A stretch of 57,235 bases of DNA, the filler included, from Bipalium vagum (Eukaryota), in assembly GCA_037834085.1 (NCBI GenBank). It is 3 parts of 3 records of this genome, joined end to end, with 100 filler letters (N's around TTAATTAATTAA, not from the genome) between each part and the next. Parts side by side here need not be neighbours in the genome. Positions count along the whole stretch, not along the records: positions 18,578 to 40,802 come from JBBMKC010225332.1; 2 more parts are not named here. One strand, 5' to 3'. Shown here one piece after another: positions 1-57,235 of the stretch. Both the position numbers and the translations under genes were made by a program. The stretch's first letter is position 1, and each line of letters opens with the position of its first letter. The notes below the pieces were generated by a model. That model saw nothing but the letters and a program-made list of their open reading frames with translations, did no database searches and was not told where the DNA came from.

Positions 1-1231
1 TTAATATTTCTTTTATATATTATGATTCTGATTATTATTAATATTTTTTTTAATTATTATTATTTATATTTATTGTATTTCAACATTTTTAGTATTTTTA
101 TCATTATTTCAGATATTATTACTGATTGATCATATTAATAGTATAAAATACTTTTAAATATTGAAATATCTTTACCTTTATCTATATAAACTCTTATAAG
201 ACATTATATATTTATATATTATAAAAACAATATTATTTTTCTATTATAAAAAGAAAATTATAATCTATTTTCACAGGAAACCTATATCATGAACAATGCA
301 CAGGTTTTCATACTTCATATAATTGAAGACGAAATTAACTAAAAGATTGACAAAAGTCTTTTGAGATTAAGGGTTAAATTAAAAAATAAATTTTCGTTTT
401 AATTAACATAAGAGTGAAAAATGTGAGAACAAAAAATAAAGAAATTATTAAAAATGAGAATGTTGTATAAATGTATTTATCACAGTGATTAATTATTTTT
501 GTTTAAATGTCACATGATTTCGTTCAAACAAAAATATCTTCACTGCTTTGAAACACTCCTGTACTGGAATTATTCTTTTTATTTCTACTTGTTTAAATTA
601 CTCGAAATGATGTATTCCATTGCCCTGACACAGAAAAATAAATAAAATTGCTAACAGAATAAATCAAGCAATTTTTTTCCATACTGACCTACTTATTGTA
701 ATGATTCTACTTTGCAGATTGACGAATTTGTTCATTCGCCGTTTATTTACTTATAAATATTAACGGCTTGCAGAAAATTATAAACAATCATTAAACATTT
801 TACAATCAGAAATTTTATTTATTTATTTTATATTTCTTTTATGTGAATAATATCAGTGAATGTTACTGGCTGAATGTTGAAGAAATAAAAGGGAAAATAC
901 TGAAATTTTGCAAACATGAGAATTTATGATCAATAAATAGATAAAGAATATCTTTTTAAAACCTAAATCAAACGTTTTGAACATGGGCCCGAAACCTGAG
1001 TTAAGGTATCAAAGGAACTGAAAATATATATATGAATTAAATAATTAATTAAATTGAAAATTAATTTTTAATTTAACAATGAAAAGCGTTAGCATAAAAA
1101 TGACGTTGAGACTTATAATGCGTATTATTTTATCATTGTGTTTTCGGGGGGAGGGTCTGTACATTTGTGTAAAGTGAACTGTTCTAGTTTCTTAACCAAT
1201 ATAAATTATGTTCAATATTTAGTGTATCGAA

Positions 1232-1900
1232 TGTAACCTACATCCAGCTCTTAAGTGGTGCAAAATAACAACGACCAGTAAAGAAATAATTGTATTTATA
1301 TCACAAAAGTTCACACAAAATCCCAATGATAACAATATCACCAAATCGTCAAACTCAACAAAGGGATCACAATAATGTCTTGAAGGTCTTGGGTAGTAAC
1401 AATCAATTATACATCAAACAAAATGTTAGTTGATAAATCAAATGCTAACAATCAACTAATTAAAAACAAAAATTGTACTGTAATAATAATTACTAAATAA
1501 TAATCGAAAAACAAGAACTATCTTACAGTTTAGCTTCGTTTAAAATTCCCGAACTATCAGCTGAGCTTTTACAGCTGATCAGAGATAGCCCTCGGTGGAA
1601 AACTTTAACATAATCCCAACTTGAAAGATATTATTGGATATACTTGTTAATTCATCGAACAACAAATTCTGTATGATAATCTTCCCAACTACAAATTTCT
1701 GTAAGATACGATGTTAAGCAATAAATCTCTAAGCAATAAATTTCCTTGCACACTTCTGTGGGTAACATAGTGAGGAAATGCTTCTCTTTATATACCGATT
1801 TTAAACTAATCAGTTTGAAGACGAGCACCGTAGGGCGGGGTCCGTCCGAAGTCGAGTTTGTCGGGTATTAAACGAGATATTAATAAGATATTATTATAAG
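1232..1900 (-). mobile_element. LTR-like segment, probably a retroelement LTR/leader
   Basis: Begins TGTAAC on +. The minus strand has a TATATAAAGAG box (~1784-1794), then an ATCAGCTG/CAGCTGAT hairpin (1556-1579) and a GTAAG donor (~1521-1525). Same layout as the segments at 17428-18400 and 35123-36021. No TSD found. Confidence 0.4.
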
Positions 1901-1914
1901 ATATTAAACGAGGT

Positions 1915-3850
1915 ACTAAAGAGAATATCAGAAGCAGGGCTTAGAGTGAACCCAGAGAAATGTCAACTATTGAGAATAGAAATTTCTCGGTCACATAATT
2001 GACAAACACGGAATCAGAACAGATCCAACGAAGATTGAAGCAATCAGAACCTTCGAAAGACCAAAATGCATAAAAAATTTAAGAAGCTTCCTCGGTATCT
2101 GTAATTATTATAGAAAAGTTATCGATGGCTATTCAAGAAATCAAGAGCGCTAGAAGAATTGTGTGGCAAGAACAATGAGAAGCTTATTTGCACCGATGCA
2201 TGCAATTTAGCTTTCTAAGAGTTGAAAGAGGCCTTAACAAAAACCCAGTACTAGAGTTTCCAGATATTATGAATAGCCACGAAAAAGGGTATTGCATTAA
2301 AAGGAAGGAATTACTATCAATAATAGCTATATACTATTTCTGCAACCATTTCAGGCATTATTTATATGGTAAAAGATTTCTAGTAAGAACGGATCATAAA
2401 GCGATCGAATTCATGTTCAAGACTAAAAAGCCAATTACTTTTCAATTCCAAACATGGATGAATTATCTCAGCAGCTTGGATATAGAGCTCAAATACAGAA
2501 AAGGAATAGACAACACTAATGCAGACATTTTATCTAGAAAGAACTGCGGTACATATTCTCAGTGTAAGATGATACATGAAGAACCTAAAACTGAAAAAAG
2601 ACAGACTAGAGCCATAAATACTGTATATGAACCTATAGAATATAAATATCAGAATAATGAAGATGAGATCAATCAGATCAAAGGGTATATTGAAAAAAAG
2701 AAGCACATTTAATTTTCGTTTGGAAGATGGCTTGGTCAAGGCGAAAGAAGGTAAGATATGGATTCCAAAAACCAAGAGCCAATTATTAGTGGAAGAAGTA
2801 CATAAATCCCTAACATATGCAGGAACCGAAAAGATTATAAGGTATATAGCCGATTTATACGACATGAAAGACTTGAGAGAGACAGTCACTAAAGTTATTC
2901 AACAATGTGCAATATGCCAGAAACAAAAAGTTGTGACAACAAAGATGAAAGAAGACACAATAATATTAACAGCAGATGAGCCTTTTTGAAAAATATATAT
3001 AGACATCTGTGATCCGTTAAAAGAAACATTTCGAAGGAAATGGTATATACTCGCGATTATAGATCCCTATAGCAGGTACATTAACACCGATCATGAAACA
3101 AGATGAGGAGACAATCAGAAAAGTGATAACGGAAAAATGGATATATAAATATGGTGCACCGAAGGAGATTCATGCAGATTGTGGAAAGGTTTTCGAGTTT
3201 TAAGTTTTCAAAGCACTAGTCAAACAGTCTAATGCAAAACTTTGTTTTTCAAGTCCGTATCATCATAACACTAACAGAATAATAGAACGACAATTCCTAA
3301 CTATACGTGACTATAATGAATACCACCATGGCGGAGAAAAAATCGGGCGATTGGAAAAATGTTTTACCAGAAATTGAATATGCTTTAAATGCAACATTTA
3401 AAAAACTTTAGGATGTAGCCCGGCTGAAGTAATATTTGGGAGGAAAATTCACAGAGAAGTTTGGTTCAGTCACAAGATATCAGAAGGAAAGGAAGAGGTG
3501 CAGGACAAACCGTGTCCAGTGACAGCAAGAAGAATGTTCGAACTTGGTGACAAAATGCTGGTAAAAGTTGAAGGCAGAAGTAAAGATAAAGAAAGATACG
3601 AAGGACCATACACAGTCAACAGGAAAATCCATGACAGAAGATATCTACTTGAAGACAGAAATGGGAAACTGATTGAGAGGAATGTTGAAAAAATTAAAAA
3701 ATTCTTGAAAGGGGGATGTGAGTATTTGAAGATATTTTTGAATTTTTAAATTTTTATAGTGTCCTTTTTAAAATCCGATATGAATATTCATTAATTTAAT
3801 GTATTAGTTAATAAGAGAGACACTTTAATAATAATAAGAGACACTGTTTA
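1915..3850 (+). mobile_element. Degenerate Ty3/Gypsy pol (end of RT, RNase H, integrase), PPT and start of 3' LTR
   Basis: Motifs AGLRVNPEKCQL; KELLSII..HFRHYLYGKRFLVRTDHKAI..YRKGIDNTNADILSR; integrase H..C..C; EIHADCGKVFE; SPYHHNTN..IER; YEGPY. Many frameshifts and stops. Polypurine GAAAGGGGGA followed by TGTGAG at 3717. Confidence 0.9.
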
Positions 3851-6159
3851 AATTAATTAATTTAAGGAAATTTGTTTAAGTATTTTTATTTGAATAATAA
3901 AATTTTTGAAATCATGTCTGAATTTATTGAAATAGATGCTAACATAATTAATTATTAATTATGATAAATTAATAAAATAATATATTAAATCAATACATTT
4001 TTTAAAATACACCTGAAAATCTCATGATATGATAATTTAATTTGTTTGTAAAATCCTACGTTTGAGTGTCAGAATAATAATTATGGGTATTAAATCTCTT
4101 GTTCTTAACAAAACTTCCATTGTGGATGCAGATTATTCTAAGAAATGTCTTTTACCAAAGTCAATCTGCAACTGACAACGAAAAAATTATTGCTCAGTTT
4201 TTAAAATATTGTACTGTAAAAGAGAGACAGAGACCTTGTTAATTGAATATGAATCTGGTATAAAATATAGTGGAATGTGTATTTTCAACATGATTTGAAA
4301 AGGAAAAAAATTAGCAAATCTTTGATCAGATGAATTTAAGACAAGAAATGAAATGAAAATAAAGACAAGAAAAGAAATGCGAATTATGAAAATTGAAAAA
4401 TATATAAAAGTTAAAATAGTTTGCCTAATTACTTAATAGAATTAGACAAAACATGTGGTTGACTCACTATTAAGAATAATAATATAAAATAATGATCCAA
4501 ATAATAATAGTCATCTTCATCACAATCAGAATAATTATTATAAGGTGACTAATCAGACCACTGGAATTTTAAATTTTAAAATATTATTTGCTTTAATGTC
4601 GTGCCTTTTTAATATAATATTTTAAATTTAATTATAATTACCTTATTTTAAGTGCCAGAAGTTATTAAGCTAAAAAAATTTTAAAAATGTATATAATTTA
4701 AATTTACAGCGTTCGACAGGTCATTTTTAAATGTGGACAACCAATTTTTAAAATCAGACATTTCATCTTTTAAACATCACTGATTTACTCATTTTAATTA
4801 TAAACAAGCAACACAGTGTATTTGTATAAACATTACAGTCACATCAACTATCGATAATTTTAACTTTGTTGAGGCATCATGGAGACACTAAAAACACATT
4901 GCTGAAGAATTCCTCACAGTCCTCCAAATATATATAAGATTATTACAATGATATTTATTATTACTATACTTAATATATTTTTTATTTTTAAATCTCTTAG
5001 AGTGAATTAAAGAACGGTTCTTATGATATTTATATAACAAAAAATGAAATATGGTTTTCTTTATTTTGAACATTTAAAACAAAATTTTGTTTTTCTAGTC
5101 ATTTTTCCACATTCCATTAGTATAATACGCTGTATAGCTTTAATAACTCCATTATTAAGTGCCCATCATTTATTATTATAAAAAAGGATTTCTCTTTAAT
5201 TACTTTTGATAAAAATACGACCAAAATGTAAAATTTCATATTTTGTATTATCAGCTGATCAATAAAACGTAACAAATTTACCAACTGTTTCTCGATTCCA
5301 TCAAAATTTTTACTCAAAGCCATTTCATTATTATTTCAACGTTCTCCTAGTACATATACCGTTATTTTCAGAGATTGAAATATTCGACGATATTATTTCC
5401 TTCTCGGGAACATTGATAAAAAATTTATGAATTGTCTTTAGAAATAAATTAATTCTTTTATTAAAGAGATATCTTTCTCAAAGGGTAAAAGCAGGAGAAA
5501 TATAACAAATATATAAAGAAAACCGAAAATCTTTTATTAATTAAAGAAATAAATATAATCCGAGTAAAACTCTTTTTATGTAAGTCAGAAAATCAATTTT
5601 TTTTTAATTATAATTATCTAAAAATATAAAATATTTCTAATTTATACAAATCTTTTAATCTTTTCTACTTCATTTTACATATTGCTCTTTCAATCTCATT
5701 GGCAAAATTGACTTTTATGTCCGGAATTAAAGATTTCTTTCATTCGGCAAAATGCTTCATTAATAAGAAATTAAATAAAAAAATAATGGAAAAATTTCCA
5801 AGGAACTCATCAAATACAATAAATATATAAATTGATAAAAGTTTTAATTTTTAATGGATATTTTATTGAGATTTTTCATCTTTTGCTCTTAAATAATTAT
5901 GGGCATCGTTCATTGTTTAAGGGTATATTGTATAAGTATTGTTAACATATATCATAACCTTGAAATAGGGAACTAAGAAAGAATAAAAAATATTTGTTTC
6001 TTAATTTTTAAATTGCACACTTATATTTTATTTTATCTTTACTTTTTAGTATGTATTAATTTATGTTATTATGCTAATTCACGCAAAATTAGAGATGGAG
6101 AACTTTAAATAAATCTTTATTTAATCATTATTATCAATATATTTTTTGTGTAAATATCT

Positions 6160-6820
6160 TAGTATAGGCTAATAAAGTTGTGTATAATTTAAATAACAGT
6201 TTTTATTTTGGATTAGGAGAAAAGTGAACAAATAAATTAGTCATAAAGAATAGCCCGTTTATTTAGATTTTTTATTTTTAAAAGGGTACAGTGAAGTTGA
6301 AATAGAATTAAAGAAATTTGTTTCCGATATTTTTCAACTATTGAAAAATATTTCTTAAGCTTCAGGAAAGGCTATTTTCCATGACGGATAAGCGAGATGT
6401 TCACAGAACAAATACAGCAGAAAAAATTTTCGAAACTCACCAGACAAGCGCCAGATATGTCTCAAAGACTTTCAATCCAGCAATCAACCGTTTACCAAAT
6501 TTTAAAGGACCACTTAGGACTAACGAAAAAAATAGTTTGTCATGTTCCACATGATTTGTACAAAAACCAACAACATTTAATACTAGCATGCTCTGCCAAT
6601 ATTAAAGAATACAAGAACCATAAAGATCTACTCCAGCGAACTTTAGCTATAGATGAGACTTAGGTCAGATTGTTGAAGCAACAATCAAAACATCAACTTC
6701 TTACCTGGCTTTCAACCAAACAACCTGAACTATCAGTTGCCATAGAATCGAAATTTGCTCATAAACAAATGTTGCTGATACCAATGGATTAATTATGGAT
6801 TATTTATTCACAGTTTAAGA
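6160..6820 (+). mobile_element. Mariner-like transposase remnant
   Basis: STVYQILKDHLGLTKKIVCHVPHDL...TLAIDET (HTH, WVPHxL-like motif, first catalytic D). Confidence 0.75.
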
Positions 6821-7099
6821 TGAACTTAAGACTTATCTCTTCCTTCATTTCTCACATTTTTCTGTATCTAAATGATTCTTGGGTTTTCATTCTTTGGTAT
6901 AGAATTCAGTTATATAATGATTACTTCAGATTAAGTATAAAAAAACTATTGATACTACCATTAATATATAGATTATTCAGTAATTTAACAGTTAATGTTC
7001 GAATATTCATATTTTTTATTAAATTTTATTATTTATCCTTTGTCTGTTTTTTAGTTTATCTGTGTGTATCTGTACGTTCAGCATGATATTATTACAAAA

Positions 7100-7820
7100 G
7101 ACTTACATGATATTGGTAAGATTTTAAAGGGAGGAAAATGGGTGCCTCATCAATTGAATAAAACAACTAGAAAACTGAAAAGTAGTCAATGACATGCTCT
7201 TACAACGGCACGAAAGTCTTTCTTCCATCGACTATTGAAAGGAGATAAAAAGTGGATCTATTTTGAGGAAAGAAGACAATGCTCTGCGTCTGGTGGGATC
7301 AACAAGGCGTTAGGTGTACCATGAGCTTCTCAAACCAGGTGAAATTGTTAATTCTGAAAAATACCAAAATCAAATTGCCCAGCTGAATCAGTCTTTAATA
7401 GTTAAACGTCCAGAATGGGTCAATAAATATGGCAAAGTAATTCTTCTACATGACAACGCAACGCCTCACACTTCTAAAGCAGTTAAAAACATGTTAAAAG
7501 AAATAAAATAGGAAGTACTCACCCATTCGTCGTATTCACCACATTTTGCTCCTTCTGATTTTCACCTGTTCCGTTCAATTGCACATGGACTTGCTGAGCA
7601 ACACTTCAAATCGTACTTCAAGATGTTCAAAATTCTGAATGGTTCGCCGCGAAACCAGAAAGTTTTTTTTAGGATGGCATCCATAAATTGACTGAAAGGT
7701 GGAAGAAATGTCTGGATAACAATGGGCATTATTTTGACTAAATAAATTTTATTTTTGTTTCAAAATTACCATGCTTTTGTTATTTAAAAAATCTGCATTA
7801 TTTATTTGTACCAATAATAT
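7100..7820 (+). mobile_element. Mariner (DD34D) transposase remnant with right end
   Basis: GKWVPHQL, VWWDQQG, ELLKPGEIVN, LLHDNATPH, YSPHFAPSDFHLF; frameshifted. Confidence 0.9.
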
Positions 7821-10800
7821 AACAGGTGTAGTGAATGTCTTGTGAACTTCCGATGAAATAAGAATTATGGATTTACAAAGTGAAACAGTGCAGCATTACC
7901 GATTATTCGCCCACTACTTAATAATTAGGAAAGCTCTTGTTTTAAAAACACATCAGAAAACAAATATTTTAGAAAAAATCTTTTATCCGAGCCTGATAAT
8001 AATTTTATTATTATGATTATAACTTGATTTTTGATGATTTTATTCGACGTATATCTATCAATGTGCCGTTACCAAATGGAGTAATGAAGATGAAAATTGA
8101 GAAACTTTATTTTTAAAAATATATTTTAATACAAAATCCATAAATGAGCTAAAATTTTTTTGTGTAAAATTATCTTAATACCATATTAATTAATCAATAA
8201 AGAGAATTTGAAGAGCTCTTATTAAAAAAAAACTGTAATCTTTAATTTATTTTCTTCTACTTTTTCTTATTTTGCCTTCTCGTTCTCGATCTCTGTCGAA
8301 GTCTGGAAAATTATTTTCTCTTTCATCGAGCAAGCGAATGTAAGATTATATTGATTTTTCCTTTCGTCTTAAGATTTTTACTGTTTTAAAAACGACAAAA
8401 AATTACATTTTTTATTACTAAATATTGTTCCGTTTTAAAAAAAATTTAAATTCTATAATCATTCGGACATTCAGTGCTGTTTGAAATAAAAATTATGTTT
8501 TAAATAACATTTTTACAAGTAAGCAAGGAATTATGAAAAGTAATATTGTACAAGATCGACATTTAATATTAGATATTTTTCCTATTTCGTCCTCATTACA
8601 ATATGGAAAGAATTACAAGAATTTTTGTACGGTCTCTGGATAAAAGCGCTGAAAATGTAAATGTTTACTTTTTTCATTTTGAGATGAAAGTTTTCATTAA
8701 AAAGTGTTGGGTTGGCCAAAGGTACCAAAACCCGAGAGTCATAATAATAATAAATAAATAAATTATAAAAAAAACTTTTATCGGTACATTGAAATCTCGG
8801 CGTGAGTGAGGAGTTGTTGATTTGCGAGTGAAGGTTACTTTCTTAAGGTTTAATAGTAACAAAAGGAACATAAAATAATAAATTGAAATCTTTTTGTTTG
8901 TATATATTACAGGGTGATCCATAGGTCATTTTCCTATTTAGAAATTGAGTAATAAAATTTTATTGAAAATTTGAATTTTTAGAGTTTTATAAACTTCACC
9001 TCTTTGATATTTGGTAATGTGGAAAAATAAACAATAGAGCGACGTATAATTTTATATATCTACAATAATAATCATCAAATTATATTATCAAAACAAGTGT
9101 TCCATAATTTTAACACAAAGAGAATATATATAATATTACAAAATCAGACTTCTAGCGCCGCCTAAACTTTCCCGCGCAACCTCGTTATATGTGCCATTGT
9201 ATTTAAAAAGTAACGGGTCAGAGATTCTAACAAACAGGTCAAAGTAATAGTTCATAGTTATTTTTATAGTAGCTTTTTTACTATTTATCATTTTTATAAA
9301 TTAATAAAAAAAATTTGATTCCCAATAACTCTTGTTTGTTTTATTTATTCTAGAGTTTGAAGGATTGAAATTGTGATATCTAAAGATAGTAATTGAGACT
9401 GCGATTGTTATGATATTGGATTGCAGTTTAATAAAAGCTTTGAACTTAGATATTATCTGTTTGTAAATAGCTGTTGAACAAAACTAAACATTTTTGGAGT
9501 CAGATCTTTATTGAACTTTGTTAATAAATGTTAATACGTTTATCCAGTCTTCATGTTTGTTGTTTAATATACCCTCCAATACAACATAATTTTTCTCAAT
9601 ATTTTAAGTGAAAATTAATGTTATCGAGGTATGCCATTGCATGTTCAACGTCTTTAAGAAATTTTGTCACAAACTGTTGAAAATTTCCAGGGGCTACCAT
9701 TACTAATACAATTCGAAATTGCGTCCAGTTGAAACAAAATTAATTAAAAATTAAGAAATCTGTTTTCTGGAGATAACTATTAATATATAAAATTAGATTC
9801 TTCATTGTCTTATTGGTGATCTCTTCTAGATTCACTCTCTTATATCAATATTTTAAAAATAATTTTACAATCTGTGTTTTACTAATTATGTACATCTGAT
9901 ATCACAGTTATCTGTCTTAACGCATTCTAATATTTCTTTACCAAAATTTAAGATTTTGTTCTGTTTGAGGCTTTCTTAGAGTTCAACTATTTCTAATAAC
10001 GCTAAGCTTTGAGATCCCCAACTTTAACTAGTAGCAAGGCTGTCTCTTAACCGTTGACAAATACAGGTCGATAAGGATTTACTTTCCTAATTGACTCTAA
10101 ACAAAAATATCAATTCAACTCCAAAGGGTTATAAACAACTAAAGTCTTTAACAAAAAAACGCAATTAAAAGACTTCATTTTCGACACATTTTACAATAAA
10201 TTCAATTAATAAAACCAAAGAACAATGTCATTAACTCGAGAAATTAGTGACCGTAATCTGAAGTAACACTTTATTATATTAAATGTACAAGTTAATCGCA
10301 TTTTTTACGCATTTTCAATTTAGTGAAACTGAATAAATTTATTAAGGATATTTATTATAAATAATTTCTATAATAATTATTATAATAATTTTATTATAAA
10401 TAATTTAACAACATTTTCCCACAGACTAGGTAACTTATGAATTCCATCTTTGAAGAAATTTGCCGAGTTTAAGGTAATCCAATCATCCAACCAATTTTTG
10501 ACATTTTTGACATTTTGGAAGTGCTGCTTCGCAGGAACATGAGCCATTGACCGGAAGAAATGATAATTTGACCGATTTCAATTTTTTCATGTTAATATTA
10601 AAGAAATGAATATTAAATGAATAAGCAGCATGGTGGTGGGTGTTCCATTTGATGAAATTATTTTTTAAGAGAAAACAGTCTGTTATTCCTAGTAGGTAAT
10701 TTATAATAAAATTAATATTATTTTTCGAATACACGCCTTTTATTAAATGAATACAAAATTTATTCAAATATATATTTTCATTATTATATTATTATTGGAT

Positions 10801-10859
10801 AAAAATTTTTTTTTTCAAAATAAAAATTAAAAAAAAATTAATCACAGAAAACATTAACG

Positions 10860-11215
10860 ATCCATTGGTTCTTACTCTCTCGCGTTTGGATGTTAATATT
10901 TGGTTGCCTTTCTTTGATTAATAATGACTCACAGATCTTTCGTTCATCATTATTATCAAAGTTTCTCATAATTATTCTGAATTCATTCTATTTAACTTTG
11001 CCTTTTCTTTCAGCGTAGTTTACTAAATGATCTAACACCTTGCTTGTTCTACTTGGTTGTGAATTCTCGCTAATGCGTGCCTCTCCTATGTATAGATTAT
11101 TACATCCATGACATGTAAATTGGTACACGACATTAGCCAGCAAAAATATTGGTGTATGGCTTTTGACTTTTAAATAATTTCTAGTTTTCACAAGATTAAG
11201 ATTTATCATTTATTA
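10860..11215 (-). mobile_element. Penelope-like element, GIY-YIG endonuclease 3' fragment
   Basis: KSHTPIFLLANVVYQFTCHGCNNLYIGE ... ERKICESLLIKERQPNINIQ. Confidence 0.8.
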
Positions 11216-11229
11216 TTATTTTGTTATTT

Positions 11230-13050
11230 ACAATTTTGGTATTATGGTTCATATAAATCTAAGTATAACGATGGTAAAATTGGTTATATACAAAAATCTA
11301 TTGAAGATTTTTCATCTATTATATTTTTAGTTATATTTTCTTCTTTATCTTTTTCATTTTTTACATTTTCTAATTCATCAGTAACAGATTTATGTAATAT
11401 TGTTAAATCTTGTTGTAATCCTCTTTCTAGTTTCCATTGATTTAATTGATTAGTTTGAAATTCATTTTTTCACCAATTTTTAAATTTTTTTGTCAACATC
11501 AATTATATTTTAATTTGCATCTATTTTATTAGTAAAAATAAATAAAATTTAAAATTGTTCTATTATTTTTGTATTTTTACATTTTGACATGTTTATATTA
11601 TGATGTATTTCATTACTTTGTCTCCCAAAATTCGCCATTTATTTATATATTTAAAAATTTTAAAGTCTTTAGAGCTTTACATTGTAAAGAATACAGGGTC
11701 GTCTAGATAAATCAAGAAAAGTTTTAATCTTAATTAAAAAAAGGAAAAAGACAAAACTAATAACTATATTAAATTAAAAATTGGTACACAACTAAATGAA
11801 TGTATCAAGTTTATTATTATTCAATGTGATCACCACTATTGGTCACAACCGCCTCGAGCCGGGCTCTGAATTTATAATGCCATCATGTTAGGACTTGATC
11901 GTGTTATGTGAAATAAGATAAAATGATTTCATAAAAATTTCTATTTCTTTTAATTCTTGATCTTTTTAAAAAACGATGAAAAAAGTTCTTATAAATATTA
12001 TACCAACTGAAAACATGATAATGATTTGTTGACCCAAAATTTATAACATAACTGACTGTCTATTTTTTTCTGCAATTGATTTCTATGTTTTCACAATGTA
12101 TAATATTTCTTGTTAAAGAGTTACAATAAGAATAACAACAAACAATAGGTTAAATTTTTTCATACATGTTTTTATAAACATCAACTGCAAGAAAACTTTT
12201 TAATTGTATTTTAATCTTATTTATTATTTTATGGCGGTCTTCATATCCTTTAGCTTTTTTATGATCACATTTTCAATTGCATTAAAATCTTTTATATTTA
12301 ATGTTTTTAATTCAATTTGTCATTTTTTGAGTAATTCAAGAAATAATAAAAAATATTTGTTAAACTTATCATATTTTAATTCAAGATTCATTTCTATTTC
12401 TTTTAAATTTTTTGGTCCATCTTTAGGACTATATTGAAAAATATTTCTATTTCAATTTTTTCAATTTTAGTTAATATTTTTTTCTTCTTCTTCACATGAT
12501 TTTAGTTGATTTTGAATATTAAATAAAAGAGAATTATTTTTCTACTTATTATTCAATTTGCACTAATTTCATTTAATAAATCTTTAGAATTTAATTTTAG
12601 AAAAAAAAATTAAAATTTTCATAAGGGTCAAAATATAAACCATTTCCTTGTTTTACAATCTTAATTTTATTCTTGCTTAATTTTTGTAATAATTCTTTTT
12701 TCAGATTTATCTAAATTATTTAAAATTTCATTTTTTTAATCCTTTTCCAAAATATGGTTTAAAATATAGTCTTTCTCCAAATTTTACCTCTTTTCATTTC
12801 ATTTTTTCAATTTTTAATTTCTAATTTCTTTTTTTCTAAATCTGTTTGTGTGCTTCTTTTACTTTTATACAGCTGTTGCAATTACTCCAGCAACTCCACC
12901 AGAAGCTCTTAAACCTGCAAAGATTATTCCAGGAATTGAAATTACTGGAAGAACTCCGTCTTTCTCTTTTTTTCTTCTTCTGCTTCTTTAATTTCCTATT
13001 TTATTCCACCTGAGGTTTCATGACTTTGCCAATTAAATTAATCATCCTTT
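11230..13050 (-). mobile_element. Polinton/Maverick (adintovirus-like) remnant with a core-protein-like ORF
   Basis: Minus strand 12730-13030 reads DGVLPVISIPGIIFAGLRASGGVAGVIATAV..GERLYFKPYFGKGLKK, and ~12620-12647 reads GNGLYFDPYE. These resemble Polinton pVII/pX-like core proteins. The rest is decayed Lys/Asn-rich ORFs. Confidence 0.55.
11692..11900 (-). mobile_element. Tc1/mariner-superfamily 3' end inserted in the Polinton remnant
   Basis: C-terminus FRARLEAVVTNSGDHIE*; TACAGGGT terminal sequence at 11692. Confidence 0.6.
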
Positions 13051-13933
13051 TACTTAAATAATATTGTTGGGTTAAACAAGGACACGTCCCTGTTAACGCT
13101 GATATAAATTAAATGATAAAGACCGCAAAAAGGTCAGAAGTGTAATAATAATGATAATACTATTATTATATATTTGATTTATTCATTGATTGTTGAAGAC
13201 ATTTTGCAATTTTAGATTGATTTATTTTCTGGACATTCATTCATGTATGTGTTAGCAAAACAAAGTTTTATTGTGATTCAATTATTTTCGAACACATTAT
13301 TGACATAAGTGAAAGGGTGAGTAAACCAACGACCTAAGTTTTAGTTAAGGTTTCATAGTAATTTAAATTGTAACAAGACTGAAAAATAAAAGAACAATGT
13401 TCAGAGATATGTGGAAGTTATGCAGTAAAAGATTTTTAGGTTAAGACAAGTGAGAAAAATTACAGGTGGATACTTCGAACAAGTAAAGTAGATTATTAGA
13501 GATGATGCGAAACAGACTCGAGAAGTATGAAAGGGTGAAATTGTAATTATCAAAATACTAAAAGATTCGATAACAGAATTACAAAAAATGGAAGATATGG
13601 TTTTCAGAAATTAATAAATAGATTCAATAATATATTCATTTTATATAAATATTTTATTTACTGAACAGAAAATATTATTTAATTTAGTAACTAATTTATT
13701 TTATAAGTATTACATCATTTATAAAAAAGATTTATAAACATAAATTTTTTTAAAAATGTATTGAATTTTTTTAATATTAAATCATTGTTTATATTCTACA
13801 TTTGTTTAAATTGTGTTGATTCGTTTTCGAAATCTTGAATTAATCGGAAAATGTTGGTTTTTTGGATATTTAACGTGTCCAGGTCCAATGGTCATTTGTG
13901 TTTATTTTAGATATAAAAAGAAATAGTCTCAAT

Positions 13934-15538
13934 ATGAGTATTCCGCGTAGTGATGTCCTGTCAAAGACACAGAATGATCAAGCATCATGGAAAAACAATC
14001 TTAATATCCCAGAAAAAGACAACCGTATTAAAACTGTTGATGTCACTGCAACACAAGGCAATTCATTTGATGACTTTTGCTTGAAACGAGATATTTTAAA
14101 AGGGATATATGAAAAAGGTTGGGAGATGCCTTCACCAATCCAGGAAGCTAGTATTCCTATATCTCTAATGGGTCGAGATATCCTGGCAAGAGCTAAAAAT
14201 GGGACTGGTAAAACTGGTGCTTACTCAATTCCTTTACTGGAAAAAATTGATCCAAGTATCAATCAAATTCAAGGTATAATTTTAGTTCCCACTCGGGAAC
14301 TAGCATTACAAACCAGTCAGATTTGTACTGAGCTCGCAAAGCACACCGAAACAAAAATAATGGTAACCACCGGTGGTACCAGCCTAAAAGATGATATTGT
14401 TCGGCTCCAACAAACAGTACACATAATTTTGGCCACTCCTGGTCGTGTCAATGATTTAATTAAAAGAGATATCGTGACGACAAATTTTTGTAAAATACTT
14501 GTGATTGATGAAGCAGATAAATTACTGTCGATTGACTTTGAAGAGGTCATCGATTTTATCATTAGCAAGTTACCACAACAGCGACAGATAATGCTGTATT
14601 CTGCTACCTTTCCACAGTCCGTTCAGCAGTTCCTTGAAAAATATATGCGTGACCCTTACGAAATAAACCTGATGGACGAGCTGACATTAAAGGGAATCTC
14701 TCAGTACTACGCCTACGTACAAGAACGTCAGAAGGTCCATTGTCTGAATACATTATTCTCACGACTTCAGATAAACCAATCGATCATATTCTGCAACACT
14801 GCTCAGCGCGTGGAGTTGCTGGCCAAGAAGATAACGGATTTAGGATACTCATGCTACTATATTCACGCCAAAATGAAGCAGGTCTACCGAAATCGGGTGT
14901 TTCACGAATTCCGCAATGGTAACTGCCGCAATTTGGTGTGCACGGACCTGTTTACAAGAGGAATAGACATTCCGTCAGTGAACGTCGTCATTAATTTTGA
15001 CTTTCCAAAATATGCCGAGACGTACTTGCACCGGATTGGTCGATCGGGTCGTTACGGTCACTTGGGAGTGGCCGTCAATCTGATTACATATGACGATCGA
15101 TTTGCACTGAAGAATATCGAAACTCAATTGAACACAGAGATCAAGGCCATCCCGAAACATATCGACAGGAGGCTGTACGTAGCGGAATATCAAAACGAAA
15201 ACGCTCTTGATGCCCGAACCCGAGATGTCCTGGCCCGAGGCGAGGGTCACCTGTTGGACAATTCCGATGACAGCGCTGCTGGAAGTACCGTTCCAGGACA
15301 GCCTCATTCCAAGACTGGCACTGATGGCGAAAAAGTCAGCAGTGTGGTTCACGTTCCGTCGGCCTTGACGACAGCTATGACAACGGTAACAAACGCTGGT
15401 GCTAAATCAAATGCTTCTCCACAAAGTGCATCAAAGCCGGCCTCACTGTCAACAAATGCCACCAGCCCGTCTTCAACTCGGAACGATTTCGATACTTATT
15501 ATTCTCACAGACACCCGCAGCAAAATGTTCGACATTAA
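13934..15538 (+). CDS. DDX6: DEAD-box RNA helicase DDX6/Me31B/Dhh1, 534 aa from the first ATG, uninterrupted CDS
   Basis: Q motif [84 protein letters not shown] possible acceptor (ttttag, 13910) may indicate an upstream exon. Confidence 0.97.
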
Positions 15539-17427
15539 ACGACGGTGCGCTCTGCGTACAGAAACTATTCATTAATTGTCACCATTATCTCGTTGTTTTT
15601 GTCATCGAAATTGTCATCATCATTGTCACACAAACACTAAACCAAAACGGTCATGAAAGAGCTAGTCGTTTGAAAGGTCCCCATTGTTCTTTTCTATTCA
15701 GTCAGATTGAATTTCGCTATTATTGATTATATTATAAATATATTTTTTCTTTTCCCTGTACCAATATCATCATTTTCCCCACGCGACTAAATTTTTGGCT
15801 GAGCACGTGCCCCTAAAATTCATTTATTGATTAAATCAACTATATTTGTTTAACACTGCCAATTTTAATTTTTGAGAACCATTTTATTAGTTTCTATGGA
15901 TACGGTTATCATCGATATATTGATTTCTTGTTTCGAGTTTGGATTGGTGGTATATTTTAAAAATTATTTTTATGTTGTACATTAAACTTTGTACATCATA
16001 CACATCAATTTTGTTGATTTTTAGTGGAGAACATAGAGACACATAAACAGTACTCATTACAAAGTTTGATGTGTTTTTGAAAATTATTGATTTAAAAATG
16101 GGAAAATCGGTTTATCTTACAAAATTTTGGTTCGGGAGGGTGGGAGGTTTCTTTGTAATTATGTTGAGATTGGATCAAGAGCATGCTTGCAACTTGTAAA
16201 CGGTTATTGATCGATAATCTCATAGAAATGATTTTTGACCTGCTTGCATTTTGAGTCCGGTAAAAATTTGAATGGTGAATTGTCGCAGGTTACTTGAGAA
16301 TGTGTGAACGATTTTTTGGTATCTGTCAAGTGATTTGAGGGTTTTTGAAAGGAGAGGAAAGGTTGTTACTTAGGCACTGAATTATTGATTTTCTGATAGA
16401 TCAAATTTTTCAAAAGTTTCAAATTAAATGTATGGAATTTTTAAAACAATAAATATCTGGATATTGGGCTTTAAAATTTTATCAAAGTATACATTTTATC
16501 GATTAAAAATGTTATTTTATTACTTTTAACAATTGATTTTTAAAAAATAATTTATCAAGATAATTTAAGTTTTCATGTAACATCTAATGTTTTTTGAAGA
16601 TACAAAATTCATTATTTACATTTCGTATGTTTCATTGATTTTTAATTTTTTAAAATAATATAACATTTTATTTAAGTAATGAATTACTTAGTAAAATAAA
16701 TGTTATTAGTAATGATGTCTTCTATGCAGTATTACTTTTCAATTTTGATAATGGAAACTTTAATGTTGGAAAATTTTTTAAAACAACTATTCTAAAAGCT
16801 CAGACTTGTTATATTTAATTAAAGTTATTGAATTTAGATTGATATTTCAGATTTCTTAAAGTAGTTGGTAGTTCAAACACCTTTCTGTTACCATTTTTAA
16901 TTTTGACTATATACGTATTTTTAGAGCTGTTGGTTATTTATTCTTGGTTAAAGTTTATCAAATCAGACTTTGTTCTTTTTCGCATTACTAGTAATTAAAA
17001 ATTTCAATGTTATTATTTTTTCATTAAATATTTAACGAATAATTTAATGTTCATTTGTTGTATTATCTAAATTATAAAATAGCTTATGAAAATTGAATCT
17101 TATTACTTATATTTTTCTCTTTCAATAGAGCCTCCTATTTCTAGGAAATTAAAGTGACCAAATTCCAAAAAACAACCAATAATTGATTAATAAAAGTTGA
17201 AATTCTGCTAAAAATGTTAAAATTTTAATATTATTTTTAATTTTCAAATTTTTTTTGCTTTAAATTAATGATTTTAAAAAACTGATAAATATGATATTGT
17301 TAATATTATAACAAGTAGTGCCTGAACTTTTTCATCATAAACACTATCACCAATAGTTTCATTTCGATTGTCGCAAAATTAGTTCTTGCTTTTCCAAGCC
17401 TCTAAATTTTGCGTTCGTTTTACTATT

Positions 17428-18400
17428 GTAGCTGCACAAATTAAAAGTCCATTTGAATCAAAACCCCACAAAACTTTATCCGCAGCCTAATTGAATCAAA
17501 ACCAATCACAATAAAACTTTATTAAATTACTAAACAATTCACACTTAAATTCAAGTCTGTCAAATAATCACGAACCCACTAATCAATGTTAATAAAATAA
17601 ATAGTCAACTTTCTTGATATCAAATGAATGAAAAAGTTAACAAATAATAAAATCGATTTATGAATTATAGTCAGGATCATACAAGAAGAGAAAAATAACA
17701 AAAAGAAAACCGAAACAATTTCACCAGGAGCGGCAAGGGGTCCCGGGGTCGTCCGCTAGGTCCTTTTCAGGTCACCTAGGGAATCCCAAACTTGCTGGGT
17801 CTTCTTGATAAATACTTTTGCATTGTCCACGGAAGCATATCCACGGAAGAAAAATCTCACTGGAATATCAATTGAATTTTCTCCGAGAAATTTTCACAAA
17901 TATCTTTGAAAACTGAATAACTCTACTCACAAACGACCGAAGAATTAAAATGTTACTATTTTCTTCTATATGTAACTTTCAGCTCAAACTCCTCAGTTCG
18001 TTAATATCGTGTTCATTTGATTAAACTACTATAAAAATTTGTCCTCTGTTGAATCAAAATTATCCCAATAAAAATCTTATCTCAGTTTGCACAACAGTAA
18101 ATCAAAATAATCACAGAAAATTTTGTATTAAAGTTATAACAATTCACAATCAATAATCACAGGGATCACAATAATTTTTTAAAGTTCATGGAAAATACAC
18201 TAAATATATTCAAATATATCACTCGAATATCAACAAGATCAAATGTCGAAACGTTAATCAAATGTTAAAATAATAAAATAAAAATAAAATATTTGTTAAA
18301 TAATTGTGGGGACTCCCAGGCACAGGCAAAAGGTCATCGACTTCTAAGCAAAGGGTCAGCAGAGAAGAAGGACAATGATAACAATATTAATTTAATGATC
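17428..18400 (-). mobile_element. LTR-like segment with a GC-rich structured motif
   Basis: Shares a ~60-nt GC-rich motif (17722-17812) with 35430-35492; TG start; minus-strand TATA-like box at ~17966-17971. Confidence 0.4.
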
Positions 18401-18477
18401 TGATCCAAATTGTGTGCATGCGAATTACATTTTTATTTATTTTTGTGTTTACAAATTTATGCATGTAAAATATTTTA

Positions 18478-18577
18478 NNNNNNNNNNNNNNNNNNNNNNN
18501 NNNNNNNNNNNNNNNNNNNNNTTAATTAATTAANNNNNNNNNNNNNNNNNNNNNNNNNNNNNNNNNNNNNNNNNNNN
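18478..18577. other. Artificial assembly linker N44-TTAATTAATTAA-N44
   Basis: Exactly 100 nt, identical to 40803-40902; the 12-mer gives stop codons in all six frames. Confidence 0.95.
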
Positions 18578-18619
18578 CCCCCCGAATAAAAAAAATTAAG
18601 TAAGTAGAAAATAATAATA

Positions 18620-19300
18620 AATTAATAATCTATTGCTTGTGTAGTCGCATGTGTTTTTGGGTCTACAATATATAATGGATTTTTTCAATATCATCATCAA
18701 TTTTCTATTGATCATTTATAATAATTGTATCCCTCGGCATACAGTTTTAACTATTGATAGTAGAGTTTCTGGTTTTCTGTTTTCAACTACCTCTATGTAT
18801 ATTTTTGATAGTTTATGACTGTTAGCTGCAATTCCAAATACCCTGATTCCGTGTTCAGTTGCAAGGTCTGGATGATATTTAATATTTATCCCTAAATAAA
18901 CTTTCATCAATTTGGCATATAATTTCTAGACCAACTAATTTACAATGATTTATTATGTAATAATTATTACAACATTTTCTTACGTTATCATATAAGTCAA
19001 TCAAAAATTTTTATCAGCATCAACTTCTTTCTTTATGTCAGTTTCTTTTTCATCTATTGACCATTTCAATAGTAACTTCAAATTAATACATAAGTGAAAT
19101 CTATATTTTTCGAAAATATAACCTGTCCATATGCTAATATATTTCTTATAATTGGCTTGGCACAGAATTTACATGGTAAACATTGTTTTAAAACACCTTT
19201 GGAAAAAGGTAATTAACAATTACATCGGTTGTACCAGTACAGATTGGTTCGATATTTTTCTGATGAAATAAAATTCTCTTTATTTTTTCCCCGCGGCGTA
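18620..19300 (-). mobile_element. Merlin / IS1016(ISXO2)-like transposase remnant
   Basis: LVGLEIICQIDES, RVFGI...KIYIEVVENRKPETLLSIV, VDPKTHATTQAID; frameshifted. Confidence 0.75.
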
Positions 19301-19709
19301 ATAACTTGATTATTCATATCATTGGTATTTGAGTGTGTAAACAGACATTGTATTGTGGTAAAAATACATTGGTTTTAATGATCTTTGTTGATTACACCAA
19401 CTATTGGTGAAGGGACTTAGATTGTAACTTTCGATTATTTAACACTTAGAAATTATTATTATGTACAGATTTCTGGATTTTAATAAGAAGTATTTTTATT
19501 ATAATTGTCAATTTAAGTTAAAATAAACTAGATTCTGGTTATATTATAATAAGTAACTTATACCTTTGAATTTGAAAATAATATATTAAAAATTTTATCA
19601 AAACATTAAAAATAAAAATAAGTTTAAGGTCAAAACTTAAGATTATATTTCACAATGAAATAAAGTTTATCAAACAGTCAACAAGTTAGCTCTATTAGAA
19701 AGACAAATT

Positions 19710-22700
19710 TTACACTTGTAATAACAGTGCCACACCTCCAAGAACCCATCTGGCTGGCTTTTCCTTAGTTTTCAAATTAAATGTCCAGACAAAAGTTGGA
19801 CCTCTTTCCTTAGTTTTATAGACAGGACAGGCATAAACGTTTCTTAAATCTTGACGATCAACTGGAATGGCTTTTATGAAAATAACTGGCATTGATGGAC
19901 TCAGTTCTTTTAATCGAGCCTCTGCTATCATACCAGTTTGAGTATCCCATCTAGCTCCTTCCATAAAAAGACCATGTACATAAGCACCGTCTCTTGGAGG
20001 ACCTCCCATGTCTTCTTTGTTCTTTTTGGTTACATCACACTGCAAAGCCATTCTATCCAAAGGCCATTCATTTTTCCTAGCCATTTGCTGCATTATGGCA
20101 GTGAGGAAAGATTGTGGATTGAATAAGCCTCCTAACCAAATAACACTTGGTAATTGGAAATCAGTGGTCCATATCTCGAGATCTTTGATACGTGTCAACA
20201 AATCAGCATACCACACCGTTAAACCATATAGACTTGGATATGCTCTCTTACTCCATGATTCAGGTATTGTGTCCATGAAAAGAGAGTTGGACAATGCTTC
20301 CATGTCAGATGTAATAGTCAGTTCACCTTTCAAACCGAGATTTAATTCTTTCAAAGAGCGTCGGATTTCTGATGTTAGAATATTCATTCGTTCGCATTCC
20401 TGGAATGCAACTACTACATAAGGGTTCCTTTCTTCAGGTGGCACTTTGGCTTGTATTTCTACCATGTTGAAATCGTCTGGCAATTTTTCAGTGATATCAT
20501 CTAAGATTTGTTTGATCTTTTCTTCCCGACTAACGCCTGAGGACGAAGCTCCTGAAGAGTCTCGAGGCTGCATTTCGAAAACCGTTCTAAACAGTTTATC
20601 ACTCCTGGTTGTAAGGAATTCTATCTCAGCATTTGGATGTAAGCCGTAAAGATTGGGACTTTCTGCTGGTAAGCATTCGTCAATATAAGAATGATAACCT
20701 TTATAATCAGTATTGGGAGGAACTTTGAAACCAGGCGCCATATAAAGTTCACCATCGAGCATTTCGGTTTGTAGATATTCTTCCAAATATGTCTTACACA
20801 GTTTTCTGTCCCAGTCATCTGTGATGTGACCACCGTACATGATTTCTCCGAACAAATAACGCAAATCTTCCCATGGCACTTTACTGTTTGCTTCCAAATA
20901 ATTATACAGAACATTAACACTGATTGCAAGATCACCGGTATTGAAGGGATATGATCGATTCCAACCCTGAGGTCCAAATTTTCGTCTCTCAGATACAACG
21001 GCATGGAAATAGCACAAAGCAAAGAGAATGGTTTTGAATTCATTTTCTTTGGCGCACATTTCCATGGTTTCTTGATTGAAATTATTGAGAGCTTTGTGTA
21101 GATTTGCCAGCATTCCTGTTGGTGGTTCGTTGGTAATTTTGATGGCATTTTCCAAAATACCTTGTGGTATTATATGAGATTCTGGAGAACCAGATGGTTC
21201 GGCACTGATAAACACTCGATAGCTTTCGTGACTTTCTTCAGCGTACTCTTCGAGCTTCTTTTCTAGACTACTTAACCATTTTGAGACCAAGTGAATGTTT
21301 TGTAAGACAACCCAGTGGCCTTCTTTCGCTCCCAAATCCATTGCAGCTTCGGCAACAATTTCTTGACCCTGTCCCAGAGAGATGTTCTTAAAATTTTTAT
21401 GGTCACCTGAGAATCCCAATTTCTTTCCTAATGCTTCAACGTCTTTTAATGGATCGACTCCAGGAGACAGAATGAAAAAGATGGGTGTTGCTGGACCTGA
21501 TTCTTCAAACGACTGAGAGAATTCAACTCCTCCTCCTTCAACATATTTGTGTCCGAGTTTTTCATCTACAAAATCCGCAACAGCATATGTCATACGATCG
21601 GGTCTCAAAGCTCTCATCATACAGAGCCGCTGTAAGGTAGTTTTATTTTTCCATTCTTGGGGAAACTTTTCCTTTTCTGGTGTTTCACTTTCCACGAATT
21701 TCTTCCACCTTTTAGCTGATCCTTCAATGTCACGATCCAAATTTTTAAATTCGTCCAATGCAGACAATGCTTTGATACCACCCCAGCTGTTATTGGACAA
21801 GAAGTCTACAGGTGAAGTTAAATTAGGAATGATTGGAAATCTCAATAGGAAGTCCAGTTCAAAAGCATTTATTTCTTTAGTGCCCAATAAAATTTGAAAT
21901 GACATTTGCGCTGTGAAAATCAATTTGTCCTTTTCAAACAACCCTCTTGAAGTATAGAGATACACGGAATATGTGATACTATTGATTAAGTTTTCAACTC
22001 TACCTTTCAGTTCTTCACTTGGCTCAGCTTTGTCAATGGCCTTTTCGAAAACGACTCTGAACGCTTTGAGCGAAAATTGATACATGGGATTAATTTTGTT
22101 TAGATCATTTAAAATAAAATATAACAGTGATGCTCGAGCAGCCGCAGGTCGATACAGCTCTCTTGTCTCATTTATTGTTACTTCAGTTATCTTGGCCTGT
22201 TCTACTTTCTCTTCAATTTCGATGGCAGTACGCTTGTTGTTTTCAAGATTTTCTACCAGTGCATAATCGCCCAAGAAGTTGCCTTCGGCAGCAGAAAGTC
22301 TGTGAAGAAGAGAATCTTCCAGTTCTTTCAGAGTGATTTTAAACTGATTTTGCTGTTTTGTTAAATCCAATTTCAAAGTTTCCAGATCTGATCGTTCTTT
22401 GTTGACAACGTTCGCCAAAAGTTGGTCTTCCAATCCATCTCGAGTAACCGTAAAATTGATTATTGTTGTCTGAGCTTGCATTTCTGGTTTGTAGTGTGGG
22501 TTGGCTAATTTTGTTTGTAGAATCAATTTGAAATCTTGGTTATATTCGCATTCTTTGTCTCCTAATTTGATGGCTCTTCCTTTTTTAATTGTGTTTCGGC
22601 CTAAGAGATGATCCAAAACAGGATCCATAGTTTCTTCAATGTTTTCGATCAAAACAACATCTCCAGCCGAAACAGCTTGCTCAATGGTATCCAAATATCC

Positions 22701-25700
22701 TTTCTGTCCTAATCTTACAATTTTCAAGTCTGATCCATATCGGGTCTTAATCCATTTGATTCCTTGCAATTGAGGATCGATAATCAAGGGCCAACGCTCT
22801 GCATTTGTCAGAATGGTGGCATTTTCAATTGACATTCTATCGCTTGGCAATCCTTCGTTGTTCCATGATGCTATAATGGCGTCATCAATGAGCATTTTAA
22901 GCGGATCTAAATTGCTGGTTATAGGTATTGGTGGATTCAGGTTTGTTAAATATGGTAGCCAAAATGTTTCCATCAAAGAAACTCTGTACGGTTTCGTAAA
23001 GCATCCAACATATGACAAGAAAGCCACTGTGATGAGTACATCACCTGGTAATGTTTTTTCTTCCTCTTTGTACTGTTCTACTTGTTTGGCCCAACGGACA
23101 TTTTCACTGGCCAGGCCTCCCACTAATCTGTTCGCCAATTCAATGGTCTTATATGTCAAATCGGCTTCATCTTGACATTTTTGTTTGTCGCTACGGGCTT
23201 TCTCAAATTCATCTTGAAGCTTCTGAAGCTGATCTTCCAATTGCTTGATTTTGCCTTGAATACCAGCAAGTTTTTCTGTCGCCTCTCTCAACTCTTCGTT
23301 AGCTGCTTCCAATGCATCTCTTTTCGGTTTGACATCACAAAATATTTCGTAATAAATAATAATATTAATGACCCATGAACACAATCCAGCAGCTGCAAGA
23401 GACTTGCTTTTTATTTCTTCAGGATTAAAATTGGGATCTTTAGTATATTCCTTTGCAGCCTTTAAGGAAGCCTCAGGAATTTGGTCTTTGTTGTAGTTAA
23501 TCAAATTATCCAAAAACGCGTCCACTTTACTCATTATGGACCCTTTTGCAGCTTTCCATGATCTATCCTTTGGAAGTTTTCCATTTGGTGCCATTAAACA
23601 CATGACGGCTGCTGAAACATCGACAACTGCAGCTGGTGGTGTTCCAAAAGATTTCATTTCTGTCAGATTATTCTTGTTTAATGTATTCAAAGCCGCTTGG
23701 GCTGCTTGAAGTGCCGGTTCGGCTTTCAATAAATCTTGTTCACAGTCCCTCTGTTTCTTTGAGACTTCAGCTTTGATTTTCGAAACTTTTTCCTCTTCAA
23801 CATCGGCAATACTTTTCTCTGCTGTTACCTTTTTCGTTTCTGCACCGACTATTTCCAAAAGTTTATTAGCATCGGCATTCTTTTGTTCCAGTTCAACCTC
23901 TTGAGCAGCTAATTTGGCTTTGAGATCATCGACCTGTTGAGCTGTACTTTCTAATTTCTGCAGACCATTTTCCAGACGATTCATTTTTCCCTGTAGTTCA
24001 GTATGCTTCTTTTTCAACATGTTACTATAAAGTGCAATTTGTTCCAAAAATGATTTCGGTGTCGTATAATTGTAACGACGCTCGTTCTGTAAATATGAAA
24101 CACTAACTTTGTTCACAGTTTTGTGAACAAAAGACATAAATTTCGAAGTTGACCCCTTATACTCTTCGGGTAGCAGTTCAATTTCTTGCAAAAATCGATG
24201 AGATACAGATATCAAAGCATCTTCTGGCCATTCGTGGAACCAATCGATTGAGGTACAATTAACGACTGCTGGGAACTTTCTAGATCTCACTCTTAATGTA
24301 GAACCTACAGGAGAAAAGCAGAGAATTACTCGCAAAGTCGATCGAACTTTATTGATGAAAAACGACCAACAGTTTTCTCTACTGTCAATAAGTCCAGTGC
24401 TTTTCACTTCACTTCTCATACTACCGATAATGTTTTCCATTTCGTCATCAGGAAACAAGTCCAATATTTCACCGGATGCCAATAAATCGTTAACGAGGAC
24501 GAGAAATTTTTCATCGGCTATTTGAGCATCCGTCAGCAAGAACACGACTCCAATGTTCTTAACACCAGCTTTCAAATACAATGCTGCCAAATCGGCTTTC
24601 AAATCATTGATACTATAACCTTTACGCAAAGTAATTTGGAAAACATCCAATGAACTGATAAATGCAGCCAAGCGGGACAGAGACTGTTTTCCACTGCCAC
24701 CGACACCGACCAGTAGGGCATAACCACGAGGTGATTCTAAAATCCGACTAATACGCAAAATATGGGCCACAGCATCTTCAAAAAGTACAAGATTCATTGC
24801 TGCATTGACTTCATTGTAACTTTCTAAAGCCTCTTTTAAAATTTTCAACAGGTCTTCCGATTTTTCGACCTGCATGTATTTTGGATCACCGATACCCTGA
24901 GTAAAATGACAAAACATATTTGGTTTTTTGAACAGAACCGCTTCATCCAAATCTTCAAAAGATTTTTTTGTGATTTCTTTTTGCAATTTTTGGAAAGTTT
25001 CAATGTCCTGATCGTCAATCAATTTGTCATTGTAAACCCGTTCCCCTTCGTGCATCCACAACCGAATGAGATCGGTCGGTTGTTTCAAAGATTCCGGACC
25101 GGCAAATAAGATTCCTTGGAAAATATTCGACAAATCTCTCAAATTGAAAATGTAATGGAATTTTATGGCTGTGGGAAGGAATGCACTATTGATTCTGTTG
25201 TGAAAAGTCAGTGCCAAATCCACCAAGTTTGGAACAATTTTTATTAAAGTCGGTGAGAAATTTGATGAGAGTTTTTCAGAGAGGATTGTTGAATAAATTG
25301 CTTTGAGTGCATCTTGACCTGGGAAACTGAGTGCAAATACACAAAAGTGTCTCTGGAAAAAAAACACAATTAATAAATTGAATGATTGATGATCAAGACA
25401 TGATTAGAAATCATTTTTCAAAGAGATTACCAACCTGTAGTCTGGGACTAATTGTGAAGCTTCCAGCCGTTGGGTTCATACATGCCATATATTGGGTATT
25501 ATGGATATCCTTCAAAGTCAGTTTGGCCCTATCGTACCAATGAGAATAATCAATATGCTGCCTGATGAGTGTATGGGGTTGAACTGTAAAGTATTTATCC
25601 ACCTGGTAAAAATGATCAATAAAATCAAAAGATCTTCCAAACTATCAATAGACACTCACCTCTGGCATGTTCATGTCATCAATAAAGTAAATCAATTTCT

Positions 25701-28700
25701 TTGAACCCACAGGACCATAATTGCGACCAGCCTTCTTTTCCAGAGGTTTTTCCAAAACTCTTTGCAACATTTCACTCGTTGTATAGAAATTGAAAGGTAC
25801 ATTGGCAACGGCATAATTATCACCGATACTGTTCAATTTGTCTTGCAACAAGACAGTTTTTCCTGTTCCAGCACCTCCGACCAACATCACAGGACGTCTC
25901 TTTTCAATAAGCAAATCCAAGAAGTAACGATATCTTGTCGTTTCAGAAGTTGGAACCAGAACAGCCTAAATCATTAAGAAACAGTTATAATTGTGAATTT
26001 TCTACACGTTTGGTGCATTAAAAAAAATCAATAAATCGAGATTGTACTTGTAAAGGTTGTTCAAGATCCATTTCAAATTTGGTCATTCTTTTGGTCCATG
26101 GTTCAAATTTCTTTGATTCAGAATCGATATAGTAATCGAAAACTGTTCCCTGAGCAGGGAACTTGATTGTTTTGAATTCAGTGACCCACCATTTAGTAAA
26201 TTCAACTCTGTGATCGACGAGCTGATCTTGGAACATACAGCTTCCAAATGCCCACACGGCACAAAAGACGAAATAAAGTTCATACCATTCTTTGGGACAG
26301 TCAGCTGGAGTGTTCTCTGGTACCAGTAGAACTTCGAGTAAATAGCACAACATTTGAATGTGAGAGATTTCAACTATTGGTGTTATTTTTTTAAAACGAC
26401 TTTTGAGAGCTTCCAAACATATCGGTACATATTTATCAAACAGAATTGTCAGATTTGCTTGTTCGGACTGTACTTCTCTGGTACTAATCCAACTGTTGAC
26501 AAATGGCTGCCAGCCGAGGTCCTGAATGTTTTATTATCAAATAGGAGTAATTTTCAAAGACAAAAATGAAAGTATACCTGGGGATTTATGTAAAGAATTC
26601 CAGCTCTTGAAACAGTGGCTGGAGTAGCGGTTTTCAGATGACTGATTTCAAAAAGCAATCTCATTGATGGTGTAAGCGGTATTCTTTCATTACTGGCCAA
26701 TGTAAGAACTTTGTTGTCATCCATGACGGTATTAAGAGATTCAATCCACATCGGATCAATATCCCCATCAAGAACAATCCATTTCGGCCCGTCAGATGTT
26801 AAATTGGCAAGATCACGCATGATCACAGAAAACAAACCGTCTTTCCATTCTCGAGTAGAAGGATTGATAATACCGAATAATTCATCATTGGTCACGGCTT
26901 TCGGATTGAGATCTACTGCCAAAGGTTTCTTTTTCAAATTAACATAGGTTTTGTTCAACGTTTTCCACACCATTGATTTTCCCGTTCCCGCGTTACCCAA
27001 TACAAATACCGAATGACGAACGGCAAAAAGCTCTTGCAATTGAACAACTTTCAAAATGAAGTTTTCTTCAGGTTGCAATTTCAGATCCAAGGTGGCTTGT
27101 CTAACGTGTTTTTCAAATTCCGGATCTCTCTTTCTCGGAACATCCAAAGCAGGGAAAAGATCCCCGATGAGTCCCATGAAAATTGGCGTATCGTCAGTGA
27201 CGATTTTAGGAATATTAAAATCTCTCAATGCTCTCATCAGTACTTGATCTTCTGGTCGATCAGGGTCACTTCTTTTTAGTGCTCCTGCTACTACCAGGAC
27301 AGATTTAATGGCTCTCAATCCCCAATCATAATGGTCTTGTTTCGACAATAATTCTTTACACAACTGATACAGAGTTATAAATTTCCTGGCCAAAATTCTG
27401 GCCTGTAGAAATCCTTCGGCAACCAACATAATTTCACAAATAAGTTCGAAATCTGGAACGACCATAGCACATGGTCTAAAGAGAGCTTTCAAATTCTCAG
27501 GCAATTCCGTTCTGCCAGCATACCCTGGATTCATGGTGATGAAAATACCAATAGCGGGATCTAATGAAATTTCTTCTCCCAGAAAATCAAATCGTTTTCG
27601 TTTGTTTTTTATTGCATCTTGAATACATTTGACTTGTACAGCTACAACACTCAATACTTCAACTGATATTCTGTTAAATTCATCGAAACATCCCCAGCTT
27701 CCTGATTGTGCTAAGCCTTTGTAAATATTACCAACGGATTTGTAGTCCATTTGTTCGGAACAATTGAACACATACACCATTATTCCAAGAGCCCTACCGA
27801 GATCTTTTGTAGTTTCGGTTTTGCCAGTTCCAGCGGGTCCGGCTGGCGCTCCACTCATTGTTAAATGAAGCGATTGTGTCAAAGTAATGTAACATCTATC
27901 TGTCAAAGGCGTGATAACCAATCTCGGAGTATTACCCAAATATTCATGTGCATATCGGAATTGAGCGTCGCAAATGTTAATGAAACAATCCTTGTCGGCC
28001 TCGCCCCATCTGTGTCTCAGCTGACAGAGCCATGTAAACGATTGAGAATTGTCTATCTTTTGTGCTATCAACTTTTGAACAACGTCTCGGTTGTGGACAT
28101 CAATGGTACAGATTGTCATAACTTTTTGTCTGTCATCCTTCGACAATTCGCCAATCAACAACGTAATCAATGCATTGAGCTGAGTGATTTGCTTTTTGTT
28201 GAAGTCTTTGAGAGCATTTTCATAGCCTTCTTCAAGACGAGCAAATGCCAAATTAACTTCAGTGCCCCAAGAAATTTGTGATGAGGTCAGAGCAACTTGT
28301 GCCGGACATTCGAAAATCCACTGATCACGAGATTTTTCTTCCGCTGCACTGACGGATTCAGCAAGCACTGTTCTCATGGTGTTACGCATTTCATCCAGTA
28401 ATCTGTTCAACCATATTTCCACTTGTCCATTTAGGTCGCACTGGTTGGTCAAATTGACCATTTCATCATCCTTAGCATACATTGCCGAGGCCATTTTCGT
28501 ATTTTCCACTCCGTTTTCCTTGACAAATTTCAGTCGTGCTAAGCTGTCAAAAAGTTTCGTTAAATGTTTCATGACAATTTCCGGAGAGTTTCCATTCGAC
28601 AAAATATCCAACAGATCCGCTGAGGAGACAAAATAAAATCGTGGAAAAGCCAAACGTTTGGTTTCTAAATATTCTGCAAGTGCCTTTTCACATAACACCA

Positions 28701-29667
28701 ATTGAGTTTGTATAACTTCCAGTCTTTCATAAAGACGAGGTTTTCCTGTGGCTTTGACAACATTTGTGGTTACTTCAACTTCTGATACCAGACCCTTGAA
28801 ATCCTTATCGATTTTATCGAATCTTTCCGAATCTTCAGGCAACTGCTTTCTTATATCATCCGATCCGATGAAAATCGATTCCAAATGAGACCATGTACGC
28901 TGGACTTCAAACCAAATCTGAATCACTTGATCAGCTGTGGACAATTTCTTTTGCCAGTTGAAAACTTCATCGTAAAAGTGAGAGATATATTTGGATGTCA
29001 TCATGTTTTGCAGTTTTACTTGATCTTCTTCCAAAGTCTCTATGAGTTCTTCGCTGGCTTTTAATAATGTAATTTTCGTTCTGCTGTGCTTCTCGTGTTC
29101 AAATTCCATTTGACTCCAAGTACTGTCAAGTTCCTTCAAAACCTTTTCCATGCTCATTTCTTTCACAGCCTTCTCTACAATACTTCGTACTTCATCTTCA
29201 AAATTGTGCAAATTCAACTTCAACAAGTCTTCCAGCGTTGTTCCATCGTTCATGTCAAATCGGACTTTTGTCGCTGCCATTAATTGAGCCCAATGTCTGT
29301 CTCGGATAGCAGAATTTTGCAATTCATTTACGGCTCTCAAAGACGTCATCATGTTTTTAATCTGATCCTCTACTCCAATGTATGTGTCCCAGGCCCGCAA
29401 CTCTTTATCCAGTGATCTGATATTTTTTGCAAAATTTTTACAATCTTGATCCATCTGTTCAACATTGATTTCTTTCCAAAGAGTCTTTTTCCACACTTCA
29501 ATGCTAAAGTTGACAACATTTACATGATCCCAAAGAATCTTCAGCATTCTCAATTCTTTTCGACATTGTTTCAATTGTTTGAATTCTGGAACCGTGACTT
29601 CGAAGAGAGCAGCAGATTCATTGATCTCGTCCATCGCTGTTTCCATTTCAAAAATCTCAATATTTTT
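19710..29667 (-). CDS. Axonemal outer-arm dynein heavy chain, beta type (DNAH9/11/17 family), C-terminal ~3226 aa: linker, AAA1-6, stalk/MTBD, C-terminal domain. Exons 29667-26578, 26521-26048, 25965-25660, 25602-25435, 25352-19710
   Basis: P-loops [33 protein letters not shown]; [12 protein letters not shown]; [10 protein letters not shown]; ends [12 protein letters not shown]. Four phase-0 GT-AG introns (56, 82, 57, 82 nt) give one frame. Starts at a phase-0 acceptor (aattcag|[18 protein letters not shown]). Confidence 0.96.
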
Positions 29668-29735
29668 CTGAATTAAATTAATAGAATTTAATGAGTCTTT
29701 TTAACTATTTAGAACTATTTAGGAATATTAAATTA

Positions 29736-29737
<2 letters not shown>

Positions 29738-29770
<33 letters not shown>

Positions 29771-29775
29771 TAATG
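29738..29775. repeat. (AAT)n microsatellite
   Basis: About 11 AAT units read directly. Confidence 0.9.
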
Positions 29776-31501
29776 ATAACAAATTTAAATATTTTATCTT
29801 CGTTGTTAGTTACCTCTGTCATAAATTTTTATGGATATCCTTATTGCAAATCTTAGAGATATTAGTGATTTCTAATAAACATAATGGAAAATAATCCAAT
29901 AAATCATTGTTTTTGAGTTAAAAAAAATAATATAATTAATTCTGGATTTGAAATAGTAACGAAAACTCTACGGAATAATTAATTTTTCTATTGTGTGGAA
30001 AACAAAATAATTTTAAATAGTTCTAACCAATCTAAAAAGTTCCAATGAAATTAAAAAGTTTTCAATAAAAACTTGAATTTTTATTGGCTCTTCTATTTAT
30101 ATTTAGCCGCAAAATATTAAAAATATTTTTATTTACTTTTTGTAACTTGTTGGACTGAAAAACAGATAAAAAAGTAAGTCGACATTTTAATTAACATTTG
30201 CAATTTTTGTTCTATTAAGAATTTCAATTAATTAATTTAATGCAAGGTTAAAATTATTTCTTTATTTTAATTACAATTAACATTAACTAATTGAATTTTG
30301 TTTTAATCAAAACTCATTTTTATTTAAACAAATCAAATTAAAAATGATTTATATATATTTCTATAAAATAATATAATATAATGTTAATTATCATGATTTA
30401 AAAACAAATATCCATAAAATAATAAATAAACTGGAGAAATATTTTCAAGTATTATCAAAATTCTAATCAAACTAAATTTTAATAAGTTGCTTCACTTGTT
30501 TTTTTTAATTCGTCTAAATTCATTTAAATAGTATCAGAAAGGAATTAAAGTATCCAACAACGAATATCGTATTTTGAAGTCTTTCAAAGTTTAGACTGTG
30601 GAGAAATTATCCAAAATAAATACGTAATATATTAATAATATTTTTATCGTCTGAAAAAAGATTAAACCATATAAATCAAACTTATGGATAATTCTTCAGT
30701 AATCCGTCTTTAAAAGGCTTATTTGAAGAAAAACAAATCTCTGATTTTTATATTAAATTGGTGAATGATGGAGTTCAAAGGGTTATAATTACTATAAATA
30801 TATTTAATAATATAAAATAAATTTAGAAAAATTAAAATATTTTTTTTTTCATTTTTGTAAGGATTTATGAAAAATGAAAACATTTTAATGTTTTGGTCAA
30901 TGATAAAAATTGAGTATAATTATCGAATTTTTAAATTTTCTTCTATCTTTTAATTTTTTTGTTTGAAAGAAAATTTCGCAAATGAGAATATATTATTAAT
31001 AATATTTTTGAAAAAAATGAAACTAAAATATTTATATTTTTTGTAACCGGGTCAAGCTTTTATCAATTAAAAATCTTCAGTTTATTATTAGAAAAATTAA
31101 AAAACAAAACAAAAAAGCCTTTCCTGTTGTGGTCTTGATTAAAACTATAAAAAAGCAAAAATAATGATTATGATAATAGTATTAATAATAATTGCTAATA
31201 AAAGAAATTTGCAGTGTAATGTGACTTTTATATTAAGATTCTAAACTTTTTCAATTTTTTGTGGATATTTAATTTTTTTCAAAATTCTTTACATTATTTA
31301 GGTTATTTATGTATTTTTTATTATGCATATTTTCATTTATTTATTATTTTAATAATTATTTATTTTAATAGATATATAATTGATTTTTTATCAATCCTTA
31401 TTTTAAAATTATTTTTCTTTTAATAATTTCTGTTAATAGATGGTCTTTTATGAACAGTTCTCAGTTTTACTTAATATAAAATAATTTTATTGTTTTTGAA
31501 G

Positions 31502-34500
31502 TGGAATGGGAAAATTTGAAATCAATAAGCGATCTGAAACGATTGCCTCTACCTTACCTTTTGCCTCAATATAACGAAATCACAGAAAACTCGACAGCTC
31601 CAATCTTGGACAAGTGGTCTGTCACTCAAATGTGGATCACCTACGCCAGCTTGATGAAGCAGATTTACAATCCGACTCACAAGGAAGAAAATTTTCAAGA
31701 TGGATTTTTCTCTAACTTTAATGATCAACATCACAAAGAGATGAGCGCAAAATGTTTTCCTGAAGAAATAGCTTTAGACTTAAGTATCCCAAGAAAGCTG
31801 GAAAGGAAACTACTTCAAACTGATGATCGTGGCCAGAACGATCTGGATGATGCTGTAGTAGTACAAAGTAACGATAGTCAACCAAGTTTTCAGACGAACT
31901 TTACAGAAAAACAGTGCAAAAAGTATGCTTTTTCTCATCTTTAAATTTAACTAACGATTCAGTATAGTCATATAATCTTATTAAAAGTAAAGATAACATT
32001 TAAGGCTTTAAAATAAGAATATAAATTGTTTATTAATGACTTTTTTACTTTATTATTACTTAATTATTGTGATATGTAAATTATGCAATATTAATAACTA
32101 ATCATACATTTATGTATTACGATTGTCAGAACTAAAGTGATTTAATAAAAATATAAATTATTAATTGAAATTTTATAAAAATAATCATAAAATTTTAATT
32201 AAAAGTTAACTATTATGCAGATGGGAACCATTTCAGTAAATGAGTTTGTTCCACTGTTTTTATTTTATGAAAAAAATTATCAATCCGTAATGTATAACAA
32301 ATATTTTAAAGTTAAATTTAAATAGTAAAAATAATATGATAATAATTAAATTTTTAGAAATAATTTAAATAATATTGCATTTTTAATCATATTATTATTA
32401 TTTATATTACGAGTATTACTTAAATTCCTGAAAAATGAGAATTTCCAAATATTTGTATTAATTTTACTTTATTTTTATGGGAAAAGGTTTTAAAATATTA
32501 CTGATTTTAATAATTATAAAGAAAATGTATGAATTATAATTTTATTATTATAATCTGTTGTTATAATAATTATCCTGCTGTGGTCGCCATGTTAGTTACT
32601 GCGACGTTATCAACAGTTTCTGAATTCATAAAGTCAAGATTTGGTAACATTTTTATTCGAAGAAAATAATTGTATCGTTTGAATAAGTGTTCTCTTTTTA
32701 TTATTTACTTATACAAATAAATTATCTGCGACTTTTGTTAACATTAATTTAATTATTATTATTATTTTAAATTTTTAAAAGAAACCTTTATATTTATTAA
32801 AATTATTAAAAAATTTATTTTACACTAAGGATTAAATTTTAATATATTACTTTAAAGTTTATTTTAAAAATATTTATTATTTATTTTTTAATATTATTAT
32901 TTAATATTTTCTTGAAATTCTTCAATCTATTTTGTATTTATAAATGAGAAATTTATTTTATTTTATATTATATAATGAGTACCACACATAATGAGTGAAG
33001 TTTATGGCAAATCTGGATTTCAATAAATCCGAACTTTGTTATGTAACAACCTAATAGGAAATAATCTTCATAAATTTTTAATTTTAATTAGTTATTTTAT
33101 AATTAATTGTCATAAACTATGCATAAGCTCTAAAGATATGAGTTATTACAATACTTTTCCTTTATATCTTATTAGGAGCATAAATAAATTTTCATCCTTT
33201 TAAGACAAAGAATTTTTATTAACAAAGAACATTTAAAGTACATTTAATCAAAATATTTTCCATCACAATAAACTACTTTTTCCATCTATCAGGGAAAAGA
33301 TGAATAACCCGTTGAAAAAAGTATGAGTTGGTTTGGATAAAATTGTCAATGAAATTCTACACCTCTCCAATATTGCTTAAGTGTACATCGGAAAGACTGA
33401 GTTAGATGGAACAAAATAGGTGAAAATCCGTTGAAAAATCCGGGGAATGCTGGATGCTGTAAAATTTCCCATTTTAGGTCAGTCAAAGTTTCCTTCGTTC
33501 TTAATGCCACATGTGGTCTGGCGTTGTCACACAGAAGAAGCACTTAACTTTGTTTGGTTGCAAAATATGGCTGTTTGGCAATTAATATCTCGTTCAACTG
33601 TCTCAATTGATTGCCGTATAATTCCGCAGTATCAGTCTCAGATGATATAATAGTTCATAATAAAGCACTCCCTGTATATCCCATAAGATACACAGGAGTA
33701 TTTATTTTAGTTACAATTTCAAAGGTGATTAAAGTATTTTTTAAGAAATTAAATAAATGCATAAGCAATTTTTTATTCTTTAAAATTCAGTCAATTGCAG
33801 TATTTCGTGTTCTACCTACCTTCTTTCTGCAAGCGATCCAATGTCTCAACAATATTTGACCATCTTATGTGATAAAAAATTGTGATTTATTAGTTAAACG
33901 TTCTTCACATGATAAAATCGAAAATAAAAAATTTTTTTTTCATATTACAGATGAAAAAATGTTGAAAATAAATAATTTTTACTAAAACCATTATCATATT
34001 TTCAATGTTATATTTCAAAATAAGGCATTAGTTTTAAATAATAATAATCTTTCATTGGATATTTTATTTTATTTTTGTAAAAAATGGATAAAGTTTGAGT
34101 AGCAATCTTTCTAGAAAATATATTTGATTTTAGAATAATTTCTTTGAAAAGAAAATAATAACTGAGCTCTAAATTCTGGAATATTAATTAATTAATCATT
34201 TGTTGGGGCTTATTAATTAATTCAACTGTTAAATTTTCAAAACTGAAATTTTCTAAAAAACAACAAAGTTAATTTTAAAAGTTAACAATCTAAAGTCTGG
34301 AATCAGGCTTTGAAGTTGCATTTGAAGAGCCTCTAATTTTCAGCTTCTTTATATTAATTAATATCTCCGTAAAAACTCTTAGTTAACATGTTGCTTAGCA
34401 ATTAATTAATTCTTATCATTCAGTTTTTAACTATTTGTTATAGAAAGAAGGAAACTAATTTTATTGAAGAAATGAAATATTGGAAATCAAATTTAAAAGG

Positions 34501-35070
34501 TGTATTGATTTGCCCTATTCCCAATTGTGATGGCAAAGGTCATTCATCGGGACAATATAATAGTCACCGAAGCTTATCCGGGTGTCCTCATGTGGATAAA
34601 AAGCTAGTTAAATCATTGCATATTGAGCNNNNNNNNNNNNNNNNNNNNNNNNNNNNNNNNNNNNNNNNNNNNNNNNNNNNNNNNNNNNNNNNNNNNNNNN
34701 NNNNNNNNNNNNNNNNNNNNNNNNNNNNNNNNNNNNNNNNNNNNNNNNNNNNNNNNNNNNNNNNNNNNNNNNNNNNNNNNNNNNNNNNNNNNNNNNNNNN
34801 NNNNNNNNNTAATTGTAATTCCATTAATTTTAATATATTTATATTTATATATAAATTTTCAAATCAGTTTAAATCATTTTATTAAAAATAAAAATATTAC
34901 TATTAATAATTGTTTATTTTAGATGCCCAACAGTTGGATGCAATGGTTTTGGTCATATAATCAGTCAATATTCTTCTCATCGTAGTTTATCAGGATGCCC
35001 TATTTTTAATAGAAAAAAGGAATCAAATAATAAATTGAAAAAGTCTCCAAAGAAAAAAAATGTTGATTAA
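31502..35070 (+). CDS. Myt1/NZF-family C2HC zinc-finger protein with two fingers. Exons ~31502-31922, 34444-~34630 (runs into the gap), 34923-35070; start not determined
   Basis: [26 protein letters not shown] and [26 protein letters not shown]. The upstream exon has an ALDLS motif and joins in frame (phase 2, aa|gtatgc...ttatag|a). Confidence 0.85.
33170..33700 (-). mobile_element. Mariner remnant in the Myt1 intron
   Basis: [31 protein letters not shown]; C-terminal [17 protein letters not shown]-like segment. Confidence 0.85.
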
Positions 35071-35122
35071 AAATAAATTTGACGTGATAATTCTGTATTT
35101 TAATAAATTTTTATTCTCGATC

Positions 35123-36021
35123 TGTAATACCGTTCCAAGGAAATATTAAGACAAGGGTCTAAAACATCTCAAAATTTATTTGCTGATTATGTAACAAACT
35201 ATACCATCAAATAATAAATTTCTTCTCTCGATATCAGATATTCGATATTCCATCTTAAGGTTTAATGATAAATAATAATAAAAAACCAGCACTGATCAAT
35301 TGTCTGAAAACTCAAGTCAATGTAAACGAATGTTACAATAAGTTATGATATTCAAAAAAAATACTAGATCAATACAAATCACAAAAACAGAAATGATTAA
35401 AATCGATTAAAATTAAATTAAAATGACCTCACCCAGAGCGACAAGGGGTCCCCGCTTAGGGATTCCCAAGCTCGTTGGGTCCCCTTGTAAAAATCCTGTT
35501 CCGTTGGCATATTGTGGCAAAACGAAAGAAAAATATTTCTCCAATCACCGTGGTCGTCGTTGAATAATTCCTGGCTTGTCCTTGTCGTCCACACAATAGT
35601 ATCCTTTCTTCTCCTGCTAAAATCTCGATCCTCTTGTAAATGTTTTCTTTAAATAGTCAAGAGTCACTTCAAGAAGTATTTTAATAGTGGGTACTGTATG
35701 AAATAGTCATCTCTTTATATAGTCGTAGAGATTGGGCTACGATCACCAATTCCCGAGACTCGAGACGGCATTTTCCAACAATAGCCTGCAATTCCTAACT
35801 CTGTCTCCACGCCGAGACAAACACGGATATGTGATGTCAAAAATAACTCATTATTAACAATTTTCATCAAAGTCCGGACGCCGAGACTCTGGTGTATCAT
35901 TCAAAATTTAATATCATTCCTGATTTTAAAAAGATTTATAAAAAAAATTAATTTTTTTATTATTATCTTAATAATAATATTATTATTATTTTATTATTCG
36001 GCGCCTTGGACCATCTTAACA
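35123..36021 (-). mobile_element. Solo-LTR-like segment
   Basis: TG...CA ends, minus-strand CTATATAAAGAG box (~35711-35722), repeated CCGAGAC motifs, GC-rich structured motif followed by a GTGAG donor. No matching TSD seen. Confidence 0.45.
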
Positions 36022-36089
36022 TAAACAAAAAATTAAACAAATACCTTGTGAAAACATATTGTTAAAATCCCACTATAAAAAACACTAGA

Positions 36090-36240
36090 ACTTTCTTGCC
36101 GAAAGTCACTGTTTAGTTACTTTTTGGGAAAGAGGAATCATCGGACCACATTTCTTTGAGGATGAAGCTGAAAATGCAATTACCGTTAATGAGGAACAAT
36201 ATAATTCACTTTTGATTAACTATTTATGGCCAACTTCAAA
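36090..36240 (+). mobile_element. Tc1/mariner-superfamily (DD41D/rosa-like) fragment
   Basis: RGIIGPHFFEDEAENAITVNEEQY. Confidence 0.6.
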
Positions 36241-36659
36241 AAATTAAAGCACATTCTGTCTTAATAAGACTCTTTATAATGAAAAATCCGCAATTTATTG
36301 CACAGCTGATTTTTTACCACGATAAGTTTTAAAAATTAATTTTCTTTTAAATGTCTTTTAATAATTATTTAAATTAACTTTTAATTTAATATTTGAGCAC
36401 TTCATTTTAAAAAAAAATAATATTCCTTTCGTTTTGTTATCTATTGTTTTATAAGCATTACATATAATATTTAAAAATATCTTTTCGTGAAAGTTTCATT
36501 AGGTTTCTCATTTGTAAATTGAAATAGTATCTCCAGAATTTATTTTATATTTATCAGTTAACTGTTTTTCTAAGCAGTTATAAAACAAAATTACATGTTA
36601 TTTTAGAATACTCTGATATAGAAAATTCTACATAATTAAATTTATCAAACGTTATTTTA

Positions 36660-37192
36660 ATATTTTCATTTTGAGGAACGAATAATGATGCGATCTTGAT
36701 GAGCAGTTGTTTTCCTTGGTCTTCCAGATATTGGTGCATTAAAAATATTTCCATTTCTGTTAAATTTGTTGACCCAATTTCTGATTACCTCTTGCTTAAG
36801 CCCAAAATCGCGCGAATGCTTGTGTTCTGCCTTTTTAAACTGCCATAACAACTCGTTCCTTAATATCATTACTATAACTTTTTGCTCTCACGATGATTGA
36901 AACTAAATAGTTTTAGACACTATTTTAAGAAAATAGTTAATAATATTACTATAAATTGATTATAATTCATTATAAATAAAATGACAAATAATTTTTGAGT
37001 GCTTGTTTTTAATGGTTTATGCTTTTTTATTATGTAAAATTTTATATATTAAAATACTTTTTAGAGTTTATTTCTTTGCATATGTAGGAAGATTTTTAAC
37101 AACAAAATTTTAACATAATTATCTAGTAACAGCTAAATTTACATGTGAAAACTTAAAATTAGGGGGTCAACTAACTTTTGAGCGCTACTGTA
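36660..37192 (-). mobile_element. Tc1-like element 5' part
   Basis: IRNWVNKFNRNGNIFNAPISGRPRKTTAHQDRIIIR; terminus TACAGTAGCGCTCAAAAGTT on the minus strand at 37192. Confidence 0.8.
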
Positions 37193-37319
37193 CCTACAAT
37201 CCATATTTTCCTTTCATTGATTAAGTCCTCACATATTATTTTTCCTGCTGGTAATGAGTCATTATTAATGACTTAATATAAATTATAATATTTAAATATT
37301 TTAAAAAAATTAATTTAAC

Positions 37320-38471
37320 ATACCAGGGTTCTTAATTACTGCATCCCATTCATGTGCAGAGAGTTCAAAAAACAATAAAAATTGTTCTTAGGTATTTTAT
37401 TATTTATATTAACATATCTATCTTATGTTAACAGATGAGATTCTCTCTAATTCCTTTTTCTATTAATAATAAATAATCATATATATCTTCTTTAAAATAT
37501 TTAAGCTTTACATTTTTGTATTGAAATCATATGTTCAAGGATACTTCAGTAGCACCATAACAATATCATGGGATTATTTCATGATAATTTAAGCTTGATT
37601 CTCAAAACTTTTAAAGAAGTTAGTTACATTATTGATATTAATACATTGTTCTGTCTTCCAAAAAATACAACTTCAAAACTTCAACCACTTGACGCAGGCA
37701 TAATAAAAAAGTTTAAAACCTAGATATTACCATTACCAACTTTCAAACATAGTCAACAAAATTACTTTTGAGAAAAAAGCGAAAACTTTATTTAAAGAAT
37801 TAAGGTTGACTGATGCAATTATCTATAGTGCCTACGTCTGGCAAGACAATTATTAGGAATTGCTGGAGTCATATAGGGCCTACAAAAGAAGAAACTTTAA
37901 ATAAGCTCACCATAGAACCCATTGAGATTGCAAATTATGAAAACTTAACAAATGAGATGGATCTAATAGATAAAATTAGTTAAGATTTATTGGATTTGGA
38001 CTTGATCATTGAGGATCGACTTTGTGATTCTAGTTACTTTAATAGAAATGCAATATGAAATGGTGCTTCAGCAATCTGAAAACAGTGACCAATAAAAATG
38101 TAAAATGTGAAGAAAAATAATCTTTTCATGTGGTAATAACTTATTTTGACAAGCAAATGTCATTTTTAGTAGGTATTCTTAAAGTTTCAGAGAAAGGTAT
38201 TGAATCCTTGAAGAAAATTGAAAGAATGATAAATTCCAAAAAATGCTGAAATATAAACAAAACTTTAGACTTTTGGCTTAATAAATAAATCTTAAATTTT
38301 GATGTTGATTTTTTCATTTTAAATTTAAGAATTATTTAGACTTTTTATAAATTAAGTATGTAGATGTTACACAATATTTTTGACTATTGGACCTCAAATT
38401 TTACCACTCTCTAATTATTGCTATCGTTAGCATGGGTCCCATTGGTGGTAAAATCAGAGTGAGCACTGTAC
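37320..38471 (+). mobile_element. pogo/Tigger (DDE_1) remnant
   Basis: LPKNTTSKLQPLDAGIIKKFK; terminal CACTGTA at ~38465-38471. Confidence 0.75.
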
Positions 38472-39752
38472 ACATAATTATAGTAAAGTAAAACATACTC
38501 TTTAAAATTCTTAAATTTGTTACTTTTATTATTTCTAAGCCCAAAAACTTTGCTGATCTATAACTTAGTTGCTACCGTTTTCTTAGACTTCTGAATCAAA
38601 AATTACCAAAATAACCTTTACTATAAAAATCAGAATAAACCAATTAATCGAAAATTAATAAAAGAAAATTAAAAATCTTTAGATTAAGTATTAGTATTAG
38701 TTACCGTTTAAGGTATAGATTTGAATTTCAATAAAAAACTTTAGAAGAGCAGAATTTGTTGAAAATCGAAGATATTTCATTAACGATATCCAGAGGAAAT
38801 ATTAATAACAGTTACTATCAACTTAAGCTGAGTGGAACCCCATAATTCGAAGGAAAATTTTTATTTTTTATGGGTTTTAAGCTAATATGAATGCACAAAT
38901 AAAATAATGTGTAAATAAACTGATTGTGTAAAAAACGCAATAAGGAAAGGTTGCAATGTCATTATTGCAACAAAAAATGAGAAAGAAATCTTATCCGTGA
39001 TAACTTATCAGTAATTAAACAAATAATTAAATTATAAATAAGTTAATTAATAATTAAATAAAAAATATAGATAAAAATACCCATTAAAAATAATCAAAAC
39101 TTTAAATGATATTAAGTTTCAATAAACTATGAATAATTAAATAATTTCAAAATAAATAATGTATAAGCATAAATAATGTTATAATCAGGAAAGCTTGATA
39201 AAAAGGAATTTTTAAAAAATACTATCGAATATATAAATTAAAAATTTATGCTTATGAAATATGTCGTTAATAAATTATTAATAAATAAAAATATTATAAT
39301 TTTATTAACGAAACGCTGGTTACATTAAATTATCAAATAACACCAACTTAGTTATGCCAGCGAATTTCATTCATATTCCAGTATTTAGAAATGAATTAAT
39401 TATATGTTAACAATGACAAAAATGGTAAGGAAACTGAACTTAAGAAATAAAAATAAGGCTGATATTTTAATATTTTACACTGAAATCTTATATTTTAATG
39501 AAAAAAAGTAATAGTTAAAGTAAAATTTAGTGATTTTATAAAATTTTTGCTTGAAAATAAAAAACATGATAAAAAGTAAAATTTTTAGATAGATTTTTTT
39601 GAAAAAAATTTTCATTTTTAATGAAAAAATAAGAAAAAGAATTTTATCCAAATATTTTAGTCTGATTTTATAAGTTGATTTTTAATTAAATAAAATTTAA
39701 TTATATAATAAATATTAGGTATTATTAAATACAATAGCGTTGTTAATTTAGT

Positions 39753-39783
39753 GTTCTACTTAGCAACGAAACTCTATAGTAAC
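39753..39783. promoter_or_regulatory. RFX X-box-like sites upstream of the dynein start
   Basis: GTTCTACTTAGCAAC and a second TAGTAAC half-site 60-90 nt before the ATG of a ciliary gene; imperfect consensus match. Confidence 0.45.
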
Positions 39784-39842
39784 ATTTTATAATTAATTTG
39801 ATTCAATTAATTCAGCGAATCTGATTATCATAAATCGCGATT

Positions 39843-40515
39843 ATGACTTCTGATTTAGAGCTGAATGATAAAAGAGGCGAATTTATCGCTGAATATACAC
39901 TGAAATCATTGAAGCAAAAAGCGGACAAGTTTGTAAAGTTATGGAATTCCGAAGAAACCAGACAATTAATTTTGGACTTCTTTGAAAAATCAGAAATTTC
40001 CCATTTATTTGTCTTACAAGCTCCTGGCGGTGGTGCACTACAAATTCAGTATGAATTTCCGACAAATCTTAAAAACAAGGCTTGCTTTTTTTCTAAAAAA
40101 GCTAAAGAAACGATTTCCAAAGATGCGGCATTTAATAAAATATTGCTTTATGGTGATATATCTTATAGTCCCTTAGACCAGTTTTCTTCATTTGTTGACG
40201 AAGTGATATTTTTTAAAATTTTGATCACACCACTCTAAACAAACCTCCTTTAAGGTGATATTGCCAGTTTTGTCGAATTCAAAAAACCAAGAGTCATGGC
40301 CATCGGTAATCTCAAACGATGTCATTCGACATACAAACTCTCTCAAGCACCAAACAGATGTTGTATTGGGTCAATCAAAAGGCAAAACTTTGCTTCCATT
40401 GCCAGCTGGGTCGGAAAAGGTTTCCGAGAACGATATTAACGCCATAGGGTTTGTTTTGTACTTTTAACTGTAATATAATAGCCAAATTAAACATTTAGAT
40501 TTCATAAGACAATTG
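39843..40515 (+). CDS. N-terminal exons of a beta-type axonemal dynein heavy chain (39843-40202, 40255-40448, probable 17-nt microexon 40499-40515); incomplete, contig ends at 40802
   Basis: DKRGEFIAEYTLKSLKQKADK..LYGDISYSPLDQFSSFVDE|VILPVLSNSKNQESWPSVISNDVIRH..GQSKGKTLLPLPAGSEKV matches the recalled N-terminus of sea-urchin beta dynein/DNAH9/17. GT-AG introns of 52 and 50 nt. Confidence 0.9.
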
Positions 40516-40724
40516 GTAAGTTAAATATTGATATTAAATACAGTTAGGTTGGAATTCAGTTTAGTCTGTTATATTATTTTCTGCTAGCCTATACGAAATA
40601 TATTGCTACGATATTAATAAAAATATGAAATATATTATTGATATCTTAGTTATTATCATTTATGAAAATAAATAATATAAATATGGAAAATTGTTACCTT
40701 AATAAAATATTTACAAGGACAAAG

Positions 40725-40740
40725 GATAATAATAATAATA

Positions 40741-40802
<62 letters not shown>
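40725..40802. repeat. (AAT)n microsatellite at contig end
   Basis: About 25 AAT units running into the linker. Confidence 0.95.
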
Positions 40803-40902
40803 NNNNNNNNNNNNNNNNNNNNNNNNNNNNNNNNNNNNNNNNNNNNTTAATTAATTAANNNNNNNNNNNNNNNNNNNNNNNNNNNNNNNNNNNNNNNNNN
40901 NN
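40803..40902. other. Artificial assembly linker N44-TTAATTAATTAA-N44
   Basis: Identical to 18478-18577. Confidence 0.95.
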
Positions 40903-41320
40903 TTAAAAAGAGGCACAATATAAAGAAACGTCAAATACACGGTGAATCAGGTTCAGTCGATCAAAATATTATTAACGCTAATATTATTATTATATATTAA
41001 TATTATTAATATTATTATTATATATTACCTGTCTTAATTGACGTCATTAACAAATATAATCCAAATGATGTTTTCAACTTTGACGAAACTGGTCTATTTT
41101 ATAGATGGAACCAGATAAAACTTTAAAAAAACTCTCGTCTTTAAAAATTGATAGCCCGATGTCTTTTGTAGAGTATATGATGGTTGACAGTGATGATTTC
41201 AACGATGAAAAATTGGATGAAACAAATGATAATACAGTAAGCAATAATGATGATACTGAGGATACAATTGAACCGGCCTTTGAATGGAGTATGAATGATC
41301 ATACCTTTTTTTCTTAATAA
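40903..41320 (+). mobile_element. pogo/Tigger (CENP-B-like) fragment
   Basis: KRHNIKKRQIHGESGSVD; YNPNDVFNFDETGLFYR. Confidence 0.8.
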
Positions 41321-41322
41321 TG

Positions 41323-41865
41323 TTATTTCACCTTGAATATTATAAATAGCTTTCTTAAAAGTTGTACAAAATCAAACATTAATTTTAATGGAAATCTACC
41401 TTGAAATTTAGATAAATATAATTTTTTTCTTGTCTGAAATCCTTTATTATTTTTTGTTTCATCTTTTTTAATTTTATCAGGAATCCATCCAAATAATTCT
41501 CCATCATTATTTTTATCAATCATTATAAAATTAGTTATAGAATTTGATGGACCTAATTTTTGAATAGTTTCAACTTCTGTTGATCCTAATTTTAAAGTTG
41601 CATTTGAAAATAAATAAGGAAAAAAGTTATTTTGTAAAGTAATATTATCTTCTGGTTTTATTCCTTTTATTTCAATTTCATAAATAAAATAAGCTTCATA
41701 TAAATTTAAAGGATTTGTTTTTGGTGTTATGGTAAATGTTAAATTTTCATTATCATTTAAATTTGTAATTGTTTCTGGATCTAATCTTACTTCATAATAA
41801 TCTGTTTTCTCATATGCTGTTTTTCAATTATAGTAATTTTTATCGTAATTCAATACTTCTTCCAT
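41323..41865 (-). pseudogene. Polinton/Maverick double-jelly-roll major capsid protein, truncated
   Basis: MEEVLNY..TNLNDNENLTFTITPKTNPLNLYEAYFIYEIEI..ITLQNNFFPYLFSNATLKLGSTEVETIQ..NNKGFQTRK..RFPLKLMFDF; one internal stop. Confidence 0.7.
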
Positions 41866-41919
41866 TTTTTTAAAGAAAAAAAATTTTTTTTAGAAAATAT
41901 ATTTACTTTCAAAAAGCTA

Positions 41920-42250
41920 AAGGTTCTATTTTTTTAGTCTCTAAATTTATAAAAAAATTATTATATTTTTGAAAACTGTATAAATAATCAAACTCTTCTT
42001 TTTCAATAAAATGTGATAACATTTTTGAATAAATTTGAAATTTATCAGTTTGAGAAATTTCAAATAAAATTTCTTATTGAACTTAATGGTAAATCAAAAA
42101 ATGATTGAGATAAATATAATACTGAACATTTATTGTGTCTTCCTCTAGTAAAATACATTTTCATAATAGTTTGATTTTTTCATTTATTACATCAAAAATA
42201 ATTAAATTTTTTAATTTTAAATTTTAATGTTACTCTAATTTCTCGGACTT
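41920..42250 (-). pseudogene. A32-like packaging ATPase, C-terminal fragment
   Basis: YFTRGRHNKCSVLYLSQSFFDLPLSSIRN (arginine-finger/sensor motif of A32/FtsK-type viral ATPases). Confidence 0.8.
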
Positions 42251-42299
42251 TATAAGTGTAATTTTTTAATCAAATTTATATATTTTTTCATTTTTAAAT

Positions 42300-43588
42300 A
42301 TTTGACAAACTTCTTCTAATAATAATAATAAATTGGAAAATTTGGTCTTTCTATAATTTTATATCCTCCTCTAACAGTGTTTGCTGGGAACTCAAAAATT
42401 ATATTTGTTTCTTACCATTAAAATATGATCCATTTACAACATTACAATCTACCATAATATTATTTATATTTGAAATATTAACTTTTTTAGAATAATGAAT
42501 TCCTTCAGAATACACCTTAATTTCAAACTCTAAAAAATAGCTAGTGAATTATTGTGAGGAAAATGAACTTCACATCCTTTTGCTATTTTCATTATACAAT
42601 TCCCTGAAACAGAATTTGGTTTAATTTTTATGTAATATTCTTTATCAATGGTTTTACCATTTGGACCTATAGTCGCTCCCAAAGCTTTTAAAGTTTTACC
42701 ATATTTTAATTCATTTTCTATAACTTTTGATATTCAATTTCATAAGCACCGAGAGTTATTCTGATATTTTTTGTAACGGGTAAATTTTTACTATTTATTA
42801 CTGTTATATTAATTCTATTATTATCTTCATTTATATTAAATATAGAATTATAAGTTTAAAAATAAACTAATCCCAGTTCATAATTTAAATTGGGATCAAG
42901 ATTTAAAGTACCCATTTGTCCAGCTTCTTCACTTTTCCAATTTGTCCGAGGTGTCTCACAATTGTTGAATGGTGAACCTGAAGTTCTTTACAACTTCTCT
43001 TGTGGTTTTCCTTGAATCAGATTCGATGTCAGCCTCTAATTGATCATTTTCTACAGCTGATGGATGGTCACGACATTCTTTATCCTCCAGATTATAATTA
43101 TTGTTTTCAAACTTTAAGAGCCAACGCTGAACTACTGTTTTGTTCACGCTTCCTATTCTTAAATATTTCGTGCTATTTCCGCAGCACTTCTGCCTAGCTT
43201 AAACTCATAAAAATATATTTTACTTAGTCCTTTTTCGACATCTAAAACATATACGACATGTAGTATTCATTTCTAAATAAATTATGAAATATTTAAATTT
43301 TACTTTAAATTATTATTTAATTAATGCTCTTAAACAAGTGAATAACAATTAGATTTTAAAAAGTGTATTGTTTAGTTAAAAATTGCTTTAGTTAAACAAT
43401 GCAAAAAGATGCCTTATTTTTGCACCAATCTAATTTAACCATAATAAATCTTTTTAAAATCTTTCTTCTAATTTAAAATTTTTTGCTCCTAAATATATTT
43501 CATAATATTTATTTTGTGGAAGTTTATTTTCAATTTTATTTAATTCTAGATTGGATAGGTTATTTAAATCGTTTCTTTTGGTTTCCAT
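42300..43588 (-). pseudogene. Polinton/Maverick minor capsid (penton) protein, interrupted by a mariner
   Basis: NLDPNLNYELGLVYF*TYNSIFNINEDNN ... VNISNINNIMVDCNVVNGSYFNG..FEFPANTVRGGYKIIERPNFPIYY. Confidence 0.7.
42905..43433 (-). mobile_element. Mariner 5' half nested in the penton gene
   Basis: YEFKLG, TVVQRWLLKF..LEDKECRDHPSAVENDQLEADIE..TTREV, IGKVKKLDKWV; TIR-like TTAGATTGGTGCAAAA. Confidence 0.85.
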
Positions 43589-43849
43589 TTTTTAAGAAAA
43601 AAATTGATTTTTTCAATCTTAAATTTTTTGATTTTTTTACTTTTTTTTAGTTATTGTTTAGTTATATTTTTAGTGATTTTTTTTAGTAATTTTTTTAAGA
43701 AAAAAATATTTTATTTTTATGCGACACAGCGTACTACTTTGGTAAACACGTTTTTGACGAACGAACGAGTATGTTTGCCGAGAGGCACGCATATGAGTGA
43801 GTGAGGAAAAAATGGGGGTATTTCTAATGTGTATTTCTAAATCAACTAA

Positions 43850-44910
43850 CCATGTCTAAAGAATTTGAAGTAAGATTAAGCAGTATCTACTGTTCAAGCA
43901 CAGGACGAAATTTTAAAAATATTCAGAGTTCAATAATAAATTTAATACAGTGTAGAATGTCAAGAAGATTTATGATGCAATCCTAATGCTGCCACATCTA
44001 AAAGAAAAGAACATAATCTGCGGAGGAACATGAATCGCAAAAGTCCTACTATGGTTCAGAGTTCCCAGGATCACATAAATTAAGATCCAGGTAAGTCAAT
44101 GAGGTCGATTGCAAGAGAACTTGATATATCGGAAAAAACATTGTTGCGAAAGGTACGATATATAGGTCATATGCTATTAAAAGAGGACAGTTCTTGAATC
44201 AGAAAGAAAGAGATAGCGTTAGAAAAGAGATAGGAAACTTTTAGTAAAATTGTAAAATCTGAAAAAAGTCACTCTTTTTCTAATGAAAAGAACTTTCAGA
44301 AAAATCAGAAAGTAAACAGAAGAAATAATTGTCAATGTTCCAATAATTCTAAAAAAAAATTACGGCTATAGTCAAGGTCTTGAATGTTGTCAGCATTGAA
44401 GTGGATATCATGGAATCATATTTCTTCTCTCAAGACTTGAAGATAAACAGTGGTTTATACTTGGAAGTTTAGAGGGACGTCGTGTGCTATGGATGAAAAA
44501 AGTGATCAATGGGCGTAATTTTATATACCAACTTTATATAAAATAACTTTTTATATAATTTTATATTTATTCTCCGGCTAATGTTCCTGAGTTCTGGCTA
44601 AAGAATATTTATAGCTCACTGAACATTAATTCGTTAGGTTATTATGTGTGAAGTGCTTGCGAAAGAGATGTTAATAATGAGCCTCATTCGACTATTGGGT
44701 CTTTAAAAGTAAAGATTAGCAAAGTATTTATGTCAATGGATAAGGTTAACCTATTTATAGCTTGCTCCATATTTCGTGGTAGAGCTGAAGCAATTATTAT
44801 ATCAAGTATATTATTTATATAAGTATATTATTTGTTTGGTTTAACAATATTTTTATTTTCTTACGAAACCATAAAATTATTTTCCAATTTATCGTACGCA
44901 TTCTGTATAT
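43850..44910 (+). mobile_element. Degenerate Tc1/maT(DD37D)-like element
   Basis: DPGKSMRSIARELDIS, FFSNEKNF, decayed SPDLNPLDYYVW motif. Confidence 0.7.
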
Positions 44911-45092
44911 ATTTAGATTTAAATAATTCAAAATATTCAAACAAGACAATTTTACTCTGAAAATGGTACTTATATACAATTCTAGTCTTGTATTATTTTG
45001 TTATTTATTATTACCTTTTATTACTTATTTGGAAAAATCTATAAAATCATACTATATAAACATACGCACGTACATAAACAAAATCTTTTCAG

Positions 45093-46271
45093 ATTGTCGA
45101 TTTTCAATTCGATTATACTGACTGCACTGAATCTTTGGGAAATAGTTGTTCTAATTCCATATCAAATCGATCAAAAACAGTTAATTGCAATTGTCTACTA
45201 AATCTCAACATTATACATCCAATACCAGTAATATTTTCCGTTAATAAATGATATTTGAACTAAATGTAGGCCCCTGTCTTCTTTTACTATGAGCTTCAAA
45301 ATTATTTCCAAAATCATCGAAACTTTCGATCATCAAGAGATTATAATCAGCTAAGTGGTGGAACTATGTCTAAGTTAAGCAAGGATTGTGAACCCATTAG
45401 ATATGTTTCTTCTTACAATGATTTAGTATATGCTCCGTGTGGTTTGTTTGCAAATTCTCTTTTCAATGGTAACGGATAGATTTTATACAGTGATTTATAA
45501 AATAACTTATAAAAAGATACATTTCAGATCAGATTGGAATTGAAAAACAAATCGTTTATCATTCCATGGTCTAATAAAAATATAGCGTGGAGAACAGACA
45601 GAAATGTTCTTTTCGGTAAACCATCTACTTGGAAAAATACTGTAAAACCTCCAAATTGGAAAATGACAGCATTGGAACGTAACATAAATTCTTATTCGGG
45701 GGATGAAGAGCTAATAGTGTGGATGAAAGGAGGATTTTCATCTAGGTTTAAGAAGTTACACAGAATTCTGATTACAAAATCATTTCCGTTTAAAAATGGA
45801 TTACCCAGTGGGAATTACACATTGCTTATTAATTATGGTAGGAAAATATAAAAGAAATTATTAAAAACTTATAATTTTAATAAAGATCACATTTAATTTT
45901 ATTGTTATAATTTATATTAACCAACTTCCGAAAATGTTCCTAGTATAATAATACTCTTTACTCGACTAAATCTGCAAATAAAACAATACGAAAATCAATA
46001 ACGTTTTAACATCTTTTGAAAATAATAATGTCCAATATTTGTCGGATGCTTTTATAAACTGAACTAAAATTAATACGTTGGGGTTTCTATATCCGAGACT
46101 TATTTGTTTTATTAAGTTAGATTGTAATGTGGCTCACCAACTTCTCTGAAAGAAGTGTAATTAATATGAGATTATGAAAAACCAAAATAACAATATCCTT
46201 TTTAAAAAGATATTTGCTTTATCACAAAATTATTTACAAATTTATGGATGCAACACCAACACGCTTTATTA

Positions 46272-46305
<34 letters not shown>

Positions 46306-47680
46306 TAGAAATATTATTATGATCCCTCTTGATTATCGAAAAATCGAAGAGTCCCTTTGTTTTTATTAAAAGTCTTACTCTAAACCCAAGAGTTAGTATA
46401 GATGTAAGAAATAGTAGGTGAAATAGTAAGAAAGAAAATAGAAGATTTGAAAAAGAATAGACAATGTAAAGAATTTTCTTTAATTGCCGAAGGTTGATTA
46501 ATTATATTATTTATTGATTTTAATAATAATTTTTTGCTTTAATGCTAGCTTTAATTTTAATTCGTCTTTTGTTCTTTAAAATTGAAGATTGCTCTTTACC
46601 GAATTCTTTCGTAGTTTTGAGTCTTGTCTTTAATTTTTTTGTTTGATTTTATTACTGAAAACAGGGGTTTATATAGTCCTGTTTTCAGCCATTAACGTTT
46701 ATGAATGGTTTAATTTTTTATTTACCAATTTTATCGCAATCTTTCTAATATTGTTAGCGATTGCAAGCGAATATTTATTTAAGCCAACTATGTCTTATAT
46801 TTTATTTATTTTCGGTAAATATGCCTTTTTTCCATATTATCTAAGGAATATTTATGAATTTAATCAAAAAGAATAAAATAGGATTTATTATTTTTGTCAC
46901 AAACAGAACTAAATTTTTCATGCACTAAAAAATATTATTTAATCACAAAGATGATAAACATATTTTACACTTGTGAAAACCTGTTCCCCGGCTTTTTGGA
47001 AAAAGAAATTTGGCACTCATATTCACAAGATTTCAATCCAATGGATTCTTCGTTTGGTCTATGTTGGAGCAAAAATATCAGTATTCAAATGCAATAACGT
47101 AGATTCCCTCAAAAGGGCTCTGATTCATGCATGGGATATAACAAAGGAACAATGTGCGACTATATTTGGGAATTTTCCGAAGCTTCTTAATTTATATATT
47201 GAATCCGGGTGAAGTAATTTTGGATATTTATTGTAATTTTTTCGTTTATAATTATTGTTATACTTTTCATAAATTATTATTACTGTTCAGACTAGTTGAT
47301 TAAGTAGTTTATATTTTATTTATCCACTTTCAAAGTATTTAGAAAAAAATACGGGAACTTTTCATCATGTATACTGAAACCTACATAATTAAAATCAAAC
47401 ATTTTCCTTAGAGCAATTTTTAAAACAAAAAATTGACCGACAAAGCACCAATTGAATCATTAATATAGAAGGAAAAAAAACTACGAAATATTTATTTTCA
47501 ATTATTTTAGCCTATCCAGTAAAAATTTTCAAAGGTCGAAAATCATTAATCATTTCTTCAACGGGAATACTAGGCGGGAAAAATAAGTTCAACTTTTATT
47601 TCCCCTTATTGCTCGGAACAATACACGTTATATTGGGAATCTTATTTATCAATTTAGATCGATTCACGGTGACACGGTAA
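45093..47680 (+). CDS. CDC50/LEM3/TMEM30 family P4-ATPase flippase beta subunit. Exons 45093-45227, 45270-45468, 45517-45837, 47511-47680; first coding exon not identified
   Basis: FDYTDC, PVFFYYELQNYFQNHRNFRSSRDYNQL, APCGLFANSLFNDTF, IAWRTD, ELIVWM..FKKL, GLPSGNYTLLINYAYPVKIFKGRKS..LGGKN plus C-terminal TM. In-frame GT-AG introns of 42, 48 and 1673 nt. Confidence 0.9.
46960..47350 (+). mobile_element. Tc1/maT-like 3' fragment in the CDC50 intron
   Basis: FLEKEIWHSYSQDFNPMDSS; VDSLKRALIHAWD..NFPKLLNLYIESG. Confidence 0.75.
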
Positions 47681-48108
47681 TCTAGTATTGGTAAATAACA
47701 ACTTTACTACAAAATAATTAAGAGAAAATATTCAAAATCTGACAATTGAAATTGGCCAAATTCAAAGTAAAAGAAAAGCTACAACGGGTAAAAATATTTA
47801 ATAAAAATAAAAAACTAACCAAAATATTTTGAAACAAATTTTCAACAAACAAATTCGATATTCACCGAAGCGCTACTGTACATGATATATAAAAATATAA
47901 AAATTTATAATACAAAATCTAACAGCGCTTTTTTAAAAGTACATTTGTAATTTGAGAATATTAATCTTCTATTCATACACGACAACAATAATAATGGTAA
48001 TAATATTATTACTGTTATTATTACAGAGACACAGATAGGGATAAAAAGATAATAATAACAACAAAGCTATATGATATGATGAAAGCACTTAGTTCTCATA
48101 AATAATGT

Positions 48109-51100
48109 CTACGACATCACATTCTCCGTTACATTCAACAGATCGTACATGATATCGTCGAATTCATCATTATTCAGTGGAGAATCCATAAAATCTGTTA
48201 GCGGAGTTGCTGGAAGATTTAGTTCATTCAAATTGAAATGGTCCATTTTGTCTTCCTGACAATCTTCGTTGAAAGACTGAAACACAGAAGAAAGCTTTAT
48301 TTAAAATAAACAGATATTACATAATATACAAATCAATAAAATAAATTTGTTTATCAGAGATTTATTATATGTAAAGTCAATTCTGAGGACTTTTGAAAAA
48401 AAAGCATTTATTTTAAAGACAACACATAATTATATTATACATATTTCCCATCGTTAGCTATAACATTGGTCCAAATTTCTGGTAACTTGTGAATGTCATT
48501 GTAAAAGAAATTTTCTTCATTAGACAAAATCCATTCATCGAGCCAAATATAAATTCACCATATTTGCAAAAGCGCTGTTCCGACAGTCCTAGGTCTCTCG
48601 ATCTGAAAAAACGGAAATCTGATGGCGCCATGTCTGGCAAAAATGACTGTATTTGCTACACGAGGTCGAGCGTTGTCATGTAACAAAATAACTTTGCCAT
48701 GTCTCTTGTTACATTCTGATCTTTTCTGAGTCAAAGCCATGTTAACTTGAATCAATTTTTGATCATAACGATTGGCGTTTACCATTATCTAATAACTCAT
48801 AGAAGACAACAACTTTCTGGTCTCACTAGATACACAACAAAGCCTACTACGAATGAATATTTTTGTTTCAACCCATGATTTCTTGCGTATTTGATTATCA
48901 AAATAAATCCATTTTTCATCGATTATAACAATAGGATACAATAAACAACTTTCTTCGGTATCTTTCATTAAAAATTCACAGGTTGCTTTTCGTTTTTCCA
49001 TACTCCTTTCATTTAGTTCATGAAGCATCCATTTTCCTTCGATTGAATTTTCCCATACCCAGAATAGTTGATTGGAAATGACGTGTTGAGACACATCAAG
49101 TTTGGTATGTCTCCTAATTCTGTATTTTTATATTTTTTGTTGACCTTGGAGTTTGTACCGCACCATGACCGCCGTCGCTTATTGTTTCATTTTTCATCCC
49201 CAGTTACAATACGCTTCAGAAATGGATCCAATGAATTCCATTTTAGGAAAGATTCGCATACCCCAATACGATCCAAAATGTTCTTTTCAGATAATGAATG
49301 AGGGATCCAAATATCCATCTTTTTTTTCATCCCAAGATTTTTCAAACGGTTCGCCACTGGGGAATGCTCAACGCCTAAATCCTGTGCAATTTCTCGCGTT
49401 GAGATATGCCGGTCTAATTAAATTACGACCAAGATTTGATCATCATCCGTTGTGATTGGACGTCTTTTGTGGGCACCATCTTCGAGACTGACATCCTCAC
49501 AACGAAAGCGCGAAAACCATCTTTGGCAGGTAACACTGTTTATGGCTGAGTTACCATATACGCTGCATATTTCACGTCGCGCTACTGCCGCATTTACCCA
49601 TTTTATTAAATAAAAAAAAACAAAACATGTCGATAATGCTGCTTCATATCAGCAGTTTTAATGGCTTTCTCCATCTTAAAAAATTATGATTAATCAATAA
49701 TTTTTTTGCAATAAATTTCAAATACCTCCAACTATATAATGATATTATTTAAACAACTTTGTATTAATAATTATTTGAGAAAATTTTGTATAAACTTTAT
49801 TATTTAAAAATAATGCAGAACTTATTCCACAACCCAATATAAAATATAATTAATAAACGTTGCCTTCATAATCTCTGCAAGGCCACGATCTAATTGGTAA
49901 TTTTTTAGTTTTGAATCATTTCCTGACAAGAATTTAAATTTTTTTCTTGAATAAATGGTAATAATGATATTTCTCTTAAACACTTCCATACTTGACCGAT
50001 TTCGATTAATATTACATGCTTTAATCAGTTTTAATTATCCAGTCCACTGCTACAGACATTAAGCAACGTCACATCGAATGATCAATAAAATGTAAAATGA
50101 CACTCTCACACCAAACATGTCTCCTGTTTTTTTGTTTTTGCATATTAATGAAGTAGCTATATAATTAAATGTGTCTAAAAGTCTATTGGAGGTAATATTC
50201 TATTTGGTTTTTTGGAAGTAAGCAAGAGCAAAAAAAAGTGTAATAAGATAATCAAATATTATAACCAATCATATTATATTTTAACAAAAAACATTGTCAA
50301 TAATTTTCATTTATTATTAAAAATCAATCTAAATATTATTATTTTATTAAAAATCAACATATATAATATTTTTTAATTAATTAAAAATCAACATATATAA
50401 TATTTTTTAATTAATTAAAAATCAACATATATAATATTTTTTAATTAATTAAAAATCAACATATATAATATTTTTTAATTAATTAAAAATCAACATATAT
50501 AATATTTTTTAATTAATTAAAAATAATATTTGATTGATTGAAAATCAGTGTTATTTTTATTTTTCAAATAATCGATCGAAATATTTTTTAGTTTACTGAA
50601 AATCAACCAAAAATCATTTTTAATCTTGTTGGTTTATTGTTTGGTAAAATGAATTGATAAAATATTGAAAACAGAGATATTAATACTCACCTCTAAAAAG
50701 AAATAATCGTCGTGTTTATTATGATTAGAGCTTTCCAATTCTAAAATTAATAAGTGAATAATTCACAGAAACAAAAAATCATTATTCAATTTAAAAAAAT
50801 TTCAATGAAAATTATGTTATAAGAATTCAATTTTATCTGTTATCTATTTATAAATTATTTGACAAGAATATTTTATTAATTTTTTTATAAAAATAATTAT
50901 TATTATAAGTAGTATTTGATTATACATATCGATCAAAAGTTTTTATTTGAAATAATTAACGATGAACCATGGATATCGATTTAATTAATCAAATTTAATA
51001 TCATAATTAAAACTACTCGATTATTTACTTATAGGTGAAATATTTATTAATATTGATTAGTAATATTTTAACTGTTTTGTAATATAGAAGCTTTGTTTTG

Positions 51101-53251
51101 TCAAAATGTTTACCAAAAAATATTGTACAAAAAAATTCTCGGAAAAATTAAAATCGCATTTTTTTTCGCATTGTTTATCGAAGGTGAATCGAATTTTTAA
51201 TTTTAGATAAATTTAAATTTATTATAAAAATTATTTTTTAATATAATCTTTTTGATTTATTTTTAGTTGTATATGAAAAAATTGCAAATTAGAACAATAA
51301 TTTTCCATGAGTGGAAAAAGGTTTCTGCTCAAGGATGCTTGAATAAAATGAATTGATCTTTAGGCGATGAGATTGTCCACTGTCTATAGGTTTTTAGAAA
51401 TTTCAAAGACGGAAAATTCAGATTGGAAGATGAAACACGTCATGGTCACCCAAAAGTAATGGATGATGCAGTTTTATTAAAACAAATCAAGCAAATCTGA
51501 CAATTAGAACCGATAAATTGTCGAAATTACTCAACACAACAAATCAAATGATTAGAAATTATTTCCAGTGTGGGATAAGTGGGAACCACGATCGCTTAGT
51601 GAAAATAGAGTGAATTTTTGTAAACTACTTGACATGCTCGAAAGAAGATTTTTCCCGAGAATGGTAACTGCTAATGAGAAATGGGTGTATTATGAAAACG
51701 TATCTAGACGCAGATCATATAAAAATTCAGGTGGAGAACGTATAGCAGTAGCTAAACGTGATTTGATTCATAAGAAGGTATTAATGCGTATTTTTTTGGA
51801 TATTAGGAGCTTTGTGTAAACAATTTCTGAAAAGTGGACAAACGCTTACTACAGAAGTATATATTCAACAATTAGATAAATTCAATTCAGTATTCAAAAA
51901 TACTTGGCCTTCACATCTAATTAGAAAAGGAATAATCTTCCAACAAGATAACGCCAAGCCACATACGTCAAATTTAACTACTACCTATTTAGATGTTTGC
52001 AGAATAGTTTATCTGGCACTACATTCAAATTGAGTGATGAAACAATTTCACAGGTTTTCTTAATTCCAAGGATCATGAGATTTCTTTAAAGAAGGCATTT
52101 ACAGGTTGTTGAAGCATTGGGAGCAAATAGTGAAAAACAATGGTGATATATATTTTAGACTAAGTAGTTTTTGTCATATTACTTGTAATTAATTAATTTT
52201 ATTACATTTTTATTTTCCCGAGAACTTTTTTTGTTACCTGATATTAATCAAAGTCATAAATATGACTAATAAAAATAAAAATTTAAAATTTGATTATAAT
52301 TAATCAATATTTAAAGTCAATAATTTCTAATGAATTATTTGATATAATTAATTTTATAATTAATTTAAATTAAAGTATAACATTTTTTAAAAATATAAAA
52401 ACTATTTCATAATAAAATATTTATTTCATTCAACTCAACTATTAATATTTACCAGTATTGATTTATAAAGATGAATAATTAAACAAATTTGAATTTGAAA
52501 TTTTATTCGATATCGTTTTTAGATGAATTTTTAATAGACAGATAAAATGTGTTATTATAATTTAACTTTATGTGTCACCGTGGTTTATATAACCAGAAAA
52601 TCAATTCTATTTCCTGAAATATTAAACTCTTGATTAATCACAATTGATCTTTCATAATTTTTCAAATTTCTTTTATTCAAATTTTATTTATTCTAATTAA
52701 AATCAATTATTTCTATTTCAATACTGTTCGGACTGATAAATTAACAAAATTATTCCACAATAAAATGTTAAATCGATACAATGAAGAATTTTATATTTAT
52801 AATTAATTTAATCATATTTAATAAGGATGTGTCAATAATAAATTCAGTGAAAAAGTGAAAGATAAATCAATTCTATATTGATTTGATTTTTAGAATTTAA
52901 ACGAATTAATAAAAAAAATTAAGACAATAAAATCTATAAATAGTTTAAAAAAATAATTATTTTCCTTACATATATTAATATAATTTATTTTAATCAATTT
53001 ATAAACTAATTTAATATATCAAAATAAATTAAATCAATAATAATAACAGTAATAATTACCATTATTAACAATTATAACAATTTTTATTGTTATTTATAAA
53101 GATGAAAAACAATAACAATAATTTCATACTCGTTGTTGTGGTCATGTCATCAAAATGGAAGTTGTTACTCAAATATGGAATGTCATTATTATTGTTGTTG
53201 TGATTGATGCTGTTAAATTTTGTAATATCATCAGACGACAATCGACAAGAT
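48109..53251 (-). CDS. Last three exons of an unknown gene (53251-53130, 50740-50691, 48276-48109), acidic C-terminus
   Basis: Phase-compatible GT-AG junctions give SCRLSSDDITKFNSINHNNNNNDIPYLSNNFHFDDMTTTT-KLESSNHNKHDDYFFLE-SFNEDCQEDKMDHFNLNELNLPATPLTDFMDSPLNNDEFDDIMYDLLNVTENVMS*. No family recognised. Confidence 0.55.
48420..49840 (-). mobile_element. Near full-length degenerate mariner with an internal unrelated insert
   Basis: TCQRWFSRFR, GKWMLHEL, IIDEKWIYFDN, LLHDNARPRVA, PDMAPSDFRFF; TIR TATTGGGTTGTGGAATAAG. Confidence 0.9.
50349..50518. repeat. 34-bp minisatellite, 5 identical copies plus degenerate flanks
   Basis: Unit AAAAATCAACATATATAATATTTTTTAATTAATT starting at 50349, 50383, 50417, 50451, 50485. 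Confidence 0.95.
51121..52243 (+). mobile_element. Degenerate mariner with both TIRs
   Basis: WDKWEPRSL, VTANEKWVYYEN, FQQDNAKPH; imperfect inverted ends ACAAAAAAAATTCTCGGAAAA / TTTTCCCGAGAACTTTTTTTGT. Confidence 0.88.
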
Positions 53252-53599
53252 CTAATAATTTTGAAAATTAAGACATAAACATCAATTTACATTATATATT
53301 TGATTTTAATTTAATCAATAATAGAAAAAGCTTCGTGATGACCATAAAGAAATTAAAACGAAAATCATTCCTAAGAAATTGATTTTATTTTTGACATTTA
53401 TGTGAACTTAAAATTCTCATGAAATGATCGATTCGAGTAAACAAAATTTTATTATTTTTAAAATAAATGGATAAAATACATGTTTTTCTTTAATCAAATG
53501 TCGATATTTGATATATGTTTAGAAAATCAGTAGATTAGTGAATAATGATCGATTTTTTTGAATTTGGACGATTTTAATCACTCTTTCAATAATGTAACA

Positions 53600-54500
53600 T
53601 ATTAGGTGTGAAAATTAATTTCCATCGACTTAAAAAACGTTCATTTGAAAGTAACAAAACCTTTATTGCACTCAAAAAAATTTTCGTCGGTAGCCGTTAT
53701 CTTGGACTATCTTTCAGGTAATAAATGGATTACTTGGTAGAAGAAATCTTGATCCTTAAAATAAAATCTACTGATCGATTCACATTTCATCTTCATAAGA
53801 TTTAAACGCGTTTCCGTTATGTGCTGCTTGGAATCAGATAATACAATGTCTGATGATTATGACTGGTTTTTTACAATTTCTTTTACTTGTATTTCAAGAT
53901 GTGACATCATGTAATTGTGTTGCAAAATAGTTTTTTGTTTCTTTGGGAATATTGTAGTCTCTTGGAACTTATTACTCTACTTAAATCCACTAATTGCTGT
54001 TAATATGGTTTACCAGTTACGGTTTCTGATTTTCTCAACAGATCGTAGTCCAAAATTCTCATTAGGTCCCACCAAATTCATAACAAAAATTTATTACTAT
54101 TTGTCTATTTTAGATGTTGATGTTTCACCAGACATTCTTCTGATTTCTTCCTTCTTATATCACACCGGTTACAATTCAATACCAAAATAAATTCCTTGTA
54201 AGGTTTTCTTTATGTCTTTCGGCCAATTCACGCGTAACCATATACCTTGCTTTTGTATCATTCCAATTGCGCAAAAATTTTTATCAACAGTAGATCTGTT
54301 AACACTGTTTGTTTCATTTCTTTAAGGGTTTAGTGCTTGTTAGCCTTCATCGTCAAAAATGGCTTGAACGATTTGTCTTGTAAGCTGTTGGCGAAATCAT
54401 TCTCTTCTTGCAGCTTTGAAAACCTCACTTTGTAATATTAATTTTCACAATATATAAAGATTTCTGCTATTGATTTCCTTAAAGAAACAGTAGTGTGATA
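53600..54500 (-). mobile_element. Highly decayed mariner-like remnant(s)
   Basis: TIR-like TATTAGGTGTGAAAATT at ~53599; decayed C-terminal KDQDFFYQVIHLLPER and WLRVNWPKD segments. Confidence 0.5.
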
Positions 54501-56266
54501 AATTGAATTTATCCAATTTGTTAATTTTGTAAATTATTAGATATTATCTTTTAGTTTTTTTTTCGTCGATATACGTATGAATTAAATACTTTAGAAGAAA
54601 ATACAGATTGGACTATAATTTTCGAAAAAAGGCTCGTTAATTCATAAAATCGATAATTTAATTATTACATTATAAATTACAAATATATCATGATTTGAGA
54701 CACATGGAAAAATACATTTAGATGATAACTTGGATTACAGGTGTTGATTATTTATTTAAAATATTAATCAATATCCTTTACTGCATCAGAAAATTATTAA
54801 TATTTCAAATTTTCCTTTATAATATATGTAATAATCATTTATCGCACTTGTCGAAATATTAAATAAATGATGTCAATTTTGAAATATTTAACAAATCGAT
54901 AAGTTCACATCAAATCGGTTTTGGACCACGAAAAACGATTTTCTTAATTTTTTCCAAAATCTAATTAAAATAATTAATGATTATTAAAGTTATACACAGA
55001 GGTCGCAATAGTTAAAAAATGATAGGCAAATAAGAATTTATAAATAATACATATTTAAAAAACTGATTTCTTTCACAAAAAATCAATATAAAATCGTGAA
55101 AAAATTCAATTAAACTTTGATCACTTATTATCTTTTCATTTATTTTTCACAAAACATTTCAGCTGTTCAAACGATTTCATACAAAGTATAAGTTGGAAAA
55201 ATCGTTCAGTAATCTAATCAATGCTTTAATAATTGATGGTATAATTATAAAGTAAATAAACTGAAAAAACCCTATACATAAATGGAGGAATTAATTGTTT
55301 AGTAAAGTAATTCTGAAAAAATACATTAAGGATGAGAAAAAATAAAATCTCCTAGAACGATCTCCTAAAAACTCATAAATTGCAAAAAATTTTAAAATAT
55401 AATAAAAGTTAATTTTCAAATTGATTAACCATTAAATCTATCTCATTGATTTAAAAAAATAAAGTTAAATAATTTCTTCAAGTTCACAAAGATTTTACAA
55501 AGTGACAAATAATTGGCAAATTTCTTATTGATTATTACACAAATCTAAGCGGTTTCTTTCAATTTTAATCTGGGGTGTGTCAAACCCGTGATCAGACCGA
55601 CATTTTTAGTGTTATATAGACCTGCAACCCGAGCAAAACGTTTGAACCCGTATGGGCTCAGTATTTTAAAATTAATGTAATATTCATATATTCATTTTTT
55701 AAACTATTAATTTTGAATTTTTTTATTTAATAGTTGTAAGTTAAGTAGTTATACTTGAGAAATAAAATGTATATTAAATATTCCAAAAAAAATTGTCTAA
55801 AAAATCAATTTATCAAAAGTTATTTTCAAATTCAAATATGAAAATTAAATTAATGACATTTTAATATTATTAATAAAATTTTTGACATGGAAGCTAAATC
55901 CAATTATAAATGAGAAACATATTTTAATTATTATTTTCTTCTGTAACAAACCAACTAAACCAATTTATTATTATTAATAAATTTTTTGACATGGAAGTTA
56001 AACAAAAGTCAGATGAAGAAGACGTAAGTCAATTAAGTCCGTTTTCACAATATAAAGATCTGTATTATGTCGAAATGGTAATGCTAAAGAAACAAGTAAG
56101 ATAAGTCAGAGAGCTTTCATTAATCAGCAGAAAACCGGTACCAGCCCTATTACTATACACCTGAAATTCAATCTAGTGAACAATAATTTTTTATTTTTTA
56201 AGTACACGCTTTTTAAAAAACATTTTTGAACACGCAAATTTTTTTTATACTGCTAATACTGCTATC

Positions 56267-56310
56267 TTGAAACATGTTTCGATCTCTTCTTTCAGATCTT
56301 CTTCAGTCAA
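56267..56310 (-). ncRNA. Minimal type I hammerhead ribozyme, Penelope-associated
   Basis: Minus strand UUGA-CUGAAGA-A-GAUCU(loop)AGAUC-GAAA-CAUG-UU-UCAA: core CUGANGA and GAAA, stem I UUGA/UCAA, 5-bp stem II, palindromic ACAUGU stem III. Confidence 0.75.
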
Positions 56311-56589
56311 TTTTCTTCTTCTTCGATGACTTTCTTCAAATGATATCACTATCATGATTTAAAAATATTATCTGCATTATTATTAGATAAAATTAAAAAA
56401 AACATTTTTTAATATTTAAAAATTTTTTTTAATTATTCTTTTTTTAATTTTAAAAATAATTATTATATATTAATATATAGATTATTAATTAATTATTATA
56501 TTATATTAATTAAGGAAAACATTAATCATCCATTGATTTCTGCTTTCTCCTTTTTGTTTTGAGTTTTGTAGCTTTATAAATAATTATGA

Positions 56590-57235
56590 GAAAAATTCCG
56601 AAAAAGACCATATGGTATCATTTGACGTGTGCAGTTTATTTACGAACCATTCCTAGAATACATGAATAATATCCATCCTAATATAAAGTTCACTATGGAA
56701 AAGGAAAGTGAGAATAAGTTACCAATTCCTAGACGTTTTAGTTACAAAGGAAGAGCAAAATAATAGTTTGAAAACATCAGTATATAGAAAAAAAAACAGA
56801 TACCGGCTTATACACAACAAATAACATCTATTGTGAGGAAAAGTATAAAAGCGGCCTAATGAAAGGATTAATACACCGAGCTTGGTCCTTAACATCAGAT
56901 TATAAACAGATTGATCTAGAGCTGAATGAATTAAAGAGTTTACAAAAAATGCGTATCTAAATTGAAAAATTGAAAAGACGATAGAAGATACCGTAAATAA
57001 ATTCATGAATAATAAAGAATGCAACGAGAAGAAAAACAAAGAGAAAAATGAATATAAGAAAATCATTAAAATTCCCTATTCAGAAGGATTCAAGGTGTTT
57101 AAAAGTAAAATATTACAGACAATAAATGAAGAAGGTCTAAAAGTAATATCTCTAACATCAAAAACGAAGAATTTTTAAAAAATCAAAACAGTGACTCCAA
57201 AACCAATGCAAGCTAATATCGTGTACAAATTCCAA
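56590..57235 (+). mobile_element. Penelope-like element RT/linker remnant, runs off the window
   Basis: MVSFDVCSLFTN, LPIPRRF/LDVLVTK..KTSVYRKKTDTGLY, KGLIHRAW, IKIPYSEG, ANIVYKF; deleted and frameshifted. Confidence 0.85.

What the first reader, a model, noticed from the sequence alone, without database searches (positions are those of the whole stretch)
19710..40515. Beta dynein heavy chain in two divergently oriented pieces: candidate split / trans-spliced gene
Seen: the intact linker+motor (~3226 aa, no lesions) is on the minus strand and starts at a bare splice acceptor at 29667. A start codon and the first ~190 aa of the same dynein class lie 10 kb away on the plus strand, reading outward. 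The pieces do not overlap in protein coordinates, and I found no dynein exons between them. The only gap between them (34629-34809) is bridged by two co-oriented Myt1 exons, so it is unlikely to hide a flipped contig. Known: Giardia builds its outer-arm dynein beta mRNA by spliceosomal trans-splicing of split introns, and Ustilago expresses cytoplasmic dynein as two polypeptides. Inference: one gene broken by an inversion in the tail/motor intron and rescued by trans-splicing or fission. The missing ~1050 aa would continue on the plus strand beyond the contig end. Alternatives are two interleaved paralogs or a misassembly.
Basis: partly seen in the sequence, partly recalled or inferred. Interest (0 to 1): 0.88.

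Follow-up and report, generated by a model that had tools for sequence, protein, structure and literature searches.

The report
Dynein gene ends facing apart
A flatworm draft scaffold carries the intact start and the intact motor of one outer-arm dynein heavy-chain gene on opposite strands with the middle third missing; this is more likely a wrong join in a fragmentary assembly than a truly split, trans-spliced gene, and the data available here cannot decide.

Summary
On the minus strand, five phase-0 GT-AG exons (29667 to 19713, 3226 codons, no lesion) encode the linker, motor and C-terminus of an outer-arm beta dynein heavy chain, matching DNAH17 from residue 1246 and DNAH9 from residue 1268. 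On the plus strand, two exons (39843-40208, 40255-40448) encode residues 1 to about 187 of the same class. About 1060 tail codons are absent from the piece; two full-length flatworm references find nothing on either strand. The acceptor at 29667 is a real, conserved intron end: the closest relative has it at the same codon, and Protopolystoma homology starts there too. Both pieces are under strong purifying selection. The N gap lies between two co-oriented zf-C2HC (Myt1-type) exons, which supports the orientation but does not prove continuity. Every relative I could examine has a collinear gene. My best reading (about 0.55) is one ordinary single-copy gene seen through an incomplete, probably misjoined short-read scaffold. 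A real inversion remains possible, either rescued by trans-splicing or fission (about 0.13) or a null allele (about 0.12).

The parts
19710..25352 (-). Motor exon 5 (1880 codons plus stop): AAA3 lid to C-terminal domain
   Evidence: acceptor ...ttccag before 25352, stop TAA at 19712-19710
25435..25602 (-). Motor exon 4 (56 codons)
   Evidence: GT-AG borders, phase 0
25660..25965 (-). Motor exon 3 (102 codons, AAA3 P-loop region)
26048..26521 (-). Motor exon 2 (158 codons)
26578..29667 (-). Motor exon 1 (1030 codons): linker (DHC_N2), AAA1, start of AAA2. It begins right after an AG acceptor.
   Evidence: The same acceptor position is seen in the closest relative (L005), and Protopolystoma homology starts at the same residue.
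29668..29800 (-). 3' end of the intron upstream of the linker exon, with a polypyrimidine/AG acceptor and a (TAA)n array at 29734-29779. This is the candidate site of a wrong join or of a real breakpoint.
   Evidence: G+C 0.19-0.20 over 29578-31577
31501..31944 (+). Unassigned 147-codon ORF behind a plausible acceptor; possibly an exon of the Myt1-like gene
   Evidence: no Pfam family, no convincing Atlas neighbour
34472..34628 (+). zf-C2HC (Myt1-type) finger exon that runs into the gap
34629..34809 (.). Assembly gap (N); not filled or looked up
34923..35070 (+). Second zf-C2HC finger exon, the last exon, with its stop
   Evidence: PF01530, E 9e-14
37568..37723 (+). pogo-type DDE_1 transposase remnant, one of several transposon fragments between the Myt1-like gene and the dynein start
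39843..40208 (+). Dynein N-terminal exon 1 (start codon plus 122 codons)
   Evidence: 80% identical to the closest relative
40255..40448 (+). Dynein N-terminal exon 2 (64 codons plus 2 nt), then a GT donor; the next exon is off the piece
   Evidence: the exon ends at the same place in L001
40726..40802 (.). (ATA)25 microsatellite at which the scaffold ends

Best explanation
The piece holds the two ends of one ordinary, single-copy outer-arm beta dynein heavy-chain gene of a parasitic flatworm. The ends are the first ~187 codons and the last 3226 codons (linker, six AAA modules, stalk, C-terminal domain). The ~1060 tail codons in between lie on DNA that is not in this 22-kb scaffold, presumably beyond the microsatellite at its right end.

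I take the head-to-head order (motor on minus, Myt1-like gene and dynein start on plus) to be most likely a product of the draft assembly. The likely fault is a wrong local join or orientation made in the very AT-rich, microsatellite-bearing intron upstream of 29667. On this reading the real gene is collinear, as in its relatives, and is cis-spliced from the last tail exon to the conserved acceptor at 29667.

Shown: the identity, integrity and class of both pieces; the absence of the tail; the conserved acceptor; collinearity in relatives. Inferred: that the join is an artefact.
For: 1. Both pieces belong to the beta class and do not overlap.
2. Both are intact and constrained: dN is 0.07-0.12 against saturated synonymous change relative to the closest relative.
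3. Their distances to the single genes of relatives run in parallel. The N-terminus and motor are 80/90% identical to SRR33002330, 46/75-85% to Cichlidogyrus and 54/78% to L008. That fits one orthologue.
4. Outer-arm beta is reported as duplicated only in chordates and hexapods, not in flatworms (PMC5100056).
5. Every relative with enough DNA is collinear. Cichlidogyrus casuarinus runs from N-terminus to motor on one strand and so does L008. An ENA contig and Paragonimus miyazakii have the N-terminus followed by DHC_N1 exons on the same strand.
6. The piece looks like a short-read draft: 22 kb, an estimated 181-N gap, and an end in (ATA)25 only 350 nt after exon 2. The sequence next to the acceptor is 19% G+C with a 46-nt (TAA)n array 67 nt away.
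7. The only large introns of this gene are the two at which the pieces end, so an assembly would be expected to break or misjoin exactly there.
8. The plus-strand neighbour also looks incomplete. It has only two C2HC fingers and one ORF that opens at an acceptor, as if its 5' part were cut by the same join. This point is weak.
Against: There is no N between the motor and the left zf-C2HC exon, so the join is inside a contig and not a scaffolding link. The gap is flanked by co-oriented fingers, so simply flipping the right-hand contig does not restore a collinear gene, and the tail would still be missing. A random chimeric join would rarely bring together two parts of the same gene 10 kb apart, so the error would have to be a local one. 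No repeat pair that could explain an ambiguous orientation is visible inside the piece. I obtained no read evidence either way.
Confidence: 0.55

Rival explanations
1. The inversion is real and is rescued by trans-splicing. A block holding the Myt1-like gene, the dynein start and the tail was inverted, with one breakpoint in the tail/linker intron. Two pre-mRNAs made from opposite strands are then joined by the spliceosome, from the donor of the last tail exon to the acceptor at 29667, giving one normal mRNA. This would resemble C. elegans eri-6/7 or the Giardia split dyneins.
For: One inversion gives exactly the observed order and strands. The break is at a conserved, canonical acceptor. Both halves are intact and constrained. 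The sequence from the motor to the zf-C2HC exon is contiguous, and the fingers across the gap are co-oriented. Transposon remnants lie in the interval. Precedents exist (PMC11414722; PMC5100056). From my own knowledge, flatworms also have spliced-leader trans-splicing machinery.
Against: There is no RNA evidence at all. No direct or complementary repeat is visible in the piece, although the donor half-intron is off the piece. All relatives are collinear. Such cases are extremely rare compared with local errors in draft assemblies.
Confidence: 0.08
2. The gene has really undergone fission into two genes. The tail (about 1240 residues) and the linker plus motor (about 3220 residues) are made as separate polypeptides that assemble afterwards. 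The motor mRNA would start by spliced-leader addition or from a new 5' exon at the 29667 acceptor, and translation would start at the in-frame Met at 29646.
For: Splits before the motor domain are known for cytoplasmic dynein in Agaricomycota. Giardia makes the N-terminal and C-terminal parts of an outer-arm chain as separate polypeptides (PMC5100056). An in-frame ATG lies 7 codons after the acceptor.
Against: That Met is conserved in unsplit genes too, in Cichlidogyrus, Protopolystoma and human DNAH9, so it is not an adaptation. The acceptor is shared with relatives whose gene state is unknown. No promoter, 5' exon or stop after the tail can be examined. No metazoan axonemal dynein is known to work in this way.
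Confidence: 0.05
3. The inversion is real but recent or polymorphic, and it simply breaks the gene. It would be a null allele, perhaps heterozygous or present in part of a pooled sample, too young for either half to have decayed.
For: This needs no special rescue mechanism. Intact halves are expected if the event is young. Draft assemblies of pooled worms can pick a minor haplotype at one junction.
Against: Outer-arm beta is needed for ciliary and sperm motility, so such an allele should be rare. There is no way to see haplotypes here. It faces the same objections from lack of reads.
Confidence: 0.12
4. There are two copies. Either the plus-strand start or the minus-strand motor belongs to a second, partial or complete, copy of the gene (a segmental or inverted partial duplication), and a complete gene lies elsewhere or extends rightwards off the piece.
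For: The plus-strand start is expected to continue into tail exons off the piece, so a complete plus-strand gene to the right cannot be excluded. Collapsed recent duplicates are a common cause of odd joins.
Against: The closest relative yielded one N-terminal, one linker and one C-terminal contig only. Beta is not reported as duplicated in flatworms. A 3226-codon ORF without a lesion and with low dN is not a decaying fragment. The motor's own upstream exons would have to interleave with the Myt1-like gene and the other copy.
Confidence: 0.12

Closest known systems
Collinear outer-arm beta dynein heavy-chain genes of other flatworms (Cichlidogyrus casuarinus JBJKFK01 contig, locus L003; Logan contig of SRR23372228, locus L008)
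   Same: Same protein class and domain order. The motor is 75-85% identical and the N-terminus 46-54%. Exons are large and introns tiny.
   Different: In those genes the N-terminus, tail and motor follow each other on one strand. Here the tail is missing and the two ends face apart. Their upstream neighbours are not a zf-C2HC gene.
C. elegans eri-6/7: the 5' part of a gene inverted by transposons, with function repaired by trans-splicing guided by ~930-bp direct repeats (PMC11414722; PMC3213143)
   Same: The 5' and 3' parts of one gene lie head to head on opposite strands. Relatives have a single contiguous gene. Transposon remnants lie at the locus.
   Different: No flanking repeat pair is seen in the piece. 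There is no RNA evidence. The genome structure is not verified. The middle of the gene is not even on the piece.
Giardia split outer-arm dynein genes joined by spliceosomal trans-splicing of split introns (Kamikawa 2011 and Roy 2012, as summarised in PMC5100056)
   Same: An outer-arm dynein heavy chain encoded in separate pieces, with breaks at intron-like positions.
   Different: In Giardia the pieces are on different chromosomes, the structure is confirmed in seven assemblies, and bridging mRNAs are known. According to PMC5100056 the affected chains are the gamma and alpha types (GilDHC3 and GilDHC4). Complementary half-introns cannot be tested here.
Split cytoplasmic dynein DHC1 of Basidiomycota (Ustilago Dyn1/Dyn2; Agaricomycota split before the motor domain), made as two polypeptides (PMC5100056; PMC125636)
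   Same: The break here lies about 25 residues before DHC_N2, that is, before the motor domain, as in Agaricomycota.
   Different: Those genes each have their own start and stop and no bridging transcripts. Here the motor piece begins at a splice acceptor, and the end of the tail piece is unseen.

Membership tests
Outer-arm dynein beta heavy chain (DNAH9/11/17, DHC4-beta) | Linker (DHC_N2), six AAA modules, coiled-coil stalk with microtubule-binding domain, and C-terminal domain in the canonical order | tested here: met
   Pfam; five exons, 3226 codons, no lesion
Outer-arm dynein beta heavy chain (DNAH9/11/17, DHC4-beta) | Closest to beta chains rather than to alpha/gamma outer-arm or inner-arm chains | tested here: met
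   For the motor, DNAH17 and DNAH9 score about 1.6 times the next class. The N-terminal exons hit DNAH17, DNAH9 and the Chlamydomonas and Tetrahymena beta chains only.
Outer-arm dynein beta heavy chain (DNAH9/11/17, DHC4-beta) | Complete N-terminal tail (DHC_N1, about 1200 residues) joined to the motor in one gene | tested here: not met
   Only residues 1 to about 187 are present. Residues 181-1242 of the L008 reference find nothing in the piece. Whether the genome holds them elsewhere could not be tested.
Genic trans-spliced split gene (eri-6/7 or Giardia type) | Separate transcription units in a verified genome structure | tested here: inconclusive
   The opposite strands are seen in one draft scaffold only.
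Genic trans-spliced split gene (eri-6/7 or Giardia type) | A mature mRNA that joins the pieces at canonical splice sites | not testable with these tools
   No RNA run holds the sequence. The acceptor is canonical and conserved.
Genic trans-spliced split gene (eri-6/7 or Giardia type) | Repeats or complementary half-introns that bring the two pre-mRNAs together | tested here: inconclusive
   No repeat pair lies within 18578-40802, but the donor half-intron lies off the piece.
Split dynein made as two polypeptides (Basidiomycota DHC1 type) | Each part has its own start and stop codon and its own transcript | tested here: inconclusive
   The motor piece starts at an acceptor. The nearest in-frame Met (29646) is also conserved in unsplit genes. 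The end of the tail part is unseen.
MYT1-family C2HC zinc-finger protein (the neighbouring gene) | Several zf-C2HC (PF01530) fingers | tested here: met
   Two fingers, E 1.9e-12 and 9e-14. They are the only two in the piece.
MYT1-family C2HC zinc-finger protein (the neighbouring gene) | MYT1 domain and the N-terminal finger cluster | tested here: not met
   None was found in the piece, so the gene model is incomplete or the protein is short.

The most novel reading that the evidence does not exclude
The head-to-head order is real, and this flatworm still makes a working outer-arm beta dynein. It would do so either by spliceosomal trans-splicing of two pre-mRNAs from opposite strands at the conserved tail/linker intron, or by making the tail and motor as two polypeptides. 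Either would be the first such case for an axonemal dynein in an animal.
Probability: 0.12. Interest if true: 0.85.

Novelty: not a real feature. Interest (0 to 1): 0.3.

Why it matters
If real, this would be an animal counterpart of the Giardia split dyneins and of C. elegans eri-6/7. An essential 4400-residue motor would have been broken by an inversion and repaired at the RNA or protein level, in a phylum that already has trans-splicing machinery. It would also test directly whether a dynein tail and motor must be covalently joined. If it is an artefact, which I think more likely, it matters only as a warning: gene models and synteny in this draft assembly are unreliable around large AT-rich introns. 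The gene itself is an ordinary orthologue.

Tried and rejected
1. Reads. The look-up of sequencing runs found one holder only (X1, probably DNA and possibly the source sample) and no RNA run. So there is no read evidence.

2. This genome elsewhere. No protein identical to the window's exons is in the 5.8-billion-protein collection, and the exact N-terminal ORF is on no recorded contig.

3. Synteny. ORFs from 29700-39800 and 18578-19709 match nothing in any related locus. The zf-C2HC gene is not next to the dynein in Cichlidogyrus or L008. Contigs of the closest relative are too short to help: 165 nt upstream of the linker exon and 173 nt upstream of the start.

4. A flipped right-hand contig. 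I rejected this as a full explanation. It would set the two fingers against each other and would still leave the tail missing.

5. A shared microsatellite as an overlap between the right end and the 29734-29779 array. I rejected this because, read on the gene's sense strand, the two arrays are reverse complements of each other, not the same repeat.

6. Weak tblastn hits of 37553-37853 to the linker of L008 (E 0.002-0.4). These are at chance level after 229 queries, and the stretch is a DDE_1 transposase remnant.

7. Rfam and tRNA scans of 29500-32856 and 34810-40802 found nothing.

8. The representative search with exon 1 gave only exon-sized fragments and no full-length protein.

9. The joined, spliced protein was never sent to any search. 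Exons were searched one by one by reference, and only their lengths were summed.
Full report
**What is there**

The piece (18578-40802) is very AT-rich: 19-29% G+C outside genes and 36-41% over the dynein exons.

On the minus strand I mapped five exons: 29667-26578, 26521-26048, 25965-25660, 25602-25435 and 25352-19713. All are in phase 0. They are separated by GT-AG introns of 56, 82, 57 and 82 nt. Together they hold 3226 codons without a stop or frameshift, and the stop is at 19712-19710.

Pfam finds the whole canonical series from DHC_N2 (linker) through AAA_6, AAA_5, AAA_lid_1, AAA_8, the MT stalk, AAA_9, Dynein_heavy and AAA_lid_11 to Dynein_C. Against solved structures the two large exons match DNAH17 from residue 1246 and DNAH9 from residue 1268 to the last residue. 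Their scores are about 1.6 times those of any other dynein class.

On the plus strand an ATG at 39843 opens exon 1 (to 40208). A 46-nt GT-AG intron follows, then exon 2 (40255-40448), and then a GT donor. Exon 1 matches DNAH17 residues 8-118. Exon 2 matches DNAH9 residues 141-197. Both also match the beta chains of Chlamydomonas and Tetrahymena.

The same class of heavy chain is present as residues 1 to about 187 on the plus strand and about 1245 to the end on the minus strand, head to head, 10.2 kb apart.

Its translation does not resemble the residues that follow in relatives.

**The gap, tested first**

The N run (34629-34809) lies between two plus-strand exons, each encoding a zf-C2HC finger of the MYT1 type (E 1.9e-12 and 9e-14).

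- The left exon's ORF runs into the N run.
- The right exon starts at an AG 114 nt after the gap and ends in a stop at 35070.
- These are the only two such fingers in the piece.

This supports the relative orientation of the two flanks, if they belong to one gene. It says nothing about continuity, distance or frame across the gap.

**The tail is absent**

I used two full-length flatworm references. One is the gene of Cichlidogyrus casuarinus (locus L003; species identified through PMC11727194). The other is an almost intronless gene on a Logan contig (L008).

tblastn of their translations against the piece, down to E = 1, hits only residues 3-180 and 1243-2018 and onward. The same queries find tail exons in Cichlidogyrus and in Paragonimus miyazakii (L002; PMC7370270), so the search is sensitive enough. 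About 1060 codons are therefore not on this scaffold, on either strand.

**The acceptor at 29667 is a real intron end**

- In the closest relative available (Logan run SRR33002330), the linker exon is preceded by ...tttcag at exactly the same codon (L005).
- In Protopolystoma xenopodis, homology also begins at reference residue 1243, with no tail exon in the 1.5 kb upstream (L006).
- In Cichlidogyrus and L008 the position is inside a continuous ORF.

So this is a lineage-specific intron, large compared with the other introns of the gene. It lies about 25 residues before DHC_N2, at the tail/linker boundary.

**One gene or two**

Both pieces are constrained. Against the SRR33002330 relative, dN is 0.07-0.12 while synonymous sites are saturated.

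Identities of the N-terminus and of the motor to relatives run in parallel:

| Relative | N-terminus | Motor |
|---|---|---|
| SRR33002330 | 80% | 90% |
| Cichlidogyrus | 46% | 75-85% |
| L008 | 54% | 78% |

The relative yielded a single N-terminal, a single linker and a single C-terminal contig. A broad survey reports outer-arm beta duplications only in chordates and hexapods (PMC5100056). I therefore read the two pieces as the two ends of one orthologue. A recent partial duplicate cannot be excluded from one scaffold.

**Real or artefact**

A single inversion of the block [Myt1-like gene, dynein start, tail], with one breakpoint in the tail/linker intron, gives exactly the observed order.

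- C. elegans eri-6/7, where transposon-induced inversion of the 5' part is repaired by trans-splicing guided by direct repeats (PMC11414722).
- The Giardia outer-arm dyneins, and the basidiomycete DHC1 genes split before the motor domain (PMC5100056).

In favour of a real structure:

- There is no N between the motor and the left finger exon.
- The fingers across the gap are co-oriented.
- Flipping the right-hand contig would not restore a normal gene.

Against a real structure:

- Every relative with enough sequence is collinear.
- The scaffold is 22 kb, has an estimated gap, and stops in (ATA)25 only 350 nt after exon 2.
- The DNA next to the acceptor is 19% G+C, with a 46-nt (TAA)n array 67 nt away. 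Short-read assemblers and gap closers make wrong local joins in this kind of sequence.
- The pieces end at the gene's only large introns, which is where an assembly would be expected to fail.
- The plus-strand neighbour also looks truncated at its 5' side. This point is weak.
- No eri-6/7-like repeat pair is visible within the piece, although the relevant donor half-intron is off the piece.

**What could not be done**

- Only one run holds the sequence, and none of the holders is RNA.
I worked beside those places afterwards and masked them in scripts.
- The genome is absent from the protein and contig collections, so the tail scaffold, copy number and any mRNA could not be examined.
- The spliced model was never joined for a search. 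Exons were searched separately by reference.

**Verdict**

Local errors in draft assemblies are common, and rescued split genes are very rare. Weighing that, I put about 0.55 on an ordinary collinear gene seen through an incomplete, probably misjoined scaffold. I put about 0.13 on a real and functional split (trans-splicing 0.08, fission 0.05), about 0.12 on a real but inactivating recent inversion, and about 0.12 on a partial duplicate. Long reads across 29.0-31.6 kb and 35.0-40.8 kb, plus RNA reads at the 29667 acceptor, would settle it.

Noticed in passing
L001, L004, L005 (Logan run SRR33002330) versus window 19713-29667 and 39843-40448: The closest relative shares 80-92% of residues with the window's dynein exons. 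Its third-codon G+C is 0.62-0.96, against 0.29-0.43 in the window, while its intron and flank DNA is AT-rich. This is a very large shift in codon composition between close relatives.
   Followed up: partly
window 33346-33543 (-), 36666-36869 (-), 37568-37723 (+): Short remnants of DNA transposons lie between the two dynein pieces. One is a mariner-like ORF, recognised only from memory of its motif, with no Pfam hit. One is a Tc1-type helix-turn-helix ORF with a weak HTH_32 hit. One is a pogo-type DDE_1 fragment. None has a second copy in the piece.
   Followed up: partly
window 31501-31944 (+): A 147-codon ORF in slightly G+C-richer DNA, behind a plausible acceptor and with its first ATG near codon 43. 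It has no Pfam family and no convincing Atlas neighbour. It may be an exon of the zf-C2HC gene or may not be coding at all.
   Followed up: partly
L008 3409-17254 (Logan run SRR23372228): An unidentified relative (75-78% motor identity; contig 35% G+C) encodes the whole ~4460-residue beta heavy chain in two ORFs with at most one interruption. It makes a convenient full-length reference.
   Followed up: partly
L007 10001-10498 (Fasciola gigantica) and L002 (Paragonimus miyazakii contig start): In other flatworm drafts the dynein N-terminus is also cut off from the rest. In Fasciola it is annotated as a separate 165-residue 'dynein beta chain'. In Paragonimus it is truncated by a contig end. Fragmentation of this gene at its 5' introns is therefore common in assemblies.
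   Followed up: no
I sent nothing from them to any search tool afterwards and masked them in scripts.
   Followed up: no
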